Below the pieces are notes generated by a model that was not told the DNA's origin, ran no database searches, and saw nothing but the letters and a program-made list of their open reading frames with translations. Positions 1-64,000 of a stretch of 64,000 nt of DNA are shown one piece after another. The stretch covers positions 18,880 to 82,879 of the forward strand of contig PIYN01000008.1 of assembly GCA_003601775.1 (NCBI GenBank). The letters are read 5' to 3'. The stretch's first letter is position 1, and every line of letters begins with the position of its first letter. This stretch comes from Candidatus Bathyarchaeota archaeon. Lineage in GTDB: Archaea > Thermoproteota > Bathyarchaeia > TCS64 > PIYN01. Both the position numbers and the translations under genes were made by a program.

Positions 1-71
1 AGAACACAAACAACCTTGATCTCAATCTAACGCAAAAGCACTATTTATCCTACGTAGAAACACTAAGAAAT

Positions 72-263
72 ATGGCTCGGGGACTTAGGGAGATCAAGGT
101 CATAAACCCCATACCAGAGGAAAAATACGAGGAATACAAGAAATGGTTAAGAGGGAAGTTATCAAGAAACCTTCGAGAGAGACCTTACTCATCTAATAAA
201 CAGAGATACTCGGATCTCCAGTCCCTTCTCACCCGGAAGCCCATCTTCCTCCTAACCGGATAA
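72..263 (+). CDS. Hypothetical small protein (63 aa)
   Basis: ORF only. It is K/E/R-rich, has no recognisable motif and lies in the AT-rich left-edge DNA. Confidence 0.25.
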   Translation: MARGLREIKVINPIPEEKYEEYKKWLRGKLSRNLRERPYSSNKQRYSDLQSLLTRKPIFLLTG

Positions 264-428
264 GAAGGATCATTAGAAGTCAGCATACATGTCACTTGAA
301 CTCTAATCTCTCCCCTTTAATCTGATCAAGACTTTTAAAACAAATCTAACAGCTAAAACGGGCCATAAGAACGCCACAATTAGTTAAAGATCAATAATAA
401 TTAAATAAGATTCTATCCACATTAACCG

Positions 429-1307
429 ATGGCGATGAGTGTTCACAAAGACCCTGAGACAGGTTCCTCAAGCATCCGATTGAGAGTTGCGGAGGCAAAG
501 CAGCCACGAGATATTGGGAGAGGCATGGCGAGAATAGGTCTCAGCGATATGCGTGCGATAGGGGTTGGAATGGGCGATGTTATTGAGATTCAAGGAAGGA
601 GGAGAACAGCGGCAAAGGTCTGGCCAGCCCACTCCAAGGATCAAAGGCCTGGCCTAATCAGGATAGACAGTTATATCAGAAGAAATTGCGGCACACAAAT
701 TAATGAATGTGTCACCGTAAAGAAAGCCAAGGTTAGCTACGCCACCTATATCGAACTGGCGCCAGTGGATGTCAGGATCAGTGTTAACAATAATCTTGTG
801 AGATTTGTGAAAGATCGGATGATAGATCGCCCTGTGACACGAGGTGACATAGTTCCAATCCTAATGTTTGGTCACCTTATACCCTTCCAGGTAGTGGATA
901 CTAAACCCTCAGGCATCGTCAAGGTTCGAGAGGAAACAGAGGTCAGCCTCCACGGCATACCCTTCTCCGAGATGTACAGTGCGAGAAAAAACAAGAAACA
1001 CCTTCGATTCAGATGCCTGAAATGGGCTGAGGCAATGTACACGGCAGATGAAACCTGGTTCTACATCCCTAGTAGGGAGGAGAGAAGCACAGACGAGACA
1101 ACCATAGAAAAAATTGCGAGGAAGATCGCAGCTGAAGAAAAGAAGACCATCGAGATCCGCGTCGAGCTCCTCGAAAAGAGGGGCTCCATAGAACCCGAAG
1201 GATTCCCATGGGCAGAGATAAACCCAGAAGGCGAAATACGTTACACATACCCCAAAGAGTGGCTGGATGGAGCACTCTCAAATAGGCTCTACACAGACGC
1301 CATCTAA
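429..1307 (+). CDS. Cdc48/VCP N-terminal-domain-only protein with an unknown ~105-aa C-terminal extension and no AAA+ module
   Basis: Residues ~14-185 ([23 protein letters not shown]...RPVTRGDIVPILMFGHLIPFQVVDTKPSGIVKV) align colinearly with the N-domain of the full-length Cdc48 at 59417. By eye identity is roughly two thirds. No Walker A or B motif is present. Confidence 0.8.
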   Translation: MAMSVHKDPETGSSSIRLRVAEAKQPRDIGRGMARIGLSDMRAIGVGMGDVIEIQGRRRTAAKVWPAHSKDQRPGLIRIDSYIRRNCGTQINECVTVKKAKVSYATYIELAPVDVRISVNNNLVRFVKDRMIDRPVTRGDIVPILMFGHLIPFQVVDTKPSGIVKVREETEVSLHGIPFSEMYSARKNKKHLRFRCLKWAEAMYTADETWFYIPSREERSTDETTIEKIARKIAAEEKKTIEIRVELLEKRGSIEPEGFPWAEINPEGEIRYTYPKEWLDGALSNRLYTDAI

Positions 1308-1386
1308 TCCCAATAGCCTAATCCACAGAACTCTCAGCTCTTCAACATCTCACTAAACATTCATTCCATAAAATCTTGGAAGAAGT

Positions 1387-2190
1387 CTATGTCCCCAAGT
1401 CCCTAAAGACCCTCTTGGGATGGGTATAGACGTTCATCCGCCTCCCCCTGGCAAAGCAGATGAGGGTGACCCCCAACTCCTCCGCGACCCTGATGCCCGA
1501 CTCTAAGGGTCCAGCCTGAGAGACTACTACAGGTATCCCGACCCTTGCCGCCTTCAGAACCATATAACTTGACTGCCTTCCAGAGGAGACGAGGACGCAG
1601 CGCGAGAAGTCCCCTCCACTCAGGGCGAGTACGCCAATCACCTTATCGACGGCGTTATGCCTCCCCACATCCTCCGCATAGGCCAAGACCTCCCCCTCCA
1701 CATCGCAGAGCATAGCCGAGTGGGTCCCACCCGTCGCCCTGAAAACTTCACCACGCCTATTCAACTCCCGGACCATCTCCAGGACAACATCAGGTCTGAG
1801 AGAGACCTTGGCACCGACCTTGGGAGGCCTCAATCGGCCCAAGAGGTTGATGAGGTCGGAGGTGGAGCCGCAGGAGGTCGTGACCAAACGGTTCACCTTG
1901 GAGGCCTCAAGCCTCGCCCGTCGATCCGTCTTGAGGGAGACGTAGACCCGATGATCTCTGGAGCGGACTCTTTCAACTTCCTCCACGGAGTCTATGATCC
2001 CCTCGGCGAGGAGATGCCCCACGGCGAGCTCCCTCTCCAGCCCAGGTGAGGCCAGAAAGGTCCTGAAGAGCTCCTTCCCCACGTAGACCTCCACAGGGAC
2101 GTCCACAGCCACCTCATCCTCCACCCACCGCCCCTTCCAGTCCCCATCGAGGCTGAGCCTCAACACCCTCCTACGCGCCTTAGCCGACAT
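1387..2190 (-). CDS. fdhD: Formate dehydrogenase accessory sulfurtransferase FdhD
   Basis: 267 aa. Carries TSCGSTS with the conserved Cys, GGTHSAML, and EDVGRHNAVDKVIG typical of the FdhD/NarQ family. Confidence 0.88.
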   Translation of the reverse strand: MSAKARRRVLRLSLDGDWKGRWVEDEVAVDVPVEVYVGKELFRTFLASPGLERELAVGHLLAEGIIDSVEEVERVRSRDHRVYVSLKTDRRARLEASKVNRLVTTSCGSTSDLINLLGRLRPPKVGAKVSLRPDVVLEMVRELNRRGEVFRATGGTHSAMLCDVEGEVLAYAEDVGRHNAVDKVIGVLALSGGDFSRCVLVSSGRQSSYMVLKAARVGIPVVVSQAGPLESGIRVAEELGVTLICFARGRRMNVYTHPKRVFRDLGT

Positions 2191-2218
2191 GGAGACCCTC
2201 TGCGCCGTGATCCGAGAA

Positions 2219-3433
2219 CTACTTCACCGCCCTGATGAGGTCCTCCATCTCCCCCAAGAACCTCTCAACCTCTTCCACGGTGTTGTAGAGGTAGGTCGAG
2301 GCACGGACAGACCCCCGAGGGATCCCGAGCAGCTCCTTCATCAAGGGGAGGGCGCAGTGGTGCCCGGACCTCACGGCGATCTTCGCGGAGACGTCGAGGG
2401 TGAGAGCAACATCGTGGGGGTTCATCCCCTTAACGTTGAAGGAGACGATCCCGAGGCGATCCTTCGGGTCCCTGGGACCATAGATCTCCACGCCCTCCAT
2501 CTCCGCCAGCCCCTCAACAAGCCTCTCCGTCAGCCTCCTTTCATGCCTCTCCACCTCCCCCATCCCCACCCGCTCCAAGTACCTCACAGCCTCCCCCAGG
2601 CCGATGACCTGGGCGATCGCCGGAGTCCCAGCCTCAAACCTCATGGGACTCCTCGCCAACTCATAGCTCTCCAAGCTCACGTCAGCTATCGTCCCCCCGC
2701 CGATGCAGAGGGGCTCCACCTCGTAGAGGAGCTCGCTCCGGATGTAGAGACCACCAGAGCCAGTGGGACCCAACATCTTATGCCCGGAGAAGGCGAGGAA
2801 GTCGACATCCATTCTCTTGACATCTGTCTTGAGGTGGGGGATCGACTGAGCCCCGTCGACGAGTATGTAGGCGCTATGCTCATGGGCGATCTCGGCGATC
2901 TTCTCCACAGGGACGATGCACCCCAGGACATTCGAGACCTTCGTCACCGCGACGAGCCTCGTCCTATCATCTATCACCTTCTCAAAGTCCCCGAGGTCGA
3001 AGCGCCCCTCAGAGTCAGACCTGACTACCTCCACCTCCACGCCATAGCGACGGCCAACCCTCAGCCAAGTGATATAATTGGAGTGATGCTCTATGACCGT
3101 CGTCACGATCTTATCGCCCTTTCTCCAATCCAGGGCGTTGGCGACGAAGTTTATCCCCTCTGTCGTGTTCCTCATCATAGCGACATTCTCCCCAGAGGGG
3201 GCGTTGATGAACCCAGCAATCGTCTCATGGGCTTCTTCATACTCCTGACTCGCTCTCTGCGACAGACGATGGACGCCCCGCTCCACGTTAGCCCTATATT
3301 CATGGTAGAACTCCACCACCTTCTGGACGACCTGCTCAGGCGTCAGGCTGCTTGCTGCATTATCGAAGTAGATGATCCCCTTCTTGAGTATGGGGAAGTC
3401 CTCTCTAATCCTCTGAACATCGAACAACTCCAA
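2219..3433 (-). CDS. sufS: Cysteine desulfurase, SufS/CsdA group II (class V aminotransferase)
   Basis: 404 aa. Has the N-terminal FPILKKGIIYFDNAASS, the PLP-lysine motif FSGHKMLGPTGSG and the catalytic-Cys motif RSGHHCALP. Confidence 0.9.
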   Translation of the reverse strand: MELFDVQRIREDFPILKKGIIYFDNAASSLTPEQVVQKVVEFYHEYRANVERGVHRLSQRASQEYEEAHETIAGFINAPSGENVAMMRNTTEGINFVANALDWRKGDKIVTTVIEHHSNYITWLRVGRRYGVEVEVVRSDSEGRFDLGDFEKVIDDRTRLVAVTKVSNVLGCIVPVEKIAEIAHEHSAYILVDGAQSIPHLKTDVKRMDVDFLAFSGHKMLGPTGSGGLYIRSELLYEVEPLCIGGGTIADVSLESYELARSPMRFEAGTPAIAQVIGLGEAVRYLERVGMGEVERHERRLTERLVEGLAEMEGVEIYGPRDPKDRLGIVSFNVKGMNPHDVALTLDVSAKIAVRSGHHCALPLMKELLGIPRGSVRASTYLYNTVEEVERFLGEMEDLIRAVK

Positions 3434-3497
3434 TCCCCCTAAACTAAAGGAGGGGGTACACGGGGTTTAAGGGTTTCCAAGCCCCTCAACAGAAAAC

Positions 3498-5321
3498 TTA
3501 GTGGACGGTCACGGACTTCGCCAGAGACCTCGGCTGATCGGGGTTCAACCCCTTCTCGACGGATATGTAGTATGCGAAGAGCTGGAGGGGGACTACGTAC
3601 AGGATCGGCGTGAAGATGGGGTCTCTCACCTTCGGGACCTCGACGTAGTCATCCGCCAGCCTCTTGATCTCCTCATCCCCCTCCTCCACGATGGCTATGA
3701 TGGATGCACCCCTCGCCTTCATCTCCATGATATTCCCGATGATGGACCTATGGGTCTCATCCCTTGGACAGACGAAGACGACGGGGAAGCCCTTGTAGAT
3801 GAGGCTGATGGGGCCATGCTTACTCTCACCGGCAGGATAGGTTATCGAGGGGATGTAGGTGATCTCCAGTAGCTTCAGGTTCCCCTCAGCGGCCGTTGCG
3901 GTGCTCACCCCACGCCCAAGGAACAGGAAGCAGCTCTTATCCTTATACTTGATGGCGAGCTCCCTAACCCTCCGCTCCTGCTTATCCAAGAACTCCCCGA
4001 TCTTCCTCGGCATGGCACGGAGCTCCCTCAAGAGCTCCTCAGCCCTCGCCTTGGTTATCTTGCCCCGCTTCAAGCCAAGCTTTATCGCCAGGTGCGTCAA
4101 GACCGCCAACTGAGAGGTATAGGTCTTCGTCGCCGCTACCCCGATCTCCGGACCAGACTGCTGGCAGAGGTAGACCCTTGAGACCCGAGTGAGCGTTGAA
4201 CCTATCACGTTGGTCAGGCCCAGGATCGTGGCCGCCTTGTTCCTTGCGTACATAACTGCCGATAGGGTATCCAGTGTCTCGCCGGACTGGCTGACGGCGA
4301 GGACGAGGGTGTCGATGTCCAAGGCCTCTCCATACCGCTGTATGAACTCCGAGGCGATCACAGGTATCACATGGACCCCAGCGACCTTGGAGAAGACGTA
4401 GGAGGCCGCGAGGCAGGCGTGGTAGGAGGTGCCGCAGGCCACCAGGTAGATCGACTTGGCCCTGTCCATGAAGGTGGCCATGAGGTCGAGGTACATCTCC
4501 TGGACCCTGAGGGAGTTCCTAAGGCTCTGCGGCTGCTCGTGTATCTCCTTCAACATGAAGTGGGGATAACCCGTCTTCTCGGCCATCTCAGGGGTCCAGG
4601 GGAAGACGCTGGGCTTCCTCTCGACGACCTCCCAGTCCTCCAGCCTCCTGATCTCATAGCCGTCCTCACGGATGATGGCACACTCCCCATTCTGGAGGAC
4701 CACAGCCCTATTCGTCAGGGGGAGGAAGGCGGGTATGTCAGAGGCGCAGTAGATCGCCTCCTTACCCACCCCTATAACCAGGGGGCTCTCCTTCCGAAGG
4801 CAGATGATCTTGTCGGGCTCCTTTGTGCAGATGGCGACCACCGCGTAGGCGCCCTCAAGCCTCTTCGCCGCCTCCCTCGCGGCGACGGTGAAGGGGAGGC
4901 CCTTCTTCATATTCTCCTCGATGAGGTGGACGATGACCTCGCTATCCGTCCGGGAGGTGAACTTATGTCCCTTCTCTATGAGCTCCTCCCTGAGCTGGTA
5001 GAAGTTCTCGATGATGCCGTTGTGAGCGATGGCGATCTCCCCTCTGCAGTCCACGAAGGGGTGGGCGTTCTCCCGCGAGGGAGCCCCATGAGTCGCCCAC
5101 CTCGTATGTCCTATACCGATCCTGCCGGGCATGTCATCGAAGTTCAGGAGCTCGTGTATCTCATCGATCTTCCCCCGATCCTTCTTCACATACAACTTGC
5201 CACGATGGATAGTCGCCTGACCCGCGGAGTCGTAGCCCCGGTACTCGAGCCTCTTCAACCCCTGATGGATGATGGGAGCCGCATTACCTGACTTAAGGAT
5301 GCATCCAAATATACCGCACAA
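3498..5321 (-). CDS. glmS: Glutamine--fructose-6-phosphate aminotransferase (isomerising)
   Basis: 607 aa. Starts MCGIFG (Ntn Cys after the Met), has two SIS domains and the C-terminal KSVTVH-type end. Confidence 0.95.
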   Translation of the reverse strand: MCGIFGCILKSGNAAPIIHQGLKRLEYRGYDSAGQATIHRGKLYVKKDRGKIDEIHELLNFDDMPGRIGIGHTRWATHGAPSRENAHPFVDCRGEIAIAHNGIIENFYQLREELIEKGHKFTSRTDSEVIVHLIEENMKKGLPFTVAAREAAKRLEGAYAVVAICTKEPDKIICLRKESPLVIGVGKEAIYCASDIPAFLPLTNRAVVLQNGECAIIREDGYEIRRLEDWEVVERKPSVFPWTPEMAEKTGYPHFMLKEIHEQPQSLRNSLRVQEMYLDLMATFMDRAKSIYLVACGTSYHACLAASYVFSKVAGVHVIPVIASEFIQRYGEALDIDTLVLAVSQSGETLDTLSAVMYARNKAATILGLTNVIGSTLTRVSRVYLCQQSGPEIGVAATKTYTSQLAVLTHLAIKLGLKRGKITKARAEELLRELRAMPRKIGEFLDKQERRVRELAIKYKDKSCFLFLGRGVSTATAAEGNLKLLEITYIPSITYPAGESKHGPISLIYKGFPVVFVCPRDETHRSIIGNIMEMKARGASIIAIVEEGDEEIKRLADDYVEVPKVRDPIFTPILYVVPLQLFAYYISVEKGLNPDQPRSLAKSVTVH

Positions 5322-5456
5322 GAGTGCTCCAACTCCTGGTAGTAATATAATACAGTTATAAGGAGACTTAAAAGTTTGGCTGTCATTACGAGGAGAACGC
5401 TACCTGACAGAACCCTAAGATAATACCCAGGTTCTCCAACTTGGCGCATATAGGGC

Positions 5457-6206
5457 TCAGAGATGGTCCTTCAGCCACTGTAGGACGGAGTTGATGAGGG
5501 GTATCCTATGCTCCATATAGTCGTGGTCTGCGCCCTCTATCAGAATCCACTTCTTCGGCCCACTAACGGCCTCGTAGAGGGCTCTACAGGTCTCAGGTGG
5601 GGTCAAGTTATCCTTGGAGCCCGCCACGACCATGATGGGGACTCTCACATCCCTGATGACCTCGACCGGGTTGAGGTTTGCGAGGACCCATGGCAGCTCC
5701 GACCTGAGGAGATCGGCGCTGAGTCCCCTTAACTTACCCTTACCCATATTGAGGAAGACGGGCACGATCGTCTCCAGGACCCTCTCGCTCGCAAGGGGTC
5801 TTAGGTCGGCGGCGGGACTTATGAAGACCCCGACCTTCAGCCTTGGATCCTCGCTCAGCCTCTTCGCTGTGGGGACAGCACCCATCGAGTACCCGATCAA
5901 GCCAAGCCTCTCAGGGTCGACGAAGGGCTGTGAGGCGAGAAACTTGATCGCGTCTCGCGTGGAAGGGTCCAGCCCTCTCAGGCTAAAGGTTCCCTCACTA
6001 CCCCAAGCACCTCGGTAGTAGAAGACGAGGGAGACTACGTTGTTGAAGGCGAGTTCCTCCGCCAGGTCCATGTTCTTATTATCGCCAGGGTAGCCGTGGC
6101 AGAGAACGACGGCGGGGAACCTCCCCTCAGCCCTGGGCCTGTAGATCCTGCCAAGGAGCCTGTACCCTTCGCTCTCAAAGGAGATATTCTCCACTAAGAT
6201 GCTCAA
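5457..6206 (-). CDS. Alpha/beta hydrolase (dienelactone hydrolase / S9-like)
   Basis: Nucleophile elbow GYSMG, then SKDNL Asp and GADHDY His. The ORF extends to 6296. I prefer the TTG at 6206 because GGAGGA lies 6 nt upstream and a TATA (ctataaatat) lies about 40 nt upstream. Confidence 0.8.
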   Translation of the reverse strand: MSILVENISFESEGYRLLGRIYRPRAEGRFPAVVLCHGYPGDNKNMDLAEELAFNNVVSLVFYYRGAWGSEGTFSLRGLDPSTRDAIKFLASQPFVDPERLGLIGYSMGAVPTAKRLSEDPRLKVGVFISPAADLRPLASERVLETIVPVFLNMGKGKLRGLSADLLRSELPWVLANLNPVEVIRDVRVPIMVVAGSKDNLTPPETCRALYEAVSGPKKWILIEGADHDYMEHRIPLINSVLQWLKDHL

Positions 6207-6242
6207 AATAAGTCCTCCGAACAGGTGATACTCTAAGACAAG

Positions 6243-6252
6243 ATATTTATAG
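6243..6252 (-). promoter_or_regulatory. TATA-box-like element for the alpha/beta hydrolase gene
   Basis: The minus strand reads ctataaatat, about 40 nt upstream of the proposed TTG start. Confidence 0.4.
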
Positions 6253-6305
6253 TTAACCTGTCCCCTCTGGACTACTATATTCCACTCTGTCCTCAAGCTC
6301 TTCGA

Positions 6306-7016
6306 TTACTCAGATCCTGCAGATCTCTCCCTCGAGAGCCTCATGGCCTCCTCGAACCACTTACTCACGATCTTGGGGGAGATCCCCAGCTTCGTGCTCA
6401 GGTCCTCCGGCGATATCTTCAGGAGATCCGGGACCTTCTCCAGGCCCAACTCCTTAAGCCTCTCGGCCATCGTCGGTCCTATGCCCTTCACCTCCCTCAG
6501 ATCCGGTGCCAGCGCATGTTCCAACCTCTCCTGCATCCTCTTCAGCCTGGCGTTCAGCCTATCCCTCTCTCTGGTCAGGGCCTCGACCTGGGCTCTGAGC
6601 TCCTCGTTCAGCCTCCGCGCCTCCTTCAGGTCTTCGGCCATCTTCTTCGTCGTCTTGAAGAGGCTTTCATGTATCTTTGACATGACCTTCTCCATCTCAT
6701 CAAGGCGGGAGTCCAGTTCCAGAGTCCCTGACGTGGATTCCAGGTACTTCTCATACGCCGAGGCCCCACACCCCAGGATGAGGAGCCCGGCGAAGAGGAG
6801 GAGTACATAGGGGATCCCTCCAGCCGTCGCCTCGAAGACTGGGTGGATGGAGTAGCCCTTGGTGCTCCAGTATACTATGTCGCCGAGCCAGGTGATGAAC
6901 CCTACAATCCCCGACGTGAGGCAGATCCACTTGAGGAGCTCCAGGCCAGGGACGAGAGGCTCGCCCCTATTCTTCCTCATTTCTCCCTTCTGTTCCTCTC
7001 CACTCTCTTCCGTCAT
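6306..7016 (-). CDS. Membrane protein with two TM helices, a coiled coil and a C-terminal helix-hairpin-helix domain
   Basis: Hydrophobic segments LLKWICLTSGIVGFITWLGDIVYW and IPYVLLLFAGLLILGCGASAY. A heptad-like region follows (EARRLNEELRAQVEALTRERDRLNARLKRMQERLE). The HhH reads LREVKGIGPTMAERLKELGLEKVPDLLKISPEDL. Confidence 0.7.
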   Translation of the reverse strand: MTEESGEEQKGEMRKNRGEPLVPGLELLKWICLTSGIVGFITWLGDIVYWSTKGYSIHPVFEATAGGIPYVLLLFAGLLILGCGASAYEKYLESTSGTLELDSRLDEMEKVMSKIHESLFKTTKKMAEDLKEARRLNEELRAQVEALTRERDRLNARLKRMQERLEHALAPDLREVKGIGPTMAERLKELGLEKVPDLLKISPEDLSTKLGISPKIVSKWFEEAMRLSRERSAGSE

Positions 7017-7136
7017 ATCACTACACCCAATCAGTCATCGCTTTTGTTAGAAAATGAATAAACTTACTAAAGAGGTTTGTGGAAGAACGCATAGGTCTGT
7101 CTACAGGACAATCTGGTTCTCGTCTCTGCACGTCAC

Positions 7137-7144
7137 TTATATCT
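7137..7144 (+). promoter_or_regulatory. TATA-box-like element upstream of the NurA-like/HerA-like operon
   Basis: ttatatct lies 34-41 nt upstream of the ATG at 7178 in an AT-rich divergent intergenic region. Confidence 0.3.
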
Positions 7145-7177
7145 TTATGATTGTGTTAAAGAGATAAGGAAGATTAG

Positions 7178-9106
7178 ATGCCTGCCGATAGTGGCTCCCC
7201 CTCAGAGCCTTCCTCTTTACCACCGAGCCTCAAGGCGGTCTGCGAGGGCCTCAGGGCGAGGGCGGCTGAGAGGATCTCCGACTACTCGCTTCGCTTAAGC
7301 CGGGTCAACGCCCTCTACGATGGGGTGCTACGTCATCTCATCGTCTCGAACTTCAGCACGGCAGAGGCCTATGAGACGGCCCTCAAGTTCTTTGGGGGCG
7401 AGGAGGTGCGCTTCGCCGGGATCGATGGGACGAGGTACTCATCCCCCTTGATGGACCTCGTCATCTTCTTCGGAGGGGCCTACGCCTCGATGGGGACCAT
7501 AAGGTTTCGGGCAGATGGTCCCCCTGAGATAGAGTACGAGGATAACTTCTTGGATAAGGGGGTTAGCATCTCGACGGTCGTCCCCCTCTTCATCAACGAG
7601 ATCCCCGAGGTCGACCAGACCTACTTCAGCTTCGACCCCGAGGGGACCCCCGTCTCCCATCCCCTCGCCGACCAGTGGTTCGTCGACAACTCCATGATCG
7701 CCAACTCAATGATGACCTTCGCGGAGTACTACCTCGCCTACAGGCTGATCACGGACCCCAGTAGGAGGGTGAAGGTCCTCTTCATGGACCGCTCCCTCTC
7801 AGGCGAGAGGACGAGCCTCCTCTACGATACCTCGAAGCCCTCCATCTGGAAGAGGTCCTCCTCCCTCCTCGGCTTCGAGGTGGAGGGGGTGAAGATAGAC
7901 GAGAGGGACCTGGCCTACGGGAGGTACTACGTGGTGAACGAGGAGCTGAACCTCCCCCCTCCCAGGGGGGACTACCTCCCCTACGCCATCATCCACCTCC
8001 TCGAGGGGGAGGGACCCCTGGACCTCAGGGGGATCTGCGAGAGACTTGGAATAGAGGAGCTTGACCGTGTCTCCAGGGTCGAGAGGTACCTGAAGAGCTC
8101 TAAGATCCTCAGGAGGTACCTAGATCGGAGGGGGATCTTCTACAGCCTGAAGCCGAGGTATAGGACGACGTGGAGGAGGCTGAGGAGGGCCGTTGAGGTA
8201 ATAGGGGAGCGACTCTTCTCCTACCGAGGGGGAGAGGGAGAGAAGGGCCCTGTGATGAGGATCAAGAGCGGTGGGAGGATGAAGTGGCTGACCACCCTGG
8301 ACCTCTCCTTCCTCACCCTCTTCTGCCTCCAGATGATCGTTGAGGAGTGCTGGAGGCGGAGGGTCCTCCTCATAGGCCTGACCAAGGACACGGCGGCGAG
8401 GGACTTCAAGCGCCAGTTCCTTCCCATCATGGCGAATGAGGGGCTCCTCAAGGGTGAGATTAAGCCACGGAACCTGGAGGCGCTCCCGAACACCGATCGG
8501 ATGATCCTCCAGGTCGTCTCGATGAGCAGGGCGGAGTCCATCTCCGTCCCCTGGAGCCTCGTGGAGTACGACTCCTGCTTCAAGACCCTCATCCCAGACA
8601 GGGGGCGGAGGAAGGGCTACGTCAAGGGGGCGAGGAGGAACAAGATCAGCTTGGAGAGGCTCTTCCTGAAGAGCTACATCCAGCTCTCCCAGGCCGAGTC
8701 CAACCCAAGGCTCCGGAGCAACGTCCTCCTCATGGACCGCCTCATCTACCCGGAGTTTGACCTCGCCGAGGAGACGCTGGTGCGGTTCTGGAACGAGTTC
8801 AGCGGCGCGAAGGAGCCCGTGGAGGTCATCCTCTACCGGGACAACTCCGTGAGGAACCCCCTTCAGAACCTCGTGATGGTGATCCTCAGCTCCATGGTCT
8901 GTCCCAGCATCCCAGAGGTCTTCGGCCACAACAAGCCCCTCTTCATAGCCGATAAGATCGCTAAGTGGAACTACGGCTACTTCAAGAGGATCGTCGACGG
9001 GACAAGGAACTGGATCCTCAATAACCGTAAATTGAAGGAGTTCCTGTTCTATATGGGAAGCTTCAGGGAGAGGAGGAGTCTGTTTGAAGCAGCGAGGAGA
9101 GGATGA
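7178..9106 (+). CDS. NurA-domain-like nuclease, enlarged (642 aa) by a central winged-helix-like insertion
   Basis: Ordered NurA-type landmarks: FAGIDGT, MTFAEYY, VLFMDRSLSGE, LIGLTKDTAARD and GHNKPLFIADKIAKW. The insertion reads YAIIHLLEGEGPLDLRGICERLGIEELDRVSRVERYLKSSKIL. The gene overlaps the downstream HerA-like gene by 23 nt. Confidence 0.65.
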   Translation: MPADSGSPSEPSSLPPSLKAVCEGLRARAAERISDYSLRLSRVNALYDGVLRHLIVSNFSTAEAYETALKFFGGEEVRFAGIDGTRYSSPLMDLVIFFGGAYASMGTIRFRADGPPEIEYEDNFLDKGVSISTVVPLFINEIPEVDQTYFSFDPEGTPVSHPLADQWFVDNSMIANSMMTFAEYYLAYRLITDPSRRVKVLFMDRSLSGERTSLLYDTSKPSIWKRSSSLLGFEVEGVKIDERDLAYGRYYVVNEELNLPPPRGDYLPYAIIHLLEGEGPLDLRGICERLGIEELDRVSRVERYLKSSKILRRYLDRRGIFYSLKPRYRTTWRRLRRAVEVIGERLFSYRGGEGEKGPVMRIKSGGRMKWLTTLDLSFLTLFCLQMIVEECWRRRVLLIGLTKDTAARDFKRQFLPIMANEGLLKGEIKPRNLEALPNTDRMILQVVSMSRAESISVPWSLVEYDSCFKTLIPDRGRRKGYVKGARRNKISLERLFLKSYIQLSQAESNPRLRSNVLLMDRLIYPEFDLAEETLVRFWNEFSGAKEPVEVILYRDNSVRNPLQNLVMVILSSMVCPSIPEVFGHNKPLFIADKIAKWNYGYFKRIVDGTRNWILNNRKLKEFLFYMGSFRERRSLFEAARRG

Positions 9107-10955
9107 GAGGTTCTTCACGGACTTCGGCGGGAGGTTCCATGGAAGGCTCTCCGCCGTGGTACCCGCCCGGAGGGGGCTGGGGGAGGCGACCCAGACGACG
9201 GGGACGGCTGCCCAGTGCAGGTGCCTCATAAAGGTGGAGTACCACCCGGACCTGATGGGGCTGCTGGAGGAGGGGATGCTCGTCGCCGTCAAGAACTTCA
9301 AGCCGAGGACTCGGGAGGGCGGGGAGAGGTACACCCTGATGGAGGTCTCCAGGGTCTGGCCCATCCACTATGGGCTGAGCGGCCTCTCCGACCAGAGCTA
9401 CTACCCGATGCAGTTCGAGATCATACAGCAGTCCGAGAGCGACTGGCGGAGGGAGGACTCCTCGGTGATGATGATCGAGATGACGGCCGTCCCCATCAAC
9501 TACGACCTCATCATCTACCCCGATAGGGAGGAGCCCGAGTTCAGGAAGGGGTTCTCCTACCCCATCCCGGCGAGCGAGGCCCACATCCTCAACGAGAGGA
9601 TGATCCACCTGATGTACAACAAGAGCATCATCGAGAAGCTCGGGATCAGGATGGAGGAGCTGACCGAGGAGGCGAGGGGCAACCCCCGACTCGGCGTTAT
9701 CAAGATGTTCGAGGCGGAGGAGTCGAGGATACCTCTCTTCATAGACTTCGAGAACCTCGTCCGCTACCACTTCGGCGTCTTCGCCTTCACGGGAGGGGGG
9801 AAGAGCAACCTGCTAAGCAACATCCTGAGGAGGATCCTCTACCACACCCCCGACATAAAGGTCGTCCTCTTCGACATCAGCTGCGAGTACCCCTTCCTCC
9901 TCCTCGACATCCTCACGGACCCCAGCATCCCATCGAAGGTCATCCTCGAGAACAGGGTCGAGTCAGCCGAGCAGCTCTTCAACACCACTGTGAAGCCGAG
10001 GAGATACGAGGACGACAAACGTGCCCTCAAGGGCTATGAGCTCCTCCTCGAGGAGGGGCGGGTCGGGTTCTACACAAAGCCCAGGTACGTCGTCCCCACA
10101 TACGGCGACTTCCTCAGCCAGCTGAAGGCCCAGAGAGGGCAGAGCTCGGATAGGCCGCACTACCTCGACGCCATAAACGTCATAGAGAGGGCAATCTTGG
10201 GGTACATGGAGGAACACGGCCTCACGGAGGATATGAGGGTGGACGAGGCCTTCGTGAGGTACATCGATGGGGTGGCGACCGAGGCCGTGAATCAGTTCAG
10301 GGTCTCGGAGAAGAGCGGCCTCTACTCCTGGGCGACGACCAGGTCCTCCCTCCTCGAGGTCATAAAGATGAGCAGGAAGGAGAAGGCTGAGAGGAGGGGC
10401 GGCTACAGCGTGGAGCAGATACTGGACCTCCTGGAGGGGGAGGAGCGCCTCATCTGCATCTCGATAGCCGACGCGGTCACCATCAAGGAGCTCGTCATAC
10501 AGCTCACGAGGGTGATGCTCGCGAGGAGGAAGAGGCGCTTCCAGGTGAAGCCCTACATCCTCTTCGTCTTCGACGAGGCACAGGAGTTCATACCCGACAT
10601 GCAGAGCAGCGGGGTCGACCGCAGGTGCTCCAAGCAGGTCGAGACCCTCCTGAGGCAGGGGAGGAAGTACGGCCTCGGAGGGTGCGTCGCGACCCAGCGC
10701 CTCGCCTACCTCAACACCAACGCCCTACAGCAGCTCCACACCTACTTCATCGGAACCCTCCCCAGGCCCTACGACCGCAGCCTCATCAGCAGCACCTTCA
10801 TGATCGACGAGGGGATCCTCGAGAGGACCCTCGAGTTCGCCCCAGGAGAGTGGCTCCTCTCCAGCTTCATCGCCACGGGGATGGAGAACGTCCCCATCTT
10901 CCTTAGGGCCGACAACGCGGAGGACGAGCTGGAGGCCTTCCTCTCAAGGCTTTAG
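9084..10955 (+). CDS. HerA/FtsK-superfamily ATPase (DUF87-like)
   Basis: Walker A FAFTGGGKSN, Walker B YILFVFDEAQEF, and RQGRKYGLGGCVATQRLAYLN typical of HerA. An N-terminal barrel-like region reads LIKVEYHPDLMGLLEEGMLVAVKNF. The start is uncertain (TTG at 9084 or in-frame GTG at 9156). Confidence 0.85.
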   Translation: MKQRGEDERFFTDFGGRFHGRLSAVVPARRGLGEATQTTGTAAQCRCLIKVEYHPDLMGLLEEGMLVAVKNFKPRTREGGERYTLMEVSRVWPIHYGLSGLSDQSYYPMQFEIIQQSESDWRREDSSVMMIEMTAVPINYDLIIYPDREEPEFRKGFSYPIPASEAHILNERMIHLMYNKSIIEKLGIRMEELTEEARGNPRLGVIKMFEAEESRIPLFIDFENLVRYHFGVFAFTGGGKSNLLSNILRRILYHTPDIKVVLFDISCEYPFLLLDILTDPSIPSKVILENRVESAEQLFNTTVKPRRYEDDKRALKGYELLLEEGRVGFYTKPRYVVPTYGDFLSQLKAQRGQSSDRPHYLDAINVIERAILGYMEEHGLTEDMRVDEAFVRYIDGVATEAVNQFRVSEKSGLYSWATTRSSLLEVIKMSRKEKAERRGGYSVEQILDLLEGEERLICISIADAVTIKELVIQLTRVMLARRKRRFQVKPYILFVFDEAQEFIPDMQSSGVDRRCSKQVETLLRQGRKYGLGGCVATQRLAYLNTNALQQLHTYFIGTLPRPYDRSLISSTFMIDEGILERTLEFAPGEWLLSSFIATGMENVPIFLRADNAEDELEAFLSRL

Positions 10956-10967
10956 GCGGGAGGGGCC

Positions 10968-12026
10968 GTGAGGAGGCCGAAGGATCGGGACTACGTCGAG
11001 ACCGTGGAGGGCCTCCTCTTCTGCCTCATCGGATACCTCCACCCCCCATGGGGCTACACGGCCTACCTGAAGTACGTGCCGAGGCCGGGGGGGAAGTGGT
11101 CGAGGGGCGGGGTCCAATATCAGCGAACCCTCTCCTACTACCACGTGACCCAAGTCGAGGAGACCTTCAAGATCCTCAGGGAGCACTACCCCCAGTACCT
11201 CTTCCACTGCCCCATCCGAAACATAACGATCTCGATAGTCCCGAGGGAGAGGGTGAGGAGGTACTACATCCCAGAGGACCGCCTCCAAGAGATCCTGAGG
11301 GGTGGGGGAGACGAACTCGAGGAGGAGGTGAGATGCCTCGTCGAACTCCTCTCAGACCTCTCAGGCGTCCCCGCGAGGAGCTTCGGCGTGACGGGCTCCA
11401 TCCTCCTGGGGACCCATAACCCCCGCTTCTCGGACATAGACCTCACGATCCTGGGGACAGCGGCCTCCCAGAGGGTGAAGGAGGCCTTGATAGAGGCGAG
11501 GAGGGAGGGGAACACACCCATCAGGGGGTTGACGCCGGGGAGGGCGGAGAAATGGATAGAGGAGAGGATGAGGAGGTTCCCCCTGAGACGAGAGGAGGCT
11601 CGACTCTTCCTCGAGCGGAGGTGGAACTACGGCTACTTCGGCGACAGGTACTTCTCCATCCACCCCATCAGGCTTGACGAGGAGATCAGGGAGGAGTACG
11701 GAGAGAGGCGGTACACACCCCTCGGCATCGCGAAGGGGAGCTGCACCATCACCTCCACAAGAGAGGCGATCTTCCTTCCATCCATATACAGGGTGGGAGA
11801 AGTGGAGACAGAGGGATGGAAGGACCTGGACATCAGGGAGGTCGTCTCCTATGAGGGACTATACACCGATGTACTCCAGGAGGGCGAGCGGGCTAAGTTC
11901 AAGGGACTCATCGAGCGGGTCGAGACGGGGGGCGGGGAGCCCTATCAACGAGTCCTCATAGGGAGCGCGAGGTTGAAAGGAAGAGACTACATCAAGCCCC
12001 TGGTACCTAAGGGAGGAGGCCCTTAA
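10968..12026 (+). CDS. Pol-beta-superfamily nucleotidyltransferase with a C-terminal OB-fold-like region
   Basis: NTase signature FGVTGSILLGTHNPRFSDIDLTILG (GS...DxD). The C-terminal beta-rich segment is GSCTITSTREAIFLPSIYRVGEVE...RAKFKGLIERVE. It starts 12 nt after the HerA-like stop. Confidence 0.72.
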   Translation: MRRPKDRDYVETVEGLLFCLIGYLHPPWGYTAYLKYVPRPGGKWSRGGVQYQRTLSYYHVTQVEETFKILREHYPQYLFHCPIRNITISIVPRERVRRYYIPEDRLQEILRGGGDELEEEVRCLVELLSDLSGVPARSFGVTGSILLGTHNPRFSDIDLTILGTAASQRVKEALIEARREGNTPIRGLTPGRAEKWIEERMRRFPLRREEARLFLERRWNYGYFGDRYFSIHPIRLDEEIREEYGERRYTPLGIAKGSCTITSTREAIFLPSIYRVGEVETEGWKDLDIREVVSYEGLYTDVLQEGERAKFKGLIERVETGGGEPYQRVLIGSARLKGRDYIKPLVPKGGGP

Positions 12027-12111
12027 GAGGGTCCATCGATGGGTTAACTATAAGGGTATTATATCATCCCACGTTTAGACGAGGTTTAACGAAAGGGGTC
12101 GACCCGAAGGG

Positions 12112-13443
12112 ATGGAGAGAACCTACAAGGAAACGTTAAAGTGGTTGTTCGGCCTCAGGAGGTTCGGCTCCAAGCCGGGACTAAAGAACATACGTTATCT
12201 CCTGAGTCGGATCGGCGACCCCCACGAGAGGTTCAAATCCGTCCACGTGACGGGCACAAACGGAAAGGGCTCCACAACGGCCATGGTGGCATCGATCCTC
12301 CAGGCCGAGGGCTACAAGGTCGGGAGGTTCACCTCACCCCACCTCTCAAGCTTCACCGAGCGCATAGTCGTTAATGGAAGGCAGATCCCACCTGGAGATG
12401 TTGTCAGGATCGTCGAGGAGATCAAGCCCGTCATAGGGGAGATGGTGAGGACCCCAGGACTTAGGCACCCCACCTTCTTCGAGGTCGTCACAGCCATCGC
12501 CTTCAAGTACTTCGCCGAGCAGGGAGTGGACTTCGCCTCCGTAGAGGTGGGGATGGGAGGGAAACTCGACGCCACGAATGTTATCCACTCCCTCGTCTCC
12601 GTGATAACGAACGTCAGCCTTGAGCACACAGAGGTCCTGGGGAAGACCGTCCTCGAGATCGCCGAGAAGAAGGCGGGGATCATCAAAGAAGGCGGGGTCC
12701 TCATAACGGCTACAAAGAACGACGAAGTCTACAACCTATTCAAGGAGGTCTGCAGGGAGAAGCACTCTAGGATGTTCCGGGTCGGCAGGGACATAAGGTT
12801 CAAGAAGCTGCACTCAAGCCTCGAGGGGCAGAGCTTCCAGCTGAAGGGTCTGGTGAACGACTTCGACGAGCTATTCATCCCCCTAATCGGGGATCATCAG
12901 CTGCTGAACGCGGCCTGCGCCGTCGGGGCGGTCGAGGCGTTGAGGTTCCACGGCATCACTATATCGAGGGGGGCGATAGAGGAGGGGCTGAGGAGGGTGA
13001 GATGGCCAGGGAGGCTGGAGATAGTGCAGAGGCACCCGTTAGTTGTGCTGGACTGTGCGAAGGACGCCGAGGCGGCTAAGGCCGTGAAGGAGGCTCTGCT
13101 GAAGGAGTTCACCTACGACAGGTTGATCGCCGTCGTGAGCATCTCCTCCGATAAGAACATCCCCGCTATGATCGAGCAGTTCGCGCAGGTGGCGGATCTC
13201 TTCGTGATAACGGCGCACAAGGTCATGGGGCGAGCGGCCAAGCCATCCCGCATCGCCGAGGAGGTGAAGAAGCAACTCAAGCCCTATGAGATAGTGCCGG
13301 ACGTGAAGGAGGCCGTCCGGAGGGCGATGGAACTGGTCGGCCAAGGGGACATGGTGATCGTCGTGGGCTCTGTATTCCTCGTGGGAGAGGCGAGAGAACT
13401 ATGGTTCAGGCCAACCGTAGAGGAACCTGACACACCAGATTGA
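12112..13443 (+). CDS. folC: Folylpolyglutamate synthase / dihydrofolate synthase family (Mur ligase fold)
   Basis: 443 aa. P-loop HVTGTNGKGSTTAM followed by GRFTSPHL, and ITNVSLEHTEVLG. This is the FolC architecture. Confidence 0.85.
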   Translation: MERTYKETLKWLFGLRRFGSKPGLKNIRYLLSRIGDPHERFKSVHVTGTNGKGSTTAMVASILQAEGYKVGRFTSPHLSSFTERIVVNGRQIPPGDVVRIVEEIKPVIGEMVRTPGLRHPTFFEVVTAIAFKYFAEQGVDFASVEVGMGGKLDATNVIHSLVSVITNVSLEHTEVLGKTVLEIAEKKAGIIKEGGVLITATKNDEVYNLFKEVCREKHSRMFRVGRDIRFKKLHSSLEGQSFQLKGLVNDFDELFIPLIGDHQLLNAACAVGAVEALRFHGITISRGAIEEGLRRVRWPGRLEIVQRHPLVVLDCAKDAEAAKAVKEALLKEFTYDRLIAVVSISSDKNIPAMIEQFAQVADLFVITAHKVMGRAAKPSRIAEEVKKQLKPYEIVPDVKEAVRRAMELVGQGDMVIVVGSVFLVGEARELWFRPTVEEPDTPD

Positions 13444-13516
13444 AACGCAGTTAAACTGGAGGGAATGGTAACCGGGGGCATGCTCCTAAAAGGGGGTGGA
13501 AGAGCCTGAATCGGCG

Positions 13517-14218
13517 CTACGACTCCTCCATGAGATCTGGGAAGAGGGTCCGCACGACGAGGATCAGGGGGGTGGCGATCACCGTTGATAGAATCGTGAG
13601 GAGGGTCCTCTCGACCGCGGAGACCGGGAGGATGCCTATGAAGAAGAGGGGAGGTGGGTTGACGAGGAAGATGAAGATGAGATTACCGAGCATATGCCCG
13701 GCCATCGTGGCCGGGAAACTGCAGAGCGCCACCCCCAGGGAAAGCCTCCCCTTATCCCCGTTCTGAATATAATCCGCGATCCTCCCCCTGAAGAGAAGGA
13801 CTATGGCAAGGCCCAAGAGGTGTAGGACAGGGTAATACGCAGGATCACGGCCCATCCGCATCCAATACCAACCTGCTATCAAGATAGCCAAGACCGCGGC
13901 AGCCAGCATCCAACCCCTGACCCCGAAGACATAGCGTCTGCCCAGCGCCGCCGCCACAAAGGCCGAGACCAAGGCAAGGGGGGTGAAGAACATCCCGAAA
14001 CCCCCACCAGCCAAGGTCTTACCGACGATGGCCCCAAGGAAGGCGGTCAGGGGGCCGAGGACCGGTCCAAGGATGAGGCCATAACCCATCTCCAACGCTC
14101 TGACTATTGGGATAGTACCTTGAGCCCCTATCATCGGGAATCCAGGCAGAAAATTACCAAGGGCGTAGACTGCGGCCAAGACGGCCATCAACGTGACCTC
14201 CTTCACCTCTAACCTCAT
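13517..14218 (-). CDS. Polytopic membrane protein, ECF-transporter S-component-like
   Basis: 233 aa with about 6 TM segments. Gly-rich TM region LILGPVLGPLTAFLGAIVGKTLAGGG. No ATPase or T component is adjacent. Confidence 0.55.
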   Translation of the reverse strand: MRLEVKEVTLMAVLAAVYALGNFLPGFPMIGAQGTIPIVRALEMGYGLILGPVLGPLTAFLGAIVGKTLAGGGFGMFFTPLALVSAFVAAALGRRYVFGVRGWMLAAAVLAILIAGWYWMRMGRDPAYYPVLHLLGLAIVLLFRGRIADYIQNGDKGRLSLGVALCSFPATMAGHMLGNLIFIFLVNPPPLFFIGILPVSAVERTLLTILSTVIATPLILVVRTLFPDLMEES

Positions 14219-14447
14219 CTAAATCCCTCGACGCGTACTGCCATCGATAGAATGAAAAGGAAGATGGATTTAACCTTTTTAGGCTCTTACACCATCTCCT
14301 TCTCAAAACATACAATCAGACCAAGTAGAGGGGAACTCCGACCCCTGTAACAGCAGATAGGAAACCGCTTATCAAAACTTCTCTTTGAATTGAAATGCAA
14401 AATCTTAAAAACATCGCTAAAAACCTTCCAATGAGACCACAGGGAGG

Positions 14448-15026
14448 GTGGTATCAATCATGGGCGGCGAGGGGAGACGGACGACGCAGATCGCAGGTAC
14501 CTCGATCCTCGCAGCCCTTGTCGTGGTCTTCGACTATACCCTCAAATTCTCGGGTCTGAAGATCCCCTTCCCATGGCTCCCCTTCCTCAAGTTCGACTTC
14601 ACCGGCGTCCCCATCGCCCTCTCACTACTGCTCTACGGCCTACCCTCCGGGGCCGCCACCTCCCTCATCGCCTGCCTCGCCATCCTTGCCCGCAGCGGCG
14701 ACCTCGTGGGCGCCACCATGAAGGCAGTGGCTGAGTTCTCCACGGTCCTGGGTATCGCGGCAGGTCTATACCTAACGAGACGATACAGAAAGATCATCTC
14801 CGCCCTCATCGGCATCGCACTCCGGATCGCCACGATGAGCGCGATGAACCTGGTAATCCTCCCGATCTATTATGGACTTCCATATAACGTTGTGATCGCC
14901 CTGCTACCGATGATAGGGGTATTCAACGCGATTCAAGGGGCGATAACGGTGGGTGTCGGATACCTCCTCTATGAGGCGTACATCCGCAGAGTCCCAGCCC
15001 ACCCTACTTTGCTATCAAAGGATTAG
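14448..15026 (+). CDS. Polytopic membrane protein, ECF-transporter S-component-like
   Basis: 192 aa. KFDFTGVPIALSLLLYGLPSGAATS resembles the S-component loop/TM3 region. An alternative ATG start lies at 14460. Confidence 0.58.
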   Translation: MVSIMGGEGRRTTQIAGTSILAALVVVFDYTLKFSGLKIPFPWLPFLKFDFTGVPIALSLLLYGLPSGAATSLIACLAILARSGDLVGATMKAVAEFSTVLGIAAGLYLTRRYRKIISALIGIALRIATMSAMNLVILPIYYGLPYNVVIALLPMIGVFNAIQGAITVGVGYLLYEAYIRRVPAHPTLLSKD

Positions 15027-15781
15027 AGGAAGAGGTCCCTCTCCCGCGGCCTCACCAGGTCCTTCGCAGTAGAGGTCTCAGACCTGGGATAATGATAGCC
15101 ACGTATAATCGCCACCGGGATCCCCTCATCGGCCTGCCCGATGACGAGTTCTGCCGCCGAGGCGAGTTCATCGGCGATGGCCGTCTGCTTAACCCTCAAC
15201 CTATACCCGAAGAGGTCCCGCTCCCCACGCCTATCCCTGATGGCGCTGAGCCCATGGAGCCCGATGGCGACGTTCACCTCCCCCATCCTATGGGCGCGAC
15301 CATGGGTGTCACAGATAATGACCGCTACCTCCTTGCCTGTGAGCGAGCATATGCGTTCCTTGATCCTCCTCGCGGAGGCGTCGGGATCCTCAGGAAGAAG
15401 CGCCACAACATCCTCCCCCGGAACATTCGACTTATCGACGCCACAATTTGCGCAGACGAACCCCTGCCTCGTCTCCGTGATGAGTAGGCGAGGGCCCATG
15501 CGTCTGATGGCCCTCGAGTCCCTCAGTATCACCTCCACCAACCTCGGATCCTTCTTCGTGAAGGAGGCGATGTTCTCAGCAACCTTCGAGGGCCTGACCT
15601 TCCTCAGGTCAACCGTCCTCCCCTCGGCACGGGAGACGATGATATGCGAAACAACGATGACATCCCCCTCCTCGATCGACAAACCCTGCGCCCTCACAGC
15701 CTCCAATATCAGAGAAGCCACATCATCCCCCGCCTCAACGATAGGAAACCCCTCAACCCCGATAATCTCAACCTTCACCAT
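15023..15781 (-). CDS. cofE: Coenzyme F420-0:L-glutamate ligase
   Basis: 252 aa. Contains GFPIVEAGDDVASLI, GDVIVVSHIIVSRAEGR and GFVCANCGVDKSNVPG, the CofE family pattern. Confidence 0.85.
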   Translation of the reverse strand: MVKVEIIGVEGFPIVEAGDDVASLILEAVRAQGLSIEEGDVIVVSHIIVSRAEGRTVDLRKVRPSKVAENIASFTKKDPRLVEVILRDSRAIRRMGPRLLITETRQGFVCANCGVDKSNVPGEDVVALLPEDPDASARRIKERICSLTGKEVAVIICDTHGRAHRMGEVNVAIGLHGLSAIRDRRGERDLFGYRLRVKQTAIADELASAAELVIGQADEGIPVAIIRGYHYPRSETSTAKDLVRPRERDLFL

Positions 15782-16124
15782 TCCAACTGAAGAAAGAGAC
15801 CAAGGGTAGTAAAAACTTCCTATTCAAAGAATGAGCCAGGACCAATAACGAGAGCCCCACACCGCATCATCTACCCAAGACCCTTAACATCAATAAAATC
15901 TCGTTAGCCATATCCGATTCCCCTGAAGAGCTCAACAGGGAGAATTGAGATTAAATCAATAAGACATATTAGGCTTCATAATAGCTTTATTGGCCACTTC
16001 AACTATTGCCTCTACCTGCTACTAATGATCGTCCTGATCCTTCTCATATGCCTGCTCGCGTTCTTCACTTCAGGTTAAAGAGGAGATGACCCTTCCCCCC
16101 TCCGAAATTTACTGTGAAAAGGGG

Positions 16125-16202
16125 TGGTGCGGCCGCCGGGATTTGAACCCGGGTCGTCGGCGTGGAAGGCCGGTATCCTGGTCCAGGCTAGACTACGGCC
16201 GC
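16125..16202 (-). tRNA. tRNA-Gly (anticodon UCC), CCA encoded
   Basis: The reverse complement is GCGGCCGTAGTCTAGCCTGGACCAGGATACCGGCCTTCCACGCCGACGACCCGGGTTCAAATCCCGGCGGCCGCACCA. It has a 7-bp acceptor stem, T-arm CCGGG/TTCAAAT/CCCGG and anticodon loop CTTCCAC. Confidence 0.92.
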
Positions 16203-16230
16203 CCCTTTCATTTGTAAGACCAAAGCCTGG

Positions 16231-16238
16231 TTTTAAGA
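16231..16238 (-). promoter_or_regulatory. TATA-box-like element for tRNA-Gly
   Basis: Plus-strand ttttaaga (minus tcttaaaa) lies 29-36 nt upstream of the tRNA 5' end. Confidence 0.4.
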
Positions 16239-16416
16239 ATTTTCATATTCTGTCTCTCCTTGTCCAGCGGTTGGGGGGTTTGAAGCTGCTCTGCGCATCT
16301 GCTTTGGTGGGAGAGTTGCTCCGTTGAGGGGGATAGAAACGTTATTTTGGGCCCATTTCCTTCACATAAACGTTGGTGCTTTGATTCATCGCTGGGCGAG
16401 TTCGTGAGGTGATAGG

Positions 16417-17430
16417 ATGGAGATTCGGAAGGTTCAGGAGACTGGTGGGGGGACTCTGTTGGTCTCGCTTCCCAAGAGCTGGGCGAGTCGGCACGGGATC
16501 TCGAAGGGTTCCTTCATCGCCATCGAGGAGAGGAGGGATGGCTGTCTGCTGCTGGATCCCCATCCCAAGGAGGAGAGGGGTCCCCAGGTAGTGGTCATAA
16601 GGTACCCCCTTGAGGATGTCCAATATATCGAGTGGGGAATAATAGGCGCATACCTCCTGGGCTATGACTACATCCAAGTGGAGGCGGAGAGGAGGATAGA
16701 CTCCTCAGATAGGGCGAGGATAAAGGACGCGATTCAGAACCTGATCGGCCTTGAGATATTGGAGGAGACCGCGGGGATGATCAAGGCCCAGTGTCTCATA
16801 GACGCATCCCTCGTCAACCCCCATAGCCTCATCGAGAGGGAGAAGGTTATAGCCCTGAGCATGTTGAGAGATATAAAGACCATACTGCTGGAGGCGGATC
16901 AGGACCTGGCGAGGACGGTGATAAGGCGCGACGACGAGGTGGACCGCATCTACTTCCTCCTAGTACGCCTCCTGAGGAGCGCCGTGCAGCGGCCTAAGAT
17001 CGCCGAGAGCTTCGAGATCACACCCCTGGACTGCCTTGACTACCGCCTCGTCGCAGCCCTGTTGGAGTCGATCGCCGACCACATAACAGGCATGGCCCAG
17101 GAACTCCTCAACGTCTCGGGGTTAGACCTCGACGGGAAAATCAGGGCGACATTGGATCAAGTCTTTGAGGTCCTCGAGGGGATGTTGGAGAGGGCCATCG
17201 AGGGCTTCCTTGCACAGGAGCTTAAAGTATTGAGGGAGGTGCGGGAAGGATACAAGCGACTGACCCGGTTGTTGAACATCCTCACAAGGGTGATGACAGA
17301 GTCGGGTCTCCTACGGAACTCGGCTCTGACCTCCATCTTCTCCTATATGAGAGAGATTGGGCGGGACTCCATAGATATCGCTGACCTCATCGGGCCGGAT
17401 CAGATCCTGAGGGTCCAGGAGATTCTTTAA
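16417..17430 (+). CDS. PhoU-domain regulator with an N-terminal AbrB/SpoVT-type DNA-binding domain
   Basis: N-terminus MEIRKVQETGGGTLLVSLPKSWASRHGISKGSFIAIE is an AbrB swapped hairpin. Two PhoU-like helical repeats follow (RDDEVDRIYFLLVRLL). Confidence 0.82.
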   Translation: MEIRKVQETGGGTLLVSLPKSWASRHGISKGSFIAIEERRDGCLLLDPHPKEERGPQVVVIRYPLEDVQYIEWGIIGAYLLGYDYIQVEAERRIDSSDRARIKDAIQNLIGLEILEETAGMIKAQCLIDASLVNPHSLIEREKVIALSMLRDIKTILLEADQDLARTVIRRDDEVDRIYFLLVRLLRSAVQRPKIAESFEITPLDCLDYRLVAALLESIADHITGMAQELLNVSGLDLDGKIRATLDQVFEVLEGMLERAIEGFLAQELKVLREVREGYKRLTRLLNILTRVMTESGLLRNSALTSIFSYMREIGRDSIDIADLIGPDQILRVQEIL

Positions 17431-17494
17431 AGATCTATAAAGATTTCATAGATAAACCTTATTTTAGCCTCTCTGTTTTGCGATCAAATGATCG

Positions 17495-18340
17495 GTGATG
17501 GTTGAGTATGGTAGGAGGAGCCTGGGTGTCGTCGCCACGGCCATCTGTGCGGCCCTCTATGCCGTGGGGTGCTACACCACCGCCTATATCCCCTCCCCTT
17601 GGGGCTTTGGCCAGTTCCGACCAGCCGTTGTCATCCCCTCCTTCTTCGCCACCATCTTCGGGCCCCTGCCGGCGGCTGTGGGGGCGGCGATTGGGACGCT
17701 TATCGCCGACTCTGTGAAGCACGGCTACCTATACCCCGGCAGCCTCATCGCGGCCGTCCCGGGTAACTTCCTCGGCTTCTACCTCTTCGGCCGGATAGTG
17801 AGTAACAGGTTCAGCTGGACACGGTTCATCCTAGCCTCCAACCTCACCCTCACCCTGGCCAACTTCATCGTCGCCGCCCTCTATATCCTCTGCTACAAGG
17901 TCCTCTACATGAACCAGCTCACTAACCTGCCTCCCGGGGCCCTCGCCTTCCTCATCGTGGGGCTTACCATCTGGTGGTTCGTGACCATGCTCCCCTTCGT
18001 CCTGCTGATCACCCCACCGCTCATAAGGGCGACGGCGAGTGCCTTCCCCTCCATAGTCCCAAGAGAGGTGAGGGAGCACAGCCTCAAGGAGGAGCTGCCG
18101 GAGACCGCCTTCAGCTCAGCCTTACTCACCCCAGGGATCATCATGCTGCTGATCGGGCTGGCCACTTCCTACACTAGCCTCGGGCGCTACCTGACGAGCT
18201 TCTTCGGGGACCCGACGAGGTTCCTGGTCGAGTTGATGTTCTACCTCAGCGGCGCCATCCTATCCCTCCTGGGCCTCCTCTTCCGAGTGAGGGCGCGTGC
18301 CCCTGAGAAGGTACCCGTGGTCTCCTTGAACACCCACTGA
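17495..18340 (+). CDS. Polytopic membrane protein, ECF S-component-like / QueT-like
   Basis: 281 aa. Contains GQFRPAVVIPSFFATIFGPLPAAVGAAIGTLIADSV and 6-7 TM segments. Confidence 0.5.
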   Translation: MMVEYGRRSLGVVATAICAALYAVGCYTTAYIPSPWGFGQFRPAVVIPSFFATIFGPLPAAVGAAIGTLIADSVKHGYLYPGSLIAAVPGNFLGFYLFGRIVSNRFSWTRFILASNLTLTLANFIVAALYILCYKVLYMNQLTNLPPGALAFLIVGLTIWWFVTMLPFVLLITPPLIRATASAFPSIVPREVREHSLKEELPETAFSSALLTPGIIMLLIGLATSYTSLGRYLTSFFGDPTRFLVELMFYLSGAILSLLGLLFRVRARAPEKVPVVSLNTH

Positions 18341-18391
18341 CTAATGGAGAGGCAGAGTGATCCTCAGGGGGCTTCCGCCATCTTCAGAGTC

Positions 18392-19369
18392 TCACTCAAA
18401 CCTCCTGGGCCTCTTCAGGCGGCTGAGGAGGACGATCTCAGAGGGCTCCGACTCGTCTAAGATGTGGTATCCAGTCTCCCTGGCGAGTGCCTCTGCGAAG
18501 GCCCTGATCTCCTGGTGTGTGGGCATATCCTCGTAGGTGAGCCTCATTCTGTAGAAGCCCACGGCCATCGCGGCCTTCGGCTCCACATAGGTCGGGTTCG
18601 CCTTCGCTATGAGGCGTGCATATCCCTCTGGGTCCTTCAGGTTCAGTCCCCTCACCAGGGTGTGCCTCAGCACCGTCGGTGCCTCGAAGCTCTCGAGGAG
18701 CTCCAGGGTCTCGTTCAGCCTCCTCCACCCATCGGGGACGAGGGGCCTGCAGACCCTCTTATAGGTCTCTTCATCGGGGGCTGAGACGCTCACGTAGAGC
18801 TGTGAGGGCTCGTGACTCAGGTCCGCGAGGACGTCTGGTCGGAGGCCGTTGGTGACGAGGAAGACGGTCTTGAAGCCGTGTCTGAAGAACTCCCCGATGA
18901 GGTCGCCGATGTAGGGGTAGAGGGTCGGCTCCCCCTCGAGGCTCACCGCCGCGTGGACCGGGTTCATCGCCAGCTCCACCAGTCGGGGGTCCACCCTGGG
19001 GTTGCCCTTGAAGCCGGAGATGGCCCTGCGGTGGGCCTCGATGGACTGCTCCACGATGTAGGCGGGGTCCTCGGCCTCTCCCTCCTCGAAGCGGGTCTGG
19101 TCCCAGTCCACCCCGAGGTCGCTCGGCGTCGCCCTCCAGCAGAAGAGGCACCTCTGGAGGCACCTCCCAAGGCTCGGCGTCATCTGGAGGCACCTCAACG
19201 TCCTGATCCCATAGAACTTCTGCTTATAGCAGAACCTCCTCTCCCCCGTCCTCAGACTCTCCCTCGTCCAGTGGCAAGTCTTCACCGCACTATGGGTCCC
19301 TGCCAGCTGATAGCGCTGTCTTCTATAGGTCCTCAGAAGCTCCTCGGGGAGAACCATTACATATCCCAA
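18392..19369 (-). CDS. taw1: tRNA 4-demethylwyosine synthase (radical SAM, TYW1/Taw1)
   Basis: 325 aa. Contains HSAVKTCHWTRESL, the radical-SAM-like cluster CLQRCLFCWR, and the Taw1-type N-terminal Cys motif. Confidence 0.85.
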   Translation of the reverse strand: MGYVMVLPEELLRTYRRQRYQLAGTHSAVKTCHWTRESLRTGERRFCYKQKFYGIRTLRCLQMTPSLGRCLQRCLFCWRATPSDLGVDWDQTRFEEGEAEDPAYIVEQSIEAHRRAISGFKGNPRVDPRLVELAMNPVHAAVSLEGEPTLYPYIGDLIGEFFRHGFKTVFLVTNGLRPDVLADLSHEPSQLYVSVSAPDEETYKRVCRPLVPDGWRRLNETLELLESFEAPTVLRHTLVRGLNLKDPEGYARLIAKANPTYVEPKAAMAVGFYRMRLTYEDMPTHQEIRAFAEALARETGYHILDESEPSEIVLLSRLKRPRRFE

Positions 19370-19434
19370 ATCTTCGAGTTCCTTGGACTGATATAAATCT
19401 AAGGGAGGTAGCCGAAAGTTTATTATAGTTATGG

Positions 19435-19457
19435 CTATAGTATAATTGAAACTATAG
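19435..19457. promoter_or_regulatory. Inverted repeat CTATAGT-N9-ACTATAG in the taw1 / S-component divergent promoter region
   Basis: Read directly from the sequence. TATAGT also occurs at 19424, so there are three copies in 35 nt. The repeat overlaps the expected transcription start of the plus-strand operon. Confidence 0.35.
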
Positions 19458-19462
19458 TAGAG

Positions 19463-20059
19463 GTGTTAAGGTTGGGGTTGATCGAGGATGCCGTGTTAAG
19501 GGTTAAGACCCTTGACGTGAGGGACTTCGCTCTCATATCCATCTTCAGCGCCCTGATGGCCGTGACAACGATGTGGGCAATTCCGCTCCCCTTTGGCGGG
19601 ATCACCCACCTGGGGAACACGGTGATGTGGACGGCCTCCATCCTCTTCGGGGGGCTGATCGGGGGGATCGCCGGCGGAATCGGAGGTATGATCGTGGATC
19701 TCCTTGAGTGCCCCATCTGGGCGCCCTTCACCCCCTTCTGCAAATTAGCGAGTGGACTGGCCTGTGGGCTCGTCGCGGGGGAGCCAAGGGACCTGAATAG
19801 GGTGACCGTTGTTCGTATTGTAGCGGCTACGATCGTCGGGGCCGCGGTCAACTGCCTCGCCTACGCCCCAGTCTACCTATACCTCCTCGGCTATCAGAGC
19901 ATGATCACTTGGCTTATCTACTTCGTCCTCCCCAGCCCCACGAGGCTTATCACCTACATCAGCACCCCCATCCTATCGATAGCGACCCTAAAGGCCTATC
20001 CAGGCATCCAGAGCTATAGGGAATCGGTAAAGAACAGGATCATATCCTACAGGAGGTGA
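19463..20059 (+). CDS. Polytopic membrane protein, ECF S-component-like
   Basis: 198 aa. Contains ITHLGNTVMWTASILFGGLIGGIAGGIGGMIVDLL. Its stop lies 8 nt before the amidohydrolase ATG. Confidence 0.55.
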   Translation: MLRLGLIEDAVLRVKTLDVRDFALISIFSALMAVTTMWAIPLPFGGITHLGNTVMWTASILFGGLIGGIAGGIGGMIVDLLECPIWAPFTPFCKLASGLACGLVAGEPRDLNRVTVVRIVAATIVGAAVNCLAYAPVYLYLLGYQSMITWLIYFVLPSPTRLITYISTPILSIATLKAYPGIQSYRESVKNRIISYRR

Positions 20060-20067
20060 GGAGGAGC

Positions 20068-20802
20068 ATGGACTGGTGGGAGAAGTATTACATCGTCGAC
20101 GCCCACGCCCACATACGTCTTAGGGACCCCCTCTTCGGCGTGGAGATGTCGCCCGAGAGGTTGAGGAGGCTTATGAAGAAATACAACTACGCCCGATGCA
20201 TAATAATGAGCAAGGACAACGCCGCTGTTGAAAGGGCAGTCCGTGGCTCTAAGGATCTCCTGGCAAACGTCTGGGTGAACCCCAAGGAGAGAGATTGCTG
20301 TCAAGTACTGCGCAGATATCTACAGAAGGAGAACTTCGTGGGAGTGAAACTCCACCCCCTCTTCGACGGCTACCTCCCCCACGACCCGATCGTGCACCCC
20401 GTGGTGGAGGTCGCCGAGGAGTTCGATGTCCCCATCCAATTTCACTGTGGCCACCCCCCCTTCAGCCTGCCATGGAGTTTCGAGCCCCTGGCGAGGGAGT
20501 TCCCTCAAGTGAAGATGGTCCTCCTCCACATGGGGCATGGACACGTCGTCTACATAAATGGAGCTATAGAGGTCGCGGAGAGGAACCCAAACATCTACCT
20601 TGAGACGAGCGGGATGCCCATGCACACGAAGATAAAGGAGGCCGTGGAACGTGTCGGCAGGGACCGGGTCCTCTACGGTGACGACATACCCTGTGGACAT
20701 CCCTCCTGGGAACTCGAGAAGACGAGGGCGGCAGGACTGGTGGAGGAGGACCTCAGGAGGGTGCTGGGAGAGAACGCACGGAGACTCTACAGCCTCGAAT
20801 AG
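20068..20802 (+). CDS. Metal-dependent amidohydrolase (Amidohydro_2-like TIM barrel)
   Basis: Contains YYIVDAHAHI, LLHMGHGH and YGDDIPCGHP. The ORF opens at GTG 20056, but the ATG at 20068 is preceded by GGAGGTGAGGAGG. Confidence 0.8.
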   Translation: MDWWEKYYIVDAHAHIRLRDPLFGVEMSPERLRRLMKKYNYARCIIMSKDNAAVERAVRGSKDLLANVWVNPKERDCCQVLRRYLQKENFVGVKLHPLFDGYLPHDPIVHPVVEVAEEFDVPIQFHCGHPPFSLPWSFEPLAREFPQVKMVLLHMGHGHVVYINGAIEVAERNPNIYLETSGMPMHTKIKEAVERVGRDRVLYGDDIPCGHPSWELEKTRAAGLVEEDLRRVLGENARRLYSLE

Positions 20803-20864
20803 AGCAGAGAGGCCTCCCACTTCTTTATGAGGAAACAGCAGACTTATCTACTTCCTCGCAATAA

Positions 20865-20874
20865 TGTTTAAATC
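20865..20874 (+). promoter_or_regulatory. TATA-box-like element for the S13-S4-S11-RpoD-L18e operon
   Basis: tgtttaaatc lies about 35-43 nt upstream of the S13 start codon. Confidence 0.35.
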
Positions 20875-20907
20875 TGCCACTCCTTTAGAGATTGGGGAGA
20901 AGTCGCC

Positions 20908-21363
20908 GTGCCCAGAGAGATCAGGTACGTCGTGAGGCTTGCCGGGACCGGGCTGGATGGGACGAAGAAGGTCCCCTACGCCCTCAAGGGCATAAAGGGC
21001 GTGGGGATACGCCTAGGTCACGCTATAGTCAAGGCCGCTGGGATAGACCCTGAGGCCCGCCTCGGGGAGCTCTCCGACGGGGAGCTCAGGAAGATCGAGG
21101 AGGTACTCAGCGACCCTCTCGGTCATGGGATACCGACCTGGCTGCTCAACAGGAGGAGGGACCCGCAGACGGGGAGGGACCTGCTCCTCATAGGGCCTGA
21201 CCTTGACCTCCGTGTTAAGGCCGATATAGATCTGATGAAGGAGATCCGGAGCTGGAAGGGTGTGCGCCACGCCCAGGGCCTGAAGGTGCGGGGGCAGAGG
21301 ACGAGGACGACGGGGAGGACGGGGAAGGCCGTCGGCGTGAGCAGGAAGCGGAGAGGCCGTTAA
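20908..21363 (+). CDS. rps13: 30S ribosomal protein S13 (uS13)
   Basis: 151 aa. Contains RLAGTGLDGTKKVPYALKGIKGVGIRLGHAI and a basic C-terminal tail. Confidence 0.95.
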   Translation: MPREIRYVVRLAGTGLDGTKKVPYALKGIKGVGIRLGHAIVKAAGIDPEARLGELSDGELRKIEEVLSDPLGHGIPTWLLNRRRDPQTGRDLLLIGPDLDLRVKADIDLMKEIRSWKGVRHAQGLKVRGQRTRTTGRTGKAVGVSRKRRGR

Positions 21364-21377
21364 GGGGAGGGAGGAGG

Positions 21378-21932
21378 ATGGGGGACCCGAAGAAGAAGCA
21401 TAAGAAGTACAAGACCCCCAAGAGGCCTTATGACGAGGAGCGCCTGAGGGAGGAGCTGAGGCTCATAGGGACCTATGGGCTGAGGAATAAGAGAGAGCTC
21501 TGGCGTCATAGGACGATGCTCAGGAAGTACCGGCGGATCGCCAGGGAGATGCTCTCCCTGGAACCGGCGGAGAGGGCCAAGGGGGAGAGGGAGCTCATCA
21601 GGAAGCTCTATGCCCTCGGCCTCATCTCGAAGGGGGCGACCCTCGAGGACGTCCTGGGCCTGAGGATAGAGGATATATTGGAGAGGAGGCTCCAGACTCT
21701 CGTCTATAGGAAGGGGATGGCCTCCTCCCTCTTCCAGGCGAGGCAGCTCATCGTTCACGGCCACATAGCGGTGGGGGGGAAGAAGGTGACCTCACCAGGG
21801 TACATAGTGCCGAGGGAGGAGGAGGGACGGATCGGATACACGTCGAGCAGCCCCCTGGCCGTGGCGACCCATCCCCTGAGGCAGGAACTTACGGCCCTCC
21901 AGGGCCTGAGGGGTGAGGGGAGAGGTGAGTAA
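21378..21932 (+). CDS. rps4: 30S ribosomal protein S4 (uS4)
   Basis: 184 aa. Contains [19 protein letters not shown] and an S4 RNA-binding domain ([28 protein letters not shown]). Confidence 0.95.
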
Positions 21933-22320
21933 GAGGAGGGAGATGTGGGCCGTCGTCCACATACTGAGCTCCTATAACAATACCCACGTCCACGCCACGG
22001 ATATCACGGGGGCGGAGACGATAGCGAGGGCGAGCGGCGGGATGTTCGTGAAGGCTGATAGGCTCGAGTCCTCCCCCTATGCCGCGATGAAGGCCGCCCA
22101 GTACGTGGCTGAGATCATGAAGAGGCGTGGGGTGACCTCGATACACATCAAGGTGAGGGCGCCGGGCGGGATCAAATCCAAGACCCCCGGGCCCGGGGCC
22201 CAGGCGGCGATCAGGGCGCTGGCGAGGAGCGGCTTCAACATCGGTCGGATCGAGGAGGTCACCCCGATACCTCATGACGGGACTAGGAAGCCCGGGGGGA
22301 GGAGGGGCAGGAGACTCTAA
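21913..22320 (+). CDS. rps11: 30S ribosomal protein S11 (uS11)
   Basis: 135 aa. Contains [27 protein letters not shown] and THE C-terminal [17 protein letters not shown]. Confidence 0.95.
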
Positions 22321-22321
22321 A

Positions 22322-23173
22322 TTGAGGGTCGAGTTGGTCGAGAGGAGGGGGGAGACCCTTAGGTTCATCCTCCACGGCGTGCCGACCTCCTTCGCGAACG
22401 CCCTGAGGAGGATCATGATAGCCGAGGTCCCGACGATGACCATCGACGACGTCTTCATCTTCGAGAACTCCTCCGTCCTCAGCGACGAGTTCCTTGCCCA
22501 CCGCCTGGGCCTCATACCCCTGACCACCGACCTCGACTCCTACGTCCTCCCCGAGGAGTGTGAGTGCAAGAGCGAGCTGGGATGCGATCGATGCAGGGCG
22601 GTCCTCACCCTGGACGTCAGGGCAGAGGAGGAGGTGAGGACGGTCTACTCCGGCGACCTGAAGCCCGGGGACCCCAAGATCAGGCCGGTCAGCGATGGGA
22701 TACCCATCGTGAAACTCGCCCCAGGGCAGAGCCTGAAGCTGGAGGCCTACGCCCGCCTCGGCCTGGGGAAGGTTCACGCCAAGTGGCAGCCGGTCTCCGA
22801 GTGTGTCTACCAGAACCTCCCGAGGATCGAGATCGACGGGGATCGATGTAACCTCTGCGGCGCCTGCGTCGAGGCCTGCCCCCGAGACATCCTGGAGGTC
22901 GTGGAGGGGGGACTGAGGGTGAAGCGTCTCCTCGACTGCTTCGTCTGCGGCTTCTGTGAGAAGGCCTGCCCCCTGGATCCATCGGCCGTGAGGCCTGGCT
23001 TCGTCGAGGACTCCTTCCTCTACACCATCGAGTCCACGGGGGCCCTGTCCCCCGAGCGGATCGTCCTGGAGGCGGCGCGGGTCCTGGCGAGGAAGATGGG
23101 GGAGTTCATGGAGGAGGTCAGACGACTGGGCGGTGAGGGAGGTGAGGGGGATGGTGAGGAGGGGGATGACTAA
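22322..23173 (+). CDS. rpoD: DNA-directed RNA polymerase subunit D (Rpo3) with a 4Fe-4S ferredoxin-like insert
   Basis: Contains RFILHGVPTSFANALRRIMIAEVP and the Cys clusters CNLCGACVEACP and CFVCGFCEKACP. The ORF opens at 22274. The in-frame TTG at 22322, right after the S11 stop, gives a typical N-terminus. Confidence 0.9.
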   Translation: MRVELVERRGETLRFILHGVPTSFANALRRIMIAEVPTMTIDDVFIFENSSVLSDEFLAHRLGLIPLTTDLDSYVLPEECECKSELGCDRCRAVLTLDVRAEEEVRTVYSGDLKPGDPKIRPVSDGIPIVKLAPGQSLKLEAYARLGLGKVHAKWQPVSECVYQNLPRIEIDGDRCNLCGACVEACPRDILEVVEGGLRVKRLLDCFVCGFCEKACPLDPSAVRPGFVEDSFLYTIESTGALSPERIVLEAARVLARKMGEFMEEVRRLGGEGGEGDGEEGDD

Positions 23174-23513
23174 CCCGGAGCTCATCTCGACGATCAGGGA
23201 GCTGAAGAAGAAGGCGAGGCGTGAGGGCGTCGCCCTATGGAGGGCTCTGGCGGAGGAACTTGACAAGGCGAAGAGGAGGAGGGTCGTGGTGAACCTGAGC
23301 AGGCTGAACAGGCATACGAAGGAGGGGGAGGTCGTCGCCGTCCCCGGGAAGGTTCTCGGCGCCGGGGATCTCGATCACCCCATCACGGTCGCTGCCTTCC
23401 GCTTCTCCGAGACCGCCCTGAGGAAGATCTCCCTCGCCAAGGGCAGGTCCATGAGTCTCAAGGAGCTGATGGATTCAGGGATCCCGCCATCGAGGATCAG
23501 GATAATGAAGTAG
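23166..23513 (+). CDS. rpl18e: 50S ribosomal protein L18e
   Basis: Contains MTNPELISTIRELKKKARREGVALWRALAEEL and EVVAVPGKVLGAG. The ATG overlaps the rpoD stop. The ORF opens earlier, at 23133. Confidence 0.9.
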   Translation: MTNPELISTIRELKKKARREGVALWRALAEELDKAKRRRVVVNLSRLNRHTKEGEVVAVPGKVLGAGDLDHPITVAAFRFSETALRKISLAKGRSMSLKELMDSGIPPSRIRIMK

Positions 23514-23603
23514 GTCCCCTGGACCAACCTACTGGTGGTCCTTAGGCAGATCCCTACTTGAGATATAAGGAGAATCAGCCCCTATGCCTTTTCCCTCGAT
23601 CTC

Positions 23604-23864
23604 CTATTCGACGATCTTGTAGACGATGTCCCCCTTCCTCGCCCTCTCCTTGACCTTCAGCCCTATGGAGTCCCCAGGCTTCGCCTCCTTGACGTTCACA
23701 TGCTCTATCTGCATCGACTCTACCTTCTGCTCGAAGTCCGTTGTCATCCCCTTTATCGCGATCCGGTCCCCGATCCTCAGGGGGGCCTTCAACTCCACCA
23801 CCGCGACGCCGATCCTGGTGAAGTAGTGGGTGACCCTCCCCACCTCCTCCAACCTCTCTGACAT
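23604..23864 (-). CDS. Small beta-barrel protein resembling EF-Tu domain II
   Basis: 86 aa. Contains VTHYFTRIGVAVVELKAPLRIGDRIAIKG...AKPGDSIGLKV...KGDIVYKI. Confidence 0.65.
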   Translation of the reverse strand: MSERLEEVGRVTHYFTRIGVAVVELKAPLRIGDRIAIKGMTTDFEQKVESMQIEHVNVKEAKPGDSIGLKVKERARKGDIVYKIVE

Positions 23865-23897
23865 AATTATAGGTTAGTTCCCTGTTTTTAAAAGAGT

Positions 23898-24695
23898 TTA
23901 GATTAATCGTAGAATTATCATGAAGATGCCGAGAAGGATGAACATCGCCCCCACGACCTTGGAGAAGGTCTCCTCGTCGGCGAGGTTGGCGAAGACGGTG
24001 CCCCCGTAGCCGCCAAGGATCGTCCCGAGGCCTATGACGGCGCCCGCGAGGAGGTTGATGTTCCCCTGTAGGGCATACCCTACCGTCCCTGAGGCCGCCG
24101 TAATGGCCATGATGAGGGTCGAGGTCCCCACGGCCATGTGGGTTGGGTAGTTGAGGAGGAAGAGGAGGACGAGGAGGATGAGGAGCCCCCCTCCTGCCCC
24201 GAAGATCCCCCCATTCAGGCCTATGAGGAACCCCAGGAGTAGCGGCACCAACCTCCTCGCCCAGGAGGACTTGAGGTTCGCCCTTCCCCGGATCCTCTCA
24301 AGGTACTCCTCCCTCCGCGCCCCTCCCTTCCACATACCCACACCCGAGAGGATGAGCATGAGGCCGAAGGCCCAGCGGAGGCCGAGGTCCGGTATAAACT
24401 GGCAGAAGAGGGCCCCGACCTGTGCGCCGGCTATGGATCCAAGGGCCATGAGGGCCCCGGGCCTTAGGTCGACGTTCCCGTGTCGGTGGTAGCCGTAGGC
24501 GACTGCGAGGGAGGCGATGACGTCCACGAGGAGGCTCGTTCCGATGGAGGTGTGGATGGGGAAGCCCTGGAGGAGGTTGAGGGCCGGGACGATGATCATC
24601 ACCCCGCTCGCGCCGACGAGGCTCGTGACGAGGCCTGCGACGACGCCGATGAGGACCAAGGAGAGAAGTAAAATAGGATCTAACCCCACTTTCAT
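23898..24695 (-). CDS. TauE/SafE-family anion (sulfite) exporter membrane protein
   Basis: 265 aa with about 8 TM segments. Has duplicated VAGLVTSLVGASGVMIIVPAL / GLNGGIFGAGGGLLIL motifs. Confidence 0.82.
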   Translation of the reverse strand: MKVGLDPILLLSLVLIGVVAGLVTSLVGASGVMIIVPALNLLQGFPIHTSIGTSLLVDVIASLAVAYGYHRHGNVDLRPGALMALGSIAGAQVGALFCQFIPDLGLRWAFGLMLILSGVGMWKGGARREEYLERIRGRANLKSSWARRLVPLLLGFLIGLNGGIFGAGGGLLILLVLLFLLNYPTHMAVGTSTLIMAITAASGTVGYALQGNINLLAGAVIGLGTILGGYGGTVFANLADEETFSKVVGAMFILLGIFMIILRLI

Positions 24696-25430
24696 TAGCC
24701 TCCGATATTAAGACCTAAATTATTACAAGCCTTTAAACCCCCACTCCAGAAAAACTCAAAGTTTAAAGTTTTTAAGTTTTTGGATAAAACCTTTTAAATA
24801 TTTGTAGAAGGGTCCATATAGTTTATGTAACAACATAATGTGCCAAATTAATGTTATAACTACAAAAAGGAAAGTTACATTTTGTTCACGTAACGACATT
24901 TCTTTAATATCGCTCAAAATAAAATTCTCAATTAGAGGAGAAGGATATCTAGGTATCTGGAAACGATCTTCTACATACGCTATTAAAGGATAAGTCCATA
25001 AAGCACGTTTAATAAAAAATATGAAACCAATATTTAAAAAGAGACTCATTATGCTATAAAATATATATCGATTTTTTGAATTACTTAATAAAATTTCTAT
25101 ATAACAAATAAAAAGACCCAGTGCCGCAACAGTCCATTGAAGTTGTCTATTTAATTGAAGATTTATAAACGAATAAGCGTCATCCTTACTTTCTATCTCT
25201 TTCATTATCGTGGAATTCTCTTGTGGCCATCCGCGTGAGAATCTAAATGAGATAGATATCGAAACCAACAAACAGATTGTTATAACACATAATTTTCTAA
25301 CATTCATCTTAAAATCAATTGAATTATTATTGTTCATTTATATATCTTTTCTGTTCTTGAAAATTGCACAGAGTTATTTTTACCATTTTATAAACAATTA
25401 ACATAATTTCTCCAGCTTTTAATCTTCTAT
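24696..25430. other. AT-rich compositional island (about 27-30% GC) inside >60% GC DNA
   Basis: One counted line (24781-24840) has 16/60 G+C. A flanking line (24181-24240) has 39/60. Confidence 0.85.
24756..25337 (-). CDS. ORFan membrane protein (193 aa) with strongly AT-biased codons
   Basis: A long ORF maintained in very AT-rich DNA. It has 4-5 hydrophobic segments (LCVITICLLVSISISF, WTVAALGLFICYIEILL, IFYSIMSLFLNIGFIFFI, VTFLFVVITLIWHIMLL). I do not recognise a family. Confidence 0.6.
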   Translation of the reverse strand: MNNNNSIDFKMNVRKLCVITICLLVSISISFRFSRGWPQENSTIMKEIESKDDAYSFINLQLNRQLQWTVAALGLFICYIEILLSNSKNRYIFYSIMSLFLNIGFIFFIKRALWTYPLIAYVEDRFQIPRYPSPLIENFILSDIKEMSLREQNVTFLFVVITLIWHIMLLHKLYGPFYKYLKGFIQKLKNFKL

Positions 25431-25930
25431 GGGAAGAAAGGGTTAATTCCTTTCGCTATAAACTCTGGTATCTGACTCACCCAGACGAGGAGCCAGAATC
25501 CTATCCAAGGGCTGAGTAGTCCCCCAAGATCGTCCTTGAGTCGTCGGCTGAAGAGTCTGGTCTTTGAGACGATGTAGGTCAGAGCGAGGATATGGCTCGC
25601 AAGGATGAAGTGGTGTATGTGGTACCCGCAGAGGTATAGCCTGAGCCTCAGGGGTGAGAGGTGGATGCCGGGCAGGGCGTCGGTGAGTAGGAGGGTGGGG
25701 ACGGCGAGGAGCCCCCCGAGGAGGGTGGAGCTGGACCTCAGCCTCCCCCTCCAGGACCATAGGATGTAGAGGGGGATGAGGACTATGACCGTGGCGTCCA
25801 GGCGGAGGGCCCAGGCCGTTGGCCAACTCCGGAGACTACAGGAGGCCATCAAGAGGAGTGGGAATAAGAGGTAGGGGAGGACCAGTAGGCTCTCTCTCAG
25901 CGATCTCATAACGTTCAGCTCTACTCTCAT
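25427..25930 (-). CDS. Hypothetical membrane protein
   Basis: 167 aa with 4-5 TM segments and native high-GC codon usage. No recognisable motif. Confidence 0.5.
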   Translation of the reverse strand: MRVELNVMRSLRESLLVLPYLLFPLLLMASCSLRSWPTAWALRLDATVIVLIPLYILWSWRGRLRSSSTLLGGLLAVPTLLLTDALPGIHLSPLRLRLYLCGYHIHHFILASHILALTYIVSKTRLFSRRLKDDLGGLLSPWIGFWLLVWVSQIPEFIAKGINPFFP

Positions 25931-26035
25931 TTGTCTCCCGCAGACAAAAACCTTGTGAGCAGTCTCTGGGCCCGGTCAAACGGACAGCTTGGTCGAGAGG
26001 GGGGAAAGGTAATATTGGGAGAGGGGGATTAGTGG

Positions 26036-27025
26036 ATGAGGGATGTTCTCATGTATGAGAGACCAACCTTTCAGGACGTCCTCAGGGCGAGGAGGAGGCT
26101 CGCCCCTTACCTCCTGAGGACGCCTCTCCACCACTACCCCACCCTCTCGAGGATGCTTGGCTTCGAGGTCTACATAAAACACGAGAACCACCAGCCCACG
26201 GGCTCCTTCAAGGTCCGGGGAGGAATAAACCTCATCTCCCAGCTCAGCGAGGAGGAGAAGCGGAGGGGCGTCATCACGGCCTCGACGGGGAACCACGGCC
26301 AATCCGTCGCCTACGCCTCCAGGCTCTTCGGGGTCCAGGCGACGGTCCTCGTCCCCGAGGGTGCGAACCCCGACAAGGTGGAGTCGATGAGGGCGTTGGG
26401 GGCGAGGGTCATACACCATGGGAGGGACTTCGAGGAGGCGAGGCTCTACGCGGAGGAGCTGGCCGAGAAGCATGGATATAGGTATATCCACGCGGCCAAC
26501 GAGCCGATGCTCATAGCGGGCGTCGGGACGATGGGCCTCGAGATCATAGAGGACCTGCCGGAGGTGGAGACGATCCTCGTCCCCATCGGCGGGGGATCGG
26601 AGGCGGCCGGGATCAGCATAGTGGCCAAGACCCTGAACCCGGAGATAGAGGTCATAGGGGTCCAGGCAGAAGGGGCGCCCGCCGTCTACCTCTCCTGGAA
26701 GGAGGGGCGGATAGTGGAGACATCCTCCGTGAAGACGATAGCGGATGGATTGGCGACGAGGAGGGCCTTCGAACTTCCCTTGGGGATCATCAGGGACCTC
26801 ATCGATGACATCGTCCTCGTCACCGACGACGAGATACGCTCCGCCATAAGGCTCCTCCTCAGCAAGACGCATAACGTCGCGGAAGGAGCCGGGGCGGCGA
26901 CGACGGCGGCGGCTGTGAAGTTCAAGGAGAGGCTTAAGGGACGCAAGGTCGCCCTCATCCTCAGCGGGGGTAACATCACCCTCGAGGAGCTGAGGGAGAT
27001 CCTGAGGGAGGAACCCCAAAAGTAG
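26036..27025 (+). CDS. Threonine/serine ammonia-lyase (fold-type II PLP enzyme, no ACT domain)
   Basis: 329 aa. PLP-Lys motif PTGSFKVRGG, then ASTGNHGQSVAYAS and the Gly loop PIGGGSEAAG. Confidence 0.85.
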   Translation: MRDVLMYERPTFQDVLRARRRLAPYLLRTPLHHYPTLSRMLGFEVYIKHENHQPTGSFKVRGGINLISQLSEEEKRRGVITASTGNHGQSVAYASRLFGVQATVLVPEGANPDKVESMRALGARVIHHGRDFEEARLYAEELAEKHGYRYIHAANEPMLIAGVGTMGLEIIEDLPEVETILVPIGGGSEAAGISIVAKTLNPEIEVIGVQAEGAPAVYLSWKEGRIVETSSVKTIADGLATRRAFELPLGIIRDLIDDIVLVTDDEIRSAIRLLLSKTHNVAEGAGAATTAAAVKFKERLKGRKVALILSGGNITLEELREILREEPQK

Positions 27026-27063
27026 TATAGAGGAGCGAGGGATAACTCTACTGGGAGAGGAAG

Positions 27064-27714
27064 TTGACGAGGCTCGAGGAGATCCTGAGGAGGGCGAGGG
27101 AGAGGCTGGAGGCGAAGGAGGAGGCTAAGAGGAGGTTAGAGGAGCTGACGAGGGGGGCGAGGGTGAGGGCGAAGCAGTCTATCCTACTCCTCCACAGGGG
27201 GGAGCGGGGAGCCGCTGAGGAGAAGTTGAAGGAGGCGAGGGGGCTCCTGGAGGAGGTTGGGGGGTTACTGAGGGAATACCCGGAGTTCTCCGCCCATGGA
27301 GGGGTCGCCGCGGCCTGGGAGGAGTACGCAGAGGCAAGGATCCTCAAGGCCTTGGGGGAGGAGGGCGACTTCCCCCTTCCCCTGGAGGTCCCCCTCGAGT
27401 CCTACCTCCTCGCCCTGGGGGACGTGGTGGGGGAACTCAGGAGGGGGGTGCTGGACGACCTGAGGGAGGGCAACTTCGAGGGGGCCGAAGAGAGGCTGAG
27501 GAGGATGGAGGAGATCTACGACGCCCTCGTCTCCACGGAAGAGGCCTCGCTCCTCCTCAAGGGAATGAGGAGGAAGATCGACGTGGCGAGGGGCGTCATA
27601 GAGGCGACCCGAGGGGACCTCGCCCTCGAGGCTGGGCGGAGGCGCCTGGCGAGGACCATCCAGGAGCTCATGGAGAGGATGGGAAGAGAGGGACATGGTG
27701 AGGTTCAGGGTTAG
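27064..27714 (+). CDS. Translin-family protein (archaeal translin-like nucleic-acid-binding protein)
   Basis: 216 aa and all-helical. Contains ESYLLALGDVVGELRRGVLDDLREGNFEGAEERLRRMEEIYDAL, which matches the translin C-terminal core pattern. It overlaps sepS by 20 nt. Confidence 0.7.
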   Translation: MTRLEEILRRARERLEAKEEAKRRLEELTRGARVRAKQSILLLHRGERGAAEEKLKEARGLLEEVGGLLREYPEFSAHGGVAAAWEEYAEARILKALGEEGDFPLPLEVPLESYLLALGDVVGELRRGVLDDLREGNFEGAEERLRRMEEIYDALVSTEEASLLLKGMRRKIDVARGVIEATRGDLALEAGRRRLARTIQELMERMGREGHGEVQG

Positions 27715-29278
27715 GGAGATACTGAAGGCTGCAGAGAAGGACTACGAGAGGGCCTGGAGGGAGACGGCGAAGCTCCTCCAGATCAAGGGGGGCCGCTTCA
27801 AGCTCAGGAGGATGGGGAGGCCGAACCCCATCTTCGAGATCATCGAGCGGGGGAGGCACGTCCTCCTGGAGATGGGGTTCGAGGAGATGCAGTTGCCCAT
27901 CATCGTCGACGAGGCCGAGGTCCGACGCCAGTACGGCCCCGAGGCGAACGTGATCCTGGATAGGTGCTTCTACCTCGCGAAGCTCCCCAGGCCGGAGATC
28001 GGCCTCGACGCCAGGCGGGTCGAGGAGATCAGGAGGATCATCCCAGGCTTTGAGAGGGTAGAGGAGCTGAAGGGCGTGCTGAGGAGGTATAAGGAGGGGA
28101 AGATAGAGGCGGATGACCTCATCGAGGTGATGGTCACGGAGCTCGGCCTCAGGGAGGAGGAGGCCTCGGCCATCCTCGACAGGGCCTTCCCGGAGTTCAA
28201 GGCCCTGAAGCCCATCCCCTCGACCCTGACCCTGAGGAGCCACACGACGAGCCTCTGGTTCCCCGTCCTCTCAGCCCTCCGGGACAGGCGGACGACCCCC
28301 CTCCAGCTCTTCCACATCGGACCCAAGTTCAGGAGGGAGGAGCGCCTCGACGCGAGCCACCTATATACGTCCTACACCATCTCCGTCGTCATCATGGACG
28401 AGGAGCTGGCCCTGGAGGACGGCCTCGAGATCTCCAGGGAGATCCTCCGAGGACTCGGCTTCCCGGAGGTGAGGGAGGAGAGGAAGAGGGCGACCTCCAA
28501 GTACTACGCGCCCGGGACGGAGTATGAGCTCTTCGTGAAGCACCCTAAGACGGGCCTCTGGGTCGAGGTCGGGAATGCCGGCCTCTACTCCCCGGTCTCT
28601 CTCGCCCAGTATGGGATAGAGTACCCCGTCTTCAACGTGGGCTTCGGCGTCGAGAGGATGGCGATGATAGAGACAGGGGAGGAGGACATACGGGCCCTGG
28701 CCTACCCCTACTTCTACAGGCCGTTCACCCTCACCGACGAGGAGATCGCGAAGGGGGTGCGTGTAGACCTACGGCCCGAGACGCCCCTGGGGAGGGAGAT
28801 CATGGAGTCCATCATCCGCGTCTGCGAGGAGCACCGAGACGACCCCTCCCCCGTGGTGAGGACGGCGTGGGAAGGGAGGGTCGACAATAGAAGGGTCAGG
28901 GTGGAGGTCTGGGAGGAGGACCCGGGGGTGAGACTCCTGGGACCAGCGGCCTTCAACGAGGTCTGGGTCCTGGACGGGTCCATCGTCGGGACACTGCCCG
29001 ATGAGGAGTTGAGGAGGAAGGGCGTGTCCACCGGGATCAGGTACGTGGACGCGATAGCGGCGAGGGCCGCCCGGCTCTTTGAGGAGGTTCTCAACCGAGA
29101 CATCAGTGGAGAGGAGCCGGGCACCTTGGAGTCGGTCGAGGTCCGCGTGGCCAAGCTCCCCTCCGATGTGAACCTGAGGATCGAGAGGCCCGTGAGGCGC
29201 TTCGTGAGCTCCAAGCAGAAGAGGATCGACGTCCGGGGGCCGGTCTTCATGAGGGTGAGGCTCGTCCTCTTGGCGTAA
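27695..29278 (+). CDS. sepS: O-phosphoserine--tRNA(Cys) ligase (SepRS)
   Basis: 527 aa. Contains NVILDRCFYLAKLPRPEIGLD, the class-II motifs FHIGPKFRREE and FNVGFGVERMAM, and a PheRS-alpha-like core. Confidence 0.82.
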   Translation: MVRFRVREILKAAEKDYERAWRETAKLLQIKGGRFKLRRMGRPNPIFEIIERGRHVLLEMGFEEMQLPIIVDEAEVRRQYGPEANVILDRCFYLAKLPRPEIGLDARRVEEIRRIIPGFERVEELKGVLRRYKEGKIEADDLIEVMVTELGLREEEASAILDRAFPEFKALKPIPSTLTLRSHTTSLWFPVLSALRDRRTTPLQLFHIGPKFRREERLDASHLYTSYTISVVIMDEELALEDGLEISREILRGLGFPEVREERKRATSKYYAPGTEYELFVKHPKTGLWVEVGNAGLYSPVSLAQYGIEYPVFNVGFGVERMAMIETGEEDIRALAYPYFYRPFTLTDEEIAKGVRVDLRPETPLGREIMESIIRVCEEHRDDPSPVVRTAWEGRVDNRRVRVEVWEEDPGVRLLGPAAFNEVWVLDGSIVGTLPDEELRRKGVSTGIRYVDAIAARAARLFEEVLNRDISGEEPGTLESVEVRVAKLPSDVNLRIERPVRRFVSSKQKRIDVRGPVFMRVRLVLLA

Positions 29279-29348
29279 CGCCTCTGGCCTGGGCCCCAGT
29301 AACCTTTATTAGGTCCCCTCTGGGATGTAGAGGTCACTCAGCCCGATA

Positions 29349-30590
29349 GTGATTGTGATGTCGGATAAGTCCAAGAGAGGAGGCCTCCTGAGGGGGAACA
29401 TAGGCGTCATGATACTGACCTCAGGCATCTGGACCCTCGCAGGCTCCATGACCGGCCCCTTCTTCTCCCTCTACGTCCTTGAGCTGGGCGGAAACTACGT
29501 GGACATAGGCCTCATCTCGGCCCTGGGGGCCCTCATAAGGGTCCTCCCCTCCCTCCTTGGAGGATACCTCGCCGACTCCGTGGGGAGGAAGAGGATGGTC
29601 TACTCCATGAGCTTCCTCCTCTCCCTCAATCAACTCCTCTACGCCTTCGCCCCCCACTACGAGTTCCTCCTCATAGCCATCTCACTGGACGCCCTCTGGG
29701 GAGGGTTGAGGGGGCCCGCCTTCTCCGCTATCATCGCGGACTCGACGAGGCCGGAGAACAGGGCCCTCTCCTACGCCGTATGGCAGATCGTACCGCCCCT
29801 CTTCGGCCTCCTCTCCCCCTACATGATCGGGGTACTCATGGATAGGTATGGAATCCTGAGGGCGATGAGGTGGGCCTACCTCGCCGTCTTTGTAGCCTCC
29901 TCCATCGCCTCCCTCCTCAGGTACAAGCTCCTCGAGGAGACCCTCCCCCCGGAGAACAGGAGGGGGACGGGCCTGAGAAAGGCCCTCAGGGAGACCTTCT
30001 CGGACTTCAAGGTCACCTTCAAATCTCTCCCCAAGCAGCTCTGGGTGATGCTTGGTGTCAACTTCATCTTGAACTTCGCCTACTCCCTCTGCGGCCCCTA
30101 CTTCGTCACCTACGCAAAGGACGAGATCGGCCTCACAGCGGCCCAGTGGGGCTTCATCTCCACGATCATCACGTTGATCGGTACGGGGGTGAGGCTCCCG
30201 GCGGCCTGGGCCTCAGACCGCTACGGGCGATTGAAGTTCATCCTGCCTAGCCTCTTCCTCATGCCCATCACCTTCTTCCTCTTCATGAACGCCGAGGGCT
30301 TCTCCCAGGTCATGATGATCCGAGGTGCGATGGCGGCGCTGGACAGCCTCCAAGGCCCCGCCGGCTCGGCGATCCTCATCGACTTCTCCCCGAGGGAGCA
30401 CAGGGGCAGGATCAACGCCATAGTCGGCGTCTCCGGGGGGCTCCTCAGCTCGGCGGGGAGTCTCATGGGTGGAGTGCTCTACCAGGAGGTCTCGACGGAG
30501 GCCCCCTTCTTCACGGCCTCAGCCCTCCTCTCAGCGGGGGCGGTATACGCCCTCCTAGCCCTCAAGGAGCCGAGGGAGAGGGAGGAATAG
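29349..30590 (+). CDS. MFS transporter
   Basis: 413 aa with 12 predicted TM segments. Has the loop motif GGYLADSVGRKRM between TM2 and TM3. Confidence 0.85.
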   Translation: MIVMSDKSKRGGLLRGNIGVMILTSGIWTLAGSMTGPFFSLYVLELGGNYVDIGLISALGALIRVLPSLLGGYLADSVGRKRMVYSMSFLLSLNQLLYAFAPHYEFLLIAISLDALWGGLRGPAFSAIIADSTRPENRALSYAVWQIVPPLFGLLSPYMIGVLMDRYGILRAMRWAYLAVFVASSIASLLRYKLLEETLPPENRRGTGLRKALRETFSDFKVTFKSLPKQLWVMLGVNFILNFAYSLCGPYFVTYAKDEIGLTAAQWGFISTIITLIGTGVRLPAAWASDRYGRLKFILPSLFLMPITFFLFMNAEGFSQVMMIRGAMAALDSLQGPAGSAILIDFSPREHRGRINAIVGVSGGLLSSAGSLMGGVLYQEVSTEAPFFTASALLSAGAVYALLALKEPREREE

Positions 30591-30620
30591 GGGGCACCCT
30601 ATTAACCGAGAGGTATCGGG

Positions 30621-31475
30621 TCAGGGCTTACTGATCGGCTGCCACCGCCAGCTTCCTTCCTCCTGAACGATACGGCCCAGGCCCGGGAAGGGGAAATGGA
30701 AGGCGGCTACCAGCATCTCCTCAGCGCTGGCCCGGTCGAGGAGCCTTCTCCTGGTCGCTATGGCCTGCGCGGGATAGAGGTCGACGGCTGAGTACCAGTC
30801 CGGCCGCTCCAAGTGGAGGGGGTGGATCGCGGCGTCGGCGACGGCCAACATCCGCTCTCCCCCCGAGGAGACATCCAGCGCTATGTGCCCTGGTGTGTGG
30901 CCGGGGGCGACGACGGCGTGGATGCCGGGCATGATCTCCCCCTCATGGTCGAGGAGTTGGAGCTGTCCTCGGATAGGTAGGAGGTTGTTGACGGCGGAGG
31001 TGACGAGGATCTTCTTAACGTGTTCCTCTACCTTCAGCTCCTTCAGGCTGGGCTCTGAGGTCCAGAAATCCCACTCCCTCTCCCACATGACGAAGTGGGC
31101 TCTGGGGAAGGCAGGCCTCCCCTTGACGATGTTCCCGCCGATGTGGTCTGGGTGTCCATGGGTGATAACGACAGTGTCGATCTCCTCGGCAGAGATCCCC
31201 TCGGCCTGAAGATTTTGAAGTAGCCTACCCGTGTCCACCAACACCCGGTGCCTACCCGTATTGATCATGAGACAGGTGTACGGGCTTACCCACTCCCCCC
31301 ATCTTTCCAATCTGACTCCGTGCCCACGAAGCGCCTCCCTAAGTCGCTCCCTCGGGGCGTTAGCGAAGAGGAGGGCGGCCGGGTTGGGGTATGTGAAGGT
31401 GCCATCCCGGAGGGCCCTGCACTCGAAGGCCCCAACTCTGAACCGGTATACTTCAGGGCCAGTAAATTGCTTCAC
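30621..31475 (-). CDS. MBL-fold metallo-hydrolase
   Basis: Contains VVITHGHPDHIGG and PGHTPGH. The ORF extends to 31547, but those 24 extra codons lie in AT-rich promoter-like DNA. The in-frame GTG at 31475 is preferred. Confidence 0.82.
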   Translation of the reverse strand: MKQFTGPEVYRFRVGAFECRALRDGTFTYPNPAALLFANAPRERLREALRGHGVRLERWGEWVSPYTCLMINTGRHRVLVDTGRLLQNLQAEGISAEEIDTVVITHGHPDHIGGNIVKGRPAFPRAHFVMWEREWDFWTSEPSLKELKVEEHVKKILVTSAVNNLLPIRGQLQLLDHEGEIMPGIHAVVAPGHTPGHIALDVSSGGERMLAVADAAIHPLHLERPDWYSAVDLYPAQAIATRRRLLDRASAEEMLVAAFHFPFPGLGRIVQEEGSWRWQPISKP

Positions 31476-31588
31476 CCCTAAATTTATGATTAATTTGATA
31501 TTAAAGACTTGCCATGACGGTGGCATAGAGGGAGGGCACTTCATCAAAAGCCTTTAGTTTCCTCCTACTCACCACTAAATTAGGCGGT

Positions 31589-32557
31589 TTGGTCGGTAAG
31601 GAGTCCCCGCTCAGCATCGACCTCTACCAAGAGGTTTACAGGTTGATTAGGGAGATACCCCGAGGTAGGGTCTCAACTCTGAGGGATATCTCAGAGGCCC
31701 TCGGGGATAGAAGGGCGGCGAGGGCGGTCTGGGAGATAATCAGATCTATGAAGCCATCTCCCGAACTACCCCTCCATCGAGTCGTCTCTGTGAAGGGGAC
31801 TCCCCTCTGCCTCGGCGGATCCGGAGAACGCTGCCTGGAGCTCCTGAAGGAGGAGAGGGTGGAGATCGTAGGGAGGGCTGTCTCACCCCTTGAGGCGCAT
31901 ATTTTCAGGGACTTCAGGACAGACTTCCCCCTCAGAAGGCTTCGAGAGGTCCAGGAGAGGCTGGCCGAGGAGGTGGTCCTGGAGGACAGATTCAAGGGCC
32001 CGGTGGAGGTGGTGGCCGGCGTGGACGTGGCCTACAGAGGAAGGAGGGGCTTCGGCGTCTGCGTGGTCATGGATCGGGACTTCAGGGTCTTGGAGGAAGA
32101 GGAGGTGGAGGCCCCGGTCTCCTTCCCCTATATCTCCACCTACCTGACCTTCAGGGAGGGACCCATCGTGATGGAGGCGCTGAGACGGGTGAGGGAGACC
32201 TTCGACGCCCTGATGATAAACGGACATGGGATCGCCCATCCCAGGGGATGCGGCATAGCGACCCATGTGGGGGTCCTCCTCGGCGATAAGCCGACGATAG
32301 GCGTGGCGACGAGGAGGCTCGTGGGGATGGTGAAGGGTGAGGGAGAGGGCGGTTGGGCCCCCCTCGAGTTCAGGGGGAGGATCGTCGCCGCGGAGATACG
32401 GAGGAAGGATCATGGGGCGATCTACGTCTCACCGGGGAACAACATAACCCTGGAGGGATGCTTGAAGGTGGTGAAGGCCTTTCTGGGGAGGCATAGACTC
32501 CCAGAGCCCCTATGGGCGGCCCACACCAGGGCAAGAGACCTATCCAGAGGTCGATAA
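31589..32557 (+). CDS. nfi: Fusion protein: alkyltransferase-like (MGMT DNA-binding domain, Cys replaced) plus endonuclease V
   Basis: The N-terminal ~95 aa read VYRLIREIPRGRVSTLRDISEALGDRRAARAVWEII...LPLHRVVSVKG, with PLHRV in place of PCHRV. The C-terminal part carries EndoV motifs GVDVAY, PYISTYLTFREGP and INGHGIAHPRGCGIATHVGV. Confidence 0.85.
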   Translation: MVGKESPLSIDLYQEVYRLIREIPRGRVSTLRDISEALGDRRAARAVWEIIRSMKPSPELPLHRVVSVKGTPLCLGGSGERCLELLKEERVEIVGRAVSPLEAHIFRDFRTDFPLRRLREVQERLAEEVVLEDRFKGPVEVVAGVDVAYRGRRGFGVCVVMDRDFRVLEEEEVEAPVSFPYISTYLTFREGPIVMEALRRVRETFDALMINGHGIAHPRGCGIATHVGVLLGDKPTIGVATRRLVGMVKGEGEGGWAPLEFRGRIVAAEIRRKDHGAIYVSPGNNITLEGCLKVVKAFLGRHRLPEPLWAAHTRARDLSRGR

Positions 32558-32560
32558 GAT

Positions 32561-32568
32561 TTTAAAAA
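32561..32568 (+). promoter_or_regulatory. TATA-box-like element for tRNA-Pro
   Basis: tttaaaaa lies 20-27 nt upstream of the tRNA 5' end. Confidence 0.45.
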
Positions 32569-32587
32569 GCGTCGGGGAAGTCATCTG

Positions 32588-32666
32588 GGGGCCGTGGTCC
32601 AGCTTGGTCTACGATCCGCGGCTCGGGCCCGCGGGGTCCCCGGTTCAAATCCGGGCGGCCCCACCA
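32588..32666 (+). tRNA. tRNA-Pro (anticodon CGG), CCA encoded
   Basis: GGGGCCGTGGTCCAGCTTGGTCTACGATCCGCGGCTCGGGCCCGCGGGGTCCCCGGTTCAAATCCGGGCGGCCCCACCA. It has a 7-bp acceptor stem, anticodon stem CGCGG/CCGCG, loop CTCGGGC with G37, and a TTCAAAT T-loop. Confidence 0.92.
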
Positions 32667-32701
32667 CCTCTTTCGAGGTTATCCCGCTTCCCAACTCATC
32701 G

Positions 32702-33697
32702 CTAATACTTGATTATCTTGTATTCATTTCTGCACGGTGGCCCGTCACAGACGAAGACATGTCGCTTGCCAAGGGGAGCGATCCAAGACCAGATCGTGCC
32801 CGCTCTCTCTCCGTCCCAGATTCCATGGTTACATACGCCTCTCTCATGGTCGCTCAATACAAACTTTATATCATCAATACCGATCGGACCTTCACGACCT
32901 TTGAACCATCTTACTATGTTAGAGAGCCTTCTGATACTGTTCTCAAGTGGATAGTCTTCCAACTCAAATACCTTCATCTCAGGAGACTGATAGTGATTTG
33001 TAGTAGCGGCAAACCCTCCCTCAGCGTTCCTTATTACGACTTTCTCAGACGCAGTTTCGACCAAGGCTATATTACCGTCTCGGTCGGCTATTAGGAAGTT
33101 ATGCCCGATCTGGTGGGGGATCTCCTCTAAATATGAGGCTGCTTCCTCTGTGGTCTTAAATGTGTCGAGTATCCATCTGGTGGCGACGTTCATCCTCACA
33201 CCCGGGACTGGTTTCTTGGAGTAACCTAGTATAGCAGATACTGCAACAGCCAGGCCAGCTTCGTTTACACCACCGTAGCGTCCCACTGGGTGGTCCGTGA
33301 AGGATAGGCTCGTCAATCCGCCACTTGGGCTGGTTACAACGCTCGTGAAGTACTGATTGGCTCTCTCATACCAGTCATAGTTTCGTGCAAATAGGGGGGT
33401 TTCATCGATTGTATGCTCAGCGGAGACGGCAAAGATGCTACATCGGGGCTCGATGCCAAGGGCGAGTACGAAAGTGTTGAGGAGTTGGAGGTCGATCGAA
33501 CAAGCCTCCGCTATGCCTCGGAGTTCCTGGAGCAGCCCGGGGGCATACTCACGCACATAGACCTCACACTCCCGTGCAAACTGGATCTTCTCCTTTGATG
33601 CGGGGGGAGGGAAGAACTTACCCTTAAGGAACCCTCCCATCTGTAGACCCATCTCATAGTAAGATCCAGACAAACGGTGCTGGAACAAAGGGCTCAC
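32702..33697 (-). CDS. Peptidase C45 / acyl-CoA:6-APA acyltransferase-like Ntn hydrolase
   Basis: 331 aa. A candidate autoprocessing site is GIEPRCSIFAV. Also contains FARNYDW and GVNEAGLAV. Its GC is clearly lower (about 45%) than the neighbours. Confidence 0.65.
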   Translation of the reverse strand: MSPLFQHRLSGSYYEMGLQMGGFLKGKFFPPPASKEKIQFARECEVYVREYAPGLLQELRGIAEACSIDLQLLNTFVLALGIEPRCSIFAVSAEHTIDETPLFARNYDWYERANQYFTSVVTSPSGGLTSLSFTDHPVGRYGGVNEAGLAVAVSAILGYSKKPVPGVRMNVATRWILDTFKTTEEAASYLEEIPHQIGHNFLIADRDGNIALVETASEKVVIRNAEGGFAATTNHYQSPEMKVFELEDYPLENSIRRLSNIVRWFKGREGPIGIDDIKFVLSDHERGVCNHGIWDGERAGTIWSWIAPLGKRHVFVCDGPPCRNEYKIIKY

Positions 33698-33813
33698 TTG
33701 AGCTTTATATTGAGATATCTTTCATAAAGGTTATGTCGAATTGCGAGGACGCGCAAACTTATCCGAGAGGTTTTTATGGGTGAAGATTAATTAAGTGAGA
33801 TTCATTTAAAATT

Positions 33814-34185
33814 TTGGGGATGTTCTGGAAGAGGCGTGAGAGGTTGAACTTTCCGACTGAGACCTTGGAGGGAGAGGAGTACTACGTCGTTAAGCCGGAT
33901 GACGTCTCTCAACTGGATGATGTGAGGGTGAGGTTCGAAGGGACTATCGCGGAGAAGCCCGTCGTCGAGTTCTACGCCGCCGGGTGGCCATGGAGCATCA
34001 GCGCCCGCCTCATAGAGGAGGACCACGGCCATAGGACGATCCTCAAGGTCAGCGGCGTCCCCGTCTACTTCAAGGGGCCTGCCTACCTGAGGATGGGGGA
34101 GAGGGTCACCGTCTGGGGGGAGGTCAAGGACGGGGTGGTCGAGGCGAGGAGGATCGAGGGGGAGGATGTCATCTACACCGTTTGA
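33814..34185 (+). CDS. Hypothetical protein (123 aa), possibly OB-fold-like
   Basis: ORF with native codon usage and a TATA-like tttaaaatt just upstream. The beta-rich end GERVTVWGEVKDGVVEARRIEGEDVIY suggests an OB fold. Confidence 0.55.
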   Translation: MGMFWKRRERLNFPTETLEGEEYYVVKPDDVSQLDDVRVRFEGTIAEKPVVEFYAAGWPWSISARLIEEDHGHRTILKVSGVPVYFKGPAYLRMGERVTVWGEVKDGVVEARRIEGEDVIYTV

Positions 34186-34232
34186 GGCTTCTTGATGAAG
34201 CTTTTCCTAGATTGTGAATCGGGGGCCTCGGG

Positions 34233-35288
34233 TTGTCCGACGTTGAAGCGATGATTCAAAGCGGGTTGCTATCCATTTACGAGAGAAGGTTTCCATCGAG
34301 GAAGGAGATACGGATCTACAACATCAAGGGGATGAGGGGTGGTTGGGAGACCGAGCTCTACTCCTTTACAATCGAGTACAGGGAAGCTACGGGGCGTAGG
34401 ACCGAGGATCTGGTCTTGAGGATATATCCCGGGGACGACGCCCTCCAGAAGTCCGTGAAGGAGTTCAAGGTGATGAGGGCTCTCCACGAACTCGGCTTCC
34501 CTGTCCCCAAGGTCCTGCTGTTAGAACTGGGCGACAACCCCTTCGGCAGGCCCTTCGTCATCATGGAGAGGGTCGAAGGCCGATCGATGCGGGACGTCCT
34601 CCTTGAATCAGCGGGGGAGAGGCGACGGGAACTGATAATGTTGTTCTGCAAGATCCTCGCCGATCTCCACTTCCTTGACTGGAGGCCCTTCGTCGAGCTC
34701 GTCTCCCCTGACCTGTCTCTCTACGAAACGAGAGACGCCTACGCGTGGATCGACCATAAGCTCTCGGAGATGAAGAGGGCGATCGACCGTTTTCATAGGG
34801 ACGAGTTTGGGCCCCTCCTCGACTGGTTGGAGGCAAGGAGCATGGAGGTCCCCTGTGAGCGTCCTTCCCTCATCCACGGGGACTATCACCCAGATAACAT
34901 CATATTAAGGAAGGACGATGTGGCCTTCGTCATCGACTGGGGGGCTGCTGACATCGCCGATTATCGAAGTGACTTGGCGTGGACGCTCCTGCTGGTGGGT
35001 ACATACTGGGGTCCAGAGGCACGTGAGGCAATCCTTAGAGGATATGAGCAGGCCTCGGGCCACAGGGTCACGCGGATCGAGTACTTCGAGGTCATGGCGA
35101 TACTCAGGAGACTCCTCGACGTCTCGGTCTCCCTCAGTGAGGGGGCCGGGAGGAGGGGCATGCGGCCTGGGGCGGAGGAGAAGATGAGGAGAGATGCCGA
35201 TCATCTGAGGAGGGTCTACGCACTCTTGATTGCGAGGACGGGGATAGCCATACCAGAGGTAGAGCGGCTGCTCTCAGCCCTCACTTAA
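34233..35288 (+). CDS. Aminoglycoside/choline-kinase-family phosphotransferase (APH fold)
   Basis: 351 aa. Catalytic loop LIHGDYHPDNIIL and metal-binding VIDWGAADIADYRSDLA. Confidence 0.8.
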   Translation: MSDVEAMIQSGLLSIYERRFPSRKEIRIYNIKGMRGGWETELYSFTIEYREATGRRTEDLVLRIYPGDDALQKSVKEFKVMRALHELGFPVPKVLLLELGDNPFGRPFVIMERVEGRSMRDVLLESAGERRRELIMLFCKILADLHFLDWRPFVELVSPDLSLYETRDAYAWIDHKLSEMKRAIDRFHRDEFGPLLDWLEARSMEVPCERPSLIHGDYHPDNIILRKDDVAFVIDWGAADIADYRSDLAWTLLLVGTYWGPEAREAILRGYEQASGHRVTRIEYFEVMAILRRLLDVSVSLSEGAGRRGMRPGAEEKMRRDADHLRRVYALLIARTGIAIPEVERLLSALT

Positions 35289-35320
35289 CCGCGGTTCCCC
35301 TCCATGTATAAGCAGACGCC

Positions 35321-38239
35321 TCAGGCCTCGACGTATATTGCCGGCTTGTAGGGTTTCGCCCTCCTCGCCCTCTCCCCGGGGTCGTAGATCTGGGGATCCT
35401 CCTCATACTGGACCGAGACCTCCGCGCCCAGCTCCCTCTCGAAGAAGGCTACAGCCTTCCTGAGGATCTCCAACTCGTCGACCGGGCCCATGGAGAGCCT
35501 CCTCTCGACGCTCTCCTCTGGTGTCTTCCTCACGTCCTCCACGATCTCCCTGGCGAAGGCCGCGACGTCCTCGGGCCTCCTCCTCAGCTCCTTATCTCTG
35601 AGGGACTCCCTTATGAGGGCCCCTACGTCCAGGGAGCCGGCCTTGGAGAGCTCCAGGGCCTTCAGGTAGACCCTCCACTTCCATTCGGCCGCGGTGTAGA
35701 AGTAGACCTTCCCCGGCTTGATCCCGGTCACCTTCAGGATGTTGGAGACGTCCTCTAAGCAACCCCTGACGATGGACTCCCTCTCCTCGGCCTCGGGGCT
35801 CAGGTCCTCAGCACGGGGCTCGGGCCAGGGGGCGAGGGAGACGAATTCCTCGTTCCCCATCGCCTCCCAGATCTCCTCGCAGAGGTGGGGGGTGAAGGGC
35901 GCGAGCATCCTCACCTGGGCGTCGAGGACCCTATGGAGGACCCACTGTATCGCCCCCTCCCGGTCGCTGCCTCTCTCCGCGGCGACCCTACGGAGGTACC
36001 ACTGTAGGTCCTGGTTGAGGTTATAGAAGGCCGCGTGGATCGCCCTCCTGACCTTCATCTCCTCCATCGCCCATGTCGCCTCCCTGATGGCCCTGTGGAG
36101 GCGGCTCAGCATCCACCTGTCGATCTCCTCCAGGGGGGCGGTCGGCGTCCCCCTTCCTCGTTTGATCGTCTCCATGGCGTTCTCGTAGAACCTCTCCAGG
36201 CTCTCGGCCGTCGACTTGGCGAGGGCTGGGCTGAAGTCGGCGTCCTTCAGGATCTCGGAGGTCGCCATGAGGGAGAGCCTCAGGGGGTCCGCGCCGAACC
36301 TCTCTATCGCCTCCCTCAGGGGGATGATATTCCCCAGGGACTTGCTCATCTTCTCCCCCTCCATCAGGACGCTCCCATTCACGACGATCTGCCTCGGCCA
36401 GAGCTTCTTGGGGAAGATGGCGGTGTGGTTAAAGATCATGAAGGTCAGGTGGTTCGGGATCAGGTCCCTCCCGGAGTGGCGGCTGTCCAGGGGGTAGAAG
36501 TACCTGAACTCCTCCCGCATCCTCCTCACCTGCTCCACTGTCAGCCCCGTCCTCTCGGCGACCCTCTTCCCCGAGCCCCTCCCCAGGAAGACGTAGTTGA
36601 AGAAGGCGGGAGAGAGCCTCTCCGCGTCGACGCCCGACCTCTTCAGCTCCTTTGCTATCGTGTAGAAGGCCATATAGATCGTGGAGTCGGAGAGGGACTC
36701 TATGATCCAGTCGCGGTCCCAGGGCAACCGGGTCCCCAGCCCCGCCTTCCTCGCGCAGGCCTTCTCCCTCAGCCAGTCGATGACGTTCTCGAACTCCGTC
36801 CTCAGTTCCCTGGGGATGATCTCCATCTCATCCAGGTTCTCATGGGCCAGGCGCTTCCAGTGGGGGTCTCCGTAGTTGATGAACCACTGATTCTCGAAGA
36901 TCTTGACGACGCACTCCGCCCCGCACCTGCAGTAGACGGGCCTGTTGGCCAGCTCGTACATCGTCGTCGCCTTTCCCTCCTGAAGGAGGTCGCTCTTCAC
37001 GAAGTCCTTGGCCCTCTGGACTGAGAGGCCCGCGTACTGCCCCGTGTTGGACTTCATCCGGCCCTCGTGGAACTCGCGCCTGTAGACCTCCCTCGTGGCG
37101 TCCTCAAGCCTCGGGTCCGTCTGGTCTGTTATCCCCCTCCTCTTCACCTCGTCGGCCGCCGGCCACTCCGAGTACCCGGGGACTTCTATGATGGAGATGG
37201 GCTCGATGGCCTTAACCTCGTTGGGCCTCAGCCCGAAACGCTTCAGGGAGGGGTCCCCCTTCAGGTTCTCCAGGGCGACGTAGTCGTAGGGGGCGTGGCC
37301 TGGGACCGACATCACGACGCCCGTCGCGTTCCCGGGGTCCACGAAGGAGGCCGGGAGGATCAGGACCTCGTCTCCTGTTACGGGGTTCCTCACCCTCTCC
37401 CCTATGAGCCTCTCCCCCTTGAAGACCTCCTTGACCTCGACCTCCCGGCCCAGAAGCCTCAGCTTCTCCACCGCCGCCCTGCTCACGACCCAGGGCTCCC
37501 CGTCCACCCTGGCGGCGACGTACTCGACGTCCGGGTTGAGCCACATATTCGTCACGCCGAAGATGGTCTCAGGCCTGAGGGTCGCGGCGGGGAGGACACG
37601 GTCCCCATACTCGAACTTTATGAGGGTGAACTCCTCGATCTCCGGCTCTACATCCCCCTTCGTGTCGTGCTGGCCGACTGGGTTCCCGCAGTTCGGGCAC
37701 CAACCCACGGGGTGGCTCCCCTGGGTGATGAAGCCCCCTCGGCGGAGGCGGTCGAACTGCCACTCTATGAATTTGTTGTAGTAGGGGTCTATGGTGGTGA
37801 ACTCCCTCCTCCAGTCTATGGAGTACCCCATCTCCTTCATCCCCCGCCTGAGTTCCTCGTGGAAGTACCTCGCCATCCCCAGCGGGGTCTCCAGCTTCGG
37901 GAGGTCCTCCTCGGGGACCTTGTAGACCTTTAGGAGCGTCTCTATGAGCTCCCTGTCTCCTTCTCGCAGCCTCTTCGTCATCGCGAGGACGGGGGTCCCG
38001 GTGTAGTGGAAGGCCATGGGGAAGAGGACGTTGTAGCCCCGCATCCTCATGTACCTGGCGTGGACGTCCGTCAGGGTGTAGGTCCTCCCGTGACCTATGT
38101 GCTGGGGGGCGTTCGGGTAGGGGTAGGCAACCGTGATGAAGAACTTCCTTCTCCCGGGCTCAGGGTCGGCCTCGAAGATCCCAGCCTCCTCCCACTTCCT
38201 CTGCCACTTCCTCCTAATCCCGGCCCAGTCGACCATCAT
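35321..38239 (-). CDS. leuS: Leucine--tRNA ligase (archaeal type)
   Basis: 972 aa. HIGH-type motif PNAPQHIGHGRTY, KMSKS motif KMSKSLGN, and the CP1 editing domain. Confidence 0.95.
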   Translation of the reverse strand: MMVDWAGIRRKWQRKWEEAGIFEADPEPGRRKFFITVAYPYPNAPQHIGHGRTYTLTDVHARYMRMRGYNVLFPMAFHYTGTPVLAMTKRLREGDRELIETLLKVYKVPEEDLPKLETPLGMARYFHEELRRGMKEMGYSIDWRREFTTIDPYYNKFIEWQFDRLRRGGFITQGSHPVGWCPNCGNPVGQHDTKGDVEPEIEEFTLIKFEYGDRVLPAATLRPETIFGVTNMWLNPDVEYVAARVDGEPWVVSRAAVEKLRLLGREVEVKEVFKGERLIGERVRNPVTGDEVLILPASFVDPGNATGVVMSVPGHAPYDYVALENLKGDPSLKRFGLRPNEVKAIEPISIIEVPGYSEWPAADEVKRRGITDQTDPRLEDATREVYRREFHEGRMKSNTGQYAGLSVQRAKDFVKSDLLQEGKATTMYELANRPVYCRCGAECVVKIFENQWFINYGDPHWKRLAHENLDEMEIIPRELRTEFENVIDWLREKACARKAGLGTRLPWDRDWIIESLSDSTIYMAFYTIAKELKRSGVDAERLSPAFFNYVFLGRGSGKRVAERTGLTVEQVRRMREEFRYFYPLDSRHSGRDLIPNHLTFMIFNHTAIFPKKLWPRQIVVNGSVLMEGEKMSKSLGNIIPLREAIERFGADPLRLSLMATSEILKDADFSPALAKSTAESLERFYENAMETIKRGRGTPTAPLEEIDRWMLSRLHRAIREATWAMEEMKVRRAIHAAFYNLNQDLQWYLRRVAAERGSDREGAIQWVLHRVLDAQVRMLAPFTPHLCEEIWEAMGNEEFVSLAPWPEPRAEDLSPEAEERESIVRGCLEDVSNILKVTGIKPGKVYFYTAAEWKWRVYLKALELSKAGSLDVGALIRESLRDKELRRRPEDVAAFAREIVEDVRKTPEESVERRLSMGPVDELEILRKAVAFFERELGAEVSVQYEEDPQIYDPGERARRAKPYKPAIYVEA

Positions 38240-38314
38240 GACCCCTCCAGTTTCCTTTACACCATAATGAGTGGGATTCAGGGGATAAAGGTTGTGAGCA
38301 AAAATCCTTGCGGA

Positions 38315-41077
38315 TCAGGTGTCCCCTGGCTCCCCCCCAGAGGCCAGGAGGGCCCTGAGGAAATCCCTTACATGCTCCATCGCCTCAGGGACCTTCTTAA
38401 TCTCCCTTCCGCCCCCCTGGCCGAAGTGGGGCTCACCTCCGCCTCCGCCCCCGAGGACCCCCGCCGCCTCCGCCGCCAGCCTCCCGGCGTGGATCCCCAG
38501 GGCCCTGGCCCTCTCCCCGACGAAGGAGACAACCCTCCCCTCCTCGGAGAAGAGGACGAGGATCGCCGAGGGGTCTCTCTTGACGACCTCATTCCCCAGC
38601 TCGATGAGGTAGTCTGCCTCTGCTTTCTCTGAGCGGATGATCACCTTAACCCCCTGGACCTCCACGGCCCCTCTCAGGAGCTCCTCAGCCCTCTGCCTCG
38701 AGGAGAGCCTCCTCAGGGCTGTGACCTCCCGGCGCAGCCCCTCGAGGGTCTCCAGTGTCCTGTGGACGGCCTCGACGGTCTCCTCCAGGGGTGCCCCCAC
38801 AGCCTCCGCTATCTCGGCGAGGGCCCTCTCCCTCCTCTGTACCTCCTCCAGGGCGGCCGGTCCTGCTGAGAAGATGAGGCGCTCGACGCCGTCCTGGACC
38901 CGCTCTGTCTTCAGGATCTTTATGAGGCCGACCTCTGAGGTGGAGCGGCAGTGGGTCCCGCCGCAGGCCTCGACGTCCCATCCCTCGATCTCCACGACCC
39001 TTATCTCCTTCCCGGGGACCGCTCCCCCCTGGTAGAGCCTGAAGCCATAGCGTTCCTCGGCCTCGTTCCTCGGCATCCAGAAGGTGGAGACCCTCCTCCC
39101 CTCCATCACGACCCTGTTCGCCAGGCGCTCCATCTCCTCCACCTCCTCCCTTCCCAGCCTCCTCCAGTGGCTGATATCGAGGCGGCTCCTCTCGACGCCC
39201 TTCTGGGCACCGGCCTGCCAGGCGTGATCGCCCAGCACCTTCCTCGCGGCCCCCAGGAGGATATGGGTGGCGGTGTGGTGGCGCATGAGGGACGCCCTCC
39301 GCTCCCAGTCGATCTCCCCCTGGACCAGGGACCCCACCTCTGGTAGTGGCGCCCCGGCCTCCACCTTGTGCAGGAGGATGTTGTCCACATCCTCAACGTG
39401 GACCACCCGGATCTTCCTCCCGTCCACCGTGAGCCACCCTGTGTCGGGGGGCTGCCCTCCCCCCTCGGGGTAGAAGGCCGTCTGGTCGAGGACGAGGTAC
39501 TCTCCGTTGAGGACGGCGATGACCTTGGCCTGGAACTCCCTCATGTAGGGGTTCTCGTAGAAGAGCCTCCTCGTCTTTGGGAGCCCCTCCACCCTCTTCT
39601 CCGGCTCCTCCTTGACCACCCTCCCCGCCTCAGCGTGCCTCTGGGCGACGAGGGAGTAGAAGTCCTCAGGGACGGGGGTCTCGAACCCCTCCTTCTCCGC
39701 GACCTCCCTCACGTCCTCTGGCGTGAGGCCATGGGAGTCGTAGAGTTCGATGAGCTGCTCCACTGGGATCGTCCTCCTCCCCTCAGCCCTCCCGGCCCTT
39801 ATGACCTTGGAGATGAGCCTCCGCCCCCTCCTCAGCGTCTCCCGGTACTTCTCCTCCTCCACCCCCACGGCCTCTAGGACCTCTTCTCGCATCTCCCCGA
39901 TGTGGGGGAAGACCCTGGACCAGTACTCTATCTGCCCCTCGATGAGATCCGGGAGGCGCTCGATGATGCCGAGCCTCCTCAGCAGCCTGTAGCTCCTGCG
40001 GAAGAGGAGCCTCGCGAGGTACCCCTCCCTCACGTTGGAGGGGACGACCCCCTCAGAGAGGATGAAGACGAGGGCCTTGGTGTGGTCGAGGAGGGCGTAG
40101 GCGGCCTCCACAGGCGAGATGATCCTGTCCAGCTCCTCGGGGTCCATCCCCAGCCTCCTGGCGACGAGGCGGCGGGTGGCGCTCCCCCCCTCCGTCTGGA
40201 AGTGGGCTGAGAACTTCGCCGTCTCCTCGACGATGCGGGGCTCCACGCCCTCGAGGCCCGCCCACCTCAGGAGGTCCTCCAGGAGGGGTCCGTAGACGGC
40301 GTGGAAGGCGCTGGGGGAGCCCTGGGTCAGCCATGTCCATCGCTCTATCCCGTAGCCGGTGTCCACAACCCTTATCGGCATCGGCTCCAGGCGTCCCCCC
40401 ACGGTCCTGTACTGCATGAAGACGAGGGTCGAGACCTCGAGGCCTGAGACGCAGCCCTCGACGTCAACGCCGGCGTTCCCTCCCCCCGACCAGAAGCCCT
40501 CCTTGTAGGTTACCATCTCCGAGGGGACGCCGAGTTCGTCGCAGAGGAGCTCGTGGTGGAGCCTCACCGTCTCGTCCTTCCAGTAGACCTGGGGCTTCCC
40601 CCGGTAGTTGAAGGCGTGGTGTCCCCCCATCTCGAAGATGGTGAGGTGCCTCCCGGCGGTGTGGCCCACGAGGTCGAGGTCCTCGAACCTGAGGCAGGGC
40701 TGGCTCACGACGAGGGGGTTCGCGGGGGGCGGGATGATCCCCTCGGTGACGTAGGGCTGGAAGTCGACGATGCTGGCGATGGTGAAGAGGAGGTCGTCCC
40801 TCCACCTCGCGACGACGGGGTAGGGCCTGATCCGCTCATGGCCGTGCTCCTCGAAGAAGGAGAGGAACTTCTCCCTCATCTCCCCCATCGTGTATCGTCC
40901 CCTCGTCGGGGGGTCGCCGATGAACTCGTAGTCGCGGCAGGGGGCGTCCCCGCAGTCCGTCCTCTCCTCGTCCTGGGTCCAGAAGTAGGAGCCGCAGACC
41001 TTACACCGCTTCCTCACGAAGCCGTTCTCGAGGAAGAAGGGAAGCCTGAACTCCTCTGGGGAGATCTCCAACTCCAC
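38315..41077 (-). CDS. alaS: Alanine--tRNA ligase
   Basis: 920 aa. Archaeal AlaRS N-terminus with a Zn-ribbon-like CKVCGSYFW, the editing-domain motif HHTATHIL...CGGTHC, and a C-terminal DHHA1-like domain. Confidence 0.95.
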   Translation of the reverse strand: MELEISPEEFRLPFFLENGFVRKRCKVCGSYFWTQDEERTDCGDAPCRDYEFIGDPPTRGRYTMGEMREKFLSFFEEHGHERIRPYPVVARWRDDLLFTIASIVDFQPYVTEGIIPPPANPLVVSQPCLRFEDLDLVGHTAGRHLTIFEMGGHHAFNYRGKPQVYWKDETVRLHHELLCDELGVPSEMVTYKEGFWSGGGNAGVDVEGCVSGLEVSTLVFMQYRTVGGRLEPMPIRVVDTGYGIERWTWLTQGSPSAFHAVYGPLLEDLLRWAGLEGVEPRIVEETAKFSAHFQTEGGSATRRLVARRLGMDPEELDRIISPVEAAYALLDHTKALVFILSEGVVPSNVREGYLARLLFRRSYRLLRRLGIIERLPDLIEGQIEYWSRVFPHIGEMREEVLEAVGVEEEKYRETLRRGRRLISKVIRAGRAEGRRTIPVEQLIELYDSHGLTPEDVREVAEKEGFETPVPEDFYSLVAQRHAEAGRVVKEEPEKRVEGLPKTRRLFYENPYMREFQAKVIAVLNGEYLVLDQTAFYPEGGGQPPDTGWLTVDGRKIRVVHVEDVDNILLHKVEAGAPLPEVGSLVQGEIDWERRASLMRHHTATHILLGAARKVLGDHAWQAGAQKGVERSRLDISHWRRLGREEVEEMERLANRVVMEGRRVSTFWMPRNEAEERYGFRLYQGGAVPGKEIRVVEIEGWDVEACGGTHCRSTSEVGLIKILKTERVQDGVERLIFSAGPAALEEVQRRERALAEIAEAVGAPLEETVEAVHRTLETLEGLRREVTALRRLSSRQRAEELLRGAVEVQGVKVIIRSEKAEADYLIELGNEVVKRDPSAILVLFSEEGRVVSFVGERARALGIHAGRLAAEAAGVLGGGGGGEPHFGQGGGREIKKVPEAMEHVRDFLRALLASGGEPGDT

Positions 41078-41125
41078 CTACTCTCCAATAACTGATTGCT
41101 GGATGAAAAGAAAAATCTGATCCAC

Positions 41126-41428
41126 CTATGGCTGGAAGAGGGCGGCGAGGCCTTGTAGGCTCTCCTCCTCCTTCTTCTCCTCTTTCTTCTCTACCTTCTT
41201 CTCCTCCTTCTTCTCCTCCGCCGGTGCTGGCGCTGGGGCGGGAGCGGCCGTGAAGAGAGGAGTCTTTATCGCCTCCCCTATATCGATCTCCGAGAGGGCG
41301 GCGACGAGGGACTTGATCCTGATGGGGTCTGGGTTGATCCCCGCTGCCTTCAGGATCCCCTCGATCTTCTCCTCCGTGATCTCCTTCCCGGCGCTGTAGA
41401 GGAGCATAGCGGCATACACGCTCTCCAT
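41126..41428 (-). CDS. rpl12: 50S ribosomal stalk protein P1 (L12e)
   Basis: Contains [22 protein letters not shown], an Ala/Pro hinge, a K/E-rich region and the conserved tail GLAALFQP. The ATG at 41428 is preceded by GGAGAGGTGA. The ORF opens at GTG 41437. Confidence 0.9.
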
Positions 41429-41589
41429 ATCCCTCACCTCTCCCGATACGGGGTCCTCATCGACCCCACAACCGTTAAGGTAGAGAGTTAAGAGGAGACT
41501 TTTATATCTTCCTCTCCCCCCATCGGTCCCTCCGCTGAAGCCCGGATAAAATGGGAGGGCGCCTCGGCCTCTGGTCTCACCAGGGTCGC

Positions 41590-43473
41590 TCAGGCCTCAA
41601 CCCCAAGCACCCTATAGACGAAGGAGAGTATATCCGCCTCCTCCCTTGCCTTGATCTCTGGGGAGGCCCCCGCATGCCCCGAGGAGGTCTCGACCCTCAG
41701 TAGCGGCCTCGCCCCGACGTCCCTGAGCCTCGCCACGAACTTGAAGGCGTGGGCCGGGTGGACCCTGTCGTCGTGTAGGCCCGTGTAGACGAGGGTGGGC
41801 GGGTACTCCACACCCGCTCTGACGTGATGGTAGGGGGAGTACCTCAGGAGGAACTCCCTGTCCCCGGGGTCATCGGGGTCCCCGTACTCCGGGACCCAGG
41901 CCTTGCCCACGTAGAGCCTGTGGAACCTGAGCATGTCTATGACGGGGTACCCTATGACCGCCCCGTCCAAGAGTTCCGGGTGCTGGGTCATGACCGTGGA
42001 GACGAGGAGGCCGCCGTTGCTCCTCCCGAAGGCCACAACCCTGGCCCCCGCCTCCTTGAGGTCCCTCAGCACGGCTGCGAAGTCGTCGAAGACGTTCTGC
42101 TTCCTCTCCCTCATCCCGGCTCTATGCCACTCCTCCCCAAACTCGCATCCACCCCTCAGGTTTGCGACGGCGAGGGCCGCCCCGCCCTCGATCAGGGTCG
42201 CGAAGAGGGGATTAAAGCGTGGCGTGATGGAGATCCTGAAGCCCCCATAGCCGTAGACCAGGGCCCTCGACGCCTCGGCCCCCCGCTTCCTGACGAGGAA
42301 GTAGTGGATCGGGGTCCCATCCTTGGATCGGGTCCATCGGTCCTCGATGGAGACCTCCCCCAGCCCCGCCTCCGCCTTATCCACCTCCCTCAACTCCAAG
42401 TCTCCTCGCAGGGAGAAGAACCTGTAGGGGACCGTGAAGGACTCATATTTGAGCAGGACCTCATGTCCATCGGAGTCCAAGAGGGAGATCGTCCCCTGGG
42501 GAAGCAAGTCTCTCTCTCCATGGGGGAGGCCGCTTAGGTCGTAGATCTTGATGGTGCTGGAGGCGTCGACGAGGTAGGTCGCGACGATCTTCGAGTCCAC
42601 CAGGGCGGCTCCCTGCAGTGGATACTTCCCCTCCCCCACGACCTCCCTGACGCCCCCATCAGTGACGTGGAGGAGTTTCCCGAAGCCTCCGCCCTCGTAG
42701 GAGGCTATCAGGTAGCCCCCCTCCACGAAGTCTATCGGATGGGCGACGAAACCATCCCCGCCGTACACCCTCCTCCAAGACGCCGGGTCCTTTAGGTCCC
42801 CGCCGTATACCGTGTTCCTCGTCCAGCCGTAGTTGACCTCCAGGAGGGCCCTTAAGCCGGAGGTGGACCTCCTCAGGGTTATGAAGTGGGAGGTGGGGAC
42901 GCCCTCGCCGAAGATCATCTCCTCCTTCCCATCCTCCCTGAGGAAGACCCTGCTCGTCGGGGGTTCCACCCCGTCCGGCGTCTTCTCCCTCCTGTAGGAC
43001 TTGACGTAGTAGTATCTCCCCCCGTCCAGCCAGACGAGGTCGCCGACGACGCCCTTCAGCTCGTCCAAGACCTCCCCACTGTCCACGTCGAGGATCCTGA
43101 GGATCCCCTCATCGGCGCCCGCCTCCGAGAAGGAGAGGCCAAGCAGGTCGCCGTCCCTGGGGGCGTAGATCCCCCGGAGGACGATATCCTTCCCCAGGTC
43201 CTTGGAGTCGATGAGGGGTTCCCGGGAGCCGTCCCTCCTCAGGACCGCGACCCTGAAGGAGCCCCCCTCCCGGAGGAGGACCATGTACCCCCGGTCTGTG
43301 ATGACGCTCTGCATCAGGTAGGGTAACTTATAGAAGTGGAGGACGCGTTCATAAAGCCTGTCTGAGAGGGGTCTCAGGGACTCGACGGACTCCCTGCTCT
43401 GACGCAGGGCCCACTCAACGACCCTCTTGTTGCCGAGATCTTCGAGCCACAGGTAAGGGTCCTCAACCACCAT
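41590..43473 (-). CDS. Prolyl oligopeptidase (S9A)
   Basis: 627 aa. N-terminus [10 protein letters not shown], a beta-propeller, the nucleophile GRSNGGLL, and the C-terminal HDDRVHP...SGHAG. Confidence 0.9.
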
Positions 43474-43628
43474 CCCTAACTCTCCCTTTAACTGTATTGA
43501 GTAAAAGAATCATTTAATAATTAATTTTTTAGAGGGAGAAGGACCCGTCTGACATCGCCCCCACGACCTCCAAATCCTTACCCCGTTCTTATTCTCTCAG
43601 AAGAGAGGGAGAGTAATCCATCATTTCC

Positions 43629-43637
43629 TTTTTAAAT
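43629..43637 (+). promoter_or_regulatory. TATA-box-like element for the S19e-led operon
   Basis: tttttaaat lies about 60 nt upstream of the S19e TTG start. The predicted transcription start is near 43660. Confidence 0.4.
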
Positions 43638-43695
43638 CGTAGGATATATTAGTCAGTGCTCTATTCCTATGGAATAGCGGGTCGAGGTCTGGGAG

Positions 43696-44151
43696 TTGAC
43701 AACCGTATACGATGTCCCCGCCGACGTGCTCATCGAGAGGGTGGCGACCTACTTCAAGGTCAACGTAGAGGAGATTAGGCCACCCGAGTGGGCCGCCTAC
43801 GTGAAGACGGGCTCCCACGTCGAGAGGCCCCCACAGAACCCCGACTGGTGGTACATCAGGTGCGCCTCCCTCCTGCGAAAGCTCTACCTCAACGGACCTA
43901 TAGGGGTCTCCAGGCTCAGGAAGATGTATGGGGGGAGGAAGAGGAGGGGGACGAGGCCAGAGCACTTCAGGAAGGCTGGGGGCTCCATCATCCGCCACGC
44001 CCTCCAGCAGCTGGAGAAGGCGGGGTTCGTGACCAAGAAGGATAGGGAGGGGCGGGTCCTCACCCCAAGGGGCAGAAGCCTCCTCGACGCCATGGCGGCG
44101 CGGATCAAGAAGGAGCTGGAGAGGGAGAACCCCGAGTTGAGGAAGTACTGA
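43696..44151 (+). CDS. rps19e: 30S ribosomal protein S19e
   Basis: 151 aa. Contains [54 protein letters not shown] and [13 protein letters not shown]. Confidence 0.92.
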
Positions 44152-44163
44152 GGTGGAAGAGGA

Positions 44164-44496
44164 GTGAGCGCTGAAGAGGACGAGGAGCTGGAGAGGCTCA
44201 GGCGGAGGAGACTGCTGGAACTCCAGTTACAGCAGAGGCTGGCGGAGGAGCAGCGCCAGGCCGCGATCAGGGAGGAGATGGAGAGGAGGAAGGACGCGAT
44301 CCTGCGGAGGATCCTCACCAGCAAGGCGAGGCAGAGGCTCCCCCGCCCGGCCTTCACGGAGCAGCTGGAGCTGCAGCTCATCCAGATCGCGCAGAGCGGG
44401 AGGGTGAAGCTCCCCATCACGGACCAGCTGCTGAAGAGGATCCTCATACAGCTCCAGTCCGCCCAGAGGAGGGAGACGAGGATCAGGAGGATATAA
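44164..44496 (+). CDS. PDCD5/TFAR19-family DNA-binding protein
   Basis: 110 aa. Contains LERLRRRRLLELQ...RRILTSKARQRL...IAQSGRVKLPITDQLLKRIL. Confidence 0.82.
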   Translation: MSAEEDEELERLRRRRLLELQLQQRLAEEQRQAAIREEMERRKDAILRRILTSKARQRLPRPAFTEQLELQLIQIAQSGRVKLPITDQLLKRILIQLQSAQRRETRIRRI

Positions 44497-44500
44497 GGGG

Positions 44501-44659
44501 ATGGGTAGGAATAAGCCCCTGGCCCTGAAGCTGAGGCTCGCTAAGGCAGGGAAGCAGAAGAAGGCGGTCCCGACGTGGGTCATGATGAGGACGATGGGGA
44601 GGGTGAGGAGGAGCCCTAAGAACCAGAGGAACTGGAGGCGCGTGAAACTCAGGGCTTAA
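44501..44659 (+). CDS. rpl39e: 50S ribosomal protein L39e
   Basis: Not in the ORF track because it is 52 aa. Hand translation: MGRNKPLALKLRLAKAGKQKKAVPTWVMMRTMGRVRRSPKNQRNWRRVKLRA. It sits in the conserved position before L31e. Confidence 0.9.
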   Translation: MGRNKPLALKLRLAKAGKQKKAVPTWVMMRTMGRVRRSPKNQRNWRRVKLRA

Positions 44660-44671
44660 GGGTGAGGCGAG

Positions 44672-44950
44672 ATGGGGGAGGCGGTCGTCGAGAGGATCTA
44701 CACGGTCCCCCTGGGGAGGGCGTGGGCAGGGGATAGAAGGAGGAGGGCGGCGAGGGCGGTAAGGCTCCTGAGGGAGTTCATCAAGAGGCATATGAAGGCT
44801 GAGGTGGTCATCATCGGGAACGACGTGAACGAGGAGATATGGAGGCGGGGCATCGAAAAGCCCCCGAGGAAGATAAGGGTGAGGGCCGAGAAGGATAGCG
44901 AGGGCAAGGTCACCGTGACCCTGGCCGAGAGGGGGCGTGAGGGACAGTGA
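44672..44950 (+). CDS. rpl31e: 50S ribosomal protein L31e
   Basis: 92 aa. Contains ERIYTVPLGRAW..RRRRAARAVRLLREFIKRHMK...NEEIWRRGIEKPPRKIRV. Confidence 0.92.
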   Translation: MGEAVVERIYTVPLGRAWAGDRRRRAARAVRLLREFIKRHMKAEVVIIGNDVNEEIWRRGIEKPPRKIRVRAEKDSEGKVTVTLAERGREGQ

Positions 44951-45189
44951 GCGAGGTGAAGCGCTTCAGGATCTTCGGGGAGATCGTCAAGCCGAGGCTC
45001 TTCGCCCCCATGAGGTTCGCGAAGGAGGTCACGGCGACGAAGCTCTCACACGCCATAGAGAGGATCTATGCAGACCTCGGGAGCCGGCACAGGGCGAAGA
45101 GGCACGAGATCAGGATTCTAAGAGTGGAGGAGATAGAGCCCCCCGAGGAGGCGCCGGGGAGGGAGGGAGATGAGCGCCCCAAGGAGTAA
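44947..45189 (+). CDS. rplX: 50S ribosomal protein LX (L20A family)
   Basis: 80 aa. Contains KRFRIFGEIV...FAKEVTATKLSHAIERIYADLGSRHRAKRHEIRILRVEEI. It has a 4-nt overlap with L31e. Confidence 0.85.
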   Translation: MSEVKRFRIFGEIVKPRLFAPMRFAKEVTATKLSHAIERIYADLGSRHRAKRHEIRILRVEEIEPPEEAPGREGDERPKE

Positions 45190-45622
45190 GGAGGACCAAC
45201 TCCGCCGCCTCCTCGTGGAACTCCAGATCCTCCAGAACACAGCCGAGGTCCTCCAGTCGAGGCTGAACGTCCTCGAGTCCGCGATGGCGGAGCTGAGGGT
45301 CGCGGGGACGACCCTAAGGGAACTGGGGAAGGAGGAGGAGGGGGCGCCTCTCCTGATACCTGTGGGTGGCGGCTCCTTCATCAAGGCGAGGCTCGGAGAT
45401 ATAAGTAAGGTCATCGTCGGGATCGGGGCCGACGTCTCCGTCGAGATGGAGCTGGAGAAGGCCCTGGAGGACATCGGGGCACGCCTCTCCGAGATGGAGA
45501 AGGCCAGCCGCTCGATCCAGCAGCAGCTCTCCCAGATCGTGGCCCAGATCAGGGACCACCAGGAGAGCGTGAATAGGCTGAGCCAGGAGCTGCGGGGGGA
45601 AGGAGCCTCAGGTGTTCAGTAG
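45170..45622 (+). CDS. pfdA: Prefoldin alpha subunit
   Basis: 150 aa. Coiled coil, then a beta-hairpin region (LIPVGGGSFIKARLGD..KVIVGIGADVSVEM), then coiled coil. Confidence 0.85.
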   Translation: MSAPRSKEDQLRRLLVELQILQNTAEVLQSRLNVLESAMAELRVAGTTLRELGKEEEGAPLLIPVGGGSFIKARLGDISKVIVGIGADVSVEMELEKALEDIGARLSEMEKASRSIQQQLSQIVAQIRDHQESVNRLSQELRGEGASGVQ

Positions 45623-46523
45623 GCTGAGGGAAGGGCTCCGCGGCTTCGTGGAGCGGATATCCAAGGTCGAGCTCACGGAGAAGAACCTGGAGCCCATCCT
45701 ATGGGACCTCCAGCTCCATCTCATCGGGAGCGACGTCGCCGTATCAGTGGCCGAGAAGCTCTGCGAGGACCTCGGCAGGAGGCTGAGGGGGGCCTCCCTC
45801 GGGAGGTTCGAGGACAGGAGGGCCTTCGTCAGGGGAGTCCTGAAGGAGGTTATAGAGGAGATCCTGACCCCGAGGGAGCGGATAGACCTCCTGGAACTGG
45901 CCAGGGAGAAGAGGAGGAGCGGGGAGCCTCTGACCGTCGTCTTCATCGGGATAAACGGAACGGGGAAGACGACGACGATAGCGAAGGTCGCGAGGCTCCT
46001 CCTCGACCACGGCTACAGCGTCGTCCTCGCCTGCAGCGATACCTATCGGGCGGGGGCGATGGAGCAGCTGGAGGAGCACGCGAGGAGGCTGGGGGTCAGG
46101 ATGATAAGGCATCAGTACGGGGCCGACCCGGCCGCCGTCGGCTTTGATGCGGTGAAGTACGCTACTGCGAGGGGAGTAGAGGCCGTCCTTATCGACACGG
46201 CGGGGAGGATGCAGACAGACCGCAACCTGATGGAGGAGCTCAGTAAGATCAGGCGGGTCGTCGACCCAGACCTCACCATCCTCATCGTGGACGCGCTCAC
46301 CGGGAACGACGCGGTAGAGCAGGCAGAGATGTTTGACCGGGTCGTGGGCTTCGACGCCATCATCCTGACGAAGGTCGACGCCGATGAGAAGGGGGGCGTG
46401 AGCCTCAGCGTCGCCTATACCACGGGGAAGCCCATCATCTACGTTGGGACCGGACAAGAGTACGGGGACCTCGAGCCCTTCGATCCTCGATGGTTCGTCG
46501 AGAGAATCCTCTCAGGGACATAA
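45612..46523 (+). CDS. ftsY: Signal recognition particle receptor FtsY
   Basis: 303 aa. NG domain with GINGTGKTTTIAKVA, DTYRAGA, DTAGRMQ and TKVDADEKGG. Confidence 0.95.
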   Translation: MFSRLREGLRGFVERISKVELTEKNLEPILWDLQLHLIGSDVAVSVAEKLCEDLGRRLRGASLGRFEDRRAFVRGVLKEVIEEILTPRERIDLLELAREKRRSGEPLTVVFIGINGTGKTTTIAKVARLLLDHGYSVVLACSDTYRAGAMEQLEEHARRLGVRMIRHQYGADPAAVGFDAVKYATARGVEAVLIDTAGRMQTDRNLMEELSKIRRVVDPDLTILIVDALTGNDAVEQAEMFDRVVGFDAIILTKVDADEKGGVSLSVAYTTGKPIIYVGTGQEYGDLEPFDPRWFVERILSGT

Positions 46524-46565
46524 AGGATTTAAGATAGACGTCGAAGTACTCTCGGGTGATCAGAC

Positions 46566-46739
46566 ATGGGGATCCGATCCTTCTTCGAGTCCGCCTCGAA
46601 GCTCCTCAGATCTGCCTCGAAGCCCGACTGGAAGACCCTATGGACCTCCATAAAGATTTGTGTAGCCGGAGTGGCCATCATAGGCGGGATCGGCTTCCTC
46701 GTGAGGATCATATCCGCGACGATACAGGGAACCTCATGA
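46566..46739 (+). CDS. secE: Protein translocase subunit SecE (Sec61 gamma)
   Basis: Not in the ORF track because it is 57 aa. Hand translation: MGIRSFFESASKLLRSASKPDWKTLWTSIKICVAGVAIIGGIGFLVRIISATIQGTS. It has a single C-terminal TM and sits in the conserved position before spt5. Confidence 0.8.
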   Translation: MGIRSFFESASKLLRSASKPDWKTLWTSIKICVAGVAIIGGIGFLVRIISATIQGTS

Positions 46740-46771
46740 CCCCTTAGAAGAGGCCTCTGCCCCGGGGCAAC

Positions 46772-46779
46772 ATTTAAAA
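46772..46779 (+). promoter_or_regulatory. TATA-box-like element for the spt5-L11-L1-L10 operon
   Basis: atttaaaa lies about 40 nt upstream of the in-frame GTG at 46819. Confidence 0.4.
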
Positions 46780-46818
46780 TGATCGTTGCATTTTTCTAAC
46801 AATACACCAAAGAGAGAC

Positions 46819-47295
46819 GTGATCAGGTTGTCAGGAGAGGCTCCCAGGACCTCCCTCTACGCGGTGAAGGTCACGATAGGGCAGGAGAAGGCCGTCGTGG
46901 AGATGCTAGCCGACAGAGCGGCCACTGAGGGGATCCCCATCACGGCCATCCTCTCAGCCGCCGAGCTGAAGGGGTACATAATCATAGAGAGCCCCACCCC
47001 GCACCACGTCGACGAGCTGATCCGGGGTATGAGGCACGTGAGGGGGAGGGTCCAAGGGGTGGTCGACTACGCGGAGGTGGACCGCTACCTCCAGGCGAGG
47101 CCGGCGGTGGAGGGGCTCGCCGTCGGGACCATCGTCGAGATCATCGCGGGGCCCTTCAAGGGGATGCAGGCGAAGGTCATGAACGTGGATAAGGTGAAGG
47201 AGGAGGTCACCATCGAGATCCTCGAGGCGAGTTACACCCTCCCCATCACCGTCCACGCCGATTACGTGAGACCCATCAAGGGGGTCAGCCCATAG
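46819..47295 (+). CDS. spt5: Transcription elongation factor Spt5 (NusG)
   Basis: NGN domain LYAVKVTIGQEKAVVEML and KOW GTIVEIIAGPFKGMQAKV. The ORF opens at TTG 46786, but that codon lies only 7-14 nt downstream of the TATA element and upstream of the predicted transcription start. GTG 46819 or TTG 46828 is more plausible. Confidence 0.88.
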   Translation: MIRLSGEAPRTSLYAVKVTIGQEKAVVEMLADRAATEGIPITAILSAAELKGYIIIESPTPHHVDELIRGMRHVRGRVQGVVDYAEVDRYLQARPAVEGLAVGTIVEIIAGPFKGMQAKVMNVDKVKEEVTIEILEASYTLPITVHADYVRPIKGVSP

Positions 47296-47311
47296 GCCTG
47301 GGTGATCGGAG

Positions 47312-47800
47312 ATGGTGAAGAAGACCTTCAGGGTCATAGTGACGGCGGGGGAGGCGACGGGAGGGCCGCCCATAGGTCCGCTCATCGGACCCCTCGGCGT
47401 CAACATAATGGCCGTCGTGAACAGGATCAACGAGATGACGGAGAGCTACAAGGGGACGAAGGTTCCCGTCGAGATAACCATAGACACGGACACGAAGGAG
47501 TTCGAGATAAAGGTCGGGATGCTCACGACGACCGCCCTCATACTGAAGGAGTTGGGGATAGAGAAGGGGTCTGGGAAGCCGAACATGGAGCCCGTGGGGG
47601 ACCTCTCCTTCGAGCAGGTGATCAAGATCGCGAAGCTGAAGAGGGAGGGCCTCCTCGCGTCGAGCTTCAAGGCCGCCGTTAAGGAGATCCTTGGGAGCTG
47701 CCTGAGCATGGGGGTCACCGTCGAGGGGAGGTCGGCGAAGGAGGTCTTGAGGGAGGTCAAGGAGGGGAAGTACGACGACCTCCTCGAGGAAACGAACTAA
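47312..47800 (+). CDS. rpl11: 50S ribosomal protein L11 (uL11)
   Basis: 162 aa. Contains GGEATGGPPIGPLIGPLGVNIMAVVNRINE. Confidence 0.95.
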   Translation: MVKKTFRVIVTAGEATGGPPIGPLIGPLGVNIMAVVNRINEMTESYKGTKVPVEITIDTDTKEFEIKVGMLTTTALILKELGIEKGSGKPNMEPVGDLSFEQVIKIAKLKREGLLASSFKAAVKEILGSCLSMGVTVEGRSAKEVLREVKEGKYDDLLEETN

Positions 47801-47840
47801 AGTTTAAATCCTCGGCGGGAAACTTGATGGGGGCTTAGGA

Positions 47841-48488
47841 ATGGCTGTCTCGAGGAGGGAGATCCTGAGGGCCCTCAAGGAGTTGAGGGAGAAACGAGTG
47901 GAGAGGAACTTCAAGCAGTCCATAGACCTCATCGTGAACCTCAAGGACCTTGACCTTAGGAGGCCGGAGAACAGGGTCAACCTCAGGGTCGAGCTCCCCC
48001 ATGGAACGGGCAAGGAGAGGAAGGTCTGCGTCTTCGCCGAGGGAGACCTCGCTCTAAAGGCGAGGGAGGCGGGCGTCGACCTAATCCTCGGCCAAGACCG
48101 CCTGAGGGAGCTCTCCTCGAACCGGAAGGAGGCGAAGAAGCTCCTCACCAAGTATGATGTATTCCTGGCTGAGGCACCCCTCATGCCCCTCGTCGGTAGG
48201 GTCGCAGGGCCCATCCTCGGCCCGAGGGGGAGGATGCCGACGCCTGTCCCGCCGAACGCCCCTCTGGAGCAGATCCTGGAGAGGCAGAGGAGGACCGTCC
48301 TCCTGAGGAGCAGGGATAGGCCGCTGGTTCAGTGTAGCGTTGGCACGGAGGACATGGGGGATGAGGAGATCGCGGAGAATGTGGAGGCGGTGCTCTCCGC
48401 CCTCGTCGGGAGCCTGAGGAGGGGGGCGGGGAACATCAAGTCCATCTACCTCAAGATGACGATGGGGCCCCCTGTGAGGTTGAAGTAG
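47841..48488 (+). CDS. rpl1: 50S ribosomal protein L1 (uL1)
   Basis: 215 aa. Contains RNFKQSIDLIVNLKDLD, LPHGTGKERKVCVFA and GPILGPRGRMPTPV. Confidence 0.95.
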   Translation: MAVSRREILRALKELREKRVERNFKQSIDLIVNLKDLDLRRPENRVNLRVELPHGTGKERKVCVFAEGDLALKAREAGVDLILGQDRLRELSSNRKEAKKLLTKYDVFLAEAPLMPLVGRVAGPILGPRGRMPTPVPPNAPLEQILERQRRTVLLRSRDRPLVQCSVGTEDMGDEEIAENVEAVLSALVGSLRRGAGNIKSIYLKMTMGPPVRLK

Positions 48489-49352
48489 ATGCAGGCAGTA
48501 TTAAGGGTGCCGAGGAGAAAGGTGGAGATCGTAGAGGAGACCATCGAGCTCCTCAAAAGGTATAAGGTGATAGGGGTCGCCGACCTCCACAAGGTGCGGA
48601 GCGGCCTCCTCCAGGACCTCAGGAGGCAGTTGAGGGGGAGGGTGGTGATCAAGTGCATAAAGAACACTCTCCTCAGGAGGGCGATGGAGGAGCTGAAGCT
48701 CCCGAGGGCGCGGGAGTTCTTCGAGCAGATCCCCGGATCGAATATCTTCATCTTCTCCAACATGAACCCCTTCAAGCTCTCCCTCCTCCTCCAGAGGAAC
48801 AAGGTGAGGGTCATCGCGAAGCCTGGGGACATCGCCCCCGAGGACATCACCGTCCCCGCGGGGAACACGGGGCTCGCCCCGGGACCGATACTCAGCAGGT
48901 TCGGCCAAGTCGGGATTAGAACCCGCATCGAGTCGGGGTCGATCTGGGTGGTGGAGGACACGGTGGTGGCAAGGGCTGGGGAGAAGATCTCCGAGGACCT
49001 CGCGACGATCCTCGCCCGCCTCGGCATCAAGGCGGCGGAGATGAGCCTCACCCTCAAGGCGGCCTATGAGGATGGGAGGATCATCACCCGGGAGGAGCTG
49101 ATGGTCGACCTCGAGGCGGTGAGGGAGCAGTTGAGGAAGGCGGCCGCCGACTCCCTTCAAGTAGCGGTGAGAGCGGCCTACCCGACGCCCGAGACCATCG
49201 TCTACCTCCTCTCCATGGCGAGGGAGAACGCGCTGAAAGTGGCCGTGGAGGGGGGGTACATCACCCCGGAGACGGCCCCGCTCATCATCGCGAAGGCCCA
49301 TGCGATGGCGGCAGCCCTGGAGCGGCGGATCAGCGAGGCACAGACAGGTTAG
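48489..49352 (+). CDS. rpl10: 50S ribosomal stalk protein P0 (uL10), short form lacking the acidic C-terminal tail
   Basis: 287 aa. Contains VADLHKVRSGLLQDLRRQLRG and two AYPTPET/YITPET spine-helix repeats. It ends ...AALERRISEAQTG with no K/E-rich linker or GLxALF tail. Confidence 0.88.
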   Translation: MQAVLRVPRRKVEIVEETIELLKRYKVIGVADLHKVRSGLLQDLRRQLRGRVVIKCIKNTLLRRAMEELKLPRAREFFEQIPGSNIFIFSNMNPFKLSLLLQRNKVRVIAKPGDIAPEDITVPAGNTGLAPGPILSRFGQVGIRTRIESGSIWVVEDTVVARAGEKISEDLATILARLGIKAAEMSLTLKAAYEDGRIITREELMVDLEAVREQLRKAAADSLQVAVRAAYPTPETIVYLLSMARENALKVAVEGGYITPETAPLIIAKAHAMAAALERRISEAQTG

Positions 49353-49382
49353 AGGCTTTCGGTCCGGTGCCCCTCCATCCCC

Positions 49383-50090
49383 CTAATGCACCATGGATCC
49401 CTTGAATAGTTTATCTTGGAGGCCGAGGGCTACCTCGTACTGGTAGATGAGCCTCGAGGTGACGACCCAGGCGTCCAAGACCTCGGGGTCTATGCTCACC
49501 GCCTCGTCCACCAGCCTGAGGACCTCCTCCCTCATCGGCCCGTGGGGGTAGGCCCCTATGAAGACCATCGGCCTCTCCTCGGGGGCGAGCCTCGAGCAGA
49601 CCTCCCTCAGGGTCTCGGGCTCCCCGTGGCTGGTGAGGGCGGTGACCCTTGTAGGGACCGCCTCTGCGACGAGCTGCTCCAGCGTCTTCTCCTCGGCCCT
49701 CAGCAGCGGCTCCCCTCCTGGGGGGACCTGTCCCTCCGAGAGGAGCTGTTCCATGAGGCCCACGAACCTGTTGTAGTTCTTGGGGAGCCTCACCTCCGGC
49801 GAGACGGTGATGGCTATCCCCCTATAGGTGTGGACGTAGACCCTGAGAAGGCGCTCCCTGTTCAGCGGCGTCCCCAGGGCCTCGAGGAGGCAGAAGTGGA
49901 GGATATCCGGCCGCCCCCTCCTCTCTGCGTCCCTCAGGTGCCTCATGGCGCTGTGGTGTAGCGTCCTGTCCAAGAGTATCCTCCCTGGCTCCTTCCCCCT
50001 CCTTCTGACGCTCGCCTTCACGGCCGGGTGTCCCCAGAGGCCTGGGGGAACGGTCTCGAGGGCCGCCTCCACGAAGACCAGGGTGAGCAT
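49383..50090 (-). CDS. nep1: rRNA small-subunit pseudouridine methyltransferase Nep1 (Emg1)
   Basis: 235 aa. Contains LTLVFVEAALETVP, ILLDRTLHHSAM, RGRPDILHFCLL and the SPOUT fold. Confidence 0.9.
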   Translation of the reverse strand: MLTLVFVEAALETVPPGLWGHPAVKASVRRRGKEPGRILLDRTLHHSAMRHLRDAERRGRPDILHFCLLEALGTPLNRERLLRVYVHTYRGIAITVSPEVRLPKNYNRFVGLMEQLLSEGQVPPGGEPLLRAEEKTLEQLVAEAVPTRVTALTSHGEPETLREVCSRLAPEERPMVFIGAYPHGPMREEVLRLVDEAVSIDPEVLDAWVVTSRLIYQYEVALGLQDKLFKGSMVH

Positions 50091-50146
50091 CCAACCCCAA
50101 GATAAAAAAGAGGGTGTCCCTCCTTTTAACCTTGGATGGTGGGGCC

Positions 50147-50368
50147 TTGGCTGAGGAGTTCACCCTGGCGCCGATGAGGAGGCTGTTGAAGAGGGTCAAG
50201 AACCTGAGGGTGAGCGAGGGGGCTAGCGAGGAGCTGAGGAGGGTCCTCGGCGAGATCGGCCTCCTGCTTGCAGAGGCAGCGGTCGCCCACGCGGAGGAGG
50301 AGGGGAGGAGGACGGTGCTGAGGAAGGATATCAGGGCGGCGGCGGAGCGCGTCCTGGGGAGGAGGTAG
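50147..50368 (+). CDS. Archaeal histone (HMf/CBF-NFY histone fold)
   Basis: Contains LAPMRRLLKRVKNLRVSEGASEELRRVLGEIGLLLAEAAVAHAEEEGRRTVLRKDIRAAAE. The ORF opens at GTG 50114. TTG 50147 (or 50132) gives a typical ~70-aa histone. Confidence 0.85.
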   Translation: MAEEFTLAPMRRLLKRVKNLRVSEGASEELRRVLGEIGLLLAEAAVAHAEEEGRRTVLRKDIRAAAERVLGRR

Positions 50369-50371
50369 CCC

Positions 50372-51004
50372 TTGGAGGACCTAGAGCCAAGGGCTGAGGG
50401 GGGAGGCTACCCCTGGTGGCTCACCCTCCTCGCCGGGAGGGGCGGGGAGGAGTTCCTCCTGAGCCTGAAGTACCCTTTCCTGATCTGCCTCATCCTATTC
50501 ACGGCCTCCTTCATCTTCGGATGCCTCCTCCTGAACAGGATCTCCTTGGGGGAGCTTGAGAGGATCTTCGGGGGGCTCCCGAACCTGGAGGACTTTACTC
50601 CCACCTTCTTGATGCTCTTCATCTTCGGGAACAACGCCCTCAAATGCCTCCTCTGGACGTCGCTGGGCATCCTCTTCGGTGTCGCCCCCCTCCTCTTCAC
50701 CTCCTTCAACGGGTTCCTCCTCGGCCTGGTCGCCCACCACGTCTACCGAGTTCGAGGACCCCTCTTCGTCATCCTCACCATCCTACCCCACGGGGTCGTG
50801 GAGTTGCCGACGACCCTCCTCAGCGCCGCCATAGGCGTCAGACTCGGCTACAGCCTCATCAACAGGCTCAGAGGGGGGCGGGGCCTCACGGGAGAGGTCA
50901 AGAGGGGGTTGGCCCTCTTCCTCAAGAGGATCCTCCCCTTGCTGCTCCTGGCCGCCGTCATAGAGGCCTTCGTCACGCCCTTCCTCGCCTACCTCCTCTA
51001 CTGA
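50372..51004 (+). CDS. SpoIIM/DUF95-family membrane protein
   Basis: 210 aa. Contains ILPHGVVELPTTLLSAAIGVRLG and several TM segments. Confidence 0.72.
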   Translation: MEDLEPRAEGGGYPWWLTLLAGRGGEEFLLSLKYPFLICLILFTASFIFGCLLLNRISLGELERIFGGLPNLEDFTPTFLMLFIFGNNALKCLLWTSLGILFGVAPLLFTSFNGFLLGLVAHHVYRVRGPLFVILTILPHGVVELPTTLLSAAIGVRLGYSLINRLRGGRGLTGEVKRGLALFLKRILPLLLLAAVIEAFVTPFLAYLLY

Positions 51005-51012
51005 GAGGGGGG

Positions 51013-51711
51013 TCAGAACCTGATCTTGCATTCCCCGAAGTAGTGGGAGACCTGGTCGTGGAGTCCCTGGAGCTCCTCCCTGGAGTAGGGCTTCACCCTC
51101 GTGAAGGCTGGGTCGAGGGCCCTCACGGGCCTGAACTGCTGGAGGACGTACCTCTTCGACCCCCTCAGGAACTCCGCGATCTCGAGGACGTCCTCCTTGG
51201 ACAGGAGGCCCGGGACGACGGTGGTCCTGAACTCGTAGTCCACCCGTCCCCGCCTCAGGAGGCTTATGCTCTTCTTTATCGCCGAGAGGGGGATCTCCCT
51301 CCCCACCACCTCGTGGTACCTCCTCAGGGGGGCCTTGATATCCATGGCCACGTAGTCGACGAGACGCCTCTTCAACAGCTCCTCCAACATCCTCGGCCTC
51401 GAGCCGTTTGTATCGAGCTTCACGGGGACCCCGAGGGCCTTCACCCTCAGGAGGAAATCTGGTAGCTCCCTATGTATGGTGGGCTCCCCTCCCCCAACGC
51501 AGAGGCCGTCGAGGAAGCCCCTCCTCTCCCTGAGGAGATTCAGGACCTCCTCTTCAGGTATCGTGGGGAGGCTATCCGGCTCCAGGACGAGCTTGGAGTT
51601 GTAGCAGTAGGGGCACCTGAAGTTACAGCCTCCGAGGAAGATGGTGGCGCAGAGCCTCCCGGGATAGTCTATGAGGGAGAGCCTCTGGACCCCCTTGATG
51701 GGTAGGGCCAT
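51013..51711 (-). CDS. nrdG: Anaerobic ribonucleoside-triphosphate reductase activating protein (radical SAM)
   Basis: 232 aa. Contains SLIDYPGRLCATIFLGGCNFRCPYCYN. It lies immediately downstream of nrdD. Confidence 0.9.
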   Translation of the reverse strand: MALPIKGVQRLSLIDYPGRLCATIFLGGCNFRCPYCYNSKLVLEPDSLPTIPEEEVLNLLRERRGFLDGLCVGGGEPTIHRELPDFLLRVKALGVPVKLDTNGSRPRMLEELLKRRLVDYVAMDIKAPLRRYHEVVGREIPLSAIKKSISLLRRGRVDYEFRTTVVPGLLSKEDVLEIAEFLRGSKRYVLQQFRPVRALDPAFTRVKPYSREELQGLHDQVSHYFGECKIRF

Positions 51712-51714
51712 TAT

Positions 51715-53505
51715 TCACACCATCCCCGAATCGATGTTATAAGTGCGCCTCTGCCTGAACTCCTCGCGCTTCCCCTCGTGCCAGTTCTGCACCGGGCGGT
51801 AGTAGCCGACGACCCTGGAGTAGACCTCCGTCTCCCTCCCGCAGATGGGGCATCGACGGCGCTCCCCGGAGAGGTACCCGTGATCCGGGCAGACGCTGAA
51901 GGTCGGGGTGACGGTGTAGTAGGGGATCCTGAAGCGTTCAGCGATCCTCCTCACCAGGAGCTTGCACCCCTCTCCCTCGGAGAGGCGCTCCCCGAGGAAG
52001 ATGTGGAAGACGGTGCCGCCGGTGTAGAGGGCCTGGAGCTCCTCCTGCTTCTTGAGGGCCTCGTAGAGGTCGTCCGTGTAGTTCACGGGGAGCTGCGTGG
52101 AGTTGGTGTAGTAGGGGATCCTCTCCCCGGCCGTGATGATGTCGGGGTACCGCTCCCTGTCGAGGCGTGCGAGCCTGTAGCTCGCCCCCTCCGCTGGCGT
52201 CGCCTCGATATTATAGATATGCTCCGTCTCCTCCTGGAACTCCCTGCTCCTCTCCCTCATGTGCTTGAGGACCTTCACCGCGAACTCCCTACCGGCGTCG
52301 GAGCCGATATCCTCGCCGAGGAAGTTGAGGCAGGCCTCGTTCATCCCGACGAGGCCTATGGTGGAGAAGTGCCACCTCAGCGTCCCGAGGTAACGCCGCG
52401 TGAAGGGGAGGAGGCCCCTGTCTATGTTCTCCTGGACGACCCTCCTCTTTATCTCCAGGCTCTCCTTCGCCAGGTCCATCAGCCTGTCGAGGCGCTCGAA
52501 GAAGTCGTCCTCCTCCTTCGAGAGGTAGCCGATGCGGGGCATGTTTATGGTGACGACGCCGACGCTCCCCGTCTTATCGGCGTAGCCGAAGTAGCCCCCG
52601 ACGCGGCGGTAGACCTCCCTGAGGTCGAGGCGGAGGCGGCAGCACATGGCCCTGACGTCCTTGGGGTCGAGGTCGCTGTTGATGAAGTTCTGGAAGTAGG
52701 GGTTCCCGTACTTCGCCGTCATCTCGAAGAGGGCGTCTGAGACGGGGCTGTCCCAGTCGAAGTCCTTGGTGATGTTGTAGGTGGGTATGGGGAAGGTGAA
52801 GACGCGACCCCGCATATCCCCCTCCAGCATGACCTCGCAGAAGGCGCGGTTGATCAGGTCCATCTCGGGCTGGAAGTCGCCGTAGGTCTCCTCGAGGAGA
52901 CGCCCCCCGTAGATGGCATGGGAGTCCCTCAGGTCCTCAGGCGGCTTCAGGTCGAAGGTGATGTTCGTGAAGGGGGTCTGGCCACCCCACCTGGAGGTGA
53001 TGTTGAGGTTGTAGATGAACTGCTGGACCTCCTGCTTCACCCCCTTGTAGTCCAGCCGATCCATCCGGACGTAGGGGGCGAGGTAGGTGTCGAGGGAGTT
53101 GAAGGCCTGGGCGCCCGCCCACTCGTTCTGGAGGGTTCCGACGAAGTTCGCCAACTGGAGGAGGGCCGTCGAGAGGTGCCTCGCCGGCTTGGACTCCACG
53201 CGGCCTGGGACGCCGTTGAAGCCCTCCATGAGGATATCCGCCACGCTCCACCCCGCGCAGTAGCCTACGATCCCCATGTAGAGGTTGTGGATATGGAAGT
53301 CCCCGCTCCGATGGGCCTCAGCCACCTCCCTCGGATAGATCTTCTCCAAGGTATACCGGGCCATGGCCTCCCCTGCGAGGTGGAGGAAGACGGAGGAGAA
53401 GGAGTAGGAGAGGTTGCTGTTCTCCCGGCTACGCCAGTCCGCCTGGCTGAGGTAGTCGTCGACGGTCCGGACCACGTCCAACCTCCTAAAGGAATCTTCA
53501 CCCAT
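51715..53505 (-). CDS. nrdD: Anaerobic ribonucleoside-triphosphate reductase (class III)
   Basis: 596 aa. C-terminal Zn site CPDHG...CPICG followed by the glycyl-radical motif SRVVGYYRPV. Confidence 0.9.
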   Translation of the reverse strand: MGEDSFRRLDVVRTVDDYLSQADWRSRENSNLSYSFSSVFLHLAGEAMARYTLEKIYPREVAEAHRSGDFHIHNLYMGIVGYCAGWSVADILMEGFNGVPGRVESKPARHLSTALLQLANFVGTLQNEWAGAQAFNSLDTYLAPYVRMDRLDYKGVKQEVQQFIYNLNITSRWGGQTPFTNITFDLKPPEDLRDSHAIYGGRLLEETYGDFQPEMDLINRAFCEVMLEGDMRGRVFTFPIPTYNITKDFDWDSPVSDALFEMTAKYGNPYFQNFINSDLDPKDVRAMCCRLRLDLREVYRRVGGYFGYADKTGSVGVVTINMPRIGYLSKEEDDFFERLDRLMDLAKESLEIKRRVVQENIDRGLLPFTRRYLGTLRWHFSTIGLVGMNEACLNFLGEDIGSDAGREFAVKVLKHMRERSREFQEETEHIYNIEATPAEGASYRLARLDRERYPDIITAGERIPYYTNSTQLPVNYTDDLYEALKKQEELQALYTGGTVFHIFLGERLSEGEGCKLLVRRIAERFRIPYYTVTPTFSVCPDHGYLSGERRRCPICGRETEVYSRVVGYYRPVQNWHEGKREEFRQRRTYNIDSGMV

Positions 53506-53593
53506 GTGTTACACTCAAAGAAGAGAAGTAGGAGGGAGGACCCTTAAACCTATCGGACCCTTCCCCCACGGCAACGATTGAGGAAAGGGGAGC

Positions 53594-54379
53594 GTGGGAA
53601 TCCCACCGATTATATCTTCGAGTACCCCATTTAATCAGGGAACAACCTTGACGAGTTCAAGGGATGTCGAGAGGAGGGTCCTGCTCTCCATCCTGGACCT
53701 CACGAGGGAGGGGCCCACCTCCAGTGCCACGATCAGGAGGAGGAGTCGAGTGCCGGAGTCAACCCTCAGGGAGTTCTTGGAAAGGCTCTATGATGGAGGC
53801 CTCATCCGCCTATCCGGCGACCGAGTCGAGGCCTCTCCCACGCAGAGGATCGGTATCGCCGTGAGGGCCGTGGTTCTGGGGGGAGACTTGGAGCGGGTCT
53901 CCCGGGGCCTCGGCTGGTTGGAGTTCGAGAACTTCGTTGCACTCGCCTTCCAGGAGAACGGGTATGCCGTGAGGAGGCATCTCCGCTTCAGGTCCCAGGG
54001 ACGTCGATGGGAGGTCGACCTCCTCGCCCTGCGTAGACCCCTTATGGTCCTCGTGGAGTGTAAGCACTGGCTCCACGGCCTCGCCGCCTCCATCATCAGG
54101 AAGACCGTGAAGGAGCACCTGGCCAAGGCCAAGGCCTTCACCGAGGCCCTGCCGGGGCTGAGGAGGGGGGTCAACCTCCTCGGATGGTCCCATGCCACGG
54201 TGGTCCCCGCCCTCGTGAGCCTGACCCAGAGCCCCTTCAAGTTCTACGAGGCCGTCCCCGTCGTCCCGGTCCTCCAACTCCCCAGCTTCATCTCCGACCT
54301 CCCAGCCCACATACCCCATCTCGCACACCTAAGGGTCGAGCTCCCTCCCTCCTTAGATGACCTCCTCCCTGAGAGGTAA
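53594..54379 (+). CDS. Winged-helix plus PD-(D/E)xK (Mrr-like) nuclease-domain protein
   Basis: N-terminal wHTH VLLSILDLTREGPTSSATIRRRSRVPESTLREFLERLYDGGLI. The nuclease core is FENFVALAFQENGYAV...RWEVDLLAL...LVLVECKHW (D...ExK). Confidence 0.68.
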   Translation: MGIPPIISSSTPFNQGTTLTSSRDVERRVLLSILDLTREGPTSSATIRRRSRVPESTLREFLERLYDGGLIRLSGDRVEASPTQRIGIAVRAVVLGGDLERVSRGLGWLEFENFVALAFQENGYAVRRHLRFRSQGRRWEVDLLALRRPLMVLVECKHWLHGLAASIIRKTVKEHLAKAKAFTEALPGLRRGVNLLGWSHATVVPALVSLTQSPFKFYEAVPVVPVLQLPSFISDLPAHIPHLAHLRVELPPSLDDLLPER

Positions 54380-54413
54380 GGGATATGTCCCCGAGGACCC
54401 AGATTCTTAGGAG

Positions 54414-54641
54414 GTGGATTCCTGGATGAGGTATGAGGTCGAGGTAAGGTTTCACAGGGACTTCATCGAGGTCCATGGTAACCGGATCATCATCGGCCTA
54501 ACCTCCAAGCCCGAGAGGGGTAGGGCCAACAGGGAGCTGATAAGGAAGCTGGCTAAGCATTTTAATCTCCCGCAGTCCCACGTCAGGATCGTCTCCGGGG
54601 TGAGGTCGAGGAAGAAGGTCGTCGAGATAATCGAGGAGTGA
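54414..54641 (+). CDS. DUF167/YggU-family (UPF0235) protein
   Basis: 75 aa. Contains IIIGLTSKPERGRANRELIRKLAKHFNLPQSHVRIVSGVRSRKKVVEI. Confidence 0.8.
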   Translation: MDSWMRYEVEVRFHRDFIEVHGNRIIIGLTSKPERGRANRELIRKLAKHFNLPQSHVRIVSGVRSRKKVVEIIEE

Positions 54642-54646
54642 CCACC

Positions 54647-55168
54647 CTACTTGTAGGCGTCCCAGACTTCATCCCCGACGTAGTGGAGGTTCTTTATCGC
54701 CTTCCCCTTCCTCATCTCCCTCACCTCCGCTGAGCTGAAGAGGGATAGGCCGAGGGCCAGGGCCTTCCCATATCGCTCATCCCTGACGACGACCAGCTCA
54801 TCCTTCTCGAACTCCCCCTTGACCTCCGTGATGCCCGGGGCCATGACGTCCGCCCCTCGACAGATGTAGGGGACGGCCCCCATATCCACCACGACGGCTG
54901 GTAGATGCTCCAAGACCTCTCGATATAGCAGGGTGGGGAGAAGCCTTCCCCCAATCCTGAGGAGGAGGGGTCTCTCCTCCACGAAGAAGAGGCGCACGTC
55001 CTCGCTGATCCTCCCCTCCTCGACCCGACCTAAGGGTATCTCAACACCCAGCTGACTCCGCGCCTCCCTCAGTAGGAGGCGTACCTCCCTGGCCTTCAGG
55101 AACCTCCTCCTCACCCGCGACGTCCCCATACGCCCTCTCACACCCATAAAAATAATAAGGTGATCCAA
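54647..55168 (-). CDS. PUA-domain RNA-binding protein (Tma20/MCT-1-like)
   Basis: 173 aa. Contains CRGADVMAPGITEVKGEFEKDELVVVRDERYGKALALGLS...KGKAIKNLHYVGDEVW. Confidence 0.82.
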   Translation of the reverse strand: MDHLIIFMGVRGRMGTSRVRRRFLKAREVRLLLREARSQLGVEIPLGRVEEGRISEDVRLFFVEERPLLLRIGGRLLPTLLYREVLEHLPAVVVDMGAVPYICRGADVMAPGITEVKGEFEKDELVVVRDERYGKALALGLSLFSSAEVREMRKGKAIKNLHYVGDEVWDAYK

Positions 55169-55175
55169 TCAAACC

Positions 55176-55565
55176 TTGAGTAGGAATATATATCCTTTAA
55201 GAGTTGTGGAGCTGGAGAGATTGACCGGAGTTGAGGAGTCCTTGAGGAAGGTCATCGATAGGATACTGGGGGGCAAGAAGCCCGCCCCTGCCTCCCCCCC
55301 TGAGATGTATCTCAAGGCGATCCCCCTAAGGACCTATGAGGATGTCGATATCATCAAATCCGAGGTCAGGGCCGGGAACATCGTCATCACAAACGTCTCC
55401 CCCCTGGCCAAGAGGAGCATAGAGGATGTGAAGCGCGCGATAAGCGAGCTCAGCGAGTACATGACCCTCCTGGAGGGAGATATCGCCCGGCTCGGCGAGG
55501 AGAGGGTCGTCCTAACCCCGAAGAATGTGAAGATCTGGAGGGGAGAGGCGAAGAAGGAGGGCTGA
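55176..55565 (+). CDS. sepF: SepF-like cell-division protein (DUF552)
   Basis: 129 aa. Contains YLKAIPLRTYEDVDIIKSEVRAGNIVITNVSPL...AISELSEYMTLLEGDIARLGEERVVLTP. Confidence 0.72.
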   Translation: MSRNIYPLRVVELERLTGVEESLRKVIDRILGGKKPAPASPPEMYLKAIPLRTYEDVDIIKSEVRAGNIVITNVSPLAKRSIEDVKRAISELSEYMTLLEGDIARLGEERVVLTPKNVKIWRGEAKKEG

Positions 55566-55587
55566 CCGCCCTTCAGGAGTCCCTCTT

Positions 55588-57504
55588 TTAGAGCAGCCTC
55601 ACGGTCTCCAGGATATCTGGAGTCCAGGTCGGCAGCTTATGGTGGCGTGAGATCGCCTTAGCGAGTTCATTACATTTCTCCTCCTCCCCGTGACAGATGA
55701 TGACATTCCTCGGCTTCGGCGAGATCCTCCTCACATAGCTCAGGAGCTGCTTCCTATCGGAGTGACCCGAGAACCCCTCGATGGTGTGGATCTGCATCCT
55801 CACCTCGGTGATCTCCATCTTCCCCTCGCTGTTGAAGGTCTGGACCTGGGTGAGGCCCGACTGGAGCCTCCGTCCCAGCGTCCCATTCACCTGGTAGCTC
55901 ACGAAGACGAGGGCGTTCTTCTCATCCTGGGCCAGCCTCTTGAAGTACTCGATCACCGGCCCTCCCTCCATCATCCCCGAGGTCGCTATGATGATACAGG
56001 GCCCTCCCTCCACGATCTCCTCCCTGAGATCCGGCTGCTTGACCGTCGTGAAGTACTCCGACTCGAAGGGGTTCTGCCCCTCGTGGAGTATCCTGTTCCT
56101 TATCTCCTTTGAGAGGAAGGAGGGGTAGGCCGTGTGGATGCCCGTCGCCTCGGTGATCATCCCCTCGATGTAGACAGGGACCTCCACGAGGTCCCCCCTC
56201 CGCATGTGGTTGTTGATGACCATCATGATCTCCTGGGCCCTCCCAACGGCGGGGACAGGGATCAGGACCTTCCCCCTCTTCAGGACGTGGTTGCAGAGGT
56301 TCACGAACCTCCTCTCCGTCTCGCTCCTCGAGGGCATGACATCCTTGGACCCGCCGTAGGTGCTCTCCATTATCAGGGTCTCAACCCTCGGGAACTGGGA
56401 GGCCGCGGGCTCCAGGAGGGAGGTGTAGCCGTACTTGAAGTCCCCCGTGTAGACGATGTTATAGAGGCCCTTCCCTACGTGGAGGTGGATGATGGAGGAG
56501 CCCAGGATATGCCCGGCGTTGTGGAGGGTGAGGCGGATATCGGGGGAGATGTCCGTGACCTCCCCATACCTCAGCGGGATGGTGTGGGTGATCACGGAGC
56601 GGATATCCTCGGGGCTGTAGGGGGCCATCCTCCCTTCCTTATGCATGACCTCCAGGTAATCCGACTGGATGAGGATCATGAGGCTGGCGGTGGGGAGGGA
56701 GCAGTAGACGGGCCCCCTATATCCATACTTGTAGAGGAAGGGGAGGAAGCCGCAGTGGTCGAGGTGGGCGTGGGAGATCACCACGGCGTCCAAGAGGTCC
56801 AGATCGAACTCCTCGACGTCTATCCTCGGGAAGCAGTTCAAGGGGTTTCCCATCCCGGGGTTGATGCCGCAGTCGAGGAGGACGCAGCTCTCCCTCGTCC
56901 TCAGGAGGAAGGCGGAGCGCCCCACCTCCCTGCTCCCCCCGAGGGCGGTGACCCTGATATCCCCAGGGGTGCTCAAGGTGGAACGGAAGATCTTCTCCCC
57001 CGTCTCCCGGAGGAACCTCTCCCTCTCCTTACTCCTGGAGTAGAGGTAGTTGCGGATCTGCTTGATCGTCGTCGATGAGATGGGCGGAGACCGGATGATG
57101 ATAGGGTTCCACCTCGTCCTCTTCACGATCTCCTGGAGGTTCGCCCCGCCCTTCCCTATGGCGAGCCCCGGCTTCTTAACCTCGATGGTCACCTCCCCGA
57201 GGGTGGGGTCGAAGACGATCTGGGTGATCCCCGCCTCCTCCGGCACGATGGCCCTCACCTCCCTCTCGGCAAGGGCCTCGTCGAGCCTCACGGAGGGGTC
57301 GGACCGAACGACGATTCTCTTCTTGATCAGACGGGCTATATCGGCGACGATGAAGCCCTGTTCCACCAGGACCTCCGGTCTCTTCGTGTAGATGGCTACC
57401 CTCGGACCCTCGAACTCGATCCTCGTGATCCCAATGTCCTCTGGGATCTTCTGCAGTATCGCCTCCCTTATCTCAACATAGGACATAGTCTGAGACCTGG
57501 TCAT
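55588..57504 (-). CDS. fttA: aCPSF1/FttA: KH-domain beta-CASP metallo-beta-lactamase ribonuclease
   Basis: 638 aa. Two N-terminal KH domains (GLAIGKGGANLQEI), the MBL motif ISHAHLDHCG, and the beta-CASP C-terminal part with FSGHSD. Confidence 0.92.
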   Translation of the reverse strand: MTRSQTMSYVEIREAILQKIPEDIGITRIEFEGPRVAIYTKRPEVLVEQGFIVADIARLIKKRIVVRSDPSVRLDEALAEREVRAIVPEEAGITQIVFDPTLGEVTIEVKKPGLAIGKGGANLQEIVKRTRWNPIIIRSPPISSTTIKQIRNYLYSRSKERERFLRETGEKIFRSTLSTPGDIRVTALGGSREVGRSAFLLRTRESCVLLDCGINPGMGNPLNCFPRIDVEEFDLDLLDAVVISHAHLDHCGFLPFLYKYGYRGPVYCSLPTASLMILIQSDYLEVMHKEGRMAPYSPEDIRSVITHTIPLRYGEVTDISPDIRLTLHNAGHILGSSIIHLHVGKGLYNIVYTGDFKYGYTSLLEPAASQFPRVETLIMESTYGGSKDVMPSRSETERRFVNLCNHVLKRGKVLIPVPAVGRAQEIMMVINNHMRRGDLVEVPVYIEGMITEATGIHTAYPSFLSKEIRNRILHEGQNPFESEYFTTVKQPDLREEIVEGGPCIIIATSGMMEGGPVIEYFKRLAQDEKNALVFVSYQVNGTLGRRLQSGLTQVQTFNSEGKMEITEVRMQIHTIEGFSGHSDRKQLLSYVRRISPKPRNVIICHGEEEKCNELAKAISRHHKLPTWTPDILETVRLL

Positions 57505-58184
57505 GGAGCCTTTTCCTTCCCGGCGTTCAGAAGGGCCCTCTTCTCCTCCTCAGACAGCTCCCTGTACCCCTCCTTCGTCACGAGGGCCACATCGAAGCTG
57601 TCCCCGCTGGCGATATCCCTCTTCATCGCCGAGTTCACGGCCCTTATGACGACGGGAAGCATCTCGCTCACACTACGATCCTCTCGGTACTCGTCCTCGA
57701 GGATCCCATAAGCTATCGGGGAACCCGAACCCGTGGAGACACACTTCTCCTCCGTCAGGCTCCCAAAGGGGTCGAGGGAGAAGAGGCGGGGACCTGATTC
57801 ATCGATCCCGCCGATGAGCAGCTGGAGGGGGAGGGGGGCACCCGCCTCACGGTTGGAGAAGAGGACGTTCGCGATGAGCCTCGCCGCCGCCGGGACGGAC
57901 ATGGAGCGGCCGAAGTTGAGGGAGAAGAGGGAGGAGTTCGCCCGTAGGACATCCACGATCTTCTGGGCGACGGCGACCCCGCCCGCGATGGTCATCGCCA
58001 AGTGATCGGCGATCTTGAAAACCTTCTTCGCCCTCTTATGCGCTATGAAGGTCCCCATAGTCGCCCTGGTATCCGTCGCGAGGATGACGCCATCCCTGCA
58101 GACGACCCCCAAGGTCGTGGTACCCTTCAACACACCGGGCCTCATTCCCTGACCTCCAAAGAGATGAAATCCTAGGTAGCTCAC
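57501..58184 (-). CDS. psmB: Proteasome beta subunit
   Basis: 227 aa. Propeptide followed by GTTTLGVVCRDGVILATDTRAT. It has a 4-nt overlap with the downstream aCPSF1 start. Confidence 0.92.
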   Translation of the reverse strand: MSYLGFHLFGGQGMRPGVLKGTTTLGVVCRDGVILATDTRATMGTFIAHKRAKKVFKIADHLAMTIAGGVAVAQKIVDVLRANSSLFSLNFGRSMSVPAAARLIANVLFSNREAGAPLPLQLLIGGIDESGPRLFSLDPFGSLTEEKCVSTGSGSPIAYGILEDEYREDRSVSEMLPVVIRAVNSAMKRDIASGDSFDVALVTKEGYRELSEEEKRALLNAGKEKAP

Positions 58185-58313
58185 CTAGAATCAAACTCAT
58201 ATAGGATGTTGAAGTGAAATTTAAAAACCTTTCTTAACCCTCTCCCTTCACCGTCTTGGGGGTTTCCTTCTCTTTAACAAGTTTTATCTTGGGGGAGGAG
58301 AAGGTTAAGGCGG

Positions 58314-59372
58314 ATGAGGGCTGTGGCGAGGATCCATAGGATAGACCTGCCCAGGATCGTCCTGATCGGGGAGGATGTGATAGATTCCCTGGGGGATATC
58401 TGCGGAGAGCTGGGGTTTCGGTCAGCCCTCCTCGTGAGCGGATACAAGACCTTCGAGATCGCGGGTAAAAGGGCCTTGGAGAACCTCAGGGCCTCTGGGA
58501 TGGAGGTGTGGAGGGCCCATGCGGGGAACTCAACCCTCGATTGCGTCTCGAGGGTCAAGGAGGAGATAAGGAGGCGTGGGTGCGACGTCGTGGTCGGGGT
58601 TGGAGGGGGGAGGGTGATAGATGTCGCGAAGATGAGCTCAGCGAGGGCGGAGAGGCCCTTTATAAGCGTCCCGACGACGGCCTCCCACGATGGGATCGCC
58701 AGCTCCGTCGCCTCCCTGAAGGGCCTCGACAGGCCCTACTCCATCCAGGCCCAAGCGCCGATAGCCGTGATAGCCGACTCCGGGATCATAAGGGCCTCCC
58801 CCTACAGGTTCACGGCGAGCGGGTGCGGGGATGTCCTCTCCAAGAGCGTGTCCGTCAGGGACTGGAGGCTCGCCCACTCCGTGAAGGGGGAGTACTACGG
58901 GGCCTACGCCGCCAGCCTCGCCCTGATGAGCGCCAACCACGTGATGGATTGGGCGGAGGAGATCAGGGCGCGGACAGAGGAGGGGATACGGACCCTCCTC
59001 GAGGCCCTGGTGAGCTGCGGCGTCGCCATGAGCATCGCCGGGAGCAGCAGGCCCTGCAGCGGCTCTGAGCACCTCTTCAGCCACGCCCTCGATATGATCG
59101 CCCCGAGGCCGGCGCTCCATGGGGAGCAGTGCGGCGTCGGGACGATCATGATGGCCCACCTGCATGGCCTGGACTGGGAGGAGACGAGGGAGACCCTCAG
59201 GCTCCTCGGCGCCCCGACGACCGCCGCCGAACTCGGCATAGGGGAGGAGTACATCGTTGAGGCCTTGGTGAGGGCGAGGGAGATCAGGCCGGAGAGGTAC
59301 ACGATCCTAAATGAGGTAAATCTCAGCCGCTCGGAGGCGAGGGAGCTCGCCGAGTTCTGCGGGGTGATATAG
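58314..59372 (+). CDS. egsA: sn-Glycerol-1-phosphate dehydrogenase [NAD(P)+]
   Basis: 352 aa. Iron-ADH/DHQS fold with GVGGGRVIDVAKM, TTASHDGIAS and SGSEHLFSHALD. Confidence 0.9.
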   Translation: MRAVARIHRIDLPRIVLIGEDVIDSLGDICGELGFRSALLVSGYKTFEIAGKRALENLRASGMEVWRAHAGNSTLDCVSRVKEEIRRRGCDVVVGVGGGRVIDVAKMSSARAERPFISVPTTASHDGIASSVASLKGLDRPYSIQAQAPIAVIADSGIIRASPYRFTASGCGDVLSKSVSVRDWRLAHSVKGEYYGAYAASLALMSANHVMDWAEEIRARTEEGIRTLLEALVSCGVAMSIAGSSRPCSGSEHLFSHALDMIAPRPALHGEQCGVGTIMMAHLHGLDWEETRETLRLLGAPTTAAELGIGEEYIVEALVRAREIRPERYTILNEVNLSRSEARELAEFCGVI

Positions 59373-59416
59373 GAGGAGGGTAGATTAAGTTTATATTTTT
59401 CGAAGTCCTTCAAGAA

Positions 59417-61627
59417 TTGGAGAGTTGTTGTAGTAGACGGTGTGTGATCGACTTGTCCAGCATCCAGTTGAGGGTTGCGGAGGCGAAGCAGCAGAGGGAT
59501 GTGGGGAGGAGTATAGCGAGGATAGACTCCGATGCGATGAGGGCGATCGGGGTCACGGTGGGTGACGTCATCGAGATCCAGGGGAAGAAGACAACGGCGG
59601 CTAAGGCATGGCCGGCCTACCCGGAGGACCAGGGGCTGGGGCTGATCCGCATAGATGGCTTCATCAGGAAGAACTGCGGCGCCTCCCTGAATGAGTACGT
59701 CACGGTCAAGAAGGCGGAGGTCGACTACGCGACCTACGTCAAGCTGGCGCCGGTGGATATCAGGATCAGCGTCGATAGCGACTTCGTGAGGTTCGTGAAG
59801 GACCGGCTGATAGATCGACCCGTGACCCGGGGCGACACGGTCCTGATCATGATGCTCGGCCACTCCGTCCCCTTCCTCGTCGTGAATACCAGGCCCTCGG
59901 GGATCGTCAAGATCGCCCCGACGACGGAGGTTAATATCCTGAGCGAGCCCGTCCCGGAGGTCGAGGTGACGAGGAGGACGACCTACGAGGATATAGGAGG
60001 CCTCCACGAGGAGATCCAGAGGATCAGGGAGATGGTTGAACTCCCCCTCAGGCACCCCGAGATCTTCCAGCGCCTGGGCATCGACCCCCCGAAGGGCGTC
60101 CTCCTTCATGGTCCTCCTGGGTGTGGGAAGACCCTCCTCGCGAGGGCCGTCGCCAACGAGTCCGACGCCAACTTCTTCGCCATCAACGGCCCTGAGATCA
60201 TGAGCAAGTTCTACGGCGAGTCAGAGGCTCGGCTGAGGAAGATCTTCCAGGACGCGGAGAAGAACGCGCCGAGCATCATCTTCATCGATGAGATAGACGC
60301 CATCGCCCCGAAGAGGGGGGAGGTCACCGGCGAGGTGGAGAGGAGGGTCGTGGCCCAGCTCCTCGCCTCCATGGACGGCCTCAAGTCGAGGGGGAACGTC
60401 ATCGTCATCGGCGCGACGAACAGGCCCGACGCCCTGGACCCCGCTCTGAGGAGGCCGGGGCGCTTCGACAGGGAGATCGAGATCGGGATACCCGACAGGG
60501 CGGGGCGCCTGGAGATCCTCCAGATCCATACGAGGGGGATGCCCCTCGCGGAGGACGTAGACCTGAAGAAGCTCGCGGAGATCACCCATGGATACACCGG
60601 CGCGGACCTCGCGGCCCTCTGCAGGGAGGCCGCCATGAAGGCCCTGAGGAGGTACCTGCCGAAGATAGACCTGGAGGAGAAGAGGATACCCCATGAGATC
60701 CTCGATCAGATGGTCGTCAACAGCGAGGACTTCATGAATGCCTTCAGGGAGATCACGCCGACGGCTATGCGGGAGGTCTACGTCGAGACCCCGAACGTGA
60801 AGTGGGAGGATGTGGGCGGCCTCGAGGAGGTGAAGGAGGCCCTGAGGGAGGCCGTTGAGTGGCCCCTGAAGAACCCGGAGGTCTTCACCAGGATGGGGAT
60901 CAAGCCGCCGAAGGGCATCCTCCTTCATGGTCCTCCTGGGTGTGGGAAGACCCTCCTCGCGAGGGCCGTCGCGACGGAGAGCGAGGCGAACTTCATCTCC
61001 GTGAGGGGGCCGGAGATCTTCAGCAAATGGGTCGGGGAGTCGGAGAAGGCGGTGAGGGAGATCTTCAGGAAGGCGCGGATGGCGGCGCCCTCCATCATCT
61101 TCTTCGACGAGTTCGACGCCCTCGTCCCCAGGAGGGGGATGGGGATCGCCGACTCCAGGGTGACGGAGAGGGTGATCAGCCAGATCCTCACAGAGATGGA
61201 CGGGCTGATAACGCTGCAGAACGTCTTGGTGATAGCGGCCACCAACAGACCCGACATCATCGACCCCGCGGTCCTCAGACCAGGGCGCTTCGACAGGATC
61301 ATCTACGTCCCGTCGCCGGACGAGGAGGCGAGGCTGAAGATCCTCCAGATCCATACGAGGGGGATGCCCCTCGCGGAGGACGTGGACCTCGCCGACCTCG
61401 CGAGGAGGACGGCTGGATACTCCGGCGCCGACCTGGAGGCACTGTGCAGGGAGGCAGCGTTGAACGCCCTGAGGAGGGATATAAACTCCAAGGAGGTCAC
61501 CTTGGAGGACTTCACAAGGGCGATGAAGGAGATAGTGCCTTCCATCACACCTGAGATGGAGAAGTGGTACCGGGAGGTCTCCCAGAGGTTCAAGCAGATC
61601 GAGAGGCCGATACCGGCGGTCGCATAG
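59417..61627 (+). CDS. cdc48: Cdc48/VCP-like AAA+ ATPase (N domain plus D1 plus D2)
   Basis: 736 aa. Two Walker A motifs ([14 protein letters not shown] twice), Walker B motifs IIFIDEID and IIFFDEFD, and the N-domain RPVTRGDTV. The exact start is uncertain (TTG 59417). Confidence 0.95.
60099..60153 (+). repeat. 55-nt perfect direct repeat, copy 1 (D1 Walker A region of cdc48)
   Basis: tcctccttcatggtcctcctgggtgtgggaagaccctcctcgcgagggccgtcgc is identical to 60918-60972. Confidence 0.95.
60513..60558 (+). repeat. 46-nt perfect direct repeat, copy 1 (D1 lid region of cdc48)
   Basis: agatcctccagatccatacgagggggatgcccctcgcggaggacgt is identical to 61338-61383. Confidence 0.95.
60918..60972 (+). 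repeat. 55-nt perfect direct repeat, copy 2 (D2 Walker A region of cdc48)
   Basis: Identical to 60099-60153. A further 7 identical nt (gaagggc) lie upstream of one mismatch. Confidence 0.95.
61338..61383 (+). repeat. 46-nt perfect direct repeat, copy 2 (D2 lid region of cdc48)
   Basis: Identical to 60513-60558. Both copies encode [15 protein letters not shown]. Confidence 0.95.
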
Positions 61628-61639
61628 GGTAGGACCGGA

Positions 61640-61858
61640 ATGGTCAATAAAAGGCTGTTAGAGTCGACGATCGTCGAGATACTGATGAAGAACGGGGCCC
61701 TCGACTTCCCCTACATCTTCAAGTCCCTAAAGGACCGGTTCCAAGACATGGATGAGAGCGACCTGAACAGGGCGTTGATGAGGCTGGAGGTCAGGGGCCT
61801 CCTGCGGGTGTACAACATAGCGAAGGATAAGCTGAGGATCGAGCTTGTGAGGGGGTAG
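61640..61858 (+). CDS. Small hypothetical protein (72 aa), winged-helix-like
   Basis: Starts 12 nt after the cdc48 stop and ends 3 nt before the fen1 start. NRALMRLEVRGLLRVYNIAKDKLRIEL looks like a recognition helix plus wing. Confidence 0.55.
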   Translation: MVNKRLLESTIVEILMKNGALDFPYIFKSLKDRFQDMDESDLNRALMRLEVRGLLRVYNIAKDKLRIELVRG

Positions 61859-61861
61859 GGC

Positions 61862-62917
61862 TTGGGCGTCCAGCTCAAAGGGCTCCTCTCCCCGGTCAAG
61901 ATCAGCTTAGAGGAGCTCTCAGGGAGGAGCATCGCCTTCGACGGGAACAACGTCCTCTACCAGTTCCTCGCCATCATCAGGGGGAGGAGGGGAGAGCCTC
62001 TCCACGATGCCCAGGGGAGGGTCACGAGTCACTTGAGCGGACTTATCTACCGCAACTCTAATCTCATCGAGGCGGGGATCAAGGTTGCCTACGTCTTCGA
62101 CGGGAAGCCACCGGAGCTGAAGGAGGCCGAGATCGAGAGGAGGAGGAGGGCGAGGATGGAGGCGCAGGTCGAGTATAGGCGGGCCCTGGAGCGGGGGGAG
62201 GTCGAGGAAGCGAGGAAGTACGCCCAGAGGGCCGTATCCCTCGGCGACGCCATGGTCGAGGACGCGAAGAGGCTCCTCACCCTCATGGGGATCCCCTGGG
62301 TCCAAGCGCCCTCAGAGGGCGAGGCCCAGTCCGCCTACATGGCCCGGAAGGGGGATGTCTGGGCCTCCTCCAGCCAGGACTTCGACTCCCTTCTCTTCGG
62401 CGCCCCCAGGCTCGTGAGGAACCTCTCCATCACGGGGAGAAGGAAGCTCCCCAACAAGAAGGTCTACATCAAGATCGAGCCGGAGCTCATCGAGCTGGAG
62501 AGGATGCTGGGGGAGCTGGGGATCACGAGGGAGCAGCTCATCGATATCGGGATCCTCGTTGGCACGGACTTCAACCCAGAGGGGGTGAAGGGGATCGGGC
62601 CGAAGAAGGCCCTGAGGCTCATAAAGAAATACGGCTCCTTGGAGGAGGTGCTTCCTCACCTGGAGGGGGCTTCCTTCCCCTGCCCCATAGAGAGGATCAG
62701 GGAGATCTTCCTCAACCCCCCTGTGACGGATGACTACAGGCTGGAGTGGAGGCCGCCGGACGAGGAGGGGATACTGGAGTTCCTCTGTGAGGAGCACAGC
62801 TTCAACAGGGAGAGGGTGATGAAGGCCATCGAGAAGCTCTGGCGGGGGACGAGGAAGAGAGAGGAGACGACGACCCTCGATAAATGGTTCAAGGGCCCAA
62901 GGGTAAGACGACCGTAA
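61862..62917 (+). CDS. fen: Flap endonuclease 1
   Basis: 351 aa. Contains [43 protein letters not shown] and the H3[19 protein letters not shown]. Confidence 0.95.
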
Positions 62918-62968
62918 GTTCCCCAGCATAGTTCAGTCCCCTTACAGGGTCGAAGGGAGGAGGGAGGG

Positions 62969-64000
62969 TTGAAAGGATTAGAGCTGATCGTTAAGACGCC
63001 TCTGGGTCTGGAGAGGATCGTCGCCTCGAGGATCGAGGAACTGGGCGTGAGATGCCGTGTGACGGCGAAGCCCGGCGGCTATCCCGGGATCGTGGCCGTG
63101 GACTCCGTCCTCGACGAGGAGAAGGTCGAGTTGGCCGAGAGGATCAAGAGGGAGATCCCCGAGGCTGAGCGGGTCCTCGTCTCCCAGGAGGTCGTCGAGG
63201 CCGAGGAGGATGAGATCGTCGAGGCGGCCTTGAGGATCTCGAGGAGGTCCTTGAACAGGGATACGAGCTTCGCCGTCAGGACGGTCAGGCGTGGGAGTCA
63301 CCGCTACAGGAGCGTGGACATCAACCACAGGGTCGGGGCGGCCGTCGTAAGGGAGGTAGACGCCCCCGTCGACCTGGAGTACCCGGATAAGATCCTGTGG
63401 GTGGAGATCATCGACGACCTGGCCGCCCTCGGCGTCTTGGACGGGAGGGAGGTCTGGAGGAAGAGGAGCCCTGAGAAGCGGGATGTCAGGAGGTTCTTCT
63501 CCAGGGCCTCCGTCGTTCAGATGCCCTACCTCGGGCCGAGGGACGCCGCGAGGTCCATGGGGTCGAGGATCGGGAGGGCGGTCCAGATGTTCGAGGTGGG
63601 GGAGCTCGTCATCGCCGTGGCGGGGGCCGTAGATGCGAGGCAGCTCGGCTGGTTCATCCAAGGGGTCCTGGAGGGGGTTGAGTCCAGGTTCAGGGTACAG
63701 CAGAGGACCTACGCCCATAAGCCGAGGAGGGTGGAGGTGAGGGTCCAGGACCTCTACCAGCTGGTCAGGGACCGGAGGGGGGAACCTAAGGTCGTCTTCG
63801 AGCCCGAGGGCGAGGCCTTCCCGTCGGTGGCTGGGAGGCTGGCGGACCTCTTCCTCTCCGGAGAGGAAAGGATAAACCTCTTCTTCGGCTCAAGGGAGGG
63901 TATACCCAAGGGCATCTTCAGGCTCGCCGACCTCATCATCGACCTATGCCCAGGGATCACCCTCTCAACGGAGTACGCCGCCTCCTCCGCCCTCATAGGC
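62969..64000 (+). CDS. THUMP-domain protein fused to a SPOUT-like methyltransferase domain (partial, runs off the window)
   Basis: Open-ended ORF not in the track, hand translated from TTG 62969 after GGAGGAGGGAGGG. THUMP: SFAVRTVRRGSHRYRSVDINHRVGAAVV...VDLEYPDKILWVEI. SPOUT-like end: INLFFGSREGIPKGIFRLADLIIDLCPGITLSTEYAASSAL. No stop codon occurs through 64000. Confidence 0.7.
   Translation, partial: MKGLELIVKTPLGLERIVASRIEELGVRCRVTAKPGGYPGIVAVDSVLDEEKVELAERIKREIPEAERVLVSQEVVEAEEDEIVEAALRISRRSLNRDTSFAVRTVRRGSHRYRSVDINHRVGAAVVREVDAPVDLEYPDKILWVEIIDDLAALGVLDGREVWRKRSPEKRDVRRFFSRASVVQMPYLGPRDAARSMGSRIGRAVQMFEVGELVIAVAGAVDARQLGWFIQGVLEGVESRFRVQQRTYAHKPRRVEVRVQDLYQLVRDRRGEPKVVFEPEGEAFPSVAGRLADLFLSGEERINLFFGSREGIPKGIFRLADLIIDLCPGITLSTEYAASSALIG

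Follow-up and report, generated by a model that had tools for sequence, protein, structure and literature searches.

A conserved gene pair of Bathyarchaeia that encodes a NurA-fold nuclease with an inserted winged helix and a HerA-class ATPase

Using a combination of profile searches, structure models and a survey of gene neighbourhoods, we find that two of three tightly packed genes in a 64-kb stretch of archaeal DNA (the window) form a conserved unit, which is a lineage-wide version of the known HerA–NurA machine. Gene 1 encodes a NurA-fold nuclease with an inserted winged helix and gene 2 a HerA-class ATPase, whereas gene 3 belongs to a separate conserved archaeal family and is a neighbour rather than a component of the system. 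In archaea, HerA–NurA takes the part that other end-resection machines play in bacteria and eukaryotes, and most accounts treat it as a partner of Mre11–Rad50 specific to thermophiles. The Bathyarchaeia, Nitrososphaeria and other Thermoproteota are abundant and mostly uncultured, and their recombination machinery has been little studied.

Results

Three genes in a housekeeping neighbourhood

The coordinates of the three genes (Table 1), their common direction, the overlap of genes 1 and 2 and the 12-nt gap between genes 2 and 3, all given in a first-pass annotation of this DNA, match the list of open reading frames exactly, and every motif quoted there for the three proteins lies at its expected position. 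All three genes are real, with full-length homologues that number in the hundreds to thousands (1062 matches for gene 1, 1827 for gene 2 and 617 for gene 3). The TTG start of gene 2 at 9084 is a plausible one, as the alignments of several orthologues begin at residue 1–3. Upstream of gene 1, the TTATAT element may act as the promoter of that gene. The window comes from a Bathyarchaeia genome. Housekeeping genes flank the three, as originally described for glmS and folC: besides glmS and a FolC-type Mur ligase, the neighbours include an alpha/beta hydrolase and a coiled-coil/HhH protein. A Pfam scan of ten window ORFs returned an aaRS, NrdD, FttA, Cdc48 and other housekeeping genes, and an Rfam scan of the window reported one tRNA and nothing else.

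Table 1. Position of the genes and of their principal sequence features within the window
Feature	Position	Strand	Remarks
Gene 1, NurA-fold (RNase H-like) nuclease with inserted winged helix	7178..9106	+	642 aa, ATG start
Gene 2, HerA/FtsK-class ATPase (DUF87)	9084..10955	+	623 aa, TTG start, 23-nt overlap with gene 1
Gene 3, archaeal 'predicted nucleotidyltransferase' + OB-fold protein	10968..12026	+	352 aa, GTG start
Divergent intergenic region with TATA-like TTATAT at ~7137-7143, upstream of gene 1	7017..7177	.	read from sequence
NurA motif I, FAGIDGT (aa 79-85)	7412..7432	+	D83 invariant in 65 diverse members; aligns with IDGS of Pfu NurA
MTFAEYY (aa 179-185) and VLFMDRSLSGE (aa 200-210)	7712..7807	+	E183 and D204 invariant in 65 members
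Winged helix-turn-helix insertion inside the NurA fold, ~aa 262-326	7961..8155	+	AF2, profile, Pfam, Foldseek
Family-specific residues K403/D404, D440, D465, R521	8369..8746	+	invariant across 65 members
C-terminal NurA motif GHNKPLFIADKIAKW (aa 583-597)	8924..8968	+	aligns with GYLRPLQLAHHGVK of Pfu NurA

A NurA fold interrupted by a winged helix

Taken alone, gene 1 matches nothing in Pfam (E ≤ 1), NCBIfam, PADLOC or the PDB sequences, and its membership of Pfam NurA (PF09376) is only transitive, via homologues, the protein itself lying below profile detection. Its reading as NurA-like is nevertheless borne out by three lines of evidence: PF09376 is matched by 26 of 65 family members (best E 2.8e-11); the family profile aligns with P. 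furiosus NurA (3tai) at E 1.3e-3 in three colinear motif blocks, with the LxDxxL block of gene 1 set against the ILMDGTL block of the Pfu protein; and the AF2 model (pLDDT 92) has only NurA chains as its top 10 Foldseek matches in the PDB (probability 1.0, E 2e-7 to 9e-6). The TM scores of these matches, normalised on the target, are modest (0.35–0.54) because of the insertions in gene 1. The central winged helix, first proposed from a string that spans aa 269–311, likewise holds: AF2 places three helices and a beta-hairpin there, Foldseek returns MarR-type matches for the insertion (probability 0.72–0.89), the family profile matches Lrp/AsnC-type HTH proteins (E 0.015–0.026), and Pfam HTH matches are scattered among the family members.

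The catalytic His of NurA (GYxxPLxxAH motif) is replaced in this family by Asp, D592; within the C-terminal motif G583 is invariant, and D592 and K596 are kept in at least 90% of the 65 members. The string LIGLTKDTAARD of gene 1 corresponds to aa 398–409, and the family-specific acidic and basic residues K403/D404, D440, D465 and R521 may have a functional role.

A HerA-class ATPase far below the NCBIfam HerA cut-offs

The assignment of gene 2 to the HerA class stands, with matches to Pfam DUF87 (PF01935; E 3e-13, 50.8 bits against a cut-off of 23.2), to HerA chains of the PDB and to the PADLOC HerA model PDLC01055, the best of the PADLOC models, which is matched partially (E 1.5e-34, 118 bits). 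Walker A (FAFTGGGKSN, 233–242), Walker B (ILFVFDEAQEF, 492–502) and the segment RQGRKYG...ATQRL (524–540) are all present, and the P-loop begins at about aa 233, roughly 57–67 residues later than in three aligned PDB HerA chains. Gene 2 misses the equivalog cut-offs of the NCBIfam models for double-strand-break-repair HerA, NF040819 and NF040937 (40 bits against 970 and 25 bits against 800), and scores 40 and 32 bits against the HerA_antiphage models NF042943 and NF042944, whose cut-offs are 800 and 850. The putative catalytic motifs of gene 1 and the ATPase motifs of gene 2 are intact and invariant across the family.

A coherent, slowly evolving clade

We confirmed 292 stretches in GTDB species genomes by tblastn and surveyed the best 80 of these 292 for the window's clade, all of them from Bathyarchaeia or Thermoproteota at 51–60% identity; overall, 242 loci were examined in three branches, 80 from Bathyarchaeia, 80 from a Thermoproteota sister branch and 82 from a cross-domain third branch. 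HerA lies beside a NurA-like gene by tblastn in 74/80 Bathyarchaeia species loci, usually abutting or overlapping it, a HerA ORF clusters with the NurA-like gene in 70/80 sister-branch loci, and the two occur together in 77/82 loci of the third branch. HerA is immediately downstream in most of the 242 loci, and a few lineages have a split pair or a non-adjacent HerA (L015, L016, L052 and L090). The NurA-wHTH/HerA family as a whole comprises some 360 clusters at 50% identity.

The sister branch is restricted to classes of Thermoproteota, and in a crude NJ tree it groups with the Bathyarchaeia branch against the cross-domain one. The recurrent neighbours of the pair are subunits of pyruvate oxidoreductase (POR) or thermosome rather than defence genes, and across 40 species the mean identity is 72% for NurA and 78% for HerA, against 74% and 80% for the adjacent POR alpha and beta, with a moderate correlation between the identities of the pair and of POR (Spearman ~0.5–0.6). 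IMG/VR viral contigs and PLSDB plasmids yielded no relatives of the pair. Searches by tblastn with representatives of DpdA, DUF6884 and C5-MTase gave nothing for the 80 Bathyarchaeia loci or for the window, and one case among the 80 sister-branch loci. Defence genes are usually patchy and fast-evolving. For the window's clade, the earlier suggestion of a defence system is not supported: the pair shows a coherent taxonomic range, evolves about as slowly as the POR genes and lies in a housekeeping context.

A third branch allied with DNA-modification genes

The third branch is patchily distributed over Cyanobacteria, Chloroflexota, Armatimonadota, Latescibacterota, Patescibacteria, methanogens, Nitrosopumilus and Asgard. 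Its tight operons run, for example, DUF6884, NurA, HerA, DpdA, or join the pair to a C5 methylase, in some cases together with an HhH-GPD glycosylase; genes for UvrD, PD-(D/E)XK proteins and DEAD helicases are frequent in the vicinity. NCBIfam (427 bits, cut-off 200) and PADLOC (E 1e-122) both identify the TGT-like gene as a genuine DpdA, a 7-deazaguanine DNA transglycosylase, and the HerA of this branch matches PDLC01055 at full length with 311 bits. These operons look defence-like, with a resemblance to restriction-modification, and our literature search found no published description of NurA-wHTH/HerA operons that contain a C5 methylase or DpdA plus a DpdC-like partner. The patchy occurrence of this branch in DNA-modification operons shows that a restriction-like role is open to the NurA-wHTH/HerA architecture.

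It is possible, if on the unlikely side, that the window pair is itself an immune effector, a stand-alone ('orphan') restriction-like nuclease that would degrade foreign DNA and whose winged helix would read modification status or ends. The cross-domain spread of the third branch and its tight operons with bona fide DpdA and DUF6884 or with a C5 methylase speak for such a role, as do the single Bathyarchaeia MAG that has both kinds of pair (L028 and L133) and the best PADLOC match of gene 2, a HerA family tied to type III CRISPR (PMC6546367). Set against this, a modification gene is adjacent in 0/80 loci of the window's clade and none was found in the window, the surroundings are housekeeping genes rather than defence islands, the clade is taxonomically coherent and slowly evolving, and gene 2 falls far under the NCBIfam anti-phage HerA cut-offs (40 bits against 800). 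The self-marking enzyme, on the immune reading, would be encoded elsewhere or be unnecessary.

Gene 3 is a neighbour of the pair

Gene 3 carries GVTGSILLG (140–148) and SDIDLTILG (155–163), and the residues of its hG[GS]x9-13DxD motif (G140, T142, G143, S144, D156 and D158) are invariant in 35 homologues. Of its first description as a Pol-beta nucleotidyltransferase with an OB-like C-terminus, the second part is confirmed by Foldseek; the first part finds a marginal match to Pfam NTP_transf_2 (PF01909; 22.0 bits against a cut-off of 21), and the PDB matches of the AF2 model (pLDDT 94.8) cover the C-terminal OB fold only, with OB folds alone and no NTase structure among the top matches.

The three genes had been proposed to form one module, in which the NTase/OB protein would serve HerA–NurA by tailing or marking the ends of nucleic acids or by producing a signal. 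The 12-nt gap makes co-transcription of genes 2 and 3 likely in the window, as does the stretch read at the end of gene 2 (~56 nt), which shows no TATA-like element. The same abutment, with a 16-nt gap, recurs in a related lineage (L255; gene 2 76% and gene 3 64% identity), so the juxtaposition was inherited within a small sub-clade. Gene 3 adjoins HerA only in these two places, however: it lies within 8 kb of the pair in 0/80 Bathyarchaeia species loci and adjoins it in 0/162 loci of the other two branches, and where gene 3 was sampled without reference to the pair, in four loci (L007, L008, L253 and L254), its neighbours are unrelated and include neither HerA nor NurA. Its closest homologues (L253 and L254, 71–76% identity) have the same HhH and folC neighbours without genes 1 and 2, and L254 keeps the order HhH ... 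gene 3, folC, orf233 ... cofE at 71–79% identity to the window. The HhH gene and gene 3 stand side by side in L253 and point away from each other, and the window arrangement therefore looks like a pair placed between two old neighbours; in the L090/L255 lineage, moreover, ~9.6 kb separate gene 1 from gene 2. Since close relatives of gene 3 keep the same neighbours without genes 1 and 2, an outcome that the first-pass annotation had itself named as speaking against the module, a three-gene system is not supported, and we regard it as very improbable.

Discussion

On balance, and with modest confidence, we favour the view that the pair is a vertically inherited HerA–NurA paralogue, most likely a chromosomal machine that processes DNA ends in repair or recombination independently of an adjacent mre11–rad50. 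Its two-gene operon would join a HerA-type hexameric ATPase/translocase to a NurA-type nuclease that has a DNA-binding winged helix inserted in it. If solved HerA–NurA complexes are a guide, the HerA ring probably bears a NurA dimer as its cap, and translocation powered by ATP would feed a DNA end into the putative nuclease sites at D83, E183 and D204, with D592 standing in for the usual His. In this view the pair belongs to a branch of the family that passes vertically within Thermoproteota, and gene 3, directly downstream of gene 2 in this sub-lineage, may be co-transcribed.

In line with the first report, mre11 and rad50 were not found, either among the window ORFs examined or by motif scan. 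In the flanks of the pair, a crude regex motif scan found a Rad50-like ORF in 0/242 loci and only two calcineurin-like ORFs, a result that weighs against the idea that the pair is the lineage's ordinary and only HerA–NurA end-resection machinery, acting with Mre11–Rad50 encoded elsewhere. We consider that idea improbable. The NurA fold, the HerA family assignment and the class-wide conservation all fit it, but gene 2 reaches 25–40 bits under NCBIfam HerA equivalogs with cut-offs of 800–970, and gene 1 has no Pfam NurA match, is roughly 200 aa larger with its wHTH and has Asp in place of the catalytic His. Nitrosocaldus (L216), a member of the sister branch, offers some further support, as one paper lists HerA–NurA, Mre11 and Rad50 for the genus, although the listed pair may be another family (PMC5797428); Thermoproteales, conversely, carry several nurA–herA paralogue pairs with different roles (PMC3396285).

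More speculatively, and with considerable doubt, we posit that NurA-wHTH/HerA is the nuclease arm of a hitherto undescribed family of restriction-modification-like systems with an interchangeable self-marking module, and that the window pair, stand-alone and Thermoproteota-wide, is a retained or domesticated relative that would still police DNA (e.g. by degrading unmodified or linear foreign DNA) and not only repair breaks. Self would be marked either by 7-deazaguanine in DNA, through DpdA and a DpdC-like DUF6884 protein, or by a C5 cytosine methylase that has an HhH-GPD glycosylase as its companion.

Our work defines a large uncharacterised family of NurA with a winged helix and HerA, one lineage of which is vertical across Bathyarchaeia, Nitrososphaeria and other Thermoproteota. 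If the pair is the resection engine of those archaea, a gap in archaeal DNA repair would be filled; if it is functionally related to the DpdA- or methylase-linked sister clade, it would point to a new modification-dependent immunity built on a repair machine. The survey also corrects a tempting over-reading, in that a tightly packed third gene proves to be a neighbour and not a component.

Like the pair described here, the archaeal HerA–NurA end-resection complex (S. solfataricus, P. furiosus and T. kodakarensis; PDB 2ygk, 3tai, 4d2i and 9x1l) is encoded by adjacent, translationally coupled genes, and the two share the RNase H-like NurA fold (Foldseek probability 1.0 for gene 1), the colinear IDG, LxD and G-x-x-PL-x-A-x-x-x-K motifs, and a HerA/DUF87 P-loop ATPase with Walker A, Walker B and arginine motif. 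Unlike archaeal NurA (~330–450 aa), gene 1 extends to 642 aa because of the winged-helix insertion and extra elements, has D592 where the catalytic His stands, and has additional invariant residues (KD403/404, D440, D465 and R521). Gene 2 differs from archaeal HerA in a P-loop that comes roughly 57–67 residues later and in scores far under the NCBIfam HerA equivalog cut-offs, and, in contrast to the classical herA–nurA–mre11–rad50 operon, no Rad50-like gene was seen beside the pair in the 242 loci.

Thermoproteales carry several vertically inherited nurA–herA paralogue pairs per genome with different roles (Bernick 2012, PMC3396285). The window pair resembles these additional pairs, including the CRISPR type III nurA–csm6–herA cluster, in being vertically inherited and unlinked to mre11–rad50; unlike that cluster, it has no cas, csm6 or CRISPR features noted among its neighbouring genes or in the Rfam scan of the window. 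The PADLOC model that best matches gene 2 stands for a HerA family that was introduced as a co-evolving partner of type III CRISPR (Shah 2018, PMC6546367). Bacterial anti-phage HerA systems (Sir2-HerA/Nezha and DUF4297-HerA) and the bacterial NurA–HerA of D. radiodurans (7f6d) likewise combine a HerA-family ATPase with an effector encoded next to it, but unlike in Sir2-HerA and DUF4297-HerA, the effector here is a NurA-fold nuclease in a housekeeping context, and gene 1 has no PADLOC match. Finally, the Dpd 7-deazaguanine restriction-modification system (DpdA–K), whose DpdA and DpdC are both missing from the window, resembles the third branch only: there, a bona fide DpdA and a DpdC-like DUF6884 share one operon with the pair, and NurA and HerA take the place of the DpdD–K restriction genes.

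Results

An ORF listing places three co-directional genes, with the overlap between genes 1 and 2 and the short gap before gene 3, just where the first-pass annotation had put them, and every motif that it quoted for them is located in the translations (see Table). Homology searches returned 1062, 1827 and 617 homologues for genes 1, 2 and 3, respectively, indicating that all three are real; the named homologues are almost all labelled 'Candidatus Bathyarchaeota/Bathyarchaeia', placing the window in that class. A Pfam scan of ten ORFs, including the largest, revealed housekeeping content (two class I/II aminoacyl-tRNA synthetases, PheRS, NrdD, FttA/aCPSF1 and Cdc48) and neither mre11 nor rad50, as had been claimed from sequence inspection. 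The G+C content of the window is ~60%, from which two 2-kb stretches depart; two tRNA genes were also called.

Gene 2 belongs, as proposed, to the HerA class, with a DUF87/HerA ATPase domain and intact Walker A, Walker B and arginine motifs. It falls far under the NCBIfam cut-offs for both the repair-type and the anti-phage HerA equivalogs, and its best PADLOC model is PDLC01055, 'Type III coevolved', which was derived from a HerA family adjoining type III CRISPR loci (Shah et al., PMC6546367).

As a single query, gene 1 drew no match from Pfam, NCBIfam, PADLOC or PDB sequences, so its assignment proceeded through a family profile and a structure model. Exhaustive searching yielded a family of ~360 clusters at 50% identity, extending down to 25% identity and nearly all ~600 aa long. 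Across a 65-member alignment of diverse relatives, D83, E183, D204, K403, D404, D440, D465, R521 and G583 are invariant and D592 and K596 nearly so, with D592 occupying the position of the catalytic His of canonical NurA. Pfam NurA is matched by 26 of these 65 members (best E 2.8e-11), and the family profile matches P. furiosus NurA in three colinear blocks (IDG, LxDxxL and G-x-x-PL-x-A-[H→D]-x-x-x-K), while its middle matches Lrp/AsnC winged-helix proteins. AlphaFold gave a confident model (pLDDT 92), for which the top ten PDB hits are NurA without exception (T. kodakarensis, P. furiosus, S. solfataricus; probability 1.0), and weaker MarR-type matches cover the insertion. Together, profile, relatives and model identify gene 1 as a NurA with a winged-helix insertion, bearing out the original reading.

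For gene 3, the proposed nucleotidyltransferase plus OB-fold reading holds in part: the G-x-TGS...SDxD motif is invariant in its homologues, the match to Pfam NTP_transf_2 is marginal (22 bits, cut-off 21), and the OB fold is present, but a structural match to a nucleotidyltransferase was not obtained, likeness of the confident model (pLDDT 94.8) to solved structures being limited to the C-terminal OB fold. A TiaS-like or CCA-adding identity was considered and found no support, with nothing in the PDB beyond that fold and no match in NCBIfam. The family is conserved in archaea, many members being named 'predicted nucleotidyltransferase' by JGI, and elsewhere its genes adjoin a DRG-type GTPase, an OTCase or a helix-hairpin-helix (HhH) protein. 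The latter (227-236 aa), encoded divergently beside gene 3 in a conserved arrangement and often together with the GTPase, has an N-terminal region that reads as hydrophobic in translation, followed by a coiled-coil-like middle part and, at the C-terminus, an HhH_5 domain. Distant gene 3 paralogues (27-30% identity) also occur, some in tandem or a few kb away from the principal copy.

Table. Positions of the window genes and of related loci in other genomes (L-numbers)
Feature	Locus and position	Remarks
Gene 1	window 7178-9106	642 aa
Gene 2	window 9084-10955	623 aa; TTG start; overlaps gene 1 by 23 nt
Gene 3	window 10968-12026	352 aa; GTG start; 12 nt after gene 2
HhH protein	window 6306-7016 (-); L253 6189-6872; L254 3708-4391	
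Low-G+C stretches	window 1-2000; 24001-26000	~49% each, ~60% elsewhere in window
tRNA-Pro(CGG)	window 32588-32666 (+)	79 nt; ARAGORN call, below Rfam tRNA gathering score
tRNA-Gly	window 16125-16202	found by ARAGORN and Rfam
Split pair	L090 778-2763; L255 8001-10940	lineage closest to window
Gene 3 paralogues	L007 3729-4727; L008 3717-4724; L228 15101-17108	
DUF6884 > NurA-wHTH > HerA > DpdA (or DUF6884 last)	L092 6875-12284; L098 4740-10163; L100 3206-8572	
Similar four-gene same-strand layouts	L114, L127, L160, L162, L167	scattered bacteria and archaea
C5 cytosine DNA methylase replacing DpdA/DUF6884	L091 3461-10646; L093 6159-12139; L150 7953-13519; L169 7956-13831	
Further C5-methylase loci	L139, L143, L145, L151, L152, L154	
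DpdA > NurA > HerA > UvrD-type helicase > PD-(D/E)XK nuclease	L116, L123, L125, L129, L131, L134, about 6270-15300	Latescibacterota

Scanning genome contigs with the single protein gave only 3 loci. The diversity of the 65-sequence alignment precluded pattern design, for which three sub-alignments served: A2, the window's Bathyarchaeia clade; A4, its Thermoproteota sister; and A3, a patchy branch spanning both domains. In a crude midpoint-rooted neighbour-joining tree, A2 and A4 group against A3. One genome per GTDB species was scanned for the window's clade, yielding 292 tblastn-confirmed stretches, the best 80 of which, all from Bathyarchaeia or Thermoproteota, were examined. HerA was detected by tblastn in 74 of them, with few exceptions directly after NurA; of the other six, three have almost no downstream contig, and L015, L016 and L052 lack HerA although their downstream contig has room for it.

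The wider neighbourhood argues against the three-gene 'undescribed defence system' that had been proposed. In none of these 80 loci does gene 3, folC or the HhH gene lie within 8 kb of the pair, and the sole recurrent neighbours there are subunits of pyruvate/2-oxoacid:ferredoxin oxidoreductase (POR); a four-subunit POR cluster, which follows HerA downstream but on the other strand in 38-47 of the 80 species (L009-L088), points to a stable chromosomal position of the pair. Conversely, L254 preserves the order HhH ... gene 3 > folC > orf233 ... cofE (71-79% identity with the window) with genes 1 and 2 missing, and in L253 gene 3 lies immediately beside the HhH gene in divergent orientation, so that the window's pair appears to sit between two old neighbours. 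Genes 1-3 are not a conserved three-gene system. In L255, from one related lineage, a gene 3 homologue (64% identity) begins 16 nt past gene 2 (76%), so this juxtaposition is inherited within a small sub-clade. L090, whose contig overlaps that of L255 by 4.1 kb at 96% nucleotide identity, carries an HhH-like gene and gene 1 (65%), and there genes 1 and 2 stand ~9.6 kb apart, with unrelated genes between them (Zn-ribbon, LPG synthase, MFS, aldo-keto reductase and small ORFs). An RBS-like GAGGGG ahead of the gene 3 GTG start is conserved, the ~56 nt read of the gene 2 3' end showed no TATA-like element, and genes 2 and 3 are probably co-transcribed in the window.

The sister branch A4 gave 142 confirmed stretches, the best 80 labelled almost exclusively Thermoproteota (Culexarchaeia, Methanomethylicia, Nitrososphaeria including Nitrosocaldus and Nitrososphaerales, other Bathyarchaeia, Brockarchaeota and Marsarchaeota), with a few unclassified or bacterium-labelled MAGs as exceptions. 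HerA adjoins the NurA-like gene in 70 of these 80 loci; around them lie housekeeping genes, thermosome among them, with a C5 methylase in only one of the 80. Branch A3 ranges over bacteria (Cyanobacteria, Chloroflexota, Armatimonadota, Latescibacterota, Patescibacteria, Aquificota) and archaea (methanogens, Nitrosopumilus, DPANN, Asgard and two Bathyarchaeia MAGs), and its pair lies in tight same-strand operons: DUF6884>NurA>HerA>TGT-like (10 loci), NurA>HerA>TGT (9), NurA>HerA>TGT>DUF6884 (4), TGT>NurA>HerA>UvrD>PD-(D/E)XK (5 or more), arrangements with a C5 DNA methylase, with or without an HhH-GPD glycosylase (~10), and the bare pair (20). Methylase-linked loci comprise A3 members and Culexmicrobium, with the glycosylase alongside in four. 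By its scores against NCBIfam NF041059 (427 bits, cut-off 200) and PADLOC (E 1e-122), the TGT-like protein is a bona fide DpdA. DUF6884 matches the PADLOC candidate PDC-M57A and, weakly, DpdC/YaaA (PMC11701544); in L125, the DpdA is ~580 aa long, including a DUF6884/PDC-M57A-like domain fused at its N-terminus, and ORF lengths suggest the same in the other Latescibacterota loci of that layout (Table). Both kinds of pair coexist as paralogues in one Bathyarchaeia MAG (CAZRCD01, binchicken_co262_240), which carries a stand-alone A2-type pair (L028) and a DpdA/DUF6884-linked A3-type pair (L133).

Discussion

Our work here defines the window's pair as an uncharacterised variant of the HerA-NurA type, for which the domain readings of the first-pass annotation were largely right. 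Both proteins belong to the expected families and folds with intact catalytic and ATPase motifs, and their tightly coupled genes are conserved across the class in a housekeeping context, with no modification, cas or Rad50-like genes adjoining. The pair also evolves at a rate like that of the neighbouring POR (mean identity 72% for NurA and 78% for HerA versus 74% for POR alpha and 80% for POR beta; 40 species), and searches of IMG/VR viral contigs and PLSDB plasmids turned up no relatives. These observations lead us to favour, by a modest margin over even odds, a vertically inherited role in DNA-end processing during repair or recombination. In Thermoproteales, genomes carrying several nurA-herA paralogue pairs, vertically inherited, are documented (PMC3396285). 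A crude regex scan of the flanks of 242 loci detected no mre11 or rad50 near the pair. By analogy with solved HerA-NurA complexes, a HerA hexamer capped by a NurA dimer would thread the DNA end into that dimer, to which the winged helix may add DNA recognition.

The chief competing explanation is defence, in a role shared with the A3 branch or inherited from it; the operons of that branch bring the same core together with DNA-modification genes. We regard such a role as possible but rather unlikely for the window's pair. For A3 itself, the DpdA/DUF6884 operons look like a Dpd-type (7-deazaguanine) restriction-modification system with NurA-HerA as its restriction arm. The DNA-modification module appears swappable around the NurA-HerA core, and such interchangeable DNA-marking modules beside a constant nuclease-translocase core form a restriction-modification-like signature.

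Within an incomplete coverage of the literature, we found no paper describing the NurA-wHTH/HerA pair in Bathyarchaeia, nor any description of NurA-HerA linked with DpdA or with swappable marking modules. These DpdA- and methylase-linked sister operons are a more novel lead than the window's pair. The 'BRC' HerA/FtsK+TGT system (PMC12839542) is built with PglZ and BrxC-like parts, its description making no mention of NurA.
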